Source of the DNA: Candidatus Thorarchaeota archaeon | GTDB lineage: Archaea > Asgardarchaeota > Thorarchaeia > Thorarchaeales > Thorarchaeaceae | Reading direction: 5' to 3' | DNA: 64,000 nt | NCBI GenBank assembly: GCA_963726195.1 | Contig: CAVSBO010000003.1 | Coordinates: 768,001-832,000, forward strand | Shown: piece by piece, positions 1 to 64,000 of the stretch | Position numbering within the stretch: the first letter of the stretch is position 1 | How the letters are laid out: each line of letters opens with the position of its first letter | Program-made: the position numbers and the translations under genes | The notes under the pieces: generated by a model | What the model was told of the DNA's origin: nothing | Databases searched by the model: none | The model's input: the letters and a program-made list of their open reading frames with translations, nothing else

Positions 1-1036
1 AGCCAGCGACCAAGCCGACAATCACACCGACGAGAGTCGATAGAGCGGTAGCAACGACTCCAATTATCAGTGACATCCTACTTCCGAACACCAGCTGACT
101 CCAGGCATCAGCTCCCTTGTCTGTCGTACCCAATATTCCGTAGTAACCGCCGTAGCAAATCATGCTGGCTCTTAGGACTTGGACAGTAACCGACCCATTG
201 TAGGTCTTCCAAGGATACTCACCGTTGGAATAGCGGAATTGGCTCGTTGGTGCAAGCCCAATTGCGACCCGGAGCTGATCCGTCGGGTCTTCCTGTACAC
301 CGTTCTTGTCCTTTATCATTCCGGCCCATCCGTCCTGCATTTCAAATGAACTTAGCAAGACACGGCGGCCCTGAATAGTGGGGGTATATGGCGGAGATGA
401 ATGGTAAATCATCGTCCAGTTACCTGAGGAGTCAATCACCCAGACGTAGACCTTAAACATCAGTCCCCCATTGGTCTGGTTCAGAAAAGATCCGGTCAGG
501 GTCACACCATAGTCTATGCTGAAGTTGACTGCTGTCGGCAAGCGTTCTGCTGGCCAATCGAAAGTCTCGTTGACGTAGACGAAGTCACGACAGTCAGGAA
601 GTTGACTGAAAGGGATTAACGGCACGATGAAACCAAGTGACGTGTTTGCAGTGTGTGCCCATGTCATGTTCACATAGCTTGTATCATTTTCGTTCGCTGC
701 TGCGTGATGAACCACGCCGAACTCCGTTGAGTTACCCGCTATGACCTCACCTGGTGGGGAAGCGAAGTATGGATCGGGCATGTACTCTTTTGTCACTACT
801 GCACCGGGGTCAAACACTTCTGTCCAACCGGGCGCTTGGAAAGGAGCTGCTATCCTCGCACTTGGAGATGGGCTGTTTACAACAAGATAGGGCGCGAACA
901 CAGCCATTCCAACGAAGAAGATTAGGAGGATAAGCCCGAACATGCCTATGTGGTGCTTGCGATACTCCTTCGCAAACCCTCTAATGCTCACATACCAATT
1001 GCTGTCTTTCCAACCGGTCTTCTTACCTTGGGACAA
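1..1036 (-). CDS. dppC: Peptide/oligopeptide ABC transporter permease (DppC/OppC-like) with large extracellular insertion; runs off window edge
   Basis: Not in ORF track. Own translation from TTG 1036 (AAGGAGG upstream): MSQGKKTGWKD...GMFGLILLIFFVGMAVFAPYL...ILGTTDKGADAWSQLVFGSRMSLIIGVVATALSTLVGVIVGLVAG, matching the DppC LGTD-G-D...G-R-SL motif. Confidence 0.9.
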   Translation of the reverse strand, partial: MSQGKKTGWKDSNWYVSIRGFAKEYRKHHIGMFGLILLIFFVGMAVFAPYLVVNSPSPSARIAAPFQAPGWTEVFDPGAVVTKEYMPDPYFASPPGEVIAGNSTEFGVVHHAAANENDTSYVNMTWAHTANTSLGFIVPLIPFSQLPDCRDFVYVNETFDWPAERLPTAVNFSIDYGVTLTGSFLNQTNGGLMFKVYVWVIDSSGNWTMIYHSSPPYTPTIQGRRVLLSSFEMQDGWAGMIKDKNGVQEDPTDQLRVAIGLAPTSQFRYSNGEYPWKTYNGSVTVQVLRASMICYGGYYGILGTTDKGADAWSQLVFGSRMSLIIGVVATALSTLVGVIVGLVAG

Positions 1037-1196
1037 GTGCTGACCTCCTTGTGAAGAGTCGGGGATAGCCGGATGCACCCGTCTGATGCTCAGACACGTC
1101 ATTTCCTATGACTCTTGCGCATAGCGAAACCAAGCGAGCACCTAAAAAACAGTTTGGTTGGAGTAATGGGCCGCGCACTAGGACCGACTCCTCTTC

Positions 1197-1520
1197 TTAC
1201 TTGTCAGTCTCCAACTCATCTTCAAACGGGTCGAAAGCGGAGTTTCCGGCCCCCGCCTCAATTTCCGTGACCCCCTTTGATTTTGGGAGCGACTTGTTAA
1301 GACGGGCAGACGCCCAGAGATCAGCAAAGACCATCGCCACTAAGAAGAACGAAATGGCACCGGCAAGGGATATTATGATACCAAAGAAACCGGTCGACAA
1401 CCACGGATGCAGATACATGAGCAACCAACCGCAGATGATTAGGACAACCGGAATCATGAGAATTCGTTTCTTGGGCTCTTGCCGCGGACTTGGAAATCGT
1501 CTAGCTCGCATCTGAATCAA
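1197..1520 (-). CDS. Small hypothetical membrane protein (2 TM)
   Basis: 107-aa ORF with two hydrophobic segments and an acidic tail; co-oriented with dppC. Confidence 0.6.
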   Translation of the reverse strand: MIQMRARRFPSPRQEPKKRILMIPVVLIICGWLLMYLHPWLSTGFFGIIISLAGAISFFLVAMVFADLWASARLNKSLPKSKGVTEIEAGAGNSAFDPFEDELETDK

Positions 1521-1727
1521 TTCTACAACATCGCCCTCGACTTTTACTCTTTTTGAATTAAGCGGCTTTCAGACATCTCATGCAATCGTCGTCTGCATTA
1601 CACAATCGCTATGAGGCTCGGTCGTGCAATGCAAGAACAATGAAAACATGAACGACCGAGTCTAGTCGCTCGGCCGAAAGAGACTACCATTTACACACCT
1701 GTTGGCGCATGAACTGGCTCTTCTTTG

Positions 1728-1746
1728 AAAGGAACATATTTAAGCC
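1728..1746 (+). promoter_or_regulatory. Putative archaeal BRE/TATA promoter for dppDF
   Basis: Purine-rich AAAGGAA followed by TATTTAAG about 70 bp upstream of the TTG at 1810. Confidence 0.4.
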
Positions 1747-1809
1747 CACTCAAGAGCATCGACACCCTAGAAGGGTGAGGAAGGACCACACCCCCACAGA
1801 TTCAGATGC

Positions 1810-2817
1810 TTGGCGGAGAACACAAACATGCCTTTGCTCGACATCAGAAACCTGCGCATGTATTACCAGACACAGAAGGGTTTGGTAAAAGCCGTGGATA
1901 ACGTTTCTCTCCAGCTGGAGCCAGGTGAGTCCCTCGGGCTTGCCGGCGAAAGCGGCTGCGGCAAAAGCAGTCTCGCATATTCCGTCATGCAGCTGCTGCC
2001 ACCAGCAGCCAACATCGTGGGGGGCAACTGTTACTTCAAAGGAGAAGACCTACTGCGCAAGACCCCAAGAGAGATGAGGGACATAAGATGGAAGAACATT
2101 GCGATTGTTTTCCAAGGCGCGATGAACGCTCTCAACCCCGTCTTTGAGATTGGAGACCAAATTGCGGAAGCCATCTTGATGCATGAGAATGTCACTGAAG
2201 AAGAGGCACTCGACAGGTGTGCCAAGCTTTTTGAAATGGTTGGCCTCGATCCGAGTCGAACGCGCAACTATCCACATGAGTTCAGCGGTGGCATGAGGCA
2301 GAGAGCCATGATAGCAATGGCCTTGGCCTGTAACCCCGACCTTGTAATTGCGGACGAGCCAACAACTGCTCTCGATGTAACAATTCAGGCTCAGATTCTG
2401 AAGCTCATGCAGAAGCTGCAGAAGGACCTTGGCTTGTCACTGATTCTAATCACCCACGACCTGAGTGTGATAGCAGAGACGTGCGATAAGGTTGCAATCA
2501 TGTATGCGGGACGAATAGCAGAACTCGCAGATGTCATATCGGTCTTCAAGGACCCAATCCACCCCTATGCTACTGGGCTCGTGGGCGCGATCCCGAGCAT
2601 GGTGAAGGCCGAGAAGAAGACGCTTTCGTCAATTCCTGGGTCACCGCCAGACCTCATCGACCCACCAACGGGATGTAGGTTCCACCCAAGGTGTCCCTAT
2701 GCTCAAGACATTTGCTCCAAAGAGGAACCAGCCCTTGACGAAATCGAACCGGGCAGGTTCGTATCATGCCATTTCGCGAAACAGCTCAAGGGGCAGATAA
2801 AGATAGAAATGGACTAG
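1810..2817 (+). CDS. dppD: Oligopeptide/dipeptide ABC transporter ATP-binding protein
   Basis: Walker A GESGCGKS, signature FSGGMRQR, Walker B IADEPTTALD, C-terminal GCRFHPRC...C oligo_HPY motif. Confidence 0.95.
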   Translation: MAENTNMPLLDIRNLRMYYQTQKGLVKAVDNVSLQLEPGESLGLAGESGCGKSSLAYSVMQLLPPAANIVGGNCYFKGEDLLRKTPREMRDIRWKNIAIVFQGAMNALNPVFEIGDQIAEAILMHENVTEEEALDRCAKLFEMVGLDPSRTRNYPHEFSGGMRQRAMIAMALACNPDLVIADEPTTALDVTIQAQILKLMQKLQKDLGLSLILITHDLSVIAETCDKVAIMYAGRIAELADVISVFKDPIHPYATGLVGAIPSMVKAEKKTLSSIPGSPPDLIDPPTGCRFHPRCPYAQDICSKEEPALDEIEPGRFVSCHFAKQLKGQIKIEMD

Positions 2818-2828
2818 GAGAACTGAGA

Positions 2829-3890
2829 ATGGCAACAATCACGAGCAGATATCTGACCCAGATGGAAGATGTGGCGGACGGCGAGACGCTGATTTCTGTC
2901 AGTAATATGCGCAAGTGGTTCCCCGTGAACACAGGTTTTCTTTCTTCGCTGCTCTACAAACAGGAGCTGTATGTGAGAGCGGTAGATGGTGTCACGTTCG
3001 ATATCAAGAAAGGGGAGGTCTTGGTCCTTGCTGGCGAGTCCGGCTGCGGCAAGACAACGACGGGCAGATGCATACTCTTCCTTGAGACTCCTACAGATGG
3101 CCAAGTTTCCTATGCTGGTTTGGATCTGGCAACACTGGACCGAAACGAGATGAAGGAACTCAGAAAGAGGATGCAGATTACTTTTCAAGATCCTTACGAG
3201 TCTCTGAATCCTAAACAGAGCATCTTCAGTATAGTGTCAGAGCCGCTCATGGTGCACAAGGTGCCGCTCTCACCAAGCCAAAGAAGGGAACGTGTGCTTG
3301 AGGTCCTTGAGAACGTATCGCTGACACCACCTGACGACTACATAGATAGGTACCCTCACGAGCTCTCAGGAGGCCAGAGGCAGAGAATATCTGTAGCTCG
3401 AGCACTGATTCTCCATCCGGAGTTCATGGTCGCAGATGAGCCTGTGTCAATGCTCGATGTTTCGATTCGTGCTGAAATCCTGAATCTGCTTCTTAAGCTT
3501 AGGAAAGACTTGGGACTGACTTACCTCTTCATAACACATGATTTGGCAGTGGCCACGTATATCGCGGATCGGATAGCCGTTATGTATCTGGGCAAGATCG
3601 TCGAGTTGGGACCATCTCACGAGGTCGCTTTCAATCCTGAGCATCCGTACACACGCGCACTCATCTCGGCAGTGCCTTCAGGAGACCCCACTGTGAAGCG
3701 TCGTATTGAGGCATTGAAGGGTGAACCACCGAGCCCTATAAACGTCCCTCCAGGTTGCAGATTCCACCCGCGGTGTCCCTATGCGCAGGAGATTTGCGTA
3801 CGAGAGATTCCTGAGGATAGAGACATGGGCAATGGACACATAGTTGCATGCCATTTTGCTGGTGAGCTTGGCGGACCAGTCGGATCTTAG
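2829..3890 (+). CDS. dppF: Oligopeptide/dipeptide ABC transporter ATP-binding protein
   Basis: GESGCGKT, LSGGQRQR, ADEPVSMLD, GCRFHPRC; start placed at ATG 2829 after an AGGAG RBS. Confidence 0.95.
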   Translation: MATITSRYLTQMEDVADGETLISVSNMRKWFPVNTGFLSSLLYKQELYVRAVDGVTFDIKKGEVLVLAGESGCGKTTTGRCILFLETPTDGQVSYAGLDLATLDRNEMKELRKRMQITFQDPYESLNPKQSIFSIVSEPLMVHKVPLSPSQRRERVLEVLENVSLTPPDDYIDRYPHELSGGQRQRISVARALILHPEFMVADEPVSMLDVSIRAEILNLLLKLRKDLGLTYLFITHDLAVATYIADRIAVMYLGKIVELGPSHEVAFNPEHPYTRALISAVPSGDPTVKRRIEALKGEPPSPINVPPGCRFHPRCPYAQEICVREIPEDRDMGNGHIVACHFAGELGGPVGS

Positions 3891-3975
3891 AAACACAGCC
3901 TCAGCTCCAGCGTTCAAATGAAAGCTCAGCGCCTATTGCCCACGCCTAGCCTTACGAGAATTGTGAGATGTGGGC

Positions 3976-4404
3976 ATGTCGGACAGATCAAAAATCCTCA
4001 AGGGAATCAGGAGATGTCTCTCGGACGCATGCTCTCTGTTCCAAGAAACGATCGATACACTCGACAGAATCGGCAGGGCAGACCTGGGGGCTGGCCTGAC
4101 TACGCTCGTGGGTGGCTATGCCATGAAGAATCCACAGGAGGACTACAGAAGAGCTCTCATTATACTCGATTCCGCCGAGAAAGCACTTCAACCTCTTGCC
4201 GTCCGTCTTCGCGATGGAAGGGTCAATTCAAGCCACTTCGAGGACGAAAGGGCAATCGTCCTTCTGAGAGACGTAACTGAGTTTGACTACAACATCCTAA
4301 TCAATCTACTCAGCGAAAGGCGCGGCAGAGACTCTGTATCGTTTAGACTTATTGAGCTGAGGAAGAAGGCGAAGGAAGCCTACGACCTGGTCTCAAACGA
4401 CTGA
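3976..4404 (+). CDS. Hypothetical protein (alpha-helical)
   Basis: 142-aa ORF with amphipathic helical composition; no recognised motif. Confidence 0.6.
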   Translation: MSDRSKILKGIRRCLSDACSLFQETIDTLDRIGRADLGAGLTTLVGGYAMKNPQEDYRRALIILDSAEKALQPLAVRLRDGRVNSSHFEDERAIVLLRDVTEFDYNILINLLSERRGRDSVSFRLIELRKKAKEAYDLVSND

Positions 4405-4588
4405 CAGATAGCTTGGTCTCGTGTGCAACAATCAACAAAGCTAATAACAACAAGGCGAGCTTAGTAAGATGGTTTGAGGGCAGACACATGATGCCCACCA
4501 ACCAGCTCCCGCTGTCCAACATGACAAAGCAAAGCAAGCATGCGTGGAACCCAATCTCACATTTACCCCTCACCCTAGGTGCAGGAAT

Positions 4589-7500
4589 ATGCGGATCGAT
4601 TCTTCGGGACCAAGAGAGACCCCGCTCCCTTTTGCCCATGGCATAGAGATAGAACTCCAAGTCATAAGAAAAGACGGTACGTGGATGAGGGGAAATGAGA
4701 TACTCGAGGTCTTCGACAAGCTAGTTTCAAATGCGAAGAACCTGTTGGAGAAGAGAATTAGAACTGCCGAACTAGCATCAGTCAAGACGAAATACAGGCG
4801 GTCTCAACAGACAGAGGAGGGCGAGAGAGGCTCAAGGATTGTAACAAGCTATGTGGACCCTGAGGGTGAGGTGAGGAGCTTCACCCTCATTGGCCATGAT
4901 CCGAATGTCACTAGTTTGACATGGATTCTGGAAGTCTCAACGCCACCATGCACGACACTCGAAGAGCTGGCCTGGTGGGTCCAGACGCTTGTGGCAATTA
5001 GCTACGAATCGTTGCCCAGGGACTCCCACAGCATAATGATCTCGACGGGCCTTAATCCAACCCAAGAGTATCTGAGAAATCTTTCGTTCGGCGAACATCA
5101 TCATATTCTCAGCAAGTCAACAGATGACAAGACGCGCATCGCCGTCTATAATATGATACGCAATTTCATGCCCCATCTCATTGCATTGTCGGTCAACTCG
5201 CCCTTTGAAAACAAGAAGCCTACGGATGTTGTTACTATTGACGACCAAGGTCGTACCCGGGCTCCTCGATGCAAACGCTCGATTCGTCTTCTCAGAAATA
5301 CTACACAGATGGGACCGACCAACGAATTCGAGCTTATACCCTACATCACCAACTTGGACAAGCAGAGTTTCGCAAAGCGTGTCAACAAGAGCTATGCACG
5401 CATGGTGGATGTTTATCCTTTCACTGATTACGATACAATAGAGGTGCGCGTGTTCGACACTCAACTGTCTGTTCCCCGGAGAGTTGGAATCGCGCTAATC
5501 CTGCAAGCACTGGCACTCAAGGCAAAGCACATGGTCGAGAAAGGAGAACCTGTTCCTGACGTCGGTGCCAAGTGCTTGGCTGCCAACCGCGAATCTGCAG
5601 TCGCGGGCAGGTTTGTGGGGTCCTTTCAAGTCTGCTGAGACCCGCGAAAACAATCGCTACATTACAACATACAATTCCACCATAGGTGAAGACGGGTCTA
5701 TCATGGAATCGAGACCGAATCGGTTCATGGCAGATGCGGTTTCGTCCATGTTTTACCTAATCAAGAAGGAATTGGAAGATCTCGGAGCGATTGACAATTC
5801 CTTCATGCAACCCCTTCTTGTTTCTCTGTTCGGAAGCGAATCCACAGAACCAAGAACAACTGGCGCAGACTTTCAGCTGGACGTGTATGCCAAATCCGAC
5901 ATGAATATTGTCGTCTTGCTAAAACGCTTGGCAGACATTACTCGGGAATGCTGCACAAACTGGCTCTACGACCCACTCGAGGGCACACCTCATATGCCAG
6001 CCTGGCTTTGCTGGTGGAAGGGACTTGAACCGGAAATTACGGTAGACTCTGATAGAATCTTCGGAGGTCAGGACGGTGGATTTTCAATATCGCTCAGAAA
6101 CTCGACGAGCCATAATTTTGAAAACGTATCCGTCGGCTACACAATCGAAGACTCTGAAAGACATGTGACAGACCATAGGGTCTTCTCTGTCGCCAGAATG
6201 ACTCCCCGCCAGATCAACAGGACTAAAATCCCCTTCAAGACAACCATGGGCGCCACTGCTTACAACATTATCGTGACGCTAGGAATCGCCGGGAAGTTCA
6301 TCAACCTCTCGACCACAATCAATACATATTGGATGAAAACGACAATCCGACCATCCGCAACCACACAGTTTGCCGATGGCCGCGGACGAGTCTCTTTTTC
6401 GGGGGAAATAGAAACTAACTACCCAAGCAGTATCCGACTGAACATAGGAGTATCAGTACTGTCAATCAAGAAGGAAACAGCACTCGCCCAGACATCCCGT
6501 GTCCAAATGGTAGAGAAGAGTGAAACGCTTCTTTTCGATGAGTCAGTGTTTCCTTCGCTCACCATTCCTGCAGATGCCTCACAGGGTGTCGAAAGATGCG
6601 TGCTCAGGATCGAGCTGGTAGATGAGGCGGGGGTCTTGGTTTCGAGTTCCACATCAAGACCGTTCTACATCGGATTCGTGAGCCAAGGCCCGACGATTCT
6701 TCTTAGAACGAATGCTAAATCTGTCCACGCCTCAGGTGACATGGTGCACGGAGAAGTCGAGCTCAGAGGCAGAGGGGGGCCTCTGCCTAGAGATGCAAGG
6801 TTGGTTATCGCATTCGTGTCAGATTCCGGGACAGCCCTTGGAATTGGTGAATGCAATGCGTCTGAGCTTCTTCGTGATACCTACCGCTTTGATTGGACAG
6901 TACCGCATATGGAGTCCGAGGAAACATCGGACAGGTCCGGAGCAATAGTTGCTCAGCTTCTGGATCAAAGAGAGGAAATCTCCAGGGCTGAGTCCGCAAG
7001 ACTTCGGATTGCTTTGCTTAACATAAGAATGAGTATTGACTCACTAAGGGTTCCCGAAAGGTCAATGGTCGGAGAAGCCGTATCCGGCTGGCTAAGGATA
7101 GAGAGAAACACGGACCTAGGGGACCCTGCGACACTCGTGATGAAGCTTCAATTTCCTAATGGAGAGGAACATCACATTGTGGAACAACCAATTAAGCCAA
7201 ACAAGAACCTCTCAGTCGCGTACGGGCCCATCGTGATACCGAAACCGACCAACGTTCCAAGTCCGAAGCTTGTCACTCTCATCGCCGAACTGCATTACGG
7301 AGGGGCCGTTCTCGATCGCAAGTCCGTTGACATCAATTTGACAGCAGGCCAAAGAGATGAAACACTGGCCCTGAGTGTAAGCGGCGTCCCGCGATTCGCC
7401 GCTCCCGATGAACTAGTGCGCATGGCTGTTGTCATCAGCAACAACTCTCCGGACAACATCAGATGCAATTTGATTGCTAGCCTGGATTCCATATTGGGCA

Positions 7501-8031
7501 TGAAGGAAATCCTAAATCAAGACCTAGAGCTTTCTTCACAACGGGCGAGAACCTTTGACGTTCCCTTCAGAGTGCCACTTGCTGCTGAGATGAGCTCAGC
7601 AGAACTGATACTTGTCGCAGATCATGATGGGAGCAAATGCGAAGCAAGGCACATCATCAAGGTCAAACCAATAGAACAAGCTCTATTTCATGTGGATTTC
7701 TCTCTGAAGAATGAAAGAGGCGAGGAAATCCGGGGTCTGGTCCCGCGACAATCCCCCCTTGACATAACTCTCAAAGTCATGTGCCCAAGGAGTGGAATCG
7801 AGAGTCTCGAAGTCAGCTCTTCGCATTATGTCGAGAAGGCAAGTTGTGGAGGAGTTCAGAATTCCTATGCCACCCAGCAACACGCTCAACTTCGACACCC
7901 GCGTCGGATGGGTAACACCGCCTGTAGAACTCGTGACAGGCTACTATCTTGAAGCTGTGGTCTCAGCTGATGGCAGAGCTCTCCCAGGCCGTGCAGTCAG
8001 TATTGCCGAGAGGCAATTCACAGTCTATTGA
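4589..8031 (+). CDS. GCS2/YbdK-family carboxylate-amine ligase fused to about six C-terminal Ig-like beta-sandwich domains (joined across apparent indels near 5606 and 7816)
   Basis: GCS2 motifs HGIEIELQ, LEVSTPPC, FGEHHHI, PHLIALSVNSPF and TIEVRVFDTQ. ORFs 4544-5638, 5565-7952 and 7792-8031 overlap and read through as one protein if single extra bases are removed; the C-terminal part is repeated ~110-aa beta-rich units. Confidence 0.8.
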
Positions 8032-8316
8032 ATTGGCGTTCCCGGAACACAAGCATCGATTCCTAGAAAGTCTGTCGCCATCAACCAGCAAAGGCGGGCA
8101 GGCAGCCTGCCCAAGGCCACAGAACGGGACCATCCCCTCAAGAACGCCGAATTTGGCCTTCGGACCCTTGGAAAAGACATAATAAGGGCGTTTGGAATTC
8201 TGAACTAACATTTGACACGAAAATCGATACGGGATTTATGCTCATAGAATTCTCCCGTCTTGCACTCATACAATGACTCGTGCTTCGTAACACTAACAAA
8301 TGGATGGATGAGTCGC

Positions 8317-9234
8317 ATGTTCGAACTACTCTCGAACCCGGTTGTTTCCGGACTACTGATAATGACTGTGATTGGAGCGGTAAGCTACAAAGCGCACTTC
8401 GTTGACATATCTGGGTTGATTAGTGCTTTCATGGTTGGATTCATCATTTGGTATGCCGGCGGACCTGCAGCATTCACTATTATTCTGTTCTTCTTTCTAA
8501 GCTCAGGGGTAGCGACCAAGTTCAAGTACAAATCCAAAGCGAAACAAGGAGTAGCCCAAGAAGCGAAGGGAAGAAGATCATGGAGAAACGTGACAGCAAG
8601 CGGCATTGTTCCGGCACTCTTTGCAATCGGCATGTACCTTGCTCCTCGTCTGTCAACTAACCCAGACCTGCCCTTCTTCATGTTCGTAGGGCTCGTTGGC
8701 GCTATCGCAACTACTACCTCAGACAACTTGGCTAGTGAGATTGGAGTGTTCAGCAAGAAGACGCCACGGCTGATAACGAATCTCAGGAGGAAGGTTCCCA
8801 AGGGTACCATAGGTGGAGTCTCTCTCCTAGGGGAACAGGCCGCCTTGGCTGCCGGTTTGGCAATTGGTGTCATTCTGGTCCTATTCGCATACTTCCTGCC
8901 ATCGACTGTACCGATAACGAGGCCAGATCAGATTATGATGTTCATTCCCTTGGCGGCCCTAACAGGTTTTGTTGGCTGCAATATGGATAGTGTTCTTGGT
9001 GCGATGATTCAGAACAAATTCGTATGCGATATCTGTGGAGCAGTCACAGACAAGGAAGTCCACTGCAACTATGCGACCAAGTATGTCGGCGGCTGTACGT
9101 GGTTCTCGAACATGCATGTCAATCTTGGCTCATCAAGTATGGGAGCCGTACTGGGGATGGTCCTCGGCGTAGGCCTCTTTGTGTGGGTGTTCGGCGGGGT
9201 CTTCTTCTGGATACTCGCATCGTCGAGTAGCTAG
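8317..9234 (+). CDS. DUF92/TMEM19-family membrane protein with Cys-rich insert
   Basis: GRRSWRNV, DNLASEIG, GTIGGVSLLG and DSVLGA motifs; CDICG...HC insert. Confidence 0.9.
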   Translation: MFELLSNPVVSGLLIMTVIGAVSYKAHFVDISGLISAFMVGFIIWYAGGPAAFTIILFFFLSSGVATKFKYKSKAKQGVAQEAKGRRSWRNVTASGIVPALFAIGMYLAPRLSTNPDLPFFMFVGLVGAIATTTSDNLASEIGVFSKKTPRLITNLRRKVPKGTIGGVSLLGEQAALAAGLAIGVILVLFAYFLPSTVPITRPDQIMMFIPLAALTGFVGCNMDSVLGAMIQNKFVCDICGAVTDKEVHCNYATKYVGGCTWFSNMHVNLGSSSMGAVLGMVLGVGLFVWVFGGVFFWILASSSS

Positions 9235-9347
9235 TCGCGACGCTCCTCCACCCACAAGTCCCCTTCTTTCCCAGTGTAGATATTCTCATATACGCCACAA
9301 AGGAGCACCCGAGCTCAAGTGCAATCGCACAACTAGGGGTCACAGAG

Positions 9348-10124
9348 ATGCCACCGGTCACGCATTCGCCTGTATATCCTTGGGCTCTCACGGGAGTATT
9401 CGCGGCGTTCCACCTAGTGGTCTCAATGTTACCTTACACGCCTGCAGGAGCCGGGATAATCACGTGGGGCATGGTCTCGGCTGTACTAGTCGGTCTCATT
9501 CTCGGGCCACTCTATGGCACGATCTCTGTTGGAATAGGCTCCATCCTGACAATGATTGCATTCCCGAGCGTGGCCGTCATATCGATATTCACTCCACTTG
9601 CGCCGATGGCCGGGGCCTTGACAGCTGGTGCACTGATAGCCCGCCGCCCGTGGATTCTGTACTGTGTCTTCAGCGCGGCAATTCTGCTCTTCGTCGCCGG
9701 GCCAATAGGATTCATGGCGATAGGATTCCTCTGGCTTCACTGCGCGACTCTTGTGTTCTCATTACTCTACGTTGTTCCCGGGACATCGAGAAAGCTTAGA
9801 AATGGTCTTGAACTATCTAAGGGGACAAGCGCTGTCGTTATTGGTCTGGCATACTGGTTCACAGGTTTCTGTGCACTTATCGCGGACAATCTTGTCGGCT
9901 CTGCCCTCTATCAGTACTATGCGTTTTCAATCGGCTTCGATGCCCCGACCTTGACTGGGATCTACTTGGCAATCATGTTTGTGTATCCTGTGGAGCGCGG
10001 GGTCGCATCGATTGTGCTTGCTGCGATTGCTATTGCCACGAGCAGAGCACTGGCCTCAGCCCACCTGAGTCTTCCCCTGATTGGACTTCACATTGAAGAG
10101 CAAACAGAATTGCTCCGCACTTAA
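9348..10124 (+). CDS. ECF-type transporter substrate-specific (S) component-like membrane protein
   Basis: About 7 TM; LVGLILGPLYG motif and C-terminal YPVER typical of archaeal ECF S components. Confidence 0.6.
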   Translation: MPPVTHSPVYPWALTGVFAAFHLVVSMLPYTPAGAGIITWGMVSAVLVGLILGPLYGTISVGIGSILTMIAFPSVAVISIFTPLAPMAGALTAGALIARRPWILYCVFSAAILLFVAGPIGFMAIGFLWLHCATLVFSLLYVVPGTSRKLRNGLELSKGTSAVVIGLAYWFTGFCALIADNLVGSALYQYYAFSIGFDAPTLTGIYLAIMFVYPVERGVASIVLAAIAIATSRALASAHLSLPLIGLHIEEQTELLRT

Positions 10125-10309
10125 TAGAGAGCAGTCTGGGACCTCTCGGCTGGGTGCAGCTTAAACCGAACTGTCGGAGGACCCCTTCTCTCTTTCATAG
10201 GAGCGAAACTTCATATGCGTTCGCTGCGAGAAGAACCTGGGAATGGGGAATCAGGCCAGCTCTGGTGCCCGCACTGCCCATTTCATTCATGCAAAGGAGC
10301 TGAACTGAA

Positions 10310-11153
10310 TTGCAGTTCGAATTCCTGTTCAACAGCACGCTCTGGACATTCATGATTATCGTGCTCGCGTTTTTCGTGCTTATGTTCGTCGCGAGCGGAA
10401 TCAGGATCTTAAAGGAGTGGGAACGAGTCGCAGTACTTCGTCTCGGCAAGTTCAAGCATATAAAAGGCCCCGGCGTAATCTGGATTATGCCAATCCTCGA
10501 CAAGGTCGCGATGAAGGTTTCTCTTCGACTTCAAACCTACGCTTTCAAGACGGAGAGATCACTCACTCGAGACAACGTTCCAGTTGTCGTGGATGCAGTG
10601 ATGTACTTCAGGGTCATAGAAGTTGAGAAAGCAATCCTCAGCGTTGAGAGGTACGCTGTCGCCGTCGAGCTTGCTGCTCAGACGACACTCCGAGAGGTCA
10701 TAGGCAAGGCACCACTCGACGATCTATTGGCGGAGCGAGACAAGATTGCCGCACATCTGCAGGAAGTCATCGATCTCAAGACTGAACAGTGGGGTATCAA
10801 AGTAACGGCGGTCGAGATTAGAGATGTCGTCATTCCCACTCAGCTGCAGGACGCGATGAGCAGAGAAGCGCAAGCTGAGAGAGAGAAGAGCAAGGGTAAC
10901 GCTGGCTCAAGCAGAGCTGGAAGCCTCTACGGCCATGCTTCAGGCAGCTCGCATATACGAGGAATCGAGCGTCGGTTTTGCGTTGCGTATCTGGAACGTA
11001 ATCCAGCAGATTAGCACGAATGCCAGTCTGATTATGTTGGTGCCTACCAACATACCGGAAGTCGGTCTTAGTGCAGGCACTGCTGCTGCAATAGCGGCGG
11101 GTGCTGGTGGTCTCAAGCTTCAGAGGAAGAAGGCGGCTGAGACAGAGAGCTAG
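10310..11153 (+). CDS. SPFH/band-7 (stomatin-like) protein (frameshift near 10888)
   Basis: N-terminal TM, EWERVAVLRLG, GPG...P.LD, TRDNVPVVVDAV, AQTTLREVIG, WGIKVTAVEIRDV, AEAERE; C-terminus continues in ORF 10935-11153. Confidence 0.9.
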
Positions 11154-11188
11154 ACTACAAGCAATCGAAAAGAAGAGAGAGTGAGAAA

Positions 11189-11899
11189 ATGGACGCTTGG
11201 ATAAAGGTCATCGTCGTGCTGATGATGGTGTCGGCACTGAGCATGATCATAGGGGATCTAATGTTCGATCCATTTGTGGGCTTGATACTGTTGAGTGTCT
11301 TGCTCACATTGATGGTGGTGACCCTGGACCCAGCCACCGGAAAGGCGATGGCTCAGGTTACCATTCCAATCGTTCTCATTCTGTTCGCTTTTCAAGTATT
11401 CCTGAATCCGGGCTTCCAGTTCCAGATATGGATGCTCTTTGTGGTCGGCGCACTTCTGTACATGCTGTTCACCCTCTTTACTGGCGGTGGTGGAACTCTT
11501 GAAGGCGGAATCATCGATGCCAAGCTCTCTCTGAAGCTCTTTCCGCTCTATGGTCTGGCGATAATCATCTCGGTCATTGTGGACCCAACGCGCCGCACGG
11601 CAGTGTATATCATGGTCGGCACTGTGGGTTCACTGATGAGCCTGTACATGGTCTTCCTTCGCAACTACGACAAGTGGCCACAGTATACATACGGTAAGAC
11701 ACGCGATATCACCGCTCTCACAGACATCAATCCAAAGGGCAAAGTTGGGGTGGGATCGGAAATCTGGTGGGCCCGGACAACCGGCCCTCCCATCAGGCAG
11801 GGTGAGAAAGTCATTGTGAAGGCAATGACAGGGCTCACGATGATAGTCGCAAGAGATGAAGAGAGATACTCTCAGGCTGTAGAAGGCCGCAATGATTAG
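11189..11899 (+). CDS. NfeD-like membrane protein (stomatin operon partner)
   Basis: Multi-TM N-terminus plus C-terminal OB-fold GKV.VGSEIWWAR...I..GEKV.V; directly follows the SPFH gene. Confidence 0.8.
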   Translation: MDAWIKVIVVLMMVSALSMIIGDLMFDPFVGLILLSVLLTLMVVTLDPATGKAMAQVTIPIVLILFAFQVFLNPGFQFQIWMLFVVGALLYMLFTLFTGGGGTLEGGIIDAKLSLKLFPLYGLAIIISVIVDPTRRTAVYIMVGTVGSLMSLYMVFLRNYDKWPQYTYGKTRDITALTDINPKGKVGVGSEIWWARTTGPPIRQGEKVIVKAMTGLTMIVARDEERYSQAVEGRND

Positions 11900-11929
11900 C
11901 AAGATTGAGCCGTTGCTTAGCCGGCTCAA

Positions 11930-12744
11930 TCACTTCTTTTCCATCTTCCAGTTTCTCAGGAACACAAACAGGACTAGGAAGCCGAGGAGGAACCCGGGTA
12001 TAGTCGAAACGCCCCACTCAATCTGAAATAGCTCGGGGCGGCCACCGATGTATGTGGGTAGACAGGAAATAGCACGTATGCGATCATGTTCCAGACAAAA
12101 TGGAATGCAATGGGTGCCCATAGCCTGTTGCCGGACAGATAATAGGTGAGACCCAACACAACGCCGCCGAGAAACATGTTAAATGCAAAGATAGCCACAA
12201 GCAGATACGGGACCGACCCCAAGGGCAGCCACCAATTGAAATGAAGCAGGGAGAACACTAGCGAACTGGCACATACCCCTACTGGAAGCCCCCACAGTTT
12301 CGTCATTCGTGACATTAGATAGCCCCTGTAACAGAGCTCCTCGAACACTGCGACAGGAGTCGTGATGATGATTTCACCGGCCAAGAGGTCACCAGTGATT
12401 TCTGATGCTGAACGCAATTGCCCTCCAAACAGCAAAGCCACCAATAGTACGAAGCCTGCCGCTACGATGCCTGCGATTGCGCCAACTGCCAACAGCGAAT
12501 TGGTCTTTGAGTCAACGGTCAATCCCAGCTCCGTGACCGACCTGCCGCCCTCCCATCGTACGAAGATAACAGCTGCAAAGTACATCAACGCAAAGGTCGC
12601 GAAGAACAGGAGCGTGTTTACCATATCATATATGTCGGACCCATACACTGCCGCCGTCAATATAGGAGAGAGCTCGACAATAAGAAGCATGATCAGAGAA
12701 AACAGGACAACCCTGACGAACACAATGCTGCTGGCTCCACTCAT
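11930..12744 (-). CDS. CPBP/Abi (CAAX-like) intramembrane metalloprotease (frameshift near 12035)
   Basis: EELCYRG, FSLLH and HFVWN motifs; last TM continues in ORF 11930-12121. Confidence 0.9.
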
Positions 12745-13023
12745 GCGTTGGGTTCACAGATAGCTGCTCATAAACCTCATCATGTTGGTCCCTTGCCTGA
12801 TGACGTGCCCAACGAAACCTCATCTTCAACTCGGACACGAGCTTTGCCATTGGACCACGCTCTTGTGTGGACGAGGCCATGTGAGTCCCGCTCGCGACAG
12901 GATACGTATGACGAACTCATTTAAGGAGCCAGAATATTCAGTAATCCGGATTACCTCCGTTTCACTCGGAGAGATATAAGACCGCTACCACGGTGTTGCG
13001 AGAATCAATAGGAGCGAGTCTGT

Positions 13024-14247
13024 TTGTCAGAAACACGGCGTCTGTTGTTGGATTACGAAACCGATGAAGTTGGTCGGCTGGCCAAGGATGATTCGAGAAT
13101 TCGAGCAGCTCTCATCCAAGCCTTTTCTGATTCATCTGAAATCGTTAGAGAGAGAGCCCTGTTGGCTGCAATCGAGCTCGGGGACCCTCATATTGTAACG
13201 GACGCGTCGAAGACCTTGACTGACGACGATGCTGATGTCAGAGTCGCAGCTGCTCAGCTACTGGCTTGGTATGGCCGAGCCGCGAACTGTTCCAGACCTC
13301 CTTAGGGGACTCAAGGACTCCAACACATGGGTTAGATCACACTGCGCTGCGGGGCTGTCAAAGCTCTTCCTGGCCCAACTTGGGCTCGTGTGCCCAGCAA
13401 GGACATCGACCTATTGGTCTCAGGCCTTCCCGGAATGAGTAATGACGACGTTAGCAGGTTCCTTACCGGACTGGGCATTCAATCCCAAGCGGCAGATCGG
13501 TTCATGACATGGCGCGATGCAAAGTTCAACGTCGAAATCGACATGAGAATAATGCTTGAGGAACTCGAGGGAAAACCCATCATACTGACCGAAGAGAGGA
13601 GGCCAACCAAAGGAAAGACGGTTGAAGCTCCGGGGCTAGCAAGAGGCCTCAGTTTGTCTCCGGGGGTTGAAGCAATACTGGCAGAGCTGCCGGAGCAAAT
13701 CAGAGCTACTCTGCCTCCTGAAGACTTGAGACGCCTGAATGCTACGACGGCTAGAGAACTGGTCGACTCACTCAAGGCGTCATTTCCACGCGAATCCAAG
13801 AAGCCCATCAAAGTTCGGAGAGTCAAGAGAGTCCGGAAGGTGGCGGTTGGACAGACACGAGAGGAATTGATAGGAAGTCTGCCCGACGAAGTGAAAGAGG
13901 AAGTTTCACCAGAGATAATGGACAGTTTGACCAAAGAGGAACTTGAAGCTCTGGTCGGCAAGTCCTCCGAGGAACAGGAGGTCGAGGTGGAGATCGGAGA
14001 GGAAGCCGCTCTGACAGAAGTCGCTGAAGAGCCAAAGGTAGTGGTCGCGAAAGTAGCTTCAGCACCGAGCACACAACAAGCTGATCCGCGTTGGCAGGAA
14101 TTGGTGACTGCTTACGGAGAGGCTAAAGCATACCTGCTCATACAAGTTCCACCCCACATGTTGGAAGGGCTACCGCCCGAACAGATACGGGAAATGGACA
14201 TGGACACTCTCAAGAGCCTCACTGACGCACTCAAGCCTAGGGAATAG
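13024..14247 (+). CDS. HEAT/PBS-lyase repeat protein with acidic C-terminal region carrying three LP-centred helical repeats (joined across indels near 13272 and 13370)
   Basis: HEAT units LIQAFSDSSEIVRERALLA, LTDDDADVRVAAAQLL and LKDSNTWVRSHCAAGL across ORFs 13024-13305, 13229-13438 and 13390-14247. Confidence 0.75.
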
Positions 14248-14250
14248 GTA

Positions 14251-15522
14251 TCACTCTTTGCCGCGTATAACGATCGCAAACTCACTCGCAAGTCGCCCGT
14301 ACCATTCCAGAAGGTCCCGCATGTTGTCAACATGCCTGTAGGTACCATTGCCGTGGTCTGCCATAGCTAGCATGAGCTCTTCGTCAATCTCGCTCCGTTC
14401 ACCCAAGCCGATGCAATATACGACAAACTTCCTGTGACCAGAGAATCGTTCTTTCAGAATCTTCAGTGGAGCGGGCCCAGTAGTAGTCATTCCATCGGTC
14501 AGCATGATAAGCATAGTCGGTTTCTTGGGGTCACCAAAGGCGTCGAGTATCTCGCCAGCCTTCATCAGTGCATCTCCCATATTGGTGAGCGTGCCGCCCT
14601 CCTCCACCTTGTCGATGACATGCGTACTAATGACTTGTAGACCTAGGGCCTTGTTCTTTCCCGTGCATTCAACATACGGTCTTACGTCACCTGTGTCCGG
14701 GTCCATGAAAGTCATTTCACTTACTCCCTTTTCGAAAGTGATAACGGCCACTTTTTCACCATAGCCCCGGCCTACCTTTTCGGCAAGGTATAGTAGAACA
14801 GCCATCGCCGCGGCCTCGGCGCGGGTGACGCTCGTGCCTTCCTCGAATCGGTCTAGAAAAGCTTGGACGTCCGGATTGTCGCCGGCGAGGTCTTTGAGCC
14901 CCTCCCTTGCGTGAGCGATATCTTTCACGGGTACGTCGCCAGTCTTCATCGAACCGCTTGTATCGATGCAAAGGATTGCATTGAATGGCGTTGATATCCC
15001 CACAGTCTTGAACTGATAACCAGTCTTGTTCCTCAATGCCTCGAAGGCGAGCTTCGCGAAATTCCTGCCAGTAAGGGCCGGTCTTGTATTCAGTATCTCA
15101 ACCTTGACTCCTAGCTCGGGCCAGCTAAATGACATTCCCGGGTACACGAGCCGCCCTCCAATGAGCTTCTCAAGTGAGGACACTTTTTCCGCTGCGCGTG
15201 TCACGAGATCCTCGGTATTGGCATCCTCAGTTAGAGGCTTGAGGCCGAACTCGACGTAGTCAAGAGCAGTCATGGGGCGGTCGTACAGTGTCACATCAAC
15301 CCTATCGCCCTCCATCAACAAGGACGCTTCCAGCACAAGGCTGTCGACTATCATCTTGTTCTGAGGGACATCGGGGCTCTTTCGAATCTCGGCGGCGCCC
15401 CAGAAACCGCTCTCAGGATCTTCAAATAGCACGATGGAACCGATATCCGCTTTGAGAGTCTCAGCGGTTTTGGGATGAAGGCTCGCATAGCCCTTTAGCT
15501 CTCCGCCGTCGACGATTTCCAA
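14251..15522 (-). CDS. CDC48/VAT N-domain-like + von Willebrand factor A (VWA) domain protein
   Basis: N-terminal double-psi-barrel-like repeats (ASLHPKTAETLKADIGSIV / MIVDSLVLEASLLMEGDRVDV), then a CDC48_2-like segment (LIGGRLVYPG...VEILNTRP); VWA with intact MIDAS DTSGS...T...LTDG. Confidence 0.8.
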   Translation of the reverse strand: MEIVDGGELKGYASLHPKTAETLKADIGSIVLFEDPESGFWGAAEIRKSPDVPQNKMIVDSLVLEASLLMEGDRVDVTLYDRPMTALDYVEFGLKPLTEDANTEDLVTRAAEKVSSLEKLIGGRLVYPGMSFSWPELGVKVEILNTRPALTGRNFAKLAFEALRNKTGYQFKTVGISTPFNAILCIDTSGSMKTGDVPVKDIAHAREGLKDLAGDNPDVQAFLDRFEEGTSVTRAEAAAMAVLLYLAEKVGRGYGEKVAVITFEKGVSEMTFMDPDTGDVRPYVECTGKNKALGLQVISTHVIDKVEEGGTLTNMGDALMKAGEILDAFGDPKKPTMLIMLTDGMTTTGPAPLKILKERFSGHRKFVVYCIGLGERSEIDEELMLAMADHGNGTYRHVDNMRDLLEWYGRLASEFAIVIRGKE

Positions 15523-15606
15523 GGTGAGTTTCTTAACGATACCGCGTTCCTCCGCCGAGATGACGGTGGATGGTCAGACTCTGATGTTATAAACAATTTC
15601 ACGCTA

Positions 15607-17121
15607 CTACTTCGTTTTGAGTGTCTCTAACACCTCGTCCGAGAGCGTATCAAACGAGTCTGCATACACAGTATGTTCATCGAGACTCTTTAGCAGAAGA
15701 GGCTCGGACCCCGGTAAGCCTAACCCGGTTGCGTTCGATCCCACGCCACCGCATGTGCTTGTCACTGCAAAACTGACGAGTTTGTCGGAACGGCGTCGCA
15801 CCCAAATGTGAAGCTCTTCAGCATCAGACCTTGACCTCAGCGTCAAGACGTAGCAATCAGCATCGACCCCACCTGCTGATGCCGTGGGTGACGCTTCAGG
15901 AGCCGCCGAGACACCCGGCGTTGGCAGAATGAGATCGAGAGACGAAACATCCCAATGCTCGTCTTTCACAACAGACATGAGGACATTCTCGAAACTATCA
16001 AGACCTTGACCCTTATCGTCTCTAAATGCGACCTGCTTAGGGCGCCGCCGACTCGTGCCACGTGTCGCAAAGGGCTTCTGTACTAAGTGGAGCGCGTTTT
16101 CTCCAAGTATTCTCTGGATATCCGATGAGTTTCCAATGAAATCCCTTGATAGTAAGTGCAAAATAGCTTCGGCCGCGTGAAGCGAGAAGAAACTGTAGTC
16201 AGTCCCAAAGAGGATTTTGCTGGACCAACTACTCGTGGACCCGACATTGTGTTCATGCGCCGTCTCCATCAACACCGGGAGGTCCTGACCATGAAGACCT
16301 GAAGTCTCAGTGAAGAAGACGGGGTCCATGAGAGTCTCATGGAGAAATGAATCGCCGGGACTCATGGCAGAATGTGCGACTATGATGTGCATTCCGGCCA
16401 GGCTTTCTGCGCATGATTCGTCTGAGCGCATTCCGTCCACGAGGTTCTTTATCCTTCTGACAGTCCTGATGTTCCTAGCGTCGAATATCACGGGAACTCG
16501 CAGCTCTCCGGCTTTTTTCACCACTCGTTTTGTTATGTCGTCTTCAATGTCATCCAGAAACAATTGAGCTAGCGGGTGCAACTTGAGACCGCGTAGTCCT
16601 AGCTGTGTGACTGCTCTCTGTAATTCTCGGACCGCTGTCTCAGCGCCAATTGTCCTCGCATCCGTAGGGTCAACGCGTGCAAAACCGATGAGCCGTGTTG
16701 AGTGAGGAGCTCTTGTCGTCCAGCTCGCGATTCTGTCATTTGAGAGCTTGAATGAGGCTACTAACTTGTTGTCGCTCTTGGCATAGTCGTCGGAGAAGGG
16801 AAACACTACTGTCCTATCGACAAGCCAGCCATGATTCATCTCAGCCCAGCTTTTTCTCAAATTGAAGCACTTTGAAACCACATGCAGCGGCTCGACATCC
16901 AAAGGCTCATAGAGGAGCTCATCCTTCTCAAGCCGCTCCTTGGCCATTCGCCGCAACTCGAACCAAAGAAGGGAGTAGAATGAGTAAGCTCCAGCAGGCG
17001 TGTTTTGGTGGCTGCCCTCACGTCCCATGTGATGATGAGCATCAACCACGTAGAACCGGAACACGTCTCCTTTCTTTATCCCATGCTCAGGTTGATCCTC
17101 AACGGCGCGGACAACGAGCAT
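15607..17121 (-). CDS. Amidohydrolase superfamily protein (Amidohydro_2-like TIM barrel) with extra C-terminal domain
   Basis: DAHHH, GLKLHP, AHS, ILFGTDY and ILGENA motifs; about 150-aa C-terminal extension. Confidence 0.9.
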   Translation of the reverse strand: MLVVRAVEDQPEHGIKKGDVFRFYVVDAHHHMGREGSHQNTPAGAYSFYSLLWFELRRMAKERLEKDELLYEPLDVEPLHVVSKCFNLRKSWAEMNHGWLVDRTVVFPFSDDYAKSDNKLVASFKLSNDRIASWTTRAPHSTRLIGFARVDPTDARTIGAETAVRELQRAVTQLGLRGLKLHPLAQLFLDDIEDDITKRVVKKAGELRVPVIFDARNIRTVRRIKNLVDGMRSDESCAESLAGMHIIVAHSAMSPGDSFLHETLMDPVFFTETSGLHGQDLPVLMETAHEHNVGSTSSWSSKILFGTDYSFFSLHAAEAILHLLSRDFIGNSSDIQRILGENALHLVQKPFATRGTSRRRPKQVAFRDDKGQGLDSFENVLMSVVKDEHWDVSSLDLILPTPGVSAAPEASPTASAGGVDADCYVLTLRSRSDAEELHIWVRRRSDKLVSFAVTSTCGGVGSNATGLGLPGSEPLLLKSLDEHTVYADSFDTLSDEVLETLKTK

Positions 17122-17285
17122 CTACGCTCTTCTCCGTCAGACCTAATGCCAGTGTTCGTGATAAACATTTCATGTCAGTGACTCTGTCATCCGGACAAGA
17201 CCGGTTTGATGCGGTGCTCTCTGCATTAGGCATATATCGTTAGGCGCTGTGAACGATGCCATCGGCCAGAGTGGAGCTTGATTGA

Positions 17286-19947
17286 ATGATAGTCGTTGAG
17301 GACATCGAAAGCAGGGAAATCAAACCCTTGTTTATCGCCGACTCATTCGTTCAGCTCGGATTAGTCAGAGCCGGGACCGAAGTCCGTTCATTTGACCCCG
17401 GCAGGATACTATCCTTCTATGGCATGCTCGAAGGGCAGCTCCACGACTTGGCATCAAGGTATCCGGGGGCATTCAAGCATCTTCCTCGCAAAGCCTACGC
17501 CTATCTGAAGCGTCCCCCAATCTTGACCGAGATTCATTCCAGCGGCCTGGATCCTTCCAACACTAGCTGGTTTGTTGACCTGTTCTTTGCAAGACCCCTG
17601 ATATCCATTGGGGGGCAACAGACTTTCTGAACAGCATCAGAACAAGAATGCCGAACTAACCCGGAGGTGGTCTGAGCAGCTGCCTCACAGTCCTCGGTTC
17701 TACTATCTTCAGGATATGCGTCAAGGGAGAATCGGCTCACCAGGATGGGGTTGTGTTCTCAGTCCGACCGACTTGGGAAACTCACAGAGTGGGCCGAGTG
17801 GCTCGGAGCTCCGTCGATATGTGGAATCGGGATTACCAGTATTCATGGAGTGGACAAGTATGATGATCTGGATCTCTTGGTCAAGTGGTTAGTAGAGCTG
17901 AAAGAATGCCAAGATGGGCAGTCCAAATCTGATGCTTTCTGTACGGAGTTACAAGGAGTGGGGCGAGGGAATAACGAAGTTGCTCGAAATCCCGAGCGCC
18001 AGATTGCTGACCTCCGGGGCAACGATAGGGTTGCTCTCCACAGTAATATCACACCTTCGGAAGAACACTGACATCGTTCCATGGTCCAGCAAGCTCGTCT
18101 TCGGTAGCGGGTATCCTGAGACTCACACAGGTGATAGCATATCTGAGGTGTTGAGCTTCCTATTGAGTCGGAACTTGGCCGCTTCCACGGATGACCTGCA
18201 GCGGATATTTGCCACCAACTTGCTGTCAGTTCTGCCTCCGAGACCTCCTTTCCTCGACTACCGGAGCAGCAATGACACAGTGGTGTCAGAAGGAATGTTT
18301 GGTAAGGCATGTATCAAAGAACTGGCAAGAGTGCTTCTTTTGCTAGCGACAAAGGGAAGGCTCTATGTCTACTCTGTCGATCATATGCTGTCCAGTGACA
18401 GTGGCTCCGTAGACCTAAACTGCGGGATTGTTACTCTGAAGGACCCCGCCTCTTTGACCGCAAGTAGTCTGGCTATCCTCATCGAACGCGACGGCACTCT
18501 CAGGATTGCTGGTTGGCGAAACGCCTTTGGAGAAACTTCATCATCGAGAAGAAGCGAAGTTCTGGCGACACTGATCAGGGCCTCAACTCACTCCAGCGGT
18601 CCGATTCTGACTTCGCCGGCCCACTTGAGCCAATTCGATTGGGCGGTCCTAAGATGCCTTCAACTGAAGGATTCACAGGAAGTCCTCTCTTCTCTGCACT
18701 TCAAGGTGGAGCCAGATGATGTCCAGCCGCGACTTGTTGTTGTATCGCGTGATGATATGAATGCTCTCGGCCTATCTGAAGGGGATACTGTGCTAGCCCT
18801 AGTTGGAGGCACTGGAGAATGGTTATCGGCCAAGGCTGCACGGCACGAAGGCCCGAGCAGGCGGGTCCTGATATCCAGAAAGGACGCGCTCCTCTTTGGG
18901 CTCAGCGACCGGACTTTGGTAGATCTGGTGAAATACGAAGGCCATGTTTCTGAACTCGATGAGGCAGTGTTTTCATTCTCAATCTCCAAGCGATGGCCCG
19001 ATGGAGAACTCTCATCCTATATCTATCTGCATGATAAGCCTCTTAGAAGAGAACTTGAGAACCGAGCGTTAGGACTTGGCATGAAACTGAGGATCGGAAG
19101 AGGAGAGCACAAGCTAACCCTGAGCTTAGCTCATACAGAACCTGAACTTGTGCCTGGACAAGTTGGCGTCGCTCCTTCATCCGCAATATCATTCTGGCCA
19201 GCTCAGCTGCTCGAAGATGTGAATATCATCCTGTGTCTTCTAAATGACCAAAGCATGAAAACCAGAGACGTTAGAATAAGAACTGTGTCTTCTGCTCAGA
19301 GAAGGTTCACTCGCTTCTCTGGTCAAATGCCCGAGCTCGGTGCTTTCCTTTCCAGACTCGGAGCGCAGGCAACTCGGGCTGAACTGGCAGGCCTGATTTC
19401 CCTGTTGACAATCCAACAAATGTCTGCAAACCGTACCGAAGGACGCCTTGCCTTTGTAAGTATCTCGGACCAAGCACACAAGTACTGCATTCAGAAGGGG
19501 GGTCAAGTGCAGCCCTATGCCGAGTTCCTTCACGACCTGTCGACTCGCGAAGTCCTGATCTCACTTGTCTATTCTGTACTGGATTCGCTCGGTGAAGCTG
19601 ACAAGCAGTTAAACGTGGCGGCGGTCTATCATTCTGTTGCTGAGCTCTTGCAAGAATTCGGGACTGAAAGGCCTACTCTGGTCATAGTCATTGGAAATCA
19701 GCTGAAAGGCAATGAAGAAGAAGTTGAACCCTTCTTGAGCCGATTCTCGGAACTCGGCCGTTATCAGATGGACATTCTTGGCCTTGGAGATGACTTTGAT
19801 GCTAGGGAAACCCGCAAGATGGTCAAATCTCTGAACGCCCGCATAATCCCCATCAAGTCCTTCTCTGCGCAGCTCTATGATGATTACTTGCTGTCCGCCA
19901 TCGGTCGGCTATTGTCGGACAAGGCTCAAACCGGACCAAGTGACTAG
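17286..19947 (+). CDS. Fusion of degenerate amidohydrolase + CDC48-N-like + degenerate VWA domain (~885 aa; joined across about three indels at 17600-17915)
   Basis: Collinear similarity to both 15607-17121 and 14251-15522 (see findings); catalytic motifs substituted. Confidence 0.75.
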
Positions 19948-19975
19948 TTGCATTGCACTGACAGAGACAAACTCG

Positions 19976-21106
19976 CTAAGTGATCATAGTCTGGTAAGTC
20001 TGGACAGCTGCCGTCTTCGATCCACAGAGAACTTCCACTCTCAAACTCGCCTTGCCCTTCTCATCCGACATCGCGATGAGCCCAACGTTGATGGTCTCGT
20101 CTGCTCTCGGGTTGATTTCATGCAGCTCATTCGCTATCTCGGACACCCCGTCAGATGTGATGAGACTAGCGACGATTCGAATCCCGACGTGTGCAGGACT
20201 AGGGTTTCGCACTCTGATTCTGAATGGAAAAGACTTACCCGGCAGTATTGTGTTCGGCACGTTTCCAAGTTCCACGGTGAGGCTTGTTTGAGATGGTGTC
20301 AGTGGTCGGCCACTTGGCCAAGCAGGAATTCGTCCTCAGCTCAATGAGCCTCGACAACGAGGTCTTGAATGCCCTAACTTCCAGGCCAAGCTCAGTCGCC
20401 GCTTCGCCTATATCGAAAACACCATCGTGAGAGACGTAGTGAGCAAGAATGCGCCGGTCGACTTCGATAAGGTCGCCCAAGCCCTCAAGTATTGTTAGGA
20501 TTGCCTCGGGAAGCTGGTAGGCTTCCGTTAGAGAATAGTACTTTCCACCATCAACAGACTCAGCAATGCTTCTGAAAGATTGCTCCACTAACGGATTGCA
20601 GACCGCAGACAAAAACGAACATCGTGTCGCCGTGAAGTCTCTTCAGCGACTGGACCTCAGACCGAGGATCATGTCCGTCGGGGCATCCGTCAGGGAAGTA
20701 GTCATCTGCGAGTGTGTTGTAGGTTCTCCCGTGAGGAGGCGCATCACCCACCAGAAGGAGGACCTTGTATGAATCCTTCTCCCACGAGAGCTTGGTTCGA
20801 GCATCGTAGAGACCGTCAGCTGACTGCCTCTGGGATATCGCCACCTTCAGACGGATTCAACGCCGAGATTTCCTTGTATACTGACTTGATCTTGTCAGTA
20901 AAATCGAAGACGCGCGTGACGTATGTGTAATCTTGTGGTGGATGGTCGCGATAAGAAACAATCCCGAATCGGATGTGCAATCCCTTTGTCCTTTCCACAA
21001 CTTTGTCCACTATTCGGAAAAGACTGTCTCGTACTGCATTTATGTCGTCCTTCATCGACCCCGTGGTATCGACAACGAAGGCGATATCCAGGTTCGTTTC
21101 TGCCAG
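19976..21106 (-). CDS. VWA domain + winged-HTH + Ig-like domain protein (joined across indels near 20820, 20600 and 20330)
   Basis: DIAFVVDTTGSM MIDAS, FGIVSYRDHPPQD, GGDIPEAV, LVGDAPPHG; then DRRIL...IGEAATELGL...SLSRLIE wHTH and a beta-rich C-terminus. Start (CTG after GGAGTGA) is uncertain. Confidence 0.75.
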
Positions 21107-21215
21107 CCCAATTCACTCCGGCTGTGCGTCGAGGACCAGCCGCAATTAAGCCTTTGTAACCACAGGCCACAGCACATTTTAGGTCTGAAGCTAAACGTTT
21201 GCTGTCGTGAGTTTG

Positions 21216-21608
21216 ATGAGTGAAAGCGAAGTGCCCATAGAACTCGAATTCGGAGAAGGACTGGTTCTGAAAGGCGTACTGGACCGAATCCTTGGCCCAC
21301 TGATAGTCGAGGAAATCAAGTACCGGCTCCCAATCACTGGGAAGGCCGCCGTGATTGCCGGACAGGTGAAAATTACCGTGGGGTTGAAAGCCGGGAATCT
21401 GAAAGCATCGACAGATGCCAAGCAAGGGGACATAGCGTACAACCCGCTAGGAGACTCTCTCGATATCTACCTGAAGGACATGCATGTTACTGGTCGAGTC
21501 AACATAATCGGGAGGATAACATCGAGCAAGGATTCTCTGGAAAAGTTAGCGAGCATAAGACGAGGTGCCAATGTCCTTATCCGCTCCGCAAGTCAGGCAA
21601 AGCGATAG
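21216..21608 (+). CDS. Cyclophilin-like fold protein (DUF369-like)
   Basis: LPITGKA...GDIAYNPLGDSLDIY...VNIIGRI pattern of the TM1367/AF2241 cyclophilin-like family. Confidence 0.75.
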   Translation: MSESEVPIELEFGEGLVLKGVLDRILGPLIVEEIKYRLPITGKAAVIAGQVKITVGLKAGNLKASTDAKQGDIAYNPLGDSLDIYLKDMHVTGRVNIIGRITSSKDSLEKLASIRRGANVLIRSASQAKR

Positions 21609-21635
21609 GCATAGAATTCCGCTCTGGTGACGACT

Positions 21636-22187
21636 CTATGTTCGTTCGAGGTTCCTGATAAGAGCCTCGACCTTGTCCGCCAATTCCTCTGACGGATCAA
21701 CTGTGATTCCGGGATCGTGTGTCTCGATGACAACTTCCATTCCCGAATCAGTGACTTTCTTGAACCCCATCCTAGACGTCGCTCTTACCCTCAACTGAGT
21801 TGTATCGAACTCTGTCTTGTGAGTGGTGCCGACGGTCTGGGATTCCCTCGGGGTTTTCGGTCTCATCAGCCGGAGTTGTTCCTTGAGCTCCGCAACTTCA
21901 ACCTGTAGCTGGTTCTTCATTGTTATGGCATCGCTCAATCTGCCCTTCACTGCTTCGTGCTCCGAACGCTGAACATAATCGGCAGAACGGTCAACCCACA
22001 TTAGTGTGGTTCCATCGGATTTCCGCTTGGTCGTCACAAGGCCCAACGTCTTGAGAACCGCGACTATGTCGTACACTCTTCTCTTGGGGCTTTCAAGCAT
22101 GCCAGCCAACACGTCACTGCGAATACCCTGGGGTCCGGCCTCTTCGATGAGCTCAATGGATTTGTGGGCCAACTCGACGAGCTTCAA
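21636..22187 (-). CDS. E2F/DP-like winged-helix DNA-binding protein with coiled coil
   Basis: KRRVYDIVAVLKTLGLV...W matches the E2F/DP RRxYD recognition helix; followed by a heptad coiled coil and a beta-rich segment. Confidence 0.75.
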   Translation of the reverse strand: MKLVELAHKSIELIEEAGPQGIRSDVLAGMLESPKRRVYDIVAVLKTLGLVTTKRKSDGTTLMWVDRSADYVQRSEHEAVKGRLSDAITMKNQLQVEVAELKEQLRLMRPKTPRESQTVGTTHKTEFDTTQLRVRATSRMGFKKVTDSGMEVVIETHDPGITVDPSEELADKVEALIRNLERT

Positions 22188-22494
22188 AGTTTCACCCCAA
22201 GTTCAGTGGCGGCGGTTCTCTCCTCAGACCAGCTCTTCTTGTGATACAGCCCATGTTGTATTTAGGTGTTTCGCGACTGGCCCATATCAAAAACAAACGC
22301 ACGCTTTTTCGAGTGCTCTCACTTGAGGAGGAGTGTCGTTTGCGCAATCAGTGCCCAAGGTATTTGCACTCAATGCATCAAGAGGATAGTGCGCAGTCAC
22401 CAGCAGTCAGCGTGAGTTGGCGACACCGATACTTTATTACGTAGTCACAAGCGCTCCACGCGCGACAACTACTACATGAAGGGCGGCATATAGG

Positions 22495-23827
22495 ATGAGC
22501 AAGATCAAAGTCATAATCATGGGTGCAGCAGGCCGTGACTTTCATAATTTCAACGTTCACTTCAGAGACAATGAACAGTACGAGGTTGTGGCCTTCACCG
22601 CAGAACAAATCCCGGGAATCGAAGACAGAATCTATCCTCCAGAGCTGGCTGGGAAACTGTATCCAAAGGGCATCAAGATATACCCTGAGCAGAAACTTCC
22701 GGAGCTAATACAGAAGTTCGATGTGCAGCAATGCATCTTGGCATACTCTGACTTGCCATACGACACAGTCGGTCACAAGATAGCTCTGGTCAACTCATCT
22801 GGTCCGGACATGCGTCTCATGGGCCCAAAGACGACCATGCTCAAGAGCACGAAGCCAGTGATTGCAGTCTGCGCTGTGAGGACAGGTTGTGGAAAGAGCC
22901 AGACGTCAAGAAAAGTGAATTCAATCCTCGTGCAAATGGGACTGAAGCCCGTCAACGTGAGACACCCCATGCCGTATGACCCTGACCTTAGAACTCAGAT
23001 TGCTCAACGATATGCCCGTCTTGAGGACATGGACAAATACAACTGTACAATCGAAGAGCGCGAGGAGTATGAGCCCATGATCAACGCCGGTGTCATACTC
23101 TACGCTGGCGTCGACTACGGGAAAATCCTTGAGATGGCGCAGAAAGAAGACTGATGTGATAACTTGGGACGGAGGAAACAATGATTTTCCATTCTACAAG
23201 CCAGATCTTCATATCGTGATTACCGACCCACACAGGCCTGGCCACGAGGTCAGTTACTACCCTGGCGAGACTAATCTCAGAATGGCTGACGTTGTTATAA
23301 TAAACAAGATTGACACCGCCAACTACGATAATGTTGAGAAAGTCAGAGAGAATATCATAAAGACCAACCCGCGCGCGATCATCATAGATGCCGCTTCACC
23401 CTTGACCGTCGGCGATGTTTCAGTCATCCGTGGCAAGAGAGTAATAGCCATTGAAGATGGGCCCACAGTCACTCATGGTGGCATGCCTTACGGAGCGGCA
23501 TACATTGCTGTGCGCAAGCACGGAGGAACAATCGTTGACCCAAGACCGTTCGCGGTCGGAAGTATTCGGGATACGTTCCAGAAGTACACGCACTTGAGAG
23601 AAGTGCTACCAGCTATGGGGTACGGCAAGAAACAGATACAAGAACTCGAAGAGACCATAAACAAATCTGATGTAGACTCTATTGTGGTCGGGACCCCCAT
23701 AGACTTGACACGTATTCTGAAGATGAACAAACCAAGCACGAGAGTGAAGTACGATCTTCAGGAGATTGGCAAACCGGACTTGACTGACGTATTGGCGGAT
23801 TTCGTGAAGAAGCACAAACTCAAGTAG
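22495..23827 (+). CDS. Cyclic 2,3-diphosphoglycerate synthetase-like P-loop GTPase (COG2403-type; frameshift near 23150)
   Basis: GAAGRDFHNFN, AVRTGCGKSQ, RHPMPY, TIEEREEYE, WDGGNNDFPF, EDGPTVTHGGM and LPAMGY. Confidence 0.9.
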
Positions 23828-23836
23828 AGTTCATTT

Positions 23837-23869
23837 GCACATGTTGGAACAGTCCCTACCAACATGTGC
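23837..23869. terminator. 11-bp perfect stem-loop between convergent genes
   Basis: GCACATGTTGG-N11-CCAACATGTGC, 10 bp after the stop at 23827. Confidence 0.55.
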
Positions 23870-23999
23870 TAATCTCATTCCGGCGTGACATGATTCTGGT
23901 GCTCAAAGACTTGAACAGAGAATCGTGCATCCGAGCATTTTCACTTCTGCACAATCGTGGATCTTCGGCGCCGCACCGGAGTTGACGTCGAATCCTTCA

Positions 24000-24938
24000 C
24001 TACCATAGCTGCTGTTGGGACTCCGTGGCTGCTCTCGACATGAGGTCCTTGTACAGTACTGCTTGAAAGATGTAGTCGAGTGGATTGAGCAGTAGTCCAA
24101 TCGTCACGCTGTATATAATCGTAATGAACAAACTCGAGAAGATAGTGAGCCCTAAGAAAACAATGTTGATGACCAGACTGCCAATCATAACCACGATCAA
24201 GAGCAGCACTCTTCCACCGAAGATATGCCAGAACCTGTGACTCGTAATCGAGAATGACCTCTTGAGGGACTGCACTGCAGAGAGATCCGTGCCAATCACG
24301 ACAGCGATTAGCGGGGCAAATCTAACAACGACATATACCACTGCAGCCAAGCTAACAATCATAACGGCAAGCAGTGTAAGTGCGAGGTTCGCCACCCCCG
24401 GAGTGTAAACGCCCACGCTAAGAACATAGAACGACATGAAGACAAGGGGAGCCAATAGCATGGCACTTATCAGGCCGAACGCAATCTGCGCACCGATGAG
24501 TGTCGGAAGACGCCCAAATGCGAACGAAACGCTCTCACCTACACTTCCGCTTCCGCGTGAACCGTAATTGTCCATGGCAAGCTTGGTCATGGCGCCCCCA
24601 ACAACACCGTACACAACCATCTCTACAAGCATCAGGACGGCCATGACAAAGAAAAAGGAATCTATGCTCGTCGCAGACAGAAGACTAAGCGCAAAGGATG
24701 CGGGATCAGTTGCTACCGTACCGACATTCGATAATCCATCTGGACCGAGCAGCAAGTAGAAGACAAGAATCTCCATCACAGTCAACCCGATTGCTGCGAT
24801 GGCTGATATGGAGATATAGCCAGCAAGTCTTCTGGCCCAAAGGCCAAACGTTCTTGAGACAAGGCCGACAGCATCAACTTTGAAATCGGGTTGGGTCGGC
24901 TCTCCTGGTGCTGGGCCGGGACCTGTATTCTCCTCCAT
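24000..24938 (-). CDS. Hypothetical polytopic membrane protein (GDPD membrane-domain/DUF975-like)
   Basis: About 6 TM; ESVSFAF and AVQSLKRSFSIT..FWHIFG patterns; C-terminal AVLYKDL. Confidence 0.7.
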   Translation of the reverse strand: MEENTGPGPAPGEPTQPDFKVDAVGLVSRTFGLWARRLAGYISISAIAAIGLTVMEILVFYLLLGPDGLSNVGTVATDPASFALSLLSATSIDSFFFVMAVLMLVEMVVYGVVGGAMTKLAMDNYGSRGSGSVGESVSFAFGRLPTLIGAQIAFGLISAMLLAPLVFMSFYVLSVGVYTPGVANLALTLLAVMIVSLAAVVYVVVRFAPLIAVVIGTDLSAVQSLKRSFSITSHRFWHIFGGRVLLLIVVMIGSLVINIVFLGLTIFSSLFITIIYSVTIGLLLNPLDYIFQAVLYKDLMSRAATESQQQLW

Positions 24939-25014
24939 GGCAGTTCCGCTAGGTGACGGGAACCGATTTTCTTCTTATAACCACTCCGATAATGGAACTG
25001 CTTCAACCTTCATT

Positions 25015-26607
25015 TCAAGCAGGCTTCGGCCGAACATCTGCAATCTCCATGAACTTCAGCCCGCCTGCCTTCTCCATCAGTTCTTCGAACGCAATTATGG
25101 AGACGGTCGGAGTGATTTCTGTACTACTCTTTGTGATGCGCTGAATCTCCCGTATCAAGGATCTGTAGTCGCCGCCTACCGACGCACTCGGAGCTACGTA
25201 CAGGTTGAGCGTATCCATACTATATGGATCACTCATGTCCTCCTTTGCGACTTCGACCTGTACTTCCTCTACGTCCGGCAGGTTCAGAATGTCTGTTCGA
25301 AGTGCTGTGAGGTTTACAGTGGCACCCTTGATCTTCTTCTCCTCGAAACCCATGATAGCAATCTGCGCCTGTGCATCGTTTGTGCGACCAACGTCCCAGA
25401 AGAACGGTCCGTCCATACCACATACGGGGCACTTGGCGTTTTCATGCTTGGACGCGACGTCACCGAGCAGGAAACCTTCGAACACAGTACCTGTGCCATC
25501 CATGTGAAAGAGAGTGACATGACCAGACTCAGTCTCGTCAACGAATTCATACGAACCGTCATCATTTACCCTCAGAAACTCGAAGGACATCTCAAGAGGA
25601 CTCACGTTATGATAAGGCCCGTGATAGTCACACTGCACCGCGAATGAAATCTTGCTCTCTGATGATGCGTAACCTCCGATGACTCTGACCTCCTTCGCAC
25701 CTTTGTCTGTCAGAATCTGAACCATGTCGTCAACTACTGGAGGATAGATTTTCTCACCTGCCAGCAACAATACAACTTTCTCAGGAGCCTGAAAATCAGT
25801 CTCAGCCATTGCCTTGAAGAATCGGTTTCGTAGATAACTCGGCATGCCAGCGAACCCGTTAGCCTTGAAGACCTTAGCCAACTCAACTAGCTTATCGCTT
25901 GGGATTGCACCGCCTGCACTTGTGGCTACATAGAACTTGGACATTTGTCTCAATCCAAGATTGACAGCCCACCATCCCAAATGAGGGGCGTAAGGAAACA
26001 GGTTCATGCTGACTAGTTCCCAGCCGCTTTTCACCCAAGGATCGACAGCCATCTGTCCCACCTTGACACAGTTGCTGTTCAGCAAATCATAGTCGTATCG
26101 TGTGAGAAAGACTGGTGATGGGAGGCCCGATGCCCTGCCAGAACTTAGCCAGAACTGCAGCGGAGAGTACAGGTAGGTTATCCGTTCCTTCAGTTCCTCC
26201 ATGGCCTTCTTAGCACCAGAGTGAAGCTTCACATGGATACCCCTTCCACGGATGTACTTGTAGTCCTCATCAAAGCCTGCGTTCTTCGTATAGGACATTA
26301 GATTTCTGATAATCTCTGCAGGCGGACGTGGAGCACCATCAACTTCGGAAGGGTTTAGCACGAAAGACTTCAGGTTGTCTTTGTAGTCAAGCTTCTTGAC
26401 AAGAGGAAGCTGGTACTTACCCCAGTCTTCAACGCACGTTATGTTGAAGGGGTCCACATTGAGGCGCTTGAACATCTGACGGTAGTAGGGGTGATTGGGC
26501 CAGACCTGGTACCTGATGAACGCCTTGAACTTGCGGTCTTGAAGTTCCTTTATCTCGCGGTGGTTAGTTCTCTTCAGTTCTTCGAAAGTATAGGTAGTGC
26601 GGGTCAT
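25015..26607 (-). CDS. Phenylacetate-CoA ligase (PaaK)-like adenylate-forming enzyme, divergent
   Basis: PYYRQMF, LPLVKK, SSGRASG P-loop-like motif, GMPSY, LAGE, GYASSE, LGD, CPVCG, GR...KIKGATV. Confidence 0.75.
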   Translation of the reverse strand: MTRTTYTFEELKRTNHREIKELQDRKFKAFIRYQVWPNHPYYRQMFKRLNVDPFNITCVEDWGKYQLPLVKKLDYKDNLKSFVLNPSEVDGAPRPPAEIIRNLMSYTKNAGFDEDYKYIRGRGIHVKLHSGAKKAMEELKERITYLYSPLQFWLSSGRASGLPSPVFLTRYDYDLLNSNCVKVGQMAVDPWVKSGWELVSMNLFPYAPHLGWWAVNLGLRQMSKFYVATSAGGAIPSDKLVELAKVFKANGFAGMPSYLRNRFFKAMAETDFQAPEKVVLLLAGEKIYPPVVDDMVQILTDKGAKEVRVIGGYASSESKISFAVQCDYHGPYHNVSPLEMSFEFLRVNDDGSYEFVDETESGHVTLFHMDGTGTVFEGFLLGDVASKHENAKCPVCGMDGPFFWDVGRTNDAQAQIAIMGFEEKKIKGATVNLTALRTDILNLPDVEEVQVEVAKEDMSDPYSMDTLNLYVAPSASVGGDYRSLIREIQRITKSSTEITPTVSIIAFEELMEKAGGLKFMEIADVRPKPA

Positions 26608-26827
26608 TCGACAGCCTCCAAACGTGTTCTGGTACGTCGACTCTTCTCAAAGCCGGTTTCGACGATTACGATGGTAGCCTACAAGCCCGAGTTTTCCGGG
26701 TCATAAATGTTCCGAGCCACAAAACGGCCTACGCGATTCCTCTGAGGTCAAGCAGGTCGTAATAGCAACCATTAATAGCACAGGACGGTTTTAGCCTCGG
26801 GAAATCAGACGATAGGAGTATGCCGCG

Positions 26828-27256
26828 TTGTCCGAGACCGACGAGAAGTTGCAGAGGGGTATCATAGAGCTCGATCATGGGAATGATAAGAAGGCATTCG
26901 ATTACTTCAAGGAGGTGTTCGAAGGTCGTCAGGACAGACTGATAAAAAAGGTGCAGGAGAACCCGAAGTCACCAACGCTGATGCTCGATGCATTGTACAT
27001 GATTCATGCGCTCGTGTGGCTCAGGGTAGCCGAAGCGGGGATGAAGAAGGAGAATGGAACCGAACTGCTCGGAAAAGCGGTTGGAACCGTTGAAGCAGCA
27101 AGAACTGCACTGGGCCCACTCGTGACCGGCCTCGCCCAATGGGCAAAGGAGAAGAATATCAAGATAGTACAGAACAAGGCGCTTGGTCTTCTAGCCGCAA
27201 CCAAGGATTTGGAAGACATGGCCAAGAAGGCGCTTGAGGCTCACAAGTCGAAGTAG
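26828..27256 (+). CDS. Hypothetical helical protein (TPR-like N-terminus)
   Basis: AGGAG RBS, TTG start; GIIELDHGNDKKAFDYFKEV. Confidence 0.6.
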   Translation: MSETDEKLQRGIIELDHGNDKKAFDYFKEVFEGRQDRLIKKVQENPKSPTLMLDALYMIHALVWLRVAEAGMKKENGTELLGKAVGTVEAARTALGPLVTGLAQWAKEKNIKIVQNKALGLLAATKDLEDMAKKALEAHKSK

Positions 27257-27282
27257 GCCTTGGGCCACATTACCAGGACATC

Positions 27283-27630
27283 CTACTTCTTCTGGCGCCC
27301 TTCCATGTACTCAGACCACGCCTTCGCCGGGAATCTTTCTTTCATGATCTTCAGTTCTGAGAAGATGCTTTTCTCCAGGTCAATTTCGTAGTGGTTTGCC
27401 AGCTGGAACAGAAGCGAAATGACTTGAGCAAACTCTCGAGACAGTTCTTCTCTCTTGGGGGCTTGGTGACCGAGACCCACGACCTTGTATCCCTCCTCCA
27501 CGGTTATGTGTCGGGCGACCTCTCCGAGCTCTTCAATCAAGTGTGCGAAAACCTGTGATGCTGGAAACTTGTCCCAGCCACGTTCTTGCTCAAATTTGGC
27601 AAGCATTTCTTGAATCTTCGAAAGATCCAC
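27283..27630 (-). CDS. MazG-like nucleotide pyrophosphohydrolase
   Basis: HLIEELGEVA...EFAQV...LANHYEIDLE. Confidence 0.85.
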   Translation of the reverse strand: MDLSKIQEMLAKFEQERGWDKFPASQVFAHLIEELGEVARHITVEEGYKVVGLGHQAPKREELSREFAQVISLLFQLANHYEIDLEKSIFSELKIMKERFPAKAWSEYMEGRQKK

Positions 27631-28329
27631 TTAGACCATCCTCTTCAGTATGTTCATTACGTGAGCCCTTGCTTGATCGAGGGCCGATGGAGAGACCGCT
27701 AGCATTGGGCCCAGCTTCGCTGTTTCCGGTAGTGCTTCTTCCCCAAGGAACATCGCCTCACTGACTGCGCCCATCATTTCCGCCGGGGGAAGAACAGCAC
27801 ACGCTAGCTTCGTTCCTGACTTCAGGCCCTTGATGTTTGTGATGATATGCCACACTCGTGACCCGTCAGAACATCTGCACTCTGTGAGATTCTTCGAGGT
27901 TTCCAATGGATGTGCTTCACTTATCTGAACCGCCAAGATGTCTGTGGCGAATGCCGCATCATCTCCATATTCTCGGAGCCTCCGTTGAAAACCCTGCACA
28001 ACTCGCAATGCATAGCTCAGTTCAGACACGGCTTCTACTTCCTTCACAGTCTTCGGTTTGTACGAACTCGACTTGACCGCAGAATCATAAACCTGGCCAA
28101 CCTCGTTAATTGCTGCAACTAGCTTTGTCGTAGCGTCAAGGTCTGCAAGTGCCTTGGGTTCCACGTAGGAGTATTTCAGTTCGTAGAGGAGGGTGCCAGC
28201 GGTCCTTAGGGATTCTGTGAGTTTGCTGTAGTCTAGATGGACTCTAACCCTTCGGTTAGTGGTAATCTCATTCAGACGCTTGAGTGCGTCCTCGAGAACA
28301 AGAACTCGGGCATCCTTTGACGTGTCCAT
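27631..28329 (-). CDS. Archaeal tRNA-binding protein (C-terminal EMAP/Trbp OB-fold)
   Basis: MDTSKD.R; HP...NL..C, IITN, LPPAEMMGAVSEAMFLG. Confidence 0.85.
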   Translation of the reverse strand: MDTSKDARVLVLEDALKRLNEITTNRRVRVHLDYSKLTESLRTAGTLLYELKYSYVEPKALADLDATTKLVAAINEVGQVYDSAVKSSSYKPKTVKEVEAVSELSYALRVVQGFQRRLREYGDDAAFATDILAVQISEAHPLETSKNLTECRCSDGSRVWHIITNIKGLKSGTKLACAVLPPAEMMGAVSEAMFLGEEALPETAKLGPMLAVSPSALDQARAHVMNILKRMV

Positions 28330-28496
28330 GCATCTTCACCGAGCGGTGTCAGCTTGTGTCGCCCCATTTAAAGGCTGACCAATTCGGAGGGCACTGTGAC
28401 AGAAAGAGGTTCAGAAGCGACTGAGTTGAACACGAGAAGTCATATAAAGCAAGAAGGAGTAGCGGCTTTTTAGAGCCAAATACGGGGAATATTGCT

Positions 28497-29135
28497 GTGC
28501 TCCAAGCCGTGTACATACTCATTGCGGACTCGGGACTTTGCGTGTTAGACAGGAAGTATGGTACCGCTGATATGGACCCGAACCTAATTAGCGGCTTCTT
28601 GACAGCTCTCATTCAGTTTGGGCGAGAGCTGAGCGACGGCAACAGAGTGCATGTCATAGACTTTGGAGCATTCGACATATGTCTATCATTGCGGGACAAC
28701 GTAATAGTCGCTGCCTCAGTGGATAAGACTGACGACAGCAACGCAGCAATGGCCGTGCTGTCTGATGTCAATCACGAGTTCGTCGAAACGTACAGTGATG
28801 TCTTGGCCAAGTGGGACGGCAACCTGGAACCTTTTGAGAAGTTCACCAAGAAGCTTGACGAAATAACTAAGGATGGTCGCGCCTCGGAGAAGAGAATCAT
28901 AGTGCCGGTGCTGAAGGGGAAGGTATCGCCTATGCTAGTAAGACTTGGACAATTGAGCCAAGAGTCCTTTCAGGTCGGGCAAATGTGCAAGGGAAAGCTC
29001 ACGACAAAGGCTATTGCTGACCAACTGGGCATGCCATTGAAACAGGTCCAGAAAGCGTTACAGACACTTGAGGACATGAAGATGCTCGTCTGGAAGCAGA
29101 TCGGAGAGTCAGCTTCCTATCCCGGCACGACATGA
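28497..29135 (+). CDS. Longin-domain protein with C-terminal winged HTH
   Basis: VYIL..SGLCV...Y...DPNLISGFLTALIQFGREL (Asgard-type longin); TTKAIADQLGMPLKQVQKALQTLE HTH. Confidence 0.8.
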   Translation: MLQAVYILIADSGLCVLDRKYGTADMDPNLISGFLTALIQFGRELSDGNRVHVIDFGAFDICLSLRDNVIVAASVDKTDDSNAAMAVLSDVNHEFVETYSDVLAKWDGNLEPFEKFTKKLDEITKDGRASEKRIIVPVLKGKVSPMLVRLGQLSQESFQVGQMCKGKLTTKAIADQLGMPLKQVQKALQTLEDMKMLVWKQIGESASYPGTT

Positions 29136-29204
29136 CCCGCCTGCTTGAAGAGCAACCCTATGTTGCCTGCGCTAGACGCCAACTGGTGAGCGTTCACCAA
29201 AAGG

Positions 29205-29921
29205 CTACTGAGTCTGCCCCCACTCATTCGCCACTGCGATTAGTATCAGGCTAATCACGATAAGGCCGGGAGCGAGAATCCCTGGAATCGTGTAGGACCC
29301 GAACACTGCACTAGCCAGAAAATGCCTTCCAGCAGAAACCACTTGCCCGGCAAACATTATCATGAAACCAAGGCCAAGCAACGCATTGGAGCGTCGGAGG
29401 ACGCCGCCTGATTGGTACGCCAGGTACCAGAACAACAGGGGAATGAAGAGAGCGTAGAGGATTCCCGCCCCACCTGAAAATATCATCCTAATGGTCGGGT
29501 CCATTGGTACAAAGGCCAGCACCAATGCAATCAAGAAGGCAGGTATGGCGAAAAGAATCTCTGCCAGCCTATTCCCGAAGATCATGAATGCAGCTGTCGC
29601 GGACAATACTGCAAGCCCAGACCATTGAAAGAATGCACCCGCGCTCAGCAACCAGCCCCCATTTGTAATCAAGGGCGAAATACCCAAGCCCGGCAGGCCG
29701 CCGTAAAGGGATGTAAGATCTGCATAGAAATCGGCTATGAAGTAGAAGACTCGTCCCACTGCTAGGAGAAGGAAGAACAATGACATGGCCAACTGGAAAG
29801 GATTTCGCGTCTTGCGATAGCGGAAGAAGAGGATGAACAGAAACAAGAAGAAATAGAGGCCTACACATAAGAACCAAAGGCCCACGTGAATTTCCCGGAC
29901 AACCATGTCTATTGTCTGCAA
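29205..29921 (-). CDS. Seven-transmembrane hypothetical protein
   Basis: Seven countable hydrophobic segments; no soluble domain. Confidence 0.75.
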   Translation of the reverse strand: MQTIDMVVREIHVGLWFLCVGLYFFLFLFILFFRYRKTRNPFQLAMSLFFLLLAVGRVFYFIADFYADLTSLYGGLPGLGISPLITNGGWLLSAGAFFQWSGLAVLSATAAFMIFGNRLAEILFAIPAFLIALVLAFVPMDPTIRMIFSGGAGILYALFIPLLFWYLAYQSGGVLRRSNALLGLGFMIMFAGQVVSAGRHFLASAVFGSYTIPGILAPGLIVISLILIAVANEWGQTQ

Positions 29922-30028
29922 GCCTTGTCTCTCTCCACAGATAGTTCAATCAGGGGCTGTTCATAGGCAACCTGCAGATAAATGTATTCTGAGCCGCTGA
30001 GTTCGCGATAGGTCTTCATAATCTCTAT

Positions 30029-30472
30029 ATGAGAACAGAAGGAAACATAATCGATGCTGTGATGAGTAGTGCGGGCGTGTGGAGACTGAAATCAGAGGAC
30101 GGGACTGTGAAGACATTCGTCGATATCCGTCGGAAAGTTGGGAACAAAATCGTGAGAGCCTACTTGCTCAAGCCCCTGCTTCAAGAGAGCAGGGTGCAGC
30201 TGATAAAGGCCACACTCAAAGGACCTAAGGACGAGTTCAAGGATTTTGCTGATTTCTTGGTCCTTAGAGCACATGGCGAACATGGAGACTTCGAGATGCT
30301 TGTGGAGGCAGGGGTTTACGATAACCTGCGAATTGTGGGAGCAGACAAGGAAGACATGAACCAACGCCCAGCTGATGAACTCATCGACATGTTCACGAGC
30401 GCTCTGAAGGATTCAGCCTCCTACGGTGCAATTATCCTTCTGAGTGTCGATTCTAGAGTTCGTTCGGGATAG
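30029..30472 (+). CDS. Hypothetical protein
   Basis: 147-aa ORF with ATG start and protein-like composition. Confidence 0.6.
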   Translation: MRTEGNIIDAVMSSAGVWRLKSEDGTVKTFVDIRRKVGNKIVRAYLLKPLLQESRVQLIKATLKGPKDEFKDFADFLVLRAHGEHGDFEMLVEAGVYDNLRIVGADKEDMNQRPADELIDMFTSALKDSASYGAIILLSVDSRVRSG

Positions 30473-30526
30473 GTTTAATAGAGTTGCGTCGTCTTCGTAG
30501 CTATTTGGCGTCTGGTGGCTTGTTCT

Positions 30527-30718
30527 ATGCTACAGAGGTATGCGAAATGTCCTGTCTGCAAGAAGAAGACCATCCTCAATGTATCACCAAACGACCTCAG
30601 GGGCGTGAAGCGCTACCCATTTAGCGTGAAGGTTAGGCACGAAAGCCACTACTTCTATATCAACCTGGACAGTCAAGGACGAATAACCGACATACTTCCT
30701 CCCGACCTAGTGGAATGA
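30527..30718 (+). CDS. Small putative Zn-binding protein (CPxC...HxxH)
   Basis: CPVCKK...YPF...HESH...NLDSQG; TTTAATA TATA-like box upstream. Confidence 0.65.
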   Translation: MLQRYAKCPVCKKKTILNVSPNDLRGVKRYPFSVKVRHESHYFYINLDSQGRITDILPPDLVE

Positions 30719-30719
30719 G

Positions 30720-31583
30720 TTAGCCGATGTATCTGTCACTGCCCTTGAAGTCCGGGCTCTCACCGCCTTGGAAATAGGGTCCCTTCTGCGCTATCTCATT
30801 ACGAGCCCATTCGATGAACTGCACGACCTGAGATACATTATCTTCAATTACTGCGAAGTCTAGAGTGAGCCCGGCGATATCGGCCATGATCTCCAAGACA
30901 CGTTTTGCAGCTCGGTAGTCGAACTTGATAATCCCAAGAGTCTCACCGAGCAGGCACGCGCCCTCCATGTCATACATCGTCGCCGCCCACACGGGTATGA
31001 ATCCGTTCGCTCCATTGATGAGTCCCTCCTTTGTCGTGACGGCTCCTTCGTGCCCAGAGACACGCTCAAGAAGCTCGTCTGAACTCGCGGAAACGTAAAC
31101 ACGGGAAGGAGCCGGATATGAACCGAAGAACTCCTCATACCCCTGCTCATAGGCCGCCAGCGCGTACATCTCTCTGACATTCAGATTAACCATCTCTTTG
31201 ACAAAGAAGTCTGCATACTCAAATACGCCAGCAGTGGAGGTCGGCTGAAAGTCCGCACTGAGAACGAAGATGTCATGGGGCTCATCAGGTGCCGCATGAT
31301 ACAAATGAATGGACGACTTTGGGAAATGCGTAATCCCATCTTTGACGAATACACGTGGAGGAAAGTCGCTACTGTAGAAGTCCATGATGTGTTCAGCATC
31401 AAGAAGTCTGATGAGGGTCTCAACCGCGATTCGGCCCACGTTCGCAATTCCGGGCAGTCCAATGACTGCCATCGGCTTCTTGAGAGAAGCTGAATCTACG
31501 TCAACGAATCTCCGTACATTCATGGCAAGCAGCTCAATTGACATCTTTCCAAGAGCTTTTTTGAGTATTGGTTTTGCAGACAT
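30720..31583 (-). CDS. PAC2-family proteasome assembly chaperone
   Basis: GLPGIANVGRIA, YSSDFPP.V, DFQP, GLINGANG, CLLGET, DYRAAKRVL. Confidence 0.9.
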   Translation of the reverse strand: MSAKPILKKALGKMSIELLAMNVRRFVDVDSASLKKPMAVIGLPGIANVGRIAVETLIRLLDAEHIMDFYSSDFPPRVFVKDGITHFPKSSIHLYHAAPDEPHDIFVLSADFQPTSTAGVFEYADFFVKEMVNLNVREMYALAAYEQGYEEFFGSYPAPSRVYVSASSDELLERVSGHEGAVTTKEGLINGANGFIPVWAATMYDMEGACLLGETLGIIKFDYRAAKRVLEIMADIAGLTLDFAVIEDNVSQVVQFIEWARNEIAQKGPYFQGGESPDFKGSDRYIG

Positions 31584-31669
31584 GAGTCCCCAGAAACAGT
31601 TCCCATTCTAGGCCCCCTCAATGAGCGGCTCGGAATGAGAATGGGGAAAGGAAGAGACGGACGTATCTC

Positions 31670-32074
31670 CTATTTCTCATCTTTCTCGTTCGACGTGCGA
31701 ATGGCATCCCTTACATATGACCCAAAGTCCGAGGTCTCACCATCGCGCTGAACTCGTATCTTGGGTTCCTCCCCTTTCACTTGGCGCTCGATGTACATCA
31801 CGTCGATTTGGGTTACGACTTCCCGAAGCTCTTTGTAGACTATCAGGTAGAGCAGTACCTCTTCGATCTGAGCACCCACAGAGGGCTCTCGAGCTTTCAA
31901 GTCTTGTAGATAGGAATCCGCATCTGACGCTAGGAACCTTTTCAGGAGCTTTACCCGCTCAGCATCAACCTTCTGCTGGTGCTCTCGTATCTCATGGAGC
32001 TTCTTGTCTCTGGCGGCAAGTTCGGCCATTTTCCTACGACGGATAATAGCAAGTTCAGAATCATCGTCGCTCAA
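31670..32074 (-). CDS. PDCD5/TFAR19-like dsDNA-binding protein
   Basis: DDSELAIIRRRKMAEL...LLKRFL..DA..YL..LK...P...KIRVQR. Confidence 0.75.
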   Translation of the reverse strand: MSDDDSELAIIRRRKMAELAARDKKLHEIREHQQKVDAERVKLLKRFLASDADSYLQDLKAREPSVGAQIEEVLLYLIVYKELREVVTQIDVMYIERQVKGEEPKIRVQRDGETSDFGSYVRDAIRTSNEKDEK

Positions 32075-32192
32075 GTCGGAACCCTTGGGTCCTAGGGAAG
32101 ATAGACTGCTTTTTAGAATTGCTTTTTAGGACTAGTACGCCACACATCCTGAGAGCAGGCAGCTCATATAGCCAAGAGAGGCGAGATGAATC

Positions 32193-33130
32193 GTGTCTAT
32201 CAGTGGGCCATGCGACTGGTTGCAGAGTTCCTTATCGGGCCATTCATGCAGGCTCAGGAACCAGCTCCTAGCAAAGGCCGAAGTGTCTGCAAAGTGCTCG
32301 AACTCAGATGTGGCGGCCATTTGTGTTGATGCGTACACCTCCCTCGGGAAAGGGCAAGAATCTATTGATTCCGGTAGTACTGATGCTTTCCCCTATCTTG
32401 TCGATTCTGCAACACACTTCGAAAGCCTACAAGAGTTAGACAATGCTGTCATGGCTTACGTGAAGGGCATTAATTTCGCGGGAGGACTGGGACTGATAGA
32501 CAAGGGCTACGAGATGTTTCGACTCGCAAGGGCACTCTTCGAAAATGGCTTGTTGCATTCCGATCCATCATTGAAGAGCCCCGGAACAAAACAGATGCTA
32601 GTCAAGGCTGGCCAAGGGCTTATCGATTCGGCTCGGAAGAAGAAGGAACAGGCTCCCGTAATCGACGTGCACGCGGAACTGAAAGCCACGATATTGGGAG
32701 GGGTGGGACTCAGGAAAGCTGAGAAGCGTGAGAGCAAGGACATAGTCGGAATTGACGGACAACAGCTCTACGCGCGGAAGGCCCAGGAATACAGAGATAG
32801 TGCCGAAACATACGTCAAGTCTGGGATGGTGAAGAGTGCGGTAGTATTCGCCTGCATGGCAGCCCTCGCAGACCTCATGCTAGGAAAAGCGACGGAGGGA
32901 ATGGCATATCTCACTAAGACTGCGGCTGACTCAGGACAACGCGACAAGTTCAGTGAGAATCCTTGTTTCCAGTGGACAAAGTCTGGTTTTCAAAGTCTCA
33001 CGTTAGCAAGGACATCATAGCAATCGAGCAAGCACAGACTCAGTTCTTGCAGATACCATGGGGCTTCAAGGACGACCGCGAGTTTGCACGGCGAGTGATG
33101 GATGCGACTGCAAGACGTATCACTGAATGA
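32193..33130 (+). CDS. Hypothetical TPR/alpha-SNAP-like helical repeat protein (indels near 32980-33000)
   Basis: Helical-hairpin pattern (AVMAYVKG, YRDSAETY, CMAALADL); the frame continues as ...IEQAQTQFLQIPWGFKDDREFARRVMD to TGA 33130. Confidence 0.55.
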
Positions 33131-34412
33131 TTCGCAAGTGCGCGATGAAGAAACCACTTGTCGCATGTTTGTGAGGAAAGAGCCGACATACCTTCTGGGA
33201 GCATTTGAAATTGGGATATCCCGGGGAGTTCGGAACTGGACTCTGAAGCAGCTCGAACTTATGTTTCAGCATTGCAGAGTCTATCTGAGATTCCCCTTCA
33301 TGTGGAAGAAGGGAACAAGTCGCATACACAATCTCGGTACCGGGTTTGTCGGCATATGCCGTGAGCACGCCATCAAGTATCTTGTTCTGAACTGACATGA
33401 TGGCAAGTAGTCTGGCCTTGTTGAGCCGCCACTTGAACGATGGGTGACTGCGAAGGACGCCTGTGGAAGTGCAGGGCGCGTCCACTAGTATCTTATTTGC
33501 CCCTACAACCGGCGATCTGGAAGCATCTGCTTGAACCCACTCCACCTCCTCGCAGCCGAGAAGTCCACTTCTTTCATGGCCCATCCTCACACGATTAGAG
33601 TAGATGTCAGTAGCAACGATTCGGCCCCTTCCCGTCATAAGCTCGCAAATCAGCTGCGTCTTCATTCCTGGAGATGCGCATGCATCCCAGACAGTCTCTC
33701 CTGGACGCGGATTCAACGTGATGACTGTCAGAATGCTGGCTTTGTCTTGAATCAGGACTCTACCGTCCCTGAACTCGTCAGAGCGCACAATCGATTCAAT
33801 GCCTCGATTGACTCGATACAGCCATTGGACGTCTGGGTCTGGCTCAAGCTGAGCACCGGAGTCCGCAAGACACGAAATCACGTCCTCATCACCACTCTTG
33901 ATAGTGTTTGCTCTCACATAGTAGTCATGAGCCGCATTGTTGTGTTCCATCAACGATATTGCCTCTGCGCGTGGCAGATTGTCTAGCAATGTTCGCACGA
34001 GAAACGAGGGATGTGCAAGGCTAATACTAAGTCGCTCAATTGGTTTGAGATTCCTTGTGCTTCTCTGCAAGTCCAAAGACAAGGCGGAGGAGACCAAGGG
34101 GAGTAGATGCGGCATTTGACCCAAGTAGTCTTTGCTGATGACTTCGAGGGGCGTCTGCAGCCAGCGGGTCTCATAGACAGCCAACCGTAGAGAACTCCGT
34201 TCGCGCGCGGACAGCTCCGAGAGACGCTTGGAGCCTGCAACTTTCAGGAGAATGAAATCTATAGTGTTGAAAAACCGAACCACACCCAGAGTGAGAGAAT
34301 GCATGATGGGCTGTGCATCTGTGGAAATCCAAGAGTCCTGGTCATGCTTCCGGAGAACTGAACGCACTGAGGTCGACCGATCATAAGCCTCTAGGGCTCT
34401 CAGGGTCTCCAA
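33120..34412 (-). CDS. RsmB/NOP2/Sun-family RNA m5C methyltransferase with NusB-like N-terminus
   Basis: IQDKAS, DACASPGMKT, LVDAPCTSTG, YATCSL, ATSGFFIA. Confidence 0.92.
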   Translation of the reverse strand: METLRALEAYDRSTSVRSVLRKHDQDSWISTDAQPIMHSLTLGVVRFFNTIDFILLKVAGSKRLSELSARERSSLRLAVYETRWLQTPLEVISKDYLGQMPHLLPLVSSALSLDLQRSTRNLKPIERLSISLAHPSFLVRTLLDNLPRAEAISLMEHNNAAHDYYVRANTIKSGDEDVISCLADSGAQLEPDPDVQWLYRVNRGIESIVRSDEFRDGRVLIQDKASILTVITLNPRPGETVWDACASPGMKTQLICELMTGRGRIVATDIYSNRVRMGHERSGLLGCEEVEWVQADASRSPVVGANKILVDAPCTSTGVLRSHPSFKWRLNKARLLAIMSVQNKILDGVLTAYADKPGTEIVYATCSLLPHEGESQIDSAMLKHKFELLQSPVPNSPGYPNFKCSQKVCRLFPHKHATSGFFIAHLRIIQ

Positions 34413-34471
34413 ACGGGCTGTGCGCTCAAATCCCTTGGCATCTCATCCCTCAATACAACTTGCACTGAGTC

Positions 34472-36139
34472 TCATATGAACTCGATTCCCGGTCCGACAT
34501 GTACGTACTTCATGCGTGTCAGCATTACTGGGAAATACTTCGCTCCGATGATGCCCGAGTCCTTGTATCCACCAAGATGGGGCATATGCGGGTCGAAGTA
34601 GAGGTGATCCTGGCCGATTGATACTCCGGCAGCTTCAACTCCCTTGGCCCACTTTGTTCTCACTGCCGCATCATCTGCAAAGACGGAGGACCTCAGGCCG
34701 AATCGAGAGGAATTCGCGATCTGAATGGCTTGGTCGACGCTGCTAACGCTCATGACCGGTAGTGATGGCGCAAACACCTCTTCCCTCATCACTCTCATGC
34801 TCTCGTCGACGTTAGTTAGCACTGCGGGTTTGTAGAACAGACCAGCAGCGTCGGGCTCTGAGAGGTAATTGCACCGAAACCCGCCGGTAATCACCTTCGC
34901 CCCTTTTGCCTTGGCGTCCTCCATCTGTTCAAGCAGGAGGTACAATGCGGTGAAGCCGACCGGTGGCAGGCTTACTTTGGGGTCTGACGGCTTTCCAATA
35001 CGGAGTTTCTCAACTTCGTCCGTTACTAGACGAACAACCTCGTCGTGAAGTGTGTCTTGGACCAGCAGGCGTTTGATTGCCATGCAGGCCTGCCCGCTGC
35101 CGAGAAACCTGCCCTTGACAATCATCTTGGCTGCGAATTCCAAGTCCACGTCTCGGCCCCATACCAAGCATGCATCACTTCCTGCGAGCTCCGGAGCCAT
35201 CTGTACCCTCTTGCTTGTAGCATCGGACCACAGCGTGATGCCAGTGTCACTGTCACCATACCACACAATCGCACCGACGTCAGGGTCTGACACGAACCTG
35301 TCCATTAGCTCCTTCCCGCCGCCGGTGAGAACCTGTATCATAGCCGGAGGAAGCCCCATTTCGGTGAACGTCTGCATGAATATTCGGCCCAGCAGAATCG
35401 TGCTCAAGGGTACCTTGCTTGGCGGCTTCAGAATCGTAGCGTTGCCAGCGAGAATGGAGGAGGTAATGCTGAGAATCCCTAGGGCAAGTGGTGAGTTGTA
35501 GGGCGTAAAGAGACAAGCGACTCCGTACGGCTCTCGAAATCTGTAGTTCTTGCCGCCATCTCTGCCGGGTGCTTCTATCAGATCGACGTCTTTTCCCCAG
35601 AGCTCGAATGTCTCACGTTCAAGGTATTCCGTGAACATGTCCCATGTCCATTCAAAGGTCTTGATGGGAACACCCTCCTTCACTGAAACGTCTCTCACTT
35701 CTTCGAAATGCTTCTTGACAGCAAGACCTGCTTGGTAGAGAGCCTCGACACGGTCGTCGAGTGTGCATCCCATATCGGGCAACTTGAACGGATTGAATAA
35801 TGCTTGGTGATCTCTCACTCCGGCCGCAATGGCGTCCTTGATGTCTGATTCACGTGAGACGGCAACCTTTGCATAAGCTGCGTTGTCTAGCTCGTCCTTT
35901 GTATAGTGTGGAACCCCGTGCGCCTTCCGATAGTCTCTCAGGTATCTCATTTCTGGGCTATCTGCAGGAATGAAGCGTGGTGCCCTAGAGAAAACGAATC
36001 GCTGAGAGAACGATGCTCCTCGGAGCTGAAGAGCGATTGCCAAACCAGGATCAACAACGACTTGATCCATGTCTGGAAAAACGACGTACTTCCCAGTATC
36101 GACCTCGCGTCCGTCAACGATGATTGGATAAACTTCCAT
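34472..36139 (-). CDS. Aldehyde dehydrogenase family protein
   Basis: REPYGV, PYNSP, LKPPS, PELAG (Glu), GQAC (Cys), EEVFAP, GGYKDSG. Start placed at ATG 36139 after a GAGG RBS; the longer ORF runs into the IS. Confidence 0.92.
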   Translation of the reverse strand: MEVYPIIVDGREVDTGKYVVFPDMDQVVVDPGLAIALQLRGASFSQRFVFSRAPRFIPADSPEMRYLRDYRKAHGVPHYTKDELDNAAYAKVAVSRESDIKDAIAAGVRDHQALFNPFKLPDMGCTLDDRVEALYQAGLAVKKHFEEVRDVSVKEGVPIKTFEWTWDMFTEYLERETFELWGKDVDLIEAPGRDGGKNYRFREPYGVACLFTPYNSPLALGILSITSSILAGNATILKPPSKVPLSTILLGRIFMQTFTEMGLPPAMIQVLTGGGKELMDRFVSDPDVGAIVWYGDSDTGITLWSDATSKRVQMAPELAGSDACLVWGRDVDLEFAAKMIVKGRFLGSGQACMAIKRLLVQDTLHDEVVRLVTDEVEKLRIGKPSDPKVSLPPVGFTALYLLLEQMEDAKAKGAKVITGGFRCNYLSEPDAAGLFYKPAVLTNVDESMRVMREEVFAPSLPVMSVSSVDQAIQIANSSRFGLRSSVFADDAAVRTKWAKGVEAAGVSIGQDHLYFDPHMPHLGGYKDSGIIGAKYFPVMLTRMKYVHVGPGIEFI

Positions 36140-36155
36140 TGTGGGATCCTCGTTG

Positions 36156-37464
36156 GGTTGCAAACAGTTAGTGGATTTAATATCAATTGGTACCACACAT
36201 AGACAGGTAATTGACTGTGCTGAATGGCCGACCGAGGTCATGAGAACACGAAGATCACGCGGGCCTACAAAACAGAACTGGGACCCAACAACGCCCAACG
36301 TTCGGTCATGCTCAAGCATATCGGTACAGCGAGGTTCGCGTACAACTGGGGGCTTGCGCGGCGGAAGGAAGAGTACGAAAGGACGGGAACTTCATCGAAC
36401 GCTATCGAGCTGCACAGGCAGTTGAACGCATTGAAGAAGACAGAGTTCCCGTGGATGTACGAGGTTTCCAAGTGTGCCCCGCAAGAGGCCCTACGAGATC
36501 TCGACAGGGCGTACAAGAACTTCTTCGAGGGGCGAGCAAAACACCCGAAGTTCAAGCACAAGAAGTTCGGCGCAGGCAGTTTCAGGCTCACAGGAGCAAT
36601 CAGGGTGTTCAGAGACTTTGTGCAGTTGCCCCGAATCGGCACGGTCAGACTCAAGGAGAAAGGCTATCTCCCAGTTGAGAGAGGCCATGTGCTGTCCGCA
36701 ACTATTTCAGAAAGGGCGGGAAAATGGTTTGTGAGTCTTCATGTAGAGGAAGAGATTGAGGTCAGGATTAATACTGGACCTGTGGTAGGGGTTGACGTTG
36801 GTATCTCGAATCTTGCCACAGTCAGTGACGGTACTATCATTGCAAATCCGAAACCTCTTTCACGCTTGGAGCTGAAGGAGAAGAGAATCCAGAGGTCTCT
36901 TGCTAGAAAGGTAAGGGGCAGCAGAAACCGTGCCAAGGCCGTGATACGGGTGGCCCGGTTCGAACTCAGGATTGCTAACATCCGCAGGGATGCACAGCAC
37001 AAAGCCACAACGGTGCTGGCGAGAACCAAGTCCGTCATCTGTGTGGAAAGCCTCTATGTGGCGGGGCTACTGAAGAACCATCGCCTCGCAAAGCATCTCG
37101 CGGATGCAGGCATAGGAGAGTTCCTTCGCCAGCTGAAGTACAAGACAGTGTGGAACGGAAGCACAGTCGTGGAGGCTGACCCGTTCTTCCCGTCCACGAA
37201 ACGATGCTCCAGCTGCGGAGCAGTCAAGGACGAGATACCGCTTTCTGAGAGAACATACAAGTGCGAGAGTTGTGCTTTTGAGGCCGACCGCGACTTGAAC
37301 GCTGCAATTAATCTGGCTTCAGTCGCCGCCAGTTGGGCGGAGACTCAAAACGCCTGCAAGAGTGGAGAGGTCCATGCCTCTACAAGAGGCAGGTGCTCCG
37401 CGATGAAGCAGGAACCGAACACTGTTTGGGACAGTGTCCTAAATGGGTAAGTTTCGGACAACGG
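36156..37464 (+). mobile_element. tnpB-only (non-autonomous) IS200/IS605-IS607 superfamily element, probably IS607-type
   Basis: tnpB with no tnpA; 3' tail ...GAAGCAGGAA...GGGTAAGTTTCGGACAACGG; GGTTG at both inferred junctions (36156-36160, 37463-37467). Ends are inferred. Confidence 0.7.
36224..37450 (+). CDS. tnpB: RNA-guided endonuclease TnpB
   Basis: RAYKTEL...ARFAYNWGL HTH; RuvC-I GVDVG, RuvC-II VESL, Zn finger CSSC/CESC, RuvC-III DRDLNAAIN. Confidence 0.95.
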   Translation: MADRGHENTKITRAYKTELGPNNAQRSVMLKHIGTARFAYNWGLARRKEEYERTGTSSNAIELHRQLNALKKTEFPWMYEVSKCAPQEALRDLDRAYKNFFEGRAKHPKFKHKKFGAGSFRLTGAIRVFRDFVQLPRIGTVRLKEKGYLPVERGHVLSATISERAGKWFVSLHVEEEIEVRINTGPVVGVDVGISNLATVSDGTIIANPKPLSRLELKEKRIQRSLARKVRGSRNRAKAVIRVARFELRIANIRRDAQHKATTVLARTKSVICVESLYVAGLLKNHRLAKHLADAGIGEFLRQLKYKTVWNGSTVVEADPFFPSTKRCSSCGAVKDEIPLSERTYKCESCAFEADRDLNAAINLASVAASWAETQNACKSGEVHASTRGRCSAMKQEPNTVWDSVLNG

Positions 37465-37480
37465 TTGTGCAAAAGCAAGC
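37320..37480 (+). ncRNA. Putative TnpB omega/reRNA scaffold plus 3' guide
   Basis: TnpB guide RNAs are known to overlap the tnpB 3' end and element right end; short hairpins visible (CGCC-AGTTG-GGCG, TGCCTCT-ACA-AGAGGCA). Boundaries are approximate. Confidence 0.55.
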
Positions 37481-37561
37481 GGATGTGAGCATCCTATAGT
37501 TCTTCTGAAATGCTGCAGAGCAATTAGAGTGATATCGCGCCGACGGACAGCACGCGAGCCC

Positions 37562-38110
37562 TCATTGCTCTGCTGAGTTGCTCTTCTGCCCTCTCCGATT
37601 CACGGGACGCTGATACATCTGAACAGGCATCCCCGGATGCTGTTCATAGGGCTTTCCCCACCGACGGAATCCGAACTTCTTCATCAGGCGCTCTCCAACT
37701 TCTTGCCCTGCGAGGATGTTGCAATAGTTGCGCTGACACCCTTGTGCCTTTGCGTAGTCTATGAAATGAATGTACATGGCTGAGGCCAGTCCGCTAGACC
37801 TGCAAGCCGAGCGGACAGTCTGGTGTTCGCCGAATAGTCCCTTGTCAGTAATCTTGGCCTTATAGACGCCCACGATCCGCCCTTCAAGTCGGCTTCCGAA
37901 GTAGTGGTGTCCGGATCGCATTTCCTCAACTATCTGCTCAGGACCGTACATCCTGATTCTTCGCCATGGTTCGGGATACTCCATCGCGAGCGGCCAGACC
38001 TCCTTGAAGAGCATGGAAATCTCTTCAGCATCCTCTTCTCCGAACTCGATAATCCGGATTTGCTCGGCTGGGAGTTGTGACGTGGAAGACCCCTCTAATG
38101 GAGAGCTCAC
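37562..38110 (-). CDS. GNAT-family N-acetyltransferase
   Basis: IVGV...V.SACRSSGLASAM (motif A R..GLA), KKFGF. Confidence 0.8.
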   Translation of the reverse strand: MSSPLEGSSTSQLPAEQIRIIEFGEEDAEEISMLFKEVWPLAMEYPEPWRRIRMYGPEQIVEEMRSGHHYFGSRLEGRIVGVYKAKITDKGLFGEHQTVRSACRSSGLASAMYIHFIDYAKAQGCQRNYCNILAGQEVGERLMKKFGFRRWGKPYEQHPGMPVQMYQRPVNRRGQKSNSAEQ

Positions 38111-38113
38111 TGC

Positions 38114-39229
38114 TCAGGCGAATGCCTTTGCCCAGTCATAAGCCTCTTGGATTGGAGTGCAAGCGCCACAACTGTGGCAGCCAGCAGCAGTCTTTGCAGG
38201 ATTCAGACGATGCTTGTAGAGAATTCTACCTACTTCCTTGTAGAATTCAACGGAGCCACTTAGGTCCCCTACATAGGTTGGTGTGTAATCTGCAAGCTGA
38301 CTTCCAAGGGCAGGTCTCACAGGCAGGACCACAGGCATGACGCCCATGTCAGATATCTCATCAGCCATATGAAGAGTGACAACGGCGTCTTCACCAAGAC
38401 CCTGAAGGAAGAAAGTGCTCACGTTTCCTCTGCCCAAGCGGCTGAGCGCATGTTTCCAACTGACTCGATATTGTTCTACCGTTGCTTGACGATACTTACC
38501 CGGGCACACATTGCGCCGTACGTCATCATCAGCGCATTCAATGTGCATCCCAATAGCGTTGACTCCAGCATCTATCAGCTCGTCTACCCGCGCCTGTTCC
38601 ACTGGGGGCTCGAACTGAACGCCGATTGGAATGCGGCTGAACCTGCGTATCTCTTTCACGATTTGGGACAGCCTTTCACAACCCATGTCAGAGGTCTCAG
38701 GTGTTCCCGTTGTAAGCAGAACACTCCTTATCACGCCCTCCTTCTCCGCTGCGCGAACAACCTCGGCGACTTGTTCCGGAGCTTTTTCCAGAATCGTGTC
38801 GCCTGTGGATTGCGATACAGGTATCGTGCAGAACTTGCACTGCTCGCCACTAGCCCAGTATCTGCAGGCTTGATACACAGTTGTTGCCAGAACATCTGCG
38901 CCGTGCAGAAGTGCAATCTTCTGATATGGAGTACCGTCGGCTGTAGTCAGGTTATAGAATCTGGGTCTAGGTACTTCCTTCAGTCGAACTCTGCCGTCGT
39001 ACAGCCAGATCCCCGGACTCTTAGCAGGAACAAGAGAAGCAGGACTGTATCTCTGGACCATTCTGCCTGTTCGGACAGGCACCCCACACGCCCTGCCATT
39101 TGACAATATGAAATACCGAGCTCCCACTGGTCCGGCGCCGCCACGTCTTCCTGTCCATTCTCCTTCGGGCAGAGTCACACCTTCGGTCAACAGACGGACC
39201 TTGAGTGTGAGCACGTCTTCTGCATTCAT
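38114..39229 (-). CDS. Radical SAM protein, MSMEG_0568/Nit1C-like family
   Basis: RRGGAGP, PRFYNLTTADGTPYQKIALLHG.DVLATTV.Q.C-x8-CKFC, LLTTGTP, C-terminal AGCHSCGAC. Confidence 0.85.
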   Translation of the reverse strand: MNAEDVLTLKVRLLTEGVTLPEGEWTGRRGGAGPVGARYFILSNGRACGVPVRTGRMVQRYSPASLVPAKSPGIWLYDGRVRLKEVPRPRFYNLTTADGTPYQKIALLHGADVLATTVYQACRYWASGEQCKFCTIPVSQSTGDTILEKAPEQVAEVVRAAEKEGVIRSVLLTTGTPETSDMGCERLSQIVKEIRRFSRIPIGVQFEPPVEQARVDELIDAGVNAIGMHIECADDDVRRNVCPGKYRQATVEQYRVSWKHALSRLGRGNVSTFFLQGLGEDAVVTLHMADEISDMGVMPVVLPVRPALGSQLADYTPTYVGDLSGSVEFYKEVGRILYKHRLNPAKTAAGCHSCGACTPIQEAYDWAKAFA

Positions 39230-39268
39230 TGCGTTCTTGCGCTCACTCTCATTTGGCCTAATGTGTCT

Positions 39269-40392
39269 TCACATGCTGACCCTCGAGGCCGAGTCCCAAG
39301 CCGCCATTACGATTTCAGGAAGGTCAAGAACGGTCAGTCCTTTTCCTGCCCGAGAAGCCAGCATGTTCTTGCAGAACGGACATGACGTGACTAACAGCTT
39401 GGCTCCAACCTCCTTCGCCTGTGACAGCCGGGCATCGCCGATGATGCTAGCTTGATCAGTGAATAGTGTTCTCATGCCAGCGCCGTTGCCGCAGCACATC
39501 GCATTTTCCCTACTACGGGCCATCTCGACTACTTTCCTGCCAGAGACCCTTTCGATGACATTCCTTGGGGATCGTATATGCCGCTGTGCCGACCTAGGTG
39601 ACACGGGTCATGGTATGTGATAGGGCCGCCAAAGTCAGTTACCCTCAGAGCATCCAAGTGCTTTTCGAGCAGCTGACTGATGTGAAGCACCGGTTTCTTC
39701 AGTTCAGCCCCGACCTGCGGGTAATCCTTGGTGAGAGCTCTGAAGCACCCGGGGCAGGTCACCACTATCTGATCACCTTCAGATTTGTTAAGGGCGGCCA
39801 CATTGTGGTGTGCCTGCTCAATTCCTAATTCTCGGAAGCCGGTCCTGAAGAGTGGGGAGCCGCAGCACCATTCGTCAGGAGTCACGGACACCTTGTACCC
39901 TAGGTGGGAGAGTACCGAAACAGTGCTGCGCGCTATGCCGTTTTCGTGATATGCCGCAGTACAACCAGCGAAGTAGAGAATCTTCTTGCCTTGGGTCTTC
40001 GTGGGAACAAACCACTTGTTGCGCTTTCCGTGGGGCTCGGCGAAGGGATTGTGATCGGCCCTGATTGCAGACGATATCTTGTCGAGACCTCGAGGATATC
40101 GACCTTCACTGACCAGCTTCAATCGTTCATTCTCGACCATTGTGGCAATGTCAACCTGAGGCAGACACCATGTGAGACACTGGGAGCATTCGAGACACTG
40201 ATAGAGCACTTCAATGGCGCGCTCATCGAGAGCACGTGTTCCCTTTGCTTCCTGATACATCAGCAGTGCACGGCCATGCGGCGTGGGAGAATCGGATCGC
40301 CAGGCCAAGAAAGTCGGGCACACGTGCCTACACATCTTAGGGCATCCAGCACAGAGGCGAAGCTGCTCAACGTCTGCTGATTCTTCCATCAC
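39269..40392 (-). CDS. Fe-S oxidoreductase (GlpC/HdrD-like, 4Fe-4S + two CCG domains; frameshift near 39570)
   Basis: CAGCPKMCRHVCP, CLECSQC...C, YFAGC, WCCG, YHDPCHLGR, CCGNG, TSCPFC. Confidence 0.9.
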
Positions 40393-41816
40393 GAATGCCC
40401 TCCCATTCCAAGCTTGCCGGGGTTCATTATGTCATTTGGGTCCAGAACTTCCTTGATTTTCTTCAAGACTTCAAAACCAGACCCAAGTTCAGCCTCGGTG
40501 TAAGTACTTCGAGTTGTTCCGACTCCGTGTTGATGGCTCATGGTGCCTCCTTCTCTGAGGCAAGCCGCTACTCCGTCATCCCAAATCCTGCGATATGTGG
40601 CCCATGCACTTTCCGCATCTGGCTGCGACACGAAGAATATCATGTAGATGCTACCACCGTTCGGGTACATGTGTGAGAAATGAGACATCACTGCAGCACC
40701 GTGGGCCTCCATTACTCTCTTCATTTCATGGTACACATTCTCGAGCCGATCATAGGTCGCAACAATGTCTATGGTGTCGCCTACAGAAAAGCCGCTAGTA
40801 GTGAACTTGGTAGGATAATACATGTCGTACCTGTGGTCCCACCAGTATTTTGAGGGCCCTTCCCCATAGTCCTTTGCTCCATTCTCGATGCAAATCTTGG
40901 CAGAGATACTCTCGTCTATGTCCACCTTCTCTGGTCTGCCATCGAATGCGAGCATCAGCATACAACTCCCTTCCTCAACCTCAAAGTGAGTACTCACGTG
41001 CATCGCCGTATCCTCAGCATCGTACAGACGCACGACTGACGGGAATACGCTCTCTCTGAATATGGCCCGGATGGCTTTCAACCCTGTATGAACATCTGGG
41101 AAGCACATGCTTCTGAAGTGTCTTGAAGCTGGAAGCGGAAAAAGGCGAAGAGTCGCTTCCGTTATCACGCACAGCGTTCCCTCAGACCCGATGAAAAGCT
41201 GTCTCAAGTCGGGCCCTACGGAGCTGCGCGGAATAGCTTTGCATCTTACGACGGTTCCATCTGCCAACACAACTTCAAGTCCCAGAGTCAAATCCTCGAT
41301 TTTGCCATAAAGAGAAGACATGGAGCCGCCGGACCGCGTAGCAATGAAACCACCCACGTTAGATGCCCTCAAGGAAGTGGGGGTGTGGCCAGTTGTATAG
41401 CCGTGCCTATTGACTTCCTCCTCCAAGTCGATGCCCACCACGCCGGCCTGCACACGGACTAGCATAGATTCGTCATCAATTGCAAGAACCTTGTTCATGC
41501 GTTTCAGGTCAAGTTGAATTCCACCATAGGTTGGCTGCGTTCCTCCACATGTTCCTGCACCTCCCCCAACAGGAACGACCGGCACCCTCAGTTCATTGGC
41601 GACCTGGAGAATCCTAGAGACCTCCTCAGTCGACGACGGATAAACTATCAAGTCTGCAAGCGGAATGGTCTCTCCAGCTCTAAGCCTGGCTTCACTAAGC
41701 GGCCATGCATCATGTGCGTTCAGAATCGCATCGGTCGTGTCTGTTGTGAAATGTTCAGGCCCAACAATGGCTTGAATCCGTTCCACTAATTCGGTCTTAG
41801 TTGCTGAATCCAACAA
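40389..41816 (-). CDS. FAD-linked oxidoreductase, alkyl-dihydroxyacetone-phosphate synthase (AGPS)-like
   Basis: VPVGGGAG, GHTPTS...SNVGGFIATRSGG..S..YGKIEDL, GPDL..LFIGSEGTL, HFSHMYPNGGSIY, SHQHGVG, DPNDIMNPGKL; start at TTG after GAGGTGA. Confidence 0.85.
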   Translation of the reverse strand: MLDSATKTELVERIQAIVGPEHFTTDTTDAILNAHDAWPLSEARLRAGETIPLADLIVYPSSTEEVSRILQVANELRVPVVPVGGGAGTCGGTQPTYGGIQLDLKRMNKVLAIDDESMLVRVQAGVVGIDLEEEVNRHGYTTGHTPTSLRASNVGGFIATRSGGSMSSLYGKIEDLTLGLEVVLADGTVVRCKAIPRSSVGPDLRQLFIGSEGTLCVITEATLRLFPLPASRHFRSMCFPDVHTGLKAIRAIFRESVFPSVVRLYDAEDTAMHVSTHFEVEEGSCMLMLAFDGRPEKVDIDESISAKICIENGAKDYGEGPSKYWWDHRYDMYYPTKFTTSGFSVGDTIDIVATYDRLENVYHEMKRVMEAHGAAVMSHFSHMYPNGGSIYMIFFVSQPDAESAWATYRRIWDDGVAACLREGGTMSHQHGVGTTRSTYTEAELGSGFEVLKKIKEVLDPNDIMNPGKLGMGGHS

Positions 41817-41823
41817 ATATCGG

Positions 41824-43062
41824 TCACCTCTTTTGCGGAAGTCTGCGCGCGATGAAGACTGTAAGATCCTCAACGTCAATCTCGCTGCCAGCACGGAATA
41901 GGTTGCTCTCAATCTGCGCTGTGCACAGTGGGCAGGGTGCGACGAGTGTATCGGCTTCGGTAGAGGAAATCGCAGCAACGTTCTCTGCGATTACTGCATC
42001 GGCCACGTCTCTTGCGTGATACCCTACCATTCCTCCACCGCCGCAGCAAGAGTCTGACATACCAGATTCCTCGATTGTGACGCCGGGGATGAGATTCAGA
42101 ATAGCACGTGCCTGCTGTGCTATCTGTCGTGATGTATGTCTTATGAGGTGGCACGGGTCATGAACGGTCACCTTTGCGGGGGTTAACTTGGCTCGGCCCC
42201 TGAATGAGCGTGAGACCTTGTTGAACCCAACCTCCTCAGCAAGGAACTCGATCATGTGATACACTGGCACGCCCCAACCATCACGCGCACTAACATCGGA
42301 CAGATTAGAAGTGCAACCAGCACAAGTCGTGACTATCTTCTTCACACCGAGCGATTTCACCTTGTCCTGCAGACGGCTGGCTAGCAACCTCGCGGTATCG
42401 TCGTCGCCAATCAGTTTCGCAGGAAGACCGCAACAACTCATCTGGTCAAGCAGAGTATAGTTGATTCCGAAGTAGCTTAGGATATACTTGGCAGCTTCCT
42501 TTACTTCCTGAGCTCGTTCCTCAGCTTGGCATCCAGGATAGAACAGCACATCTGCCCCAGCCGCTACATGATCGGGGACAGAAGGCAATCCTAGTGTCTC
42601 AAGCCGGGCCTTGCGGCTTTCGGACTTCTCTTGCTGGTCTTCCCAAGGTTCGAAAGCGAGTGAATATTTGACAATTATCTCACGCACATCAAGCAGCGCC
42701 TTCGGAACCAGCTCTGGTCGCTGTGCGAGGATCCTCGCACGAATCAGACTGACTACTTCGGGTATGTTCACCTTTTTCGGGCACACTTCCCGGCAAGTAC
42801 CGCAGCCAGTGCACAGGTATACTTTGTCAGCAGTCGCCCAGAACTCAGGGGGTGAGCGGCTCAGTTCCATTGCGATGCTTCTTGGACCACTGAACCTTTC
42901 GACACCGACCGCCTTCACGACTGGGCAATGGCCTATGCATATACCACAGTTGATACAGCTCTCAACGGAAAGGACTGCCTGGAGCTCGGTCTTGTTGAAG
43001 GGCTGAATTCGTTCCGTCTTCAGCGTACCCTTAACAAACTGGAAAGCTTCCTCGTCGCTCAT
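41824..43062 (-). CDS. glpC: Anaerobic glycerol-3-phosphate dehydrogenase subunit C-like Fe-S protein
   Basis: CINCGICIGHCP, CTGCGTCREVCP, two CCG domains; follows glpB. Confidence 0.75.
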   Translation of the reverse strand: MSDEEAFQFVKGTLKTERIQPFNKTELQAVLSVESCINCGICIGHCPVVKAVGVERFSGPRSIAMELSRSPPEFWATADKVYLCTGCGTCREVCPKKVNIPEVVSLIRARILAQRPELVPKALLDVREIIVKYSLAFEPWEDQQEKSESRKARLETLGLPSVPDHVAAGADVLFYPGCQAEERAQEVKEAAKYILSYFGINYTLLDQMSCCGLPAKLIGDDDTARLLASRLQDKVKSLGVKKIVTTCAGCTSNLSDVSARDGWGVPVYHMIEFLAEEVGFNKVSRSFRGRAKLTPAKVTVHDPCHLIRHTSRQIAQQARAILNLIPGVTIEESGMSDSCCGGGGMVGYHARDVADAVIAENVAAISSTEADTLVAPCPLCTAQIESNLFRAGSEIDVEDLTVFIARRLPQKR

Positions 43063-44432
43063 GAGAGCACCCCCTTGACATAGTCTGCCGCATTTGTGCC
43101 AGCCGCGTAGCCTGTTGCGAGTGCAACTCCCAGTCCGCTTTTCTCCGCTGGATAGTTGTAGCGAGAGAGAATCGAGCCCGCAGCGAAGACGTTGTCAGCT
43201 ACAGGCTGGCCATCGATGCCCGTCGGTCTAAACTTGCTGTCGAAAGCAACACCGACCCCAAAGAGGGAGTGGCCTTCAGAGCTCAGTGCCAAGATGTTGG
43301 TATAATGTTGAGGCCTCGTGTCTTCGGTCTGGTATGATTCGACATCCACGACAGGCAATCCCATGAGTGTCTCACTGAATCCTTTCTCATCGCCCTTGAG
43401 GCCTCCTCCAATGAACTTGCCCGATGCGAGCACAACCGCCGAGGGGGCTATTTTGAAAGCCCGCCGAGGAGTTTTGATACTAACACTCTCGACATGTCCT
43501 TCATGTCTATCAACAGAGACAGCCTCTTGACCAATGAGCAGACTGCCTCCATCGCTGGTTAAGGCAGCTTCCAAGGCATTCTGCAGTCTGAGTCCGGGCA
43601 CCGACGGCGGAAATGCAAGGAGTTCGAAAACCTTCGCACCGGTCTTGTCTTCAAGCTCCGACTTGTTTGCCCTTGCCCGACGTAGTCCCAAGACAGGAGG
43701 CAAAGCGATATAGTCAGCGCCAGTGCTTTTCACGTGCTCTCTCAACGTCTTTGCCAATTGCACAAAGCTATCTTCTCGATCCATGTACCGAGCAATATCG
43801 AAAGAGGAGATATTCCGGGGCTGCCCAAAAGGTAGCAAGTCTACTGAACAGTTTGCCACTCTTCTAGGCCTGTTCTCTCCCGGGAGCCGGCTGTCTAGGA
43901 AATTCTTGGCAGCAATGGAGGAATTGCAGTCGGGAAGACCACGAAATCCAACGAAAAGCACAATGCTGTCCTTCCAATCATCAGAACCTTCAACGAGCAT
44001 TGTTTCTTGCACTAGAGCTGTTGGCTTGGAGGAGCCCAGAAGTGTCACAGCCTGAATGCTATGTCCAAGGTCTCCGACCAATGCAGACGATGAGCCATTC
44101 AGCTTGCCCTTGAGCCATTCGATAGACTCGCCAACGCGTGCTACCACTCTTCCTGGGTCGCTAGGAAGCCCCTCGTCCGAATAGCCGAGTACAGAATACG
44201 GGTGAAGAGGATAAATTTCCGATACTGCATTTAGCCCCTCGATTGCGTTCGTGAAGGGAGTGCTCGCACCCGGCAGGTAGCCCATGATGTCCAGAGCGCC
44301 AGATGAGATAGCAGTCGCGCCTTGACCCTTGCGGAGCACAACGACTTTCAGACCTGCTTCTGCACCAACCATGCCCGCGACGAGACCTGCCATGCCTCCG
44401 CCGATGACAAGTAGGTCAGCCTTGATATCCAT
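43059..44432 (-). CDS. glpB: Anaerobic glycerol-3-phosphate dehydrogenase subunit B
   Basis: VIGGGMAG, SSGALD, LPPVLG, PPSVPGLRL, LASGKFIGGGL, NVFAAGS, SGLGVALATG. Confidence 0.9.
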   Translation of the reverse strand: MDIKADLLVIGGGMAGLVAGMVGAEAGLKVVVLRKGQGATAISSGALDIMGYLPGASTPFTNAIEGLNAVSEIYPLHPYSVLGYSDEGLPSDPGRVVARVGESIEWLKGKLNGSSSALVGDLGHSIQAVTLLGSSKPTALVQETMLVEGSDDWKDSIVLFVGFRGLPDCNSSIAAKNFLDSRLPGENRPRRVANCSVDLLPFGQPRNISSFDIARYMDREDSFVQLAKTLREHVKSTGADYIALPPVLGLRRARANKSELEDKTGAKVFELLAFPPSVPGLRLQNALEAALTSDGGSLLIGQEAVSVDRHEGHVESVSIKTPRRAFKIAPSAVVLASGKFIGGGLKGDEKGFSETLMGLPVVDVESYQTEDTRPQHYTNILALSSEGHSLFGVGVAFDSKFRPTGIDGQPVADNVFAAGSILSRYNYPAEKSGLGVALATGYAAGTNAADYVKGVLS

Positions 44433-46084
44433 CTAACTCGTCTCCTCCCAAGGCTTTGTCTCGTACCTTGCGTCGGTTCGGTCCAAGTTGGCCACGCAGG
44501 CATAGATTCCTTGCACGACTTCCTCTTGACTCAGCTGTTCGCCTCTCATGGGCGGTCTCTTGCCCTTCCATCGCTCTGCCAAGTAGTCTAGTATTTCCAG
44601 CTGGAATTGCTCTGCAGAGAGTTCAAGCTCATCGGCCAAGATAGCCGCGGCCTTGAACGTGCAGAGAGTGCCTTGGCAAGGTCCGGTACCTAGCCTGACA
44701 CGTCTCCTAAGATCGTTCAGCGTCTGAGGAAACTCCTCACGTATCGCATACCTAATCTCTGCTTCAATAACTGGCTCACAAGCACATATGGTTGAGAGCC
44801 ACTCTGGATGGTCCCGGCTGAGCTCCAACACCTTTCCCAACTCGGTGCCTCTCCTCGCCCTTAGTCTCTCAACTGCATGGCGAGAGATATTGTACTGGGC
44901 TGCCAATGCAAGCACGTCAACGCTTGCCTCGTTCCCGGGCAACGGCTCAGTGTGCGTCGTACACTTGACATCCTTGCCGAGCTTCTTGCAGACCATGTCC
45001 GTGACAGCTTCGGCCATGTGACGACACATCACAAGCTTGCCTCCAGCAAAGCTCAGAAACCCGTCCATGCCTTCCGATGCATGATCAACCACCTGATAGC
45101 CACGAGTCACCTTTCCTTCCGGCATTTTCCACTGAGCCACGAGAGGGCGTGCACCCTCCATGGTTCTGATTATCCGAGCTTCTCTGATCGAAGGCACTAC
45201 CCATTCCATGCTTTTCAGAAGGTACTCTATCTCGTCGTAAGATGCGACCAAGGTGTCCGGGTCTTCCCAAGTATCCAGAGCAGTTGTGCCCAACAGCATT
45301 GTATTCTCATGCGGAAAGAGGTAAATCGTACGCCCATCGACTGCCCTAGCAATAATGCCGACGTTGACGACACGTCTGTCTAGAATCACGTGTGCACCCT
45401 TGTTCAAACGCAATTCGAGATGTGCCCCCAAGAGACCTGCGATTTGTCTGCCCAAGGACCCCCGGCGTTCACAACCACTCGTGCGGCCACAGACTCCTTC
45501 CCGGCGGTAAGCCTATTGAAGAAGTGAACCGCAATCATATTGTTTGCATCTTTCTTTATGTCAGTGACCTCGCAGTAAGTGCGGACGTCTGCGCCGTGTC
45601 TGCGAGCATCTAGTGCTTGGAGCATGCATAGACGAAATGGGTCAATGAAGTACTCCTCGAAATACATTGAAGCAATGAGCTCTGGGTTCAGCTTGGGCTC
45701 AATCTTTAGCGAATCCTCAGGGGTGAGAAACAGAACGGGGGGAACATCTCGACTAGCTGACCGTTTCGAGTACTCTTCGGCGAAACTACCTCCGCTCGAT
45801 AGGTCACTCATTTCGAGCATAGGAGTGAGGATTGGATTCTTCATTATGATGTTCTGGGCTATTCGTTTGAAGTACACTACTTCCTGAGAGCACATGTCAA
45901 CGATATCAGGCTCCTCCATGTACTTCAGACCGGATGATATCATGCCAGCACAGGTTCCAACTGTCGCCGATGCTATGTCGTCACGTTCCAGCATTATGGT
46001 CTTCAGGCCGCGCAGTGCGCAGTCACGGGCAACAGCCGTCCCTGTGCTGCCACCGCCGATGACAATCACATCATACTCATTCAT
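44433..46084 (-). CDS. glpA: Anaerobic glycerol-3-phosphate dehydrogenase subunit A (frameshift near 45450)
   Basis: IGGGSTG..VARDCALRGL, DPFRL, VNAGGPW, KGAH, GARPL, GGKL..CRHMAE, BFD-like CACE...RLGTGPCQG..C. Confidence 0.9.
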
Positions 46085-46304
46085 TGAGGTCTATGCTCCA
46101 GTCAGTGGTTGACAAGGGATTCCCATGTTCCTCAGCTCTTGCACTTCGACAGTAGTACAACAGTATTGTCGCGAATAGAAGCGTTTCGGATAATGGTGTC
46201 TCGGACGAGACAAATCCAGTGAATGAGACTGAGCTGACTGGAGCGCTCACCTAGTGAGGGTGCGCATCATCTTTCTGTTGGCAAGGCGCTTTACATCAAC
46301 GGTG

Positions 46305-47762
46305 TTAGCTTGTGGCCTCGAGCAATCCAGACATCTCAGCCATCAGGATTTTGTTGAAGGTTCCATACCGTTGCTCGTAGACTGCCACGTTCTCAGGAAT
46401 AGGCTCTCTTCGCTCTTCTATGTGAAGCATGTTCTCAATCGCTTCATCATACGAGTTGTAGGCACCAGTTCCTACTGCTGCCAGTACGGCGGCCCCAACG
46501 GCTGTGGAGTCACGACAACGTGGGAGCACAACTGGTTTGTTGGCACAATCAGCCTGAATTTGCCGCCACAGGGGGGAATTCGCTCCACCTCCATCAATTC
46601 GTAGTTCCTCGAACTCCAAGTCAAGCAAACCCTGCATTGCGTCAATGTAGAACTTGATCCCATAGCCGTTCGACTCCATGATTGCTCGGGCCAAGTGGGC
46701 CTTTGTATGACTGAAGTTAAGGCCGTCAATGATACCCCTGCCGTACGCAAAGAACGGGAAGACAACGACACCATCGCTGCCAGCTGGCACTGTCCGTGCA
46801 GAATCCTCAATGACCTCGTACAGGTCTCTGTTTGTCTGGGCCGCGATTGCCGTCTCGTGCTCGCAATACTGATCTATGTACCACTTGTAAGCCAGACCGG
46901 TTCCTGGAAGAACTCCCTCTAGAATCCACTTTCCGGGTATTGCGGCAGGATTGCTGAACATCACATAGGGATCATCGATGTGACCGTCCGTAGGAGTGAC
47001 GACGAATGTACCAGTTCCTGTCGTCGCCTTGACAATGCCCGATTTGATGGTTCCAGTTCCAAGTGCTGAACACTGTTGGTCGCCGCTCCCCATGACGACT
47101 ATCGTCCCCTTTCTCAAACCAGTCGCCTTGGCAGCCTCGACGCTCACCTCGCCGATAACCGAGCCGGGGGCCACGATATCCGTAAGCTTGTCCATTGGAA
47201 TCCCAGTGGTTTGACACAACTCTTGGGACCACTTGAGCGTCTCATAATCAATTGGCCCGTACCTAGCACCTGCAGGATCAGTGACCATGGCTCCGCACAG
47301 TCGGTAGTTCAGAAAAGCGTCTAGGGCCACGAACTTGTAGGCCTTCTTGAAGAGATCCGGCTTGTTCTCAATGAACCACATCAGCTTGTGTACCGTCTTT
47401 TGAGGACCGATTTCCGCTGCCATCGCTTTGCTCTTCGCAGTAGACCTGTTGTCAACCCATGTCACCGTTGGAGCAAGAGGGAGTCCCTTCCTGTCAATGG
47501 GAGTTATGCAGTCTCTGGTCGTTGCTAACACAACGGCTACGACAGCTTGTGCGCCTGAGGGATGACCAGCCAATGCTCTTTGCATCGTGTTTACTGCAGT
47601 CCTCCAGTAGGTCTCAGCTAGCTGTTCGTGCGTTTTCAGCTCGCGAGGAATCGGGGGATATTGCTCGTAGGCCTTGCTCAATTCTCGACCTTCCTCGTCA
47701 ATAAGACACGATCTCGCACCGGTTGTACCCACATCAAATACTGCAAAGACGCGTTGGCTCAT
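46305..47762 (-). CDS. FGGY-family carbohydrate kinase (glycerol/xylulose kinase-like)
   Basis: DVGTTGAR, W.DNR, GSGDQQ, TGTG, DGGGA.SPLWRQIQAD, GAAVLAAVG.G. Confidence 0.92.
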   Translation of the reverse strand: MSQRVFAVFDVGTTGARSCLIDEEGRELSKAYEQYPPIPRELKTHEQLAETYWRTAVNTMQRALAGHPSGAQAVVAVVLATTRDCITPIDRKGLPLAPTVTWVDNRSTAKSKAMAAEIGPQKTVHKLMWFIENKPDLFKKAYKFVALDAFLNYRLCGAMVTDPAGARYGPIDYETLKWSQELCQTTGIPMDKLTDIVAPGSVIGEVSVEAAKATGLRKGTIVVMGSGDQQCSALGTGTIKSGIVKATTGTGTFVVTPTDGHIDDPYVMFSNPAAIPGKWILEGVLPGTGLAYKWYIDQYCEHETAIAAQTNRDLYEVIEDSARTVPAGSDGVVVFPFFAYGRGIIDGLNFSHTKAHLARAIMESNGYGIKFYIDAMQGLLDLEFEELRIDGGGANSPLWRQIQADCANKPVVLPRCRDSTAVGAAVLAAVGTGAYNSYDEAIENMLHIEERREPIPENVAVYEQRYGTFNKILMAEMSGLLEATS

Positions 47763-47869
47763 GGCTCTCACTATTCAATATTGATGTTCTAGGAGAGGTC
47801 AAATCCACGATATGAACTATCCGACGGAGAAAGTTATCTGTTCAATGCATCTGACTCAAACTACACAGA

Positions 47870-48805
47870 ATGTCAGAAGACTATCCTGTCCATATAGAGA
47901 TCCAGCCTCACGTTCATCTGATTCGAGGAGCAAACAGAGCCAAATTCCCTGAGGCAAACGCGCTCTTGATAGACGATGAGGTTCTCACTTTGGTTGATGC
48001 TGGGCCAAGCAAGAGCCACGTTGTGAAGACGCTGACAGACATTGGTCGTTCTGTGAAGGATTTGGACCGCATAGTGCTGACGCATTTTCACATAGACCAC
48101 AAAGGGTATGCGGCCGAGCTCCAAGAGGAGTCGGGATGCGAATTGATGTGCCACCCGCTGGCTGAAAGGGGAGTTCGCACGTTCGGAGGAATGGTTCAGG
48201 ACTACGGAATCAAGGGTAACCCCATGTATTCGGATTGGATATCCGCCATAACCACTTGGCTACCACACGTGACCTCAGATTATGAGGTTACAGGATTCTT
48301 CTCGGACGACAAGCCAATAGACTGTGGAGAGACTCAACTGATACCCGTGCACACGCCCGGGCATACTCCTGACCACACTTGCTTTGGGATAAATGATTAC
48401 GAGACTCTGTTGGTAGTGGACATTGATTTGACAAGGTTCGGCCCGTGGTACGGCAATGTCGTAAGTGACATCGAACAGTTTGAATCTTCTATCAGGAAGA
48501 TAATGGAGATATCGCCAAGAACGTGCATAAGCAGTCACTTGTTGAACCCAGTAACGGAGGACGTTCAGGGAAGGTTAGCGGAGTTTCTAGCGGCCTTCGA
48601 AAGGCGTGATGAGATAATACTGGAGCTAGTAGACAGCGGTCTTGATAGCTTGGAAAAGCTCGTGAACCGCCCAACCATATACCCCAAGTTTCCTCACCCC
48701 ATCTACTATATCTTCGAGGAGTTCATGGTCCAAAAGCATCTTGACAGGCTCGTGAAACGGGGTCTCATTACGATCGAAGACGACAAGATAGTGCGCAATA
48801 GGTAG
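47870..48805 (+). CDS. Metallo-beta-lactamase-fold hydrolase with C-terminal wHTH
   Basis: LVDAG, THFHIDH, HTPGHTPDH, DIDL, SSH. Confidence 0.9.
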   Translation: MSEDYPVHIEIQPHVHLIRGANRAKFPEANALLIDDEVLTLVDAGPSKSHVVKTLTDIGRSVKDLDRIVLTHFHIDHKGYAAELQEESGCELMCHPLAERGVRTFGGMVQDYGIKGNPMYSDWISAITTWLPHVTSDYEVTGFFSDDKPIDCGETQLIPVHTPGHTPDHTCFGINDYETLLVVDIDLTRFGPWYGNVVSDIEQFESSIRKIMEISPRTCISSHLLNPVTEDVQGRLAEFLAAFERRDEIILELVDSGLDSLEKLVNRPTIYPKFPHPIYYIFEEFMVQKHLDRLVKRGLITIEDDKIVRNR

Positions 48806-48832
48806 AGGCGAGAGAGAATCTCGCCTTGGTTT

Positions 48833-49621
48833 CTACCTATGAGAAAACTTTGGAGTACGTTTGGATAGAAACGCGTCCACTCCTTCGACCTTGTCCTTGG
48901 TGTCAAAGGTCTGTCTGAACACATCGACCTCAAACTTCAGATTCTGCCCAAGTGGTAACTCCCATGACTTGTTTATTGACTGCTTTGCAAGCTTCACTGC
49001 AACTCCGGGTTTTGTTGCCAGAGTCTTTGCCAGTTTGAGAGTCTCAGTCCTAAGAGATTCGACTGTGTCGAAGACCTTGTTCACAAGTCCTATCCTTAGA
49101 GCCTCATCGGCCTTTATTTGATCACCAGTGAGTATCATTTCCTTGGCAATCCCAAGTCCCACGAGTCTCGGGAGCCGAGCAGTTCCTCCGTAGCCGGGTG
49201 TGATTCCAAGATTTATCTCAGGTTGGCCAAATTTCGCATTCGCCGAGGCGTACCTGATATCGCATGCCATCGCTATCTCACAACCTCCACCCAGTGCGAA
49301 TCCATTCACTGATGCAATGACAGGCTTACTCATTGATTCGATGAACTTGCAGAGGTCCTGACCGTTCTCTACGAGCGGTCTCACGGTGTCCGAGTTCTTG
49401 TCCTTGAACTCGGTGATGTCCGCACCGGCAGCAAAGGCCTTGTCCTCAGCACTCGTGAGGATGACGACTCTAACAGACGGATCATTTTCGGCCTTGAAGA
49501 AGAGGCCCCTTATTGCCTTGATCACATCCATGTTCAGCGCGTTAAGCTTCTTTGGGCGATTGATCGTTATTGTCGCAACGCCCTCAGCTACTTGGTATAG
49601 AACTTCTTGTTCGGATGACAT
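48833..49621 (-). CDS. Enoyl-CoA hydratase/crotonase
   Basis: NRPKKLNAL, AFAAGADI, GFALGGGCE, FGQPEINLG..PG.GGT.RL. Confidence 0.93.
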   Translation of the reverse strand: MSSEQEVLYQVAEGVATITINRPKKLNALNMDVIKAIRGLFFKAENDPSVRVVILTSAEDKAFAAGADITEFKDKNSDTVRPLVENGQDLCKFIESMSKPVIASVNGFALGGGCEIAMACDIRYASANAKFGQPEINLGITPGYGGTARLPRLVGLGIAKEMILTGDQIKADEALRIGLVNKVFDTVESLRTETLKLAKTLATKPGVAVKLAKQSINKSWELPLGQNLKFEVDVFRQTFDTKDKVEGVDAFLSKRTPKFSHR

Positions 49622-49751
49622 GTTGCTCGCCTTCCTAGTGAGCTATGTCAGGCCAGATACTCCGTATTAAGGGTTCGGCCTAGAAGAAACTGAAAGACTA
49701 AAGATGATAAGAGAGTTGACAGAAAAACAGGGAAAATCATGCAAAAGGAAG

Positions 49752-49774
49752 GGGTCGCCGATACTCGACGACCC
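49752..49774 (-). terminator. Stem-loop followed by pyrimidine tract after OB-fold gene
   Basis: GGGTCG...CGACCC, then CTTCCTTTT on the minus strand. Confidence 0.45.
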
Positions 49775-49798
49775 TCCACTGTCTTACACTGTCACATG

Positions 49799-50215
49799 CT
49801 AGACTTGCCACTTGTAGGTGACCATCTTCTCTGAGACTTTCTCGAAGCTGAGCTTGAGTTTCATCCCAACCTGAGGCTCGCTCGTCAAGTTGGTGATATG
49901 TGCAGTGAGCCTTCGACCGGACGGAAATTCCCCAATCGCCACGACATACGGCGCGCGAGAGGCCATGCTCTCCGGAGCAAAGTCAACTATAACGTAAGAA
50001 TAGAGCTTCGCTTCGCGCTCAGTGAATTCGACCAGCTGACATTCAGTAAGGTCCTTCTGACAATATTGCCTTGGCGGAAGGTATTCCTTCTTGCATTTGG
50101 GGCAGACGCTCTTCATCAGCTTGTTCTTCTCGAGAGACTCAAGAAATTGCCTGAAGAAGGGGGTCACTGCCTTGTCCGTTGAATAACCCAAGTAGAGTTC
50201 TCTTTCAGCTGCCAT
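49799..50215 (-). CDS. DUF35/ChsH2-like Zn-ribbon + OB-fold acyl-CoA-binding protein
   Basis: CPKC..YLPPR..C, LYSY, PYVVAI; start overlaps the thiolase stop (TAATG). Confidence 0.9.
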   Translation of the reverse strand: MAAERELYLGYSTDKAVTPFFRQFLESLEKNKLMKSVCPKCKKEYLPPRQYCQKDLTECQLVEFTEREAKLYSYVIVDFAPESMASRAPYVVAIGEFPSGRRLTAHITNLTSEPQVGMKLKLSFEKVSEKMVTYKWQV

Positions 50216-51384
50216 TACGACCAACCCCTCTCGTAGATGATTACATTCACGAACTGTCCGCTCTGGCCCACATTGTGTACAAGGCCGTACTTGACATTCT
50301 TAATCTGCCTTGATGGCTTGTCGGCCTTTCCCCTCATCTGAGCCATGACTTCGTAGGTCATTGAGATTCCTGTGGCACCCAGAGGATGGCCTTTGCTCTT
50401 GAGACCTCCATCACAGTTGACAGGAATTCTTCCCGTGTGGTACACATCCTTGTTCTCGATGAGCTGTCTTCCCTTACCAGGTTCCGCGAATCCCAGATCC
50501 TCGTAGGCTATCAGCTCTGCAATCGAGAAGCAGTCGTGCACCTCTGCCATGTTGATGTCCTTTGGTTGGAGACCGGCCATCTTGTATGCAGCGGCTGCCG
50601 CCCTCTTTGCTCCTGGTATGGAGGTCATGGTCGGACGATCTTGAACCATCATGTCTGAGGCGCCAGCTCCCATGCCTTTGATCCACATGGGCTGATCAGT
50701 GAATTCCTTGACACGTGGTTCAGCTACAAGCACGACTGCGGCCGATCCATCTGTGATGAGGCTGCAGTCATACAGATTCAATGGTCTTGCAATTGGAACT
50801 GCATTATTAGCTTCCTCGAGTGTTACTTCCTTGGGCAGGTGAGCCTTCGGATTCTGTGCACCATAATGATGAGACTTCACGGAGATCATGGAAAGCACTT
50901 CATGTGGCATCTTGTACTCAGCCATGTACCGTGAAGCTAGCAGCGCATAGAATGCAGGGAAAGATATACCATAAGGATACTCCCACCGCATGTCTCCCGC
51001 GCGCGACATGTACTCAGTCGCCGTCGCAGAAGACACCCTGTTCATCTGCTCACAACCGAGTACTAGCATCACATCGTACAGCCCTGAGGCAACCATTCCG
51101 TATGCGGCCCTGATAGAGGCTGTGCCCGTTGCACATGCAGACTCGACTCTCAGGTGAGGCTTCTCTTGCAGACCTATGGAGTCTGCCATCAGAGCAGATC
51201 CAGCACCTTGACCCGTGAACTGTGACGCAGCATAAGAGAGGACTGTCGCATCAATGCGGTCCTGAGTGATACCCGCATCATAGATGGGCTTGTAGGCCTC
51301 GGCGCAGAGCTCTCTCAATGTTGCATCATAGCGTTTCCCGAATTTTGAGTGGCCCCCGGCCACTACTGCAACTCTTCTAGTCAT
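50215..51384 (-). CDS. Thiolase (SCP-x/archaeal type acetyl-CoA C-acyltransferase)
   Basis: ESACATG, NPKAH, DCSLITDG, EVHDCF, GGLKSKGHPLGATG. Confidence 0.93.
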   Translation of the reverse strand: MTRRVAVVAGGHSKFGKRYDATLRELCAEAYKPIYDAGITQDRIDATVLSYAASQFTGQGAGSALMADSIGLQEKPHLRVESACATGTASIRAAYGMVASGLYDVMLVLGCEQMNRVSSATATEYMSRAGDMRWEYPYGISFPAFYALLASRYMAEYKMPHEVLSMISVKSHHYGAQNPKAHLPKEVTLEEANNAVPIARPLNLYDCSLITDGSAAVVLVAEPRVKEFTDQPMWIKGMGAGASDMMVQDRPTMTSIPGAKRAAAAAYKMAGLQPKDINMAEVHDCFSIAELIAYEDLGFAEPGKGRQLIENKDVYHTGRIPVNCDGGLKSKGHPLGATGISMTYEVMAQMRGKADKPSRQIKNVKYGLVHNVGQSGQFVNVIIYERGWS

Positions 51385-51638
51385 TTCTTGTCCTCCGTAG
51401 GATTACCCTACTAGGTAACAGCAAACGTAGTGTGAGACGCTTGGCCTGAGTTGAAAATCCCGTTCACCTAGTCTTAAGGTTGACGATTCACCAGACCGCA
51501 TATGACCGCTTTCGATTGCAGATGCGACTGTGTACTCACAGAACAATCGTGAGAATAGTCAAGTGAGAAACGAGAGCCGTGATTTGCGGCAATTATGAAA
51601 CGTCGGACGCCACATTGTGGCACAGAAAAAGAACGGAG

Positions 51639-51661
51639 GACCCCGGACTGGGACCGGGGTC
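51639..51661 (-). terminator. GC-rich stem-loop followed by U-rich tract
   Basis: GACCCCGG-N7-CCGGGGTC, then CTCCGTTCTTTTTCT on the minus strand, 15 bp after the stop at 51677. Confidence 0.6.
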
Positions 51662-51676
51662 ATGGTACACTAAGGT

Positions 51677-52501
51677 TTATGCTCCTGTGAACTTGCCACG
51701 CCGCTTTTCAAATACGGCAGCGACGCCTTCGCCGAGGTCCTTTGTCTTGAAGCACTCCACACATGCGTCGACTTCGTACTTCAAGTTGGCAGCATAGGTT
51801 CCTTCAAAGGCCATGTGAGTGGCCTTCTTGCCGAGCCTCATTCCGACAGGAGCGTTCCCTCCGAACTTGGCTCCGTACCACATAGCTTGGCTCATCAGCT
51901 CATCTACTTTGGTTACCTTGCTGAGGAGACCGGCTGCAAGAGCCTCTTGGGCAGTAAGCTGGCCTCCTGTCAGGATTAGTTCCATAGCCTTGCCCAAGCC
52001 GATTATTCTGGGCATCCTCACACACCCGCCCCAAGCCGGAAAGAGTCCGAGGCCAACCTCGGGCGTGCCAATCTTGGCTTCCTCGTCTGCAATACGGACA
52101 TCGCAAGCAAGCGCGATCTCCGTTCCACCACCAAGACAGAGTCCATGGATGGCTGCGATAACCGGCTTACTCAGCGTCGCAATCCTGTCAATGGCCTTCT
52201 GGCCCTGCTCTACGAGTGTTCTCACCTTCTCAGGTGTAGGAAGGTAGGACTGAACAATCTTAAGGTCGGCACCTGTGCAATACGCCTTATCGTGAGCAGT
52301 GCCTAATACCACTGACCTCACGTCCTTGTCCTTCTCAGCCTCGTCAAGAGCTGCCATCAGGTCTGCGATGAACTGATCATTGATAGCATTCAAGGCATCG
52401 AGCCTGTTGAACTTGATAACGGCCACGTTCTTCACCGGAGAGAGGAACGAGCCCTCTTTGCTGTACAGCATTGTCTTGAATTCGGGCATTCTTTCGACCA
52501 C
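51677..52501 (-). CDS. Enoyl-CoA hydratase/isomerase
   Basis: NRLDALNA, YCTGADL, GLCLGGGTE, GTPEVGLG..P.WGG. Confidence 0.92.
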   Translation of the reverse strand: MVERMPEFKTMLYSKEGSFLSPVKNVAVIKFNRLDALNAINDQFIADLMAALDEAEKDKDVRSVVLGTAHDKAYCTGADLKIVQSYLPTPEKVRTLVEQGQKAIDRIATLSKPVIAAIHGLCLGGGTEIALACDVRIADEEAKIGTPEVGLGLFPAWGGCVRMPRIIGLGKAMELILTGGQLTAQEALAAGLLSKVTKVDELMSQAMWYGAKFGGNAPVGMRLGKKATHMAFEGTYAANLKYEVDACVECFKTKDLGEGVAAVFEKRRGKFTGA

Positions 52502-52635
52502 CTAAGTGGAATTGTGCTGACCAAAGAAAAGCCACCTTATAAACACAAAGCCAGTCGTCGAAGTGGCCGCGACAAAACGGATTGAAATGGAATCTGCAGT
52601 CAGAAAAGACAGCCGAAATATCAGAAAGAGAATGA

Positions 52636-52657
52636 TGGCAGAGTTGCTGCTCTGCCA
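52636..52657 (-). terminator. Stem-loop after 3-hydroxyacyl-CoA dehydrogenase
   Basis: TGGCAGAG-N6-CTCTGCCA, followed by TCATTCTCTTTCT on the minus strand. Confidence 0.5.
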
Positions 52658-52670
52658 CCTTGTGTTGCAT

Positions 52671-53796
52671 CTAACCCAGCATCTTTGGCACGCTATAGCA
52701 GGGACCCAATTCCTTCTGGAGCTTCTGGATCTCTGCCTTAACCTTCGGAAGGCCGATCTTGTCAGCCATTTCAAATGGGCCAGCAGGGAAACTCGCACCT
52801 CAGCTTCATAGCTTGGTCTATGTCAGCCTTGGTGGCAATGCCTTGGTCCACCAGAATCATGGCTTCCCGGATTACTGGAATTGAAACCCGGTTCACCAGC
52901 ATCTGGGGGTCGGCTCCTTTGGGCTTCTCAGGTTCTGACTTTGCGCCACCGTACGCATAGAAGCCCTTCTTCGACTTCATCCCGAATGAACCAGCGTCGA
53001 ACAGCTTCTTCAGGGTCTCAGGAGGTTTGTAGCAGTCTCCCAGCTCCCTGTAGAGAGTGCTCATAGCATTGTAGGCAACATCGAGACCAACGAAGTCACC
53101 TAGAGTGAAAGGCCCTGCTTGGAACTTGCCGATTGTTGTCAGGGCGGTGTCGATCTCTTCCTTCGTCGCGACTCCCTTCTCATAGAGAAGGATGGACTCT
53201 CTCAGAACGGGCATTAGTACCCGGTTCACTATGAAACCGGGACTGTTCTTTGCCTTCACAGGAAGCTTGCCTTGCTTCTTGCCGACAGCAAATGCGGTCT
53301 GTATTGTCTCTTCGCTTGTCTTCTTGCCCACGACCACTTCAAGAAGCTTCATCGACGCAACTGGTGAGAAGTAGTGCATTCCCACCATTTTGTCCGGTCG
53401 CTTCGTGGCCGTAGCAAGATCGTCAATGCTCAGAGAGGAAGTGTTGCTGGCGAAAATGGTGCGCGGCGGGGCAGCCTTGTCTATCTGGGCGAAGGTCTTC
53501 TTCTTTGCATCCATATTCTCGAAGATGGCCTCGACCACCAAGTCCGCATCTTTCACCGCGTCCTCCAACTTAACGGTGCTCTTTAGCCGACTTATGAGAC
53601 CTTCTGCCTCTGACATTGACATCTTCTTCTTTTCGACGCCCGTCATTACGTCAGATCGAATTCGCTCCATTCCTTTGTCCAGTGCAACCTGATCGACGTC
53701 CACCATGGTAACGTTGTATCCATTCCACGCAGAAACGTAGGCTATTCCTGAACCCATGAGGCCCGAACCGATGACAGCGATGTTCTTGACTTCCAA
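52671..53796 (-). CDS. 3-hydroxyacyl-CoA dehydrogenase with duplicated C-terminal domain (frameshift near 52798)
   Basis: GSGLMGSGIA, VEAIFE, ASNTSSL, GMHYFSP, PGFIVNR; second C-domain continues ASFPAGPFEMADKIGL...PKMLG to TAG 52671. Confidence 0.92.
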
Positions 53797-53808
53797 AACT
53801 GGTTCCTC

Positions 53809-54165
53809 CTACATTCCCATCATGGCGGCCATTATCAGGTTTGCAAGAGGGTCGCTCTCGTTCGCGTTTCCGATTACCTCGAGGCTGCCATCCTTCATGG
53901 TATCCTTGAAGGGCGTTTGTCCAGTGAAGATGCCGAGCAGCGTTTCTGCCTTCGCTTTGTAGGTGACGTCGGGACTGGGATATGACCCCTCGTGCAGGGT
54001 GATTTTGTCCTTCGTGATGACCATGTATTGCGCACCCTCCTCTGTGAAGACCTGAAGGATCTTGCCGTCAAAGGGGCTTACCCAGTCGGCTAGAAGCTTC
54101 TTGAGATCATCCTTCTCCTTCACCTTGGAGGCTAGGAACTGAAAGAACTCTTGTAGCTGTGTCAT
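53809..54165 (-). CDS. SCP2 sterol/lipid-binding domain protein
   Basis: EG..PSPDVT.......LLGIFTG......MKDGSLEVIGN. Confidence 0.85.
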   Translation of the reverse strand: MTQLQEFFQFLASKVKEKDDLKKLLADWVSPFDGKILQVFTEEGAQYMVITKDKITLHEGSYPSPDVTYKAKAETLLGIFTGQTPFKDTMKDGSLEVIGNANESDPLANLIMAAMMGM

Positions 54166-54168
54166 TGC

Positions 54169-54441
54169 CTAGGCCCCCTTCTCCACCCACTCATCGACTG
54201 CCTCATGCACTGCCGCGTCGACGGAACTGGCCCAGATGTTGCCTTTCTTCTTTCGTACGACTTCCAGAAACTCGTCGTACTTGGGTCCGTCAAGCAACAG
54301 GACGATTCGGCCCTTGCGGTCATTGATGAATGACTGATAGACCATCTTCTTGCTGGTCCAGTATTCGTGCTGGATATCGCCTTCCTTCAATCTGGGATAG
54401 AAGGGCCATGCTCCACTCGGGTGCTTTCTGTACTTTGCCAT
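54169..54441 (-). CDS. Small hypothetical protein, C-terminal ribbon-helix-helix-like
   Basis: LLLDGPKYDEFLEVV...SSVDAAVHEAVDEWV; TAATG-coupled to the upstream gene. Confidence 0.6.
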   Translation of the reverse strand: MAKYRKHPSGAWPFYPRLKEGDIQHEYWTSKKMVYQSFINDRKGRIVLLLDGPKYDEFLEVVRKKKGNIWASSVDAAVHEAVDEWVEKGA

Positions 54442-54698
54442 TACTTAATCCTCCACTTCTTTACTAAATCACCAGTGGCTTCAATGAACCCGGGTCTAAA
54501 GGGCCACTGTACGACATAACGCATGCCCTTCTCACCTGCCACCTCACCTCCGGACCAACGACCAGTGTAGACACGGCCACCCTTTTCCCCACAGAACTGG
54601 CCCATCACGACCTCGATTATGCCTTCGAGGGTCAGGTCGGTTTCTTCGGACAGCTCCTTCAGCTTCTTCATTATGTTCTCGTCAAAGCTAACTTCCAT
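54441..54698 (-). CDS. Small hypothetical protein, N-terminal ribbon-helix-helix-like
   Basis: MEVSFDENIMKKLKELSEETDLTLEGIIEVVM. Confidence 0.6.
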   Translation of the reverse strand: MEVSFDENIMKKLKELSEETDLTLEGIIEVVMGQFCGEKGGRVYTGRWSGGEVAGEKGMRYVVQWPFRPGFIEATGDLVKKWRIK

Positions 54699-54704
54699 TC
54701 AGAC

Positions 54705-55520
54705 TCACTTCTCCTCCCTGAATGCTAGGCGCTTGTATGGATAGCCCCACCTCTCTTGATACATCAAGCCCTCAAGTGGAGGCCTGCTCGGACCCAGCTC
54801 ACGGGTCTTGATTTTCTTGCCAATGCAGAAGGCTGTGAGCGGCACCCAGATGGGGGGTATTCCCAGCCGATCTCTTATGAGCTCGGCGTGACGCGGATCA
54901 GAACAGACCAGTGCCTCGTATCCACAGCCGTAGCCAAGCTCAGTAGCCACGAGCCACATGTTCATGATTGCCATGCCAGCTACAACGGAGCCGAAGAGCT
55001 CGTTGGGGTACTGATACGCGGCATCGTGCCACATCTCTGAAGCACACACGATGATGACGGTGTCACTCTTCTCGGGGTATCTGAAGAGGTCCCCATCTCT
55101 CAACTTGGCATACGAACTCGCCCTGTACGGGTCAGAGATATACCAGAGTCGGCCGCTGGTCAGCTCGAATGGTGCTCCGCCAAAAGCTTGTTTTGCCATT
55201 TCTTGGGCTATGTCTGCTAGGAACACTTTGGTTTCCTGATCATCCCTGATTACTACAAACCGGATCATGAGCATGTTCTCTGGGCTAGGCGCGTGACGCG
55301 CTGCTTCGAGAATCGTCTCGATGTGCTCGTCCGGTATCTTTTCGCCGGTGAACTCCCTTATTGAGCGTCGTTCCCGTATGAGTTTCAGAGACTGCAGCTC
55401 CTGCAAAGCCATGGCTTTCGGTTCTGGTACAGCTTTGGCTTTCGGTTGTTCTGCAGCCTTTGGTTTCTCAACGGAAGGCGCCGGGGCCGCCGGCTTTACC
55501 TTAGAACCTCGTGAAGCCAT
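54705..55520 (-). CDS. Nitroreductase family protein
   Basis: RRSIREF, ILEAARHAPS, NMWLVATELGYG; Pro/Ala/Lys-rich N-terminal extension. Confidence 0.9.
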   Translation of the reverse strand: MASRGSKVKPAAPAPSVEKPKAAEQPKAKAVPEPKAMALQELQSLKLIRERRSIREFTGEKIPDEHIETILEAARHAPSPENMLMIRFVVIRDDQETKVFLADIAQEMAKQAFGGAPFELTSGRLWYISDPYRASSYAKLRDGDLFRYPEKSDTVIIVCASEMWHDAAYQYPNELFGSVVAGMAIMNMWLVATELGYGCGYEALVCSDPRHAELIRDRLGIPPIWVPLTAFCIGKKIKTRELGPSRPPLEGLMYQERWGYPYKRLAFREEK

Positions 55521-55755
55521 TGATACACCTCAACAAGACTGTTGAACGGGCCAATCCACGCAGATGGATGATAAATGTATTCCGAGAGACGCTGGAGCAC
55601 TGACTGTGGCAATCACAATCAATCTCTGGGTGGCCTCATATGACATGGAGAAGGGCGAGTTTCCCATCATGGAATGGCAGATGGTGAGACACTTGGATTG
55701 GCTTAGAAGAATTAGAGAGAATATGAATCCAACACGCCGAGGATATCATCGTGGA

Positions 55756-55963
55756 TATGACTTGAGCAGTATCCTCAGTGCATCAGGGTATCAGCTGGGT
55801 AGTGGCTATGATACACAAGGTCACTTATCTCAGCATGAATCCAACTCTCACGGAGCGCACCAAGCTACTCCCGGCGGACCGTGCGCCCAAACTTGGAGTA
55901 GGAGCAAGCCAGCTCCTACTACAATCATGGTTTGCTCAGATCGAGCGCGTCACCCACAATCCG
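55756..55963 (+). repeat. ~210-bp imperfect direct repeat, copy 1
   Basis: Shares blocks TGCATCAGGGTATCAGCTGG, ACAAGGTCACTTATC, ACTCCCGGCGGAC, GTAGGAGC..GCTCCTACTACAATC, TTTGCTCAGATCGAG and TCACCCACAATCCG with 57778-57987. Confidence 0.9.
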
Positions 55964-56065
55964 GTCATGTGACAGAAAGATAGATAACCTTCGAGCACGG
56001 AATCACGCCACACTACGGTGCATGGAAACGTGACGAACCGTAGATAGGGTGGGTGAGCATTACCA

Positions 56066-57772
56066 ATGGAGAAGAGGATAATACTTACATTTCTTGTAAT
56101 GATGACCATACTTGCAGCGACCGCCGCACCAGTCAGCCTGCAGATGACGGCCGCATGTCATGGCCAGGCAATCATGCCAACAGGAAAGGCCACGACAGCT
56201 GCGCCTCTGACTCAGTGGAACAAAACCTACGGGGGAATCGGCCGTGAAAGGGCGTATTCAGTTCAGCAGACATTAGATGGCGGATACATCGTAGCAGGAG
56301 ATACCAATTCCTCTGGCAAAGGCGGCTATGACTTCTGGCTTGTGAAGACCGACTCAGCAGGCAACCAGCAGTGGAACAGGACCCATGGAGGAACCGGCGA
56401 TGACTATGTAGGTTCCATTCAGCAGACCTCAGACGGCGGATACATCGTGGGAGGAGATACAAGGTCGTTTGGCGCTGGTGAGAGTGACTTCTGGCTTGTG
56501 AAAACCGACTCATCAGGCAATGAGGAGTGGAACAGGACCTATGGAGGAACCGATTATGAGCTTGGGTATTCCGTTCAGCAGACTTGCGATAGTGGTTACA
56601 TCATCGCAGGATTCACCTTTTCCTTTGGCGCAGGCGAAGGCGACATCTGGCTGGTTAAGACTAACTCATCGGGCGGCCAGCAGTGGAACAGAACGTACGG
56701 AGGACCCCACGAGGAAGAGGGGTATTCCGTTCAGCAGACCTCAGACGGCGGATACATCGTAGCAGGAAGCGCAGAGACCTGGGGCACAGGCGAGACCGAC
56801 TTCTGGCTTGTGAAGACTGACTCAGCAGGCCACCAGCAGTGGAACAGAACATACGGAAAATACTACCTGAACTGGGCGTATTCCGTTCAGCAGACCTCAG
56901 ACGGCGGATACGTCGTAACGGGAGAAACAAATTCCAATTTAGCCAAGAGTGACTTGTGGCTTGTGAAAACCGACTCATCAGGCAACGAACAGTGGAACAA
57001 AACATACGGTGGAACCGGCAATGACTGGGCGAACTCCGTTCAGCAAACTCCCGACAACGGGTATATCATAGCAGGAGGTACAAACTCATCTGGCAGAGGG
57101 GGCTATGACTTCTGGCTCGTGAAGACCGATTCAGCAGGCAACGAACAGTGGGACAAGACCTACGGAGGAATCCACGATGAGGATGCGTTTTCGATCCAGC
57201 AGACTTCCGATGGTGGATACGTAGTAGCAGGATGGACGAATTCCTTCGGCGCCGGCTCGTATGACTTCTGGCTTGTTAAGACTGGCGAAGGAACACCGCC
57301 TTCGACTATAACTGATCTGGCTGCAGGTAGCCCCACGAGCAACTCCGTCAATTTGACCTGGACTGCGCCAGGAGACGATGGCATGAGAGGAAATGTCACA
57401 GCCTACGTAGTCAAGTATTCGTCCTCGGGGCCGATAGACTCGAGCAACTGGAATCTGGTATCGACCTACGGCCAGTCTTGGACACCAGCCATGAACGGCA
57501 CCGTGGAGACCCACACGATCACGGGCTTGACCGCCGGAACCAAGTACTGGTTTGCAGTACAAGCCTACGACGACGTGCCCAACTACAGCATAGTCTCAAA
57601 CAGTCCCAGCGCAACAACAACGTCGACGACTTCAACCAGCGGCGAAACAGGACCGGGTATACCGTTGACGATCATAGTGGCAGGGGTAGCCGTAGCGGCA
57701 GCAGTGATGGTTTTCGTTGCAGTCCTCCTCATGAAGAAAAGGAAGCCCAGCCAAGATTCACTGAATCTCTGA
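56066..57772 (+). CDS. Cell-surface protein: signal peptide, 7-repeat beta-propeller, fibronectin type III domain, Thr/Ser linker, C-terminal TM anchor
   Basis: Seven WN(K/R)TYGG...QQT.DGGY...DFWLVKTDS repeats; FN3 LTWTAPGDDG...GLTAGTKYWFAV; TTTSTTSTS; TM followed by KKRK. Confidence 0.9.
   Translation: MEKRIILTFLVMMTILAATAAPVSLQMTAACHGQAIMPTGKATTAAPLTQWNKTYGGIGRERAYSVQQTLDGGYIVAGDTNSSGKGGYDFWLVKTDSAGNQQWNRTHGGTGDDYVGSIQQTSDGGYIVGGDTRSFGAGESDFWLVKTDSSGNEEWNRTYGGTDYELGYSVQQTCDSGYIIAGFTFSFGAGEGDIWLVKTNSSGGQQWNRTYGGPHEEEGYSVQQTSDGGYIVAGSAETWGTGETDFWLVKTDSAGHQQWNRTYGKYYLNWAYSVQQTSDGGYVVTGETNSNLAKSDLWLVKTDSSGNEQWNKTYGGTGNDWANSVQQTPDNGYIIAGGTNSSGRGGYDFWLVKTDSAGNEQWDKTYGGIHDEDAFSIQQTSDGGYVVAGWTNSFGAGSYDFWLVKTGEGTPPSTITDLAAGSPTSNSVNLTWTAPGDDGMRGNVTAYVVKYSSSGPIDSSNWNLVSTYGQSWTPAMNGTVETHTITGLTAGTKYWFAVQAYDDVPNYSIVSNSPSATTTSTTSTSGETGPGIPLTIIVAGVAVAAAVMVFVAVLLMKKRKPSQDSLNL
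56213..57292 (+). repeat. Seven intragenic tandem repeats of ~156 bp (52 aa)
   Basis: Recurring CAGTGGAACA, TTCAGCAGAC and GACTTCTGGCTTGTGAA blocks. Confidence 0.9.
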
Positions 57773-57777
57773 ATCAA

Positions 57778-57987
57778 TACGACTCGAGTAGTGTCTGTGA
57801 AATGCATCAGGGTATCAGCTGGATAGTTGCCACGACATACAAGGTCACTTATCCGTGATGAGATTGAACAGATATGAAGCCCGCCGCGCCACTCCCGGCG
57901 GACAACCTGCTCCAACCGGAGGTAGGAGCAGACCAGCTCCTACTACAATCCCAGTTTGCTCAGATCGAGTGCATCACCCACAATCCG
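57778..57987 (+). repeat. ~210-bp imperfect direct repeat, copy 2 (includes 3' end of the pta-N-like gene and its hairpin)
   Basis: See copy 1; overlaps the final codons RIVGDALDLSKLGL* of the minus-strand gene. Confidence 0.9.
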
Positions 57988-59008
57988 CTCTACTACCGCC
58001 ACCTTCTCTTTGTTCTCCGGAGTAACGGAGCCCATGTAGTCATCGACAATATCGGCAGTTGTGAAAGCATCGTGGGCAGTCATGATTATGGGGACACCTA
58101 GTTGCTTGGCCCTTGAAACAGTCCGTATGTCGGGACCCATTCCGTCAGTCAGGATGAGCACGTTTGTGTCTGTCTCCAGAGCAGCGAGGCAAATGTCAGA
58201 CTCTGTCTCCGCTGGTAATCACCGCCTTGTTTGCGGCCTGTCTGAACCATCTCAGAGCATTCTCAGGCGCCATGCTGCCTACCATGAAGGTGTCCACAAG
58301 AAGGTCCAGACGATCCTCGCCTGTTACAACCTCACCATCCAAAGCCCTGAGTATCTCTCGCACTGTGGGACTGAACAACTCCCGGTTCTGATACAGGACG
58401 CCGCAGAACAAGAGACCGTTCTGCTCAAGGAATGGTTTGATCTTCTCCGTGATCATGCCCTTCAGCATGGGCGGCACAAGATTGAGAATGATGCCTATTG
58501 GCTCGACTCCATATTGCTTGAAGAACTCCTTGTCCAGTAAAGCTTCATCTATTGCAGTTATGTCAGGGAAGTTCACGAGACAAATAACCGTCGCGTTTAG
58601 CTCTTTGGCTATCTGTGCTGTCGAAAGCTGAACGTGCAACAGGTGCCATGGTGCTTCGGTCCCTTCGACCACAACGTAATCCATCTGGTCCGCGATTTGG
58701 GCATAACACTTTCGTATTCTCTTCAGAAGTGCATCGCGGCCGACCTTGAGTAGTTCATCATAACTTGATCGGGCCCTGATTACTGGAGTGATACAGGATA
58801 CGTCGGTTTTCATGCCGAGCACTTCCTTCATGACGAGCGCATCCTCGTCAACATCCTTCATCTTCTCGCTGTACACATAGCTTCTGTCTCCAATAGGCTT
58901 GAAATAGGCCACCTTCTTCCCCTGAGCCTTCAGCTTCGCCGCAATGGCCATCGCTACCATGGTCTTGCCCGTCATGCTGTATCCGCTAATCACGATGTTC
59001 TTCGCCAT
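57943..59008 (-). CDS. Phosphotransacetylase N-terminal-like protein (BioD-like P-loop + DRTGG domain; frameshift near 58200)
   Basis: TGKT, YFKPIG, VVEG, MVGSM, ITSGDRSDI, LILTDG. Confidence 0.88.
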
Positions 59009-59012
59009 GTTA

Positions 59013-61138
59013 TCACCCGCCAATGGTTATCTTCACGTCGACTGCTGATACACCATTCCCTTTCTCATAGCAGAATAGAGGATTGATGTCGAGTTCGACA
59101 ATGTCTTCGAAATCCGTGACAAGTTGACTGATCCTGAGTATAGTATCTTCCAGAGCGGCCACATCACTTGGAGGCTCTCCTCTAACACCTTTGAGGAGAA
59201 CACCAATCTTGGTCTCATCGATCTGCTCTCTTGCGTCAGACGTTGTCATAGGTGCAAGTCTGAACGCGACATCATGCAGGAAGTTCACGTAGATGCCGCC
59301 CGCCCCGAACATCACAAGCGGTCCGAACTGCAAGTCTCTTGAGCACCCCACAATGAGTTCTTTGCCTTTGTTGGCCATCTGCTGCACATCAACGCCATAG
59401 ACTATGGCCTTGGGCATGTGGCTTTGTGCGTTCTTCAGCACTTGCAGAAAGCCTTCTTCAACTTCCTCAGGTGTGTTCAGACCTACTTTGATACCACCGA
59501 TCTCACTTTTGTGAATAATATCTGGGCTGGCAATCTTCAGCGCAACCGGATATCCCAGTTCAGAAGCTATCGCCTTTGCTTCTTCAGGGCTGGTAGCCAA
59601 GCGAATGCGTGCAACCCCAATGCCGTATGCTTCGGCGATAGCGTGAGCCTCACTTCCAAGCAGCACGCGCCGCTTGTCCTTTCGGACAGCTTCAATGATT
59701 TCACTGACGCGCTTCTTATCCACCTTGAAGTGTGGAGGAGACTCGTCCTTTAGGCTGTCCCTTCTTACAGTATACTTGTAGAGTTCAGCGAGAGCACGCA
59801 CCGCCCTTTCAGGAAAATCAAACACAGGGATATTGGCAGCGTTAAGGATAATTCTGGGATAGACCATCGAATTGCCACCCATGAATACTGCCAAGAGTGG
59901 TTTGTTCGGGTTCCGTTCGTGACACTCCACAAGCGCCTGTGCGGTCTCTGCAACCTTGGTCATTGCCTGTGGGGTCAGCAGCACTATCACCGAGTCTACA
60001 TTCTCGTCTCTTAGCACGGCATCAATGCACAACTGATAATCCTCCGGTTGAGCAGTACCAAGGGCATCAACCGGATTGTAGACAGCTGCAGCTGGCGGCA
60101 GAGAAGACTTGAGCGTCTCTATGGTTGCGGTTGAGAATGCTGCAATAGACAGCCCATTTCCTTCGCACGCATCGGTCGTCAGTATGCCGGGGCCTCCTGC
60201 ATTGGTGACGATTGCCACACGCTTACCAGCAGGAAGATGCATGCCATCGTAGACGTTTGCAATATCGAAGAGCTCGGCCATACTGTACGCTCGGCTGACA
60301 CCACACTGCCGGAACGCGACATCGTAGGCCGTATCACTGCCTGCGAGGGAACCAGTATGCGATGACGCCGCACGAGCACCTGCCGCACTGATTCCCGACT
60401 TGATAATGAATATCGGCTTTTGCGGGACTATCTTGCGGCACACATCCATGAACTTGCGGCCATCAACAACTGACTCAATGTACAACAGAATGAAAGTGGA
60501 GTCGGGGTCGCGACCGAATGCTTCCACAAAGTCGGTTTCGTCGAGATGAGCCTTGTTGCCCAAACTTATGAATTTGGAGAAGCCGATCTTCTCCATCAGA
60601 CTGTAGTCGAGAATACCTGTCATTAATGCTCCTGATTGAGATGCAAACGCGATGATTCCCTTCTGTGGGGTACCTGCTGCAAACGAGGCGTTGTACGGAC
60701 ATGAAGTGTTGATTGCACCGAGGCAGTTCGGTCCTTGGATGACCATCCCGTACTTCTCGGCTATCTCGACCATCTTGCTCTCAACCTCCTGTCCTTCGTG
60801 GCCGACTTCCTTGAACCCCGCAGTTATGACCACGAGAGCTTTCACACCCTTCTTGCCACATTCTTCGACGACTGACAAGACTGCTTTCGCAGGGATGACT
60901 ATCACGGCCATGTCTACTGTGCCTGCTATTTCAAGAATCGATCTGTAGACCTTGTTGCCGAGTATCTCGCCACCAGAAGGGTTGATTGGATAGATTCGAC
61001 CACCGTAGCCGCTATCGACCAAGTTCCTCATGACGTCATTGCCTAGCTTGCCCTTTGTTTCCGAGGCGCCAATGACTGCGATGGAACGTGGGTTGAAGAG
61101 GATGTCAATGCCTTTTTGCCGGTCTACCGTTGTAGCAT
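59013..61138 (-). CDS. acd: Acetate-CoA ligase (ADP-forming), fused alpha/beta subunits
   Basis: Frame extends upstream as ILFNPRSIAVIGAS; GPNCLG, SQSGA, SLGNK, AASSHTGSLAG (phospho-His), NPVD, KIASPDIIHKS, ELDINP. The ATG at 61138 is one base out of frame (likely indel). Confidence 0.92.
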
Positions 61139-61264
61139 GCCTTCATTTGCACGATTTAAGGCCCCCGGAGGCCGTGCAACTGATATAACTCCGTCGATAA
61201 GGTACCAGTATTACTTAGGCCCATATAGCTGTATGCTCTACGTGTGACGCAGGTGAATACCAAG

Positions 61265-61405
61265 ATGAAGCTCGTCACGTTGCACGTTCCAGAGGTTTAT
61301 CTTGATGGACTCGAGAAGCTCGTCACGAACAACCTCTATCCCAATCGGTCAGAGGCAATCAGAATCGCAATCAGAGACCTGCTGAAGCGAGAGCTCTGGG
61401 GCTGA
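61265..61405 (+). CDS. Small ribbon-helix-helix regulator, CdrS/aCcr1-like (46 aa)
   Basis: Not in ORF track. Own translation MKLVTLHVPEVYLDGLEKLVTNNLYPNRSEAIRIAIRDLLKRELWG*; AGGTGA RBS upstream. Confidence 0.88.
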   Translation: MKLVTLHVPEVYLDGLEKLVTNNLYPNRSEAIRIAIRDLLKRELWG

Positions 61406-61558
61406 GATTCCTAGAGCATCAAGAACAGCACCACCACAAGATGCCGACGTTCACTTTGGCATCCCACGAGTTTGCCACACAACGAAACTTCATATCTGCT
61501 CCTAACGCCTGCTATATGTAGCAGGCGCATCTGCGATTTGTGCAACTAGGAGCGTGAT

Positions 61559-62533
61559 ATGATAGCACCTGAATCCCCAGACATGAAGCTCGGCACTTCG
61601 CTGTTGAATTCAGGTGAGGGACCATTTAAGCTGGTCAAAGGTTGTCCTTGTTACAAAGAGTTCGGCACCGAGAAAGTCTGCGTGAACAACGATGATGTTC
61701 AGCCAATTAACTCGATATCCATTGACCCAACATTCTTCGGATTGATGGACTCCAGAGAAGGTCTCGCCGAGTTCAAGAGCAGCAACGAGGGCATGTGTTA
61801 CCTGCTCATAAGCCTCGATGCCGAGGATGGGCGTGCATACTGCGTAAGTCAGGGAAGACAACTCAAGATCAATAACCGTGATATTCAGGCATCCGACATA
61901 AAAGATGCGCTTCAGTTCGTGAGCACGAAGGATATCACGACCGATGGCGTCGTGTGTTCGTCTTGTCTCTACAAATACCTCGTCACCCTAAGCTCCGTGT
62001 TCTCTGACATGCTCTCACAAGCTGAAAGGTCTGATGCAATCAGGGCATATGTGAAACGCACTGCCCTGAAGATGGCAATGAATCTGGACAAAGCCCCTAA
62101 GGAAGAAGACCTTAAGGACGAAGAGGCTCTGCAGCGCCATCTGAGGAAACACATAGCAGATTTGGTCAAGCTGAAGTCCGAACTAATATCACTGGCGTCA
62201 GAAGCCAAAGCCAGAGGGGAGGACGAAGACCTTCTCATCCTGTGTGAGCAGTATAGGTTACTTACGCGGCTATACACTGTGTTCCTATTTCAAGTACTTA
62301 CACTAACGGAGGCAGAAGACGAACCAGTGGCTCTCGGAGCTCTGAAGTTCATGGTGGGGGTAGCAGGCCGAACTGTGGAGCTGAACAACAGGATCCGGGA
62401 GAAGACCCACCAGCTGGAAGAGTCTCACAGGATACCAGAATGGGCTCGCCCGCTCCTAGAGAAGCATGCCACCGTGAGAAAGAGAAACGAACAGGGAATC
62501 CTCAACTTGGCAAGGGTGCTCAGTCAGGTCTGA
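61559..62533 (+). CDS. Hypothetical protein, Cys-rich N-domain + helical C-domain (paralogue 1)
   Basis: Clear similarity to 62591-63610 over the N-terminal ~150 aa. Confidence 0.8.
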   Translation: MIAPESPDMKLGTSLLNSGEGPFKLVKGCPCYKEFGTEKVCVNNDDVQPINSISIDPTFFGLMDSREGLAEFKSSNEGMCYLLISLDAEDGRAYCVSQGRQLKINNRDIQASDIKDALQFVSTKDITTDGVVCSSCLYKYLVTLSSVFSDMLSQAERSDAIRAYVKRTALKMAMNLDKAPKEEDLKDEEALQRHLRKHIADLVKLKSELISLASEAKARGEDEDLLILCEQYRLLTRLYTVFLFQVLTLTEAEDEPVALGALKFMVGVAGRTVELNNRIREKTHQLEESHRIPEWARPLLEKHATVRKRNEQGILNLARVLSQV

Positions 62534-62590
62534 GCAACTCCTTACAACAATGCCTATAACAAAAGCGGCAGAATCATATCAAACTGAATA

Positions 62591-63610
62591 GTGCTGCTTG
62601 ATTGCCTGAACAGAATTATAAAGCGGGGGCATACCGGATTGACACGAACCGAGTTGGAAGGCGGTCGTCAAGGCTCCATAAGACTGGTCAGAGGGTGCCC
62701 GTGTTACAAGGTATTTGGCGACGAGAAGCTCTGTGTGAATGCAGATAGTGTGCTTGAGGTAGACGTCATCGACATAGATCCCCACGTATTCGCATTCCGC
62801 AAAGACAAGAAAGGCATTAATCAGGAACGAGCAGCAGATGGCAATGTGTGCTACGCGGCCATCTACGTCAATTATCCTGAAAACAAGGTTTACTGCATAT
62901 CACAGGGTTGGGTCCTAAGGATACATGGAAAGGACGTCCCGGGCAACGACCTAGAAGATGCACTACAGTTCCTGTCAACCAAGGACCTGTCAGCGAGCGC
63001 AGAGATCTGCTCTGAGTGTCTCTACAAGTTCATGCTGACTCTGTCAGATACTTTCGCTGACATGATGACGAGAAAGGAGAAGACGGATGAAATCAAGAGG
63101 TATGTCGACAAGTTCTCTCTCAAGATTGCCGTCAAGCTCAGTCAGATGGATGAGCTGATGAAACCGATTGGGACAGAGAGCGACATTGAACAAGGCGTCG
63201 ACTACTTTGCGTTTCTCCGGGGATATCTTGTACAGCTCCTAGAACAGCAGGGTTACTGGTCAGAGCTAGGAAGGGAAGTGCAAGAGAACGGTACTGAACC
63301 TTGGGTTTCCAGTCTAGTCTCCATGCGAGAGCGACTCGCTCGACTCGAATTCCAGTTCTATTCTCAGACACTCCAACTCAGAGACATTAGTGATTCTCAC
63401 ATGCTGCTTAGGATGCTTCATTTCATTCTCGCTACATCCGACGAGATTCTTTCTCTGAACGAGGAGATACACACTGAGATTCGCTCTCAGCGCTTCAGAC
63501 AACTTGTTCAGAAAGACCAGCGCCTGGCTCACCTGAAGGGCTATGCCGAGAAGAGTCGAACTGTTGAACATAATTTCGGCAACATACTGCAAATCCTAAG
63601 CAGGCTTTGA
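62591..63610 (+). CDS. Hypothetical protein, Cys-rich N-domain + helical C-domain (paralogue 2); start uncertain
   Basis: LVRGCPCYKVFGDEKLCVN...CSECLYKF versus LVKGCPCYKEFGTEKVCVN...CSSCLYKY. Confidence 0.8.
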   Translation: MLLDCLNRIIKRGHTGLTRTELEGGRQGSIRLVRGCPCYKVFGDEKLCVNADSVLEVDVIDIDPHVFAFRKDKKGINQERAADGNVCYAAIYVNYPENKVYCISQGWVLRIHGKDVPGNDLEDALQFLSTKDLSASAEICSECLYKFMLTLSDTFADMMTRKEKTDEIKRYVDKFSLKIAVKLSQMDELMKPIGTESDIEQGVDYFAFLRGYLVQLLEQQGYWSELGREVQENGTEPWVSSLVSMRERLARLEFQFYSQTLQLRDISDSHMLLRMLHFILATSDEILSLNEEIHTEIRSQRFRQLVQKDQRLAHLKGYAEKSRTVEHNFGNILQILSRL

Positions 63611-63633
63611 GTACAGTAAGGCCATGCCAATGT

Positions 63634-64000
63634 CTACGTGACTGGGCCATATCTCTGTGTCAACCACTTTAGATAGAGCCGAATGCCATCCTCAATCTTG
63701 ACTTTGGGTGCCCAACCCATGGACTTGAGCAGAGAGATATCAATGTCAGTTAGTAAAACGTCTCCGGGCCAGCCTCGCTCGCTGCCCGTGTACTCTATCT
63801 TTGTGGACCGAATGCCTACCTGCTCTCGCACAATCTCTGCTATCCTTGAAACCTTGAGGCGCTCACCTGAGCTAACATTGACCGCGAGGAACCCTTTCTC
63901 CGTTTTGCTTGAGAGAACCATGGCCGCCTCGACCGCGTCGGATACATACAGGTAAGCTTTCTCCTGAGAACCGTCTCCCAATACCTCAAGGCGATTAGGG
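63634..64000 (-). CDS. NAD-dependent epimerase/dehydratase (UDP-glucose 4-epimerase-like), 3' part
   Basis: LGDGSQEKAYLYVSDAV, RGWPGDV, MGWAPK. Confidence 0.88.
   Translation of the reverse strand, partial: PNRLEVLGDGSQEKAYLYVSDAVEAAMVLSSKTEKGFLAVNVSSGERLKVSRIAEIVREQVGIRSTKIEYTGSERGWPGDVLLTDIDISLLKSMGWAPKVKIEDGIRLYLKWLTQRYGPVT

Follow-up and report, generated by a model that had tools for sequence, protein, structure and literature searches.

Fusion of a Cdc48/p97-type N domain with a VWA domain in a protein encoded beside an amidohydrolase in Asgard archaea

RESULTS

Gene content of the locus

The window analyzed is a stretch of 64,000 nucleotides from a Candidatus Thorarchaeota archaeon (GenBank assembly GCA_963726195.1, contig CAVSBO010000003.1, positions 768,001 to 832,000 of the forward strand). 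It contains the gene for P0001, a protein composed of a Cdc48-type N domain and a VWA domain (N-VWA), the orthologs of which in Thorarchaeota show 65-93% identity. The gene directly upstream of P0001 encodes the amidohydrolase P0003, its putative operon partner. The window also contains a gene for a GCS2-like ligase and, divergently oriented to P0003 and P0001, a paralog in which amidohydrolase and N-VWA are fused. The coordinates of these genes and of their domains are provided in Table 1. Members of this module carry no designation in public records beyond "VWA domain-containing protein," "amidohydrolase," or "hypothetical"; a search of NCBIfam gave no useful match, and no paper on the N-VWA family was found in the literature searched.

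Table 1. Position, strand, and basis of assignment of the features in the window
Feature	Positions	Strand	Basis or details
GCS2-like carboxylate-amine ligase, ~1150 aa, two overlapping frames	4544..7952	+	Pfam GCS2, 29.5 bits (cut-off, 21)
P0001, Cdc48-N plus VWA protein, 423 aa	14251..15522	-	ORF and translation; stop codon at 14251-14253
P0001 VWA domain, residues 177-423	14254..14994	-	Pfam VWA_2, 34.9 bits (cut-off, 27)
MIDAS loop 1 of P0001, DTSGS, residues 187-191	14950..14964	-	Regular expression match; T313 and D343 complete the site
P0001 N domain, residues 1-176	14995..15522	-	Double-psi beta-barrel lobe (~1-84) and beta-clam lobe (~85-176)
P0003, 504-aa Amidohydro_2 TIM-barrel metalloenzyme with C-terminal X domain	15607..17121	-	PF04909, 34 bits (cut-off, 26.4)
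Fused paralog: dead amidohydrolase, X domain, N domain, and VWA without MIDAS	17286..19947	+	tblastn with 873-890-aa orthologs
N-domain copy in fused paralog, P0002 residues 274-419	18733..19170	+	hmmsearch with family N-domain profile, E 7e-9, profile positions 12-156
VWA-like domain of fused paralog, residues 437-626	19222..19791	+	BLASTP to P0001 VWA, E 2e-14, 24% identity

P0001 combines a Cdc48/p97-type N domain with a VWA domain

A preliminary description of this DNA had assigned to the first ~170 amino acids of P0001 two psi-barrel-like repeats followed by a CDC48_2-like segment. The structure predictions agree with this assignment, since residues 1-176 adopt a two-lobed fold in which a double-psi beta-barrel lobe is followed by a beta-clam lobe. 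The AF2 model of full-length P0001 had a pLDDT of 88.6, and the N domain modeled alone, using an alignment of 38 sequences, had a pLDDT of 92.5. Foldseek aligned both lobes of this domain with the N domains of p97/Cdc48 (TM 0.66-0.73, E ~1e-10). The VIA-align superpositions spanned model residues 1-176; the highest-scoring one was that with CDC48A-N (Z 14.6, rmsd 2.8 Å, 158 residues), followed by those with the N domains of PEX1 and NSF/Sec18 (Z 13.4) and of VAT (Z 11.7), the DEPDC5 NTD (Z 11.4 over 154 residues), and UFD1 (Z 10.7). The first lobe on its own superimposed on the double-psi beta-barrel (DPBB) of VAT with a Z score of 12.3 (78 residues, 1.7 Å).

At the sequence level, the similarity became apparent with a profile of the N-domain family. 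Searched against the PDB, this profile matched Cdc48 (E 8e-6) in the region of the double-psi barrel; the matches to Cdc48 and to designed DPBB proteins ranged from E 1e-6 to 8e-6, and the DEPDC5 NTD was matched at E 2.4e-4. Single-sequence phmmer searches of the PDB with the N-domain regions of both P0001 and P0002 retrieved nothing, and the family profile alone reached Cdc48. The Pfam scan of P0001 contained no PF02359 match at E<=1; sub-threshold matches to this family were present in 18 of the 38 homologs (best E, 3.8e-7), and the best-scoring homolog, at 30.7 bits, remained below the Pfam gathering threshold of 35.1.

The remaining residues, 177-423, constitute a canonical VWA domain in which the MIDAS motif is complete. 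Among the 38 homologs, D187, S189, and D343 of the MIDAS are invariant, and S191 and T313 are nearly so. Z scores of 20-22 were obtained with classical VWA domains, namely, those of 4fx5 (Z 22.5), ITIH1, TFIIH p44, and BatB, followed by ArnB (8s05; Z 19.9), which was also matched by the sequence profile at E 1.8e-13, and the VWA domain of Rpn10 (Z 17.9). In addition, weak matches to VWA_CoxE were detected in 12 of the 38 homologs. The protein ends at residue 423, directly after the VWA domain, with nothing beyond it. An AAA+ D1/D2 module is absent behind the N domain, and a motif search of the protein revealed no Walker A motif. The two-lobed fold, the VWA_2 match, and the lack of a Walker A motif together confirm what had been proposed initially, namely, that P0001 is a Cdc48/p97-type N domain uncoupled from any ATPase and fused to a metal-binding VWA domain.

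P0003 is predicted to bind P0001

The metal ligands of amidohydrolases, HxH...H...H...D, are kept in P0003: in an alignment of 24 orthologs, H182, H250, and D308 were invariant and H29-H31 nearly so. Searched against the PDB, a profile of P0003 orthologs provided only a weak amidohydrolase match (3nur, E 0.0096) and nothing for the C-terminal X domain. Cofolding of P0003 with P0001 resulted in an ipSAE of 0.66, with the best control at 0.00; 58 of 80 solved complexes attained this ipSAE mark, compared with 2 of 110 mismatched pairs, a calibration that holds only roughly because the cofold used our own alignments. The runs agreed in at least 81% of the contacts, and the pLDDT of the partners was at least 78. 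In the predicted interface, both lobes of the N domain, including its residues 61-73, and an insertion of the VWA domain contact the TIM barrel on its loop face, which bears the metal ligands; the MIDAS is not part of this interface. About 10 of the 36 interface residues of P0003 are invariant, compared with 22% overall, so that there is no clear enrichment. From this model we infer that P0001 may be a partner subunit that forms a complex with P0003.

The fused paralog is a degenerate copy of both proteins

In the assembly, the fused paralog is interrupted by ~3 frameshifts between positions 17600 and 17914. The tblastn alignments of its orthologs span two frames, and the intact ORF at 17914-19947 (P0002) represents only the 3' part. 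Further apparent frameshifts in the window are located at 5565-5638, within the ligase gene, and at ~13290-13390. In genomes of the same genus, the ortholog is an intact ORF of 901 amino acids. The amidohydrolase part of the fused paralog has lost the metal ligands, in that HHH is replaced by SFV and the catalytic aspartate by glycine. The second copy of the N domain that the preliminary description had noticed in P0002 was recovered with the family profile (Table 1), whereas Pfam CDC48_N matched it at only 0.059. In the VWA-like domain, a motif search found no DxSxS motif, and its MIDAS is degenerate. Proteins of this type, with a length of 850-900 amino acids, contain the amidohydrolase-like domain, X domain, N domain, and VWA-like domain in operon order and thus represent a Rosetta-stone fusion.

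Gene order and distribution in Asgard genomes

The amidohydrolase gene is located immediately upstream of the N-VWA gene at a Thorarchaeota locus (L001), at locus L002, and at an Asgardarchaeum locus (L003), and the two genes are adjacent in five Asgard families (f1, f2, f6, f7, and f19). In family f22, amidohydrolase, ligase, and N-VWA follow each other in this order on one strand, and the ligase also adjoins the amidohydrolase/N-VWA pair in L003, G006, G038, and G102. In families f9, f24, and f27, the N-VWA gene does not adjoin the two enzyme genes; in f9, the ligase adjoins the amidohydrolase, and 9-50 kb of the same contig separate the N-VWA gene from them. The ligase ortholog at L003:11459-12718 matched YbdK (1r8g) and 1tt4 in the PDB; the ligase also contains Ig-like repeats.

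A survey of 201 Asgard genomes revealed that amidohydrolase and ligase are common to the same nine families (f1, f2, f6, f7, f9, f19, f22, f24, and f27), whereas searches of the other 18 families detected neither enzyme. The enzymes were present in 35 of 43 genomes of f1, 5 of 5 of f7, 38 to 39 of 40 of f9, 6 of 6 of f19, 7 to 8 of 10 of f22, 1 of 3 of f24, and 3 of 3 of f27. N-domain matches stronger than 1e-28 were confined to the same nine families, and families f7 and f19 contain two copies of each component. The components are also lost together: all three are missing in five Thorarchaeota genomes that are 74-99% complete (G027, G037, G063, G098, and G173), and in another three (G005, G016, and G055), the amidohydrolase is missing and the N-domain matches that remain are all weak. 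The conserved partners of N-VWA are thus the adjacent amidohydrolase and the GCS2-like ligase and not Cdc48 or the proteasome. Given this conserved company, P0001 looks like the binding subunit of a three-protein Asgard module. Gene order, gene fusion, and co-inheritance over nine families define this module as widespread among the prokaryotes that are most closely related to eukaryotes. No amidohydrolase was found near family members at a Heimdall locus (L004), a Promethearchaeota locus (L005), and a ubiquitin-linked locus (L006), indicating that the N-VWA module is not restricted to an amidohydrolase partner.

DISCUSSION

In AAA+ unfoldases and in a few stand-alone adaptors, Cdc48-type N domains are known to form the head that binds cofactors and substrates. 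P0001 shares the two-lobed fold (PF02359 plus PF02933) with the N domains of Cdc48/p97/VAT, NSF/Sec18, and PEX1/PEX6, but a VWA domain takes the place that the AAA+ D1/D2 module has in those proteins. Its predicted ligand also differs, namely, a TIM-barrel enzyme instead of the UBX, SHP, or VIM cofactors bound by N domains of the Cdc48/p97 type. With Ufd1 and stand-alone Cdc48-N-like adaptors, P0001 has in common that an N-type domain functions as a binding module outside an ATPase. In contrast to Ufd1, however, it has no evident Npl4- or Cdc48-binding tail, its N domain is fused to a MIDAS-containing VWA domain, and its ortholog group has no link to ubiquitin. The VWA fold is the classical one of ArnB, TFIIH p44/Ssl1, Rpn10, the Sec23/24 trunk, and BatA/BatB (Z 17-21), but these intracellular VWA proteins have neither a Cdc48-type domain at the N terminus nor an amidohydrolase as a partner. 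The P0001 architecture is therefore a Cdc48-type N module joined to a MIDAS-containing VWA domain, and it is tied to enzymes that are predicted to make and break amide bonds.

The explanation that we favor, and that we regard as reasonably probable, is that P0001 is a cytoplasmic noncatalytic binding protein that serves as the partner subunit of P0003 in a three-component ligase/amidohydrolase module of Asgard archaea. This explanation builds on the folds, linked genes, fusion, and common phyletic pattern observed and on a cofold that passed its controls, from which we infer that there is a complex, what its MIDAS does, and any chemistry. The GCS2-like, ATP-dependent ligase would form an amide or isopeptide bond, and the amidohydrolase would act on the product of the ligase or on a related compound. 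N-VWA would target or gate the amidohydrolase, leaving its MIDAS free to hold an acidic group, such as a carboxylate, of a third molecule, and the dead fused copy of hydrolase and N-VWA may be a scaffold or a regulator. To our knowledge, the PF04909 enzymes characterized so far act on small-molecule substrates, and a metabolic pathway is thus as possible as protein modification.

Three other explanations were considered. The preliminary description had viewed P0001 as an adaptor that recruits substrates to, or mimics part of, a Cdc48/proteasome machine encoded elsewhere. In its explicit form, this explanation holds that P0001 is an adaptor of the ubiquitin/UBX type that feeds such a machine or imitates its N domain, in which case a beta-grasp protein would be the ligand of the N domain, and the VWA domain would act like Rpn10. 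The proximity of the N domain to Cdc48/p97, its match with UFD1, and the similarity of the VWA domain to that of Rpn10 are in agreement with it, as is the presence of two true Cdc48 genes in the genome, both located on other contigs. Furthermore, the relatives P0155, P0159, and P0283 possess a C-terminal ubiquitin-like domain (PF00240, 9.4e-6), and P0283 is encoded next to a RING-like gene and genes for JAB, E2, E1, and ubiquitin. In contrast, the neighborhoods of P0001 and its orthologs contain no Cdc48, proteasome, or ubiquitin genes, and PF00240 had no match in this genome, which is 88.9% complete. Rpn10 carries ubiquitin-interacting motifs after its VWA domain, whereas P0001, similar to it only in the VWA fold, ends at this point and thus lacks the space for UIM-like tails. 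Moreover, the partner that is conserved and that occurs in the fusion is an amidohydrolase, and the cofold predicts binding of the N domain to P0003. We thus consider such an adaptor function unlikely; of the original proposal, we retain that P0001 is most plausibly a nonenzymatic binding module but not the link to Cdc48 and the proteasome, given that the Cdc48 genes are on other contigs and the partners are enzymes. The ubiquitin idea survives only for the sister subfamily that has the C-terminal ubiquitin-like domain and is encoded beside an E1/E2/JAB operon.

It appears even less probable that P0001 is an Asgard protein related or ancestral to the NTD-SABA part of DEPDC5/Iml1, the Rag-GTPase GAP scaffold of GATOR1/SEACIT, and binds longin-domain proteins. 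In the Foldseek search with the full-length model, DEPDC5/Iml1 chains occupied ranks 1-10 (E down to 1.6e-13, ~425 aligned columns), but the TMq of 0.36-0.38 and the rmsd of ~10 Å are as expected from the superposition of a single domain, and the best 50 matches listed in a rigid-body search with the whole model were all VWA proteins, with DEPDC5 not among them. The DEPDC5 NTD was matched by both the N-domain model and the sequence profile; nevertheless, the N domain is closer to Cdc48 (Z 14.6 versus 11.4), and the VWA domain is of the classical MIDAS type, nearer to ITIH1, TFIIH p44, and ArnB than to Sec23/24. Two reports also count in favor of this reading: a review describes the DEPDC5 NTD as resembling NSF-N and SABA as resembling the Sec23 trunk, in a unique composition (PMC8534245), and NPRL2-like proteins, although no DEPDC5 counterpart, have been reported in most Thorarchaeota MAGs (bioRxiv 10.1101/2020.10.19.343400). 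On the other hand, PF12257 and PF06218 had no match in the genome, PF12257 was also absent from the Pfam scan of P0001 at E<=1, and the conserved partners are enzymes rather than longin proteins or GTPases. In DEPDC5/Iml1, an N-type domain is directly followed by a VWA-like domain, with a similar total size, but this order appears to be all that is shared; P0001 lacks the SHEN, DEP, and CTD domains, its MIDAS is intact, and its partners differ. Homology to DEPDC5 was set aside on the basis of the VWA-only rigid-body matches, the N domain nearer to Cdc48, and the lack of PF12257 and PF06218 in the genome. By analogy to the VWA partners of MoxR-type systems, which include CoxE, NorD, CbbO, and ViaA, P0001 might also be an assembly or activation factor for the metal center of the amidohydrolase, with the MIDAS handling the metal or an active-site loop. 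The strict conservation of the MIDAS, the weak VWA_CoxE matches, and a predicted interface that covers the barrel face with the metal ligands would fit such a function. However, MoxR-VWA chaperone pairs have an adjacent gene for a MoxR-type AAA+ protein, and neither the P0001 gene nor its counterparts at L001 and L003-L006 adjoin an AAA+ gene. A role of this kind would also leave the strict co-inheritance of the ligase and the dead fused paralog unexplained, and we judge it very unlikely.

Within the three-component module that we favor, a more specific proposal, which we regard as conceivable but rather doubtful, is that ligase, amidohydrolase, and N-VWA, together with the dead fused paralog, might constitute an Asgard-specific writer, eraser, and reader of an amide-linked protein tag, analogous to pupylation or ubiquitylation. 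N-VWA would then recognize the modified, carboxylate-bearing substrate, and the N-VWA module may have been adopted by the ubiquitin system of the sister lineage and, possibly, by DEPDC5 of eukaryotes. If the links to ubiquitin in the sister subfamily and to the domain order of DEPDC5/Iml1 hold, they would bear on the origin of eukaryotic scaffolds in signaling and degradation. The Asgard ligase belongs to the GCS2 branch, and a GCS2 precursor has been suggested as the origin of the Pup ligase PafA (PMC2588565). As in the PafA/Dop system, the Asgard ligase is paired with a hydrolase; the Asgard hydrolase, in contrast, is an amidohydrolase TIM barrel and does not have the ligase fold of Dop.

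Domain architecture of P0001

The source genome comprises 19 contigs and 2.9 Mb with a completeness of 88.9%, and its assignment to the Thorarchaeota (Asgard) fits the names given to near-identical proteins. In P0001, the N-VWA protein, Pfam recognized VWA_2 alone (34.9 bits, residues 183 to 403), with no match within the first 180 residues. A library-wide phmmer search retrieved about 60 full-length relatives with 21 to 64% identity; alignments A1 and A2 of 38 relatives formed the basis of AlphaFold2 models of the whole protein (pLDDT, 88.6) and of residues 1 to 176 by themselves (pLDDT, 92.5). The N domains of p97/Cdc48 aligned to both lobes of the N-terminal model (Foldseek TM-scores, 0.66 to 0.73; E, ~1e-10), and VIA-align superposed CDC48A-N with a Z-score of 14.6 (158 residues; rmsd, 2.8 Å), followed by PEX1-N and NSF/Sec18-N (both 13.4), Pex6 N1 (12.0), VAT-N (11.7), the DEPDC5 NTD (11.4), and UFD1 (10.7). 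An N-domain-only sequence profile of the family retrieved Cdc48 in the PDB (E, 8e-6), and sub-threshold matches to PF02359 were found in 18 of the 38 homologues, with 9 matching the related Molydop_binding barrel. As judged from model and profiles, P0001 thus carries a genuine N domain, and the predicted fold is the double-psi barrel proposed in the preliminary description.

Residues 177 to 423 form a classical VWA domain, with Z-scores of 20 to 22 against 4fx5, ITIH1, TFIIH p44, and BatB, 19.9 against ArnB, 17 to 18 against Sec23/24, and 17.9 against Rpn10. Its metal-ion-dependent adhesion site (MIDAS) is complete (DTSGS at 187 to 191); D187, S189, and D343 are invariant, and T313 is nearly so. 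A search for a Walker A motif in P0001 gave none, and the earlier view of an N domain fused to a VWA domain without an ATPase is thus sustained. Among Thorarchaeota, identity is ~76 to 80% for P0001 versus ~50% for its enzyme partner P0003; an accessory subunit, as P0001 is presumed to be, would not usually be by far the better conserved of the two.

Features of the cluster and related loci (window positions unless a locus is named)
Feature	Position	Strand	Remarks
GCS2-like ligase	4544-7952	plus	Read in two frames; frameshift at ~5565-5638
DUF92, SPFH/Band 7 + NfeD pair, Rce1-like CAAX protease	8260-12744		Between ligase and N-VWA pair; order kept in the complete Thor genome (L001)
HEAT-repeat protein, C-terminal part	13390-14247		E/K-rich, repeated LP-containing helices; frameshift at ~13290-13390
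P0001 (N-VWA)	14251-15522	minus	423 aa; gene intact
P0003	15607-17121	minus	504-aa Amidohydro_2 protein, directly upstream of P0001 gene; gene intact
Fused paralogue	17286-19947	plus	Frameshifted within 17286-17914
P0002	17914-19947	plus	3' part of fused paralogue
Third VWA protein	19976-21425	minus	Several ORF fragments; converges on fused paralogue
Thor orthologue of third VWA protein	L001:4426-5604		392 aa; matches VWA_4 and VWA
Heimdallarchaeota N-VWA or VWA paralogues	L004:3434-13871		431, 412, 414, and 422 aa in a row; no amidohydrolase nearby
P0283	L006:5098-11087		N domain, VWA, C-terminal ubiquitin-like domain

Predicted complex of P0003 and P0001

P0003 and P0001 were co-folded in three runs, each protein with its own alignment, resulting in ipSAE values of 0.66, 0.66, and 0.48 (best control, 0.00). 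Of 80 solved complexes, 58 attain this mark, versus 2 of 110 mismatched pairs, a calibration that is only roughly valid given our own alignments. At least 81% of contacts were common to the runs, and the pLDDT of the partners was at least 78. The confident contacts of P0001 are located in the double-psi barrel lobe (residues 5 to 8, 38 to 40, and 61 to 73), the second lobe (95 to 102, 129, and 140 to 144), and the linker and VWA insertion (175 to 179, 203 to 214, and 251 to 253); no MIDAS residue is among them. Those of P0003 are loops beside the metal ligands (33 to 55, 89 to 94, 126 to 137, 184 to 189, 216 to 220, 253, and 280). To our knowledge, no structure of such a complex has been solved that the prediction could be recalling. 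The models thus support a physical interaction.

A fused paralogue of both proteins

The C-terminal region of P0002 is paralogous to the P0001 VWA domain (E, 2e-14) but without DxSxS, and the N-domain copy previously proposed in this ORF was supported by a match of residues 274 to 419 to the N-domain profile of the P0001 family (E, 7e-9). The N terminus of P0002 and the C-terminal half of P0003 are paralogous as well. Orthologues of P0002 measure 873 to 890 aa, and their alignment to the fused paralogue needs two frames, indicating that some three frameshifts interrupt the gene in the interval 17600 to 17914; two genomes of the same genus carry it as an intact ORF of 901 aa. Taken together, these data indicate that the full-length form is a fusion in operon order, namely, an amidohydrolase-like part, the X domain as in P0003, the N domain, and a VWA-like domain. 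Its metal ligands are gone (HHH reads SFV or SAS; Asp reads G or S), as is the MIDAS, whereas P0003 orthologues keep HxH, H182, H250, and D308. These comparisons agree with the reading of a dead fusion. One frameshift of the fused paralogue coincides with a G6 run (17611 to 17616), and the frameshifts in the three cluster genes are either assembly indel errors or recent decay.

Co-occurrence and gene neighborhood

Profiles of the N domain and the amidohydrolase, together with the ligase, served as queries against 201 Asgard genomes, related members of which are non-independent. (i) Amidohydrolase and ligase have an identical distribution by family, both being found in nine families and in none of the other 18; the proportions of genomes with a match are 35/43 (f1), 1/1 (f2), 1/1 (f6), 5/5 (f7), 38-39/40 (f9), 6/6 (f19), 7-8/10 (f22), 1/3 (f24), and 3/3 (f27). 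(ii) N-domain matches stronger than 1e-28 are confined to these nine families; the weaker ones outside them (around 1e-6) probably represent genuine N domains of Cdc48. (iii) Five Thor genomes, 74 to 99% complete, lack amidohydrolase, ligase, and N-VWA altogether, and three more lack the amidohydrolase and have only weak N-domain matches. Nevertheless, the shared distribution, the agreement in copy number, and the existence of the fusion jointly make a functional link among the three components hard to avoid.

In the complete Thor genome, the fused paralogue is followed by amidohydrolase, N-VWA, HEAT protein, Rce1-like, NfeD, and SPFH, an order with which the window agrees; in the window, the HEAT protein gene is convergent with that of P0001 and ends 3 bp from its stop codon. 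In Thor the ligase lies ~10 kb from the amidohydrolase/N-VWA pair. On an Asgardarchaeum contig, the pair is followed by a convergent 1,144-aa GCS2-like ligase, whose N-terminal 420 residues match YbdK (1r8g), and in f22 amidohydrolase, ligase, and N-VWA follow each other on one strand. In f7 and f19, each component is present twice, the copies being grouped into two distinct triads, and there is a single fused paralogue in addition. In f9, the amidohydrolase adjoins a shorter ligase (~570 aa), and the N-VWA, with extra DPBB repeats, is 9 to 50 kb from both. Long forms of 590 to 830 aa from f9-type genomes (P0132, P0136, P0137, P0138, and P0145) have one to three added double-psi barrel repeats before a complete N domain and VWA.

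Proposed role and alternatives

Every domain of the module is already known. In the literature searched, we found no description of a Cdc48-type N domain with a MIDAS VWA and no ATPase, nor of its amidohydrolase partner, co-inherited ligase, and pseudo-enzyme fusion; databases name the family "VWA domain-containing protein" or "hypothetical protein." In other VWA proteins, such as integrin I domains and Rea1, the MIDAS holds its ligand by an acidic side chain or a carboxylate. The N domain of P0001 may offer a TIM-barrel enzyme, rather than cofactors of Cdc48, a surface on which to dock, with the VWA domain presenting a free MIDAS; read in this way, P0001 is most likely the subunit that targets or gates the amidohydrolase, in a module whose other enzyme would be an ATP-dependent carboxylate-amine ligase. 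PF04909 enzymes characterized so far act on small molecules, and the substrate here may be a small molecule or a protein. Since a GCS2 precursor is thought to be the origin of the Pup ligase PafA (PMC2588565), a protein-directed ligase is conceivable.

A role as metal-centre chaperone of the amidohydrolase would account for the position of the interface but leaves the ligase and the dead paralogue unexplained. An evolutionary link to DEPDC5/Iml1 has a low probability. These proteins occupied ranks 1 to 10 in the full-length Foldseek search (E down to 1.6e-13), in agreement with the published description of an NSF-N-like NTD and a Sec23-trunk-like SABA in DEPDC5 (PMC8534245); however, the TM-scores are at the level of one superposed domain, the matches listed in a rigid-body search were VWA domains only, the partners differ, and IML1 and NPR2 sequence models found no match in the genome. 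For Thor MAGs, NPRL2-like proteins have been reported but a DEPDC5 counterpart has not (bioRxiv 10.1101/2020.10.19.343400).

The targeting or gating role departs from the preliminary description, which had P0001 recruiting substrates to, or mimicking, a Cdc48/proteasome machine. Such an adaptor role, or one in ubiquitin signaling, finds no support for the P0001 orthologue group: the Cdc48 genes of this 88.9%-complete genome lie elsewhere, and searching it for the ubiquitin family gave no match. A sister subfamily nevertheless shows that a connection of the N-VWA module to ubiquitin signaling can arise: its members have a C-terminal ubiquitin-like domain and are encoded beside RING-like, JAB, E2, E1, and ubiquitin genes. 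The gene of P0283 adjoins those for a RING-like zinc finger, JAB, E2 (UQ_con), E1 (ThiF), and ubiquitin.
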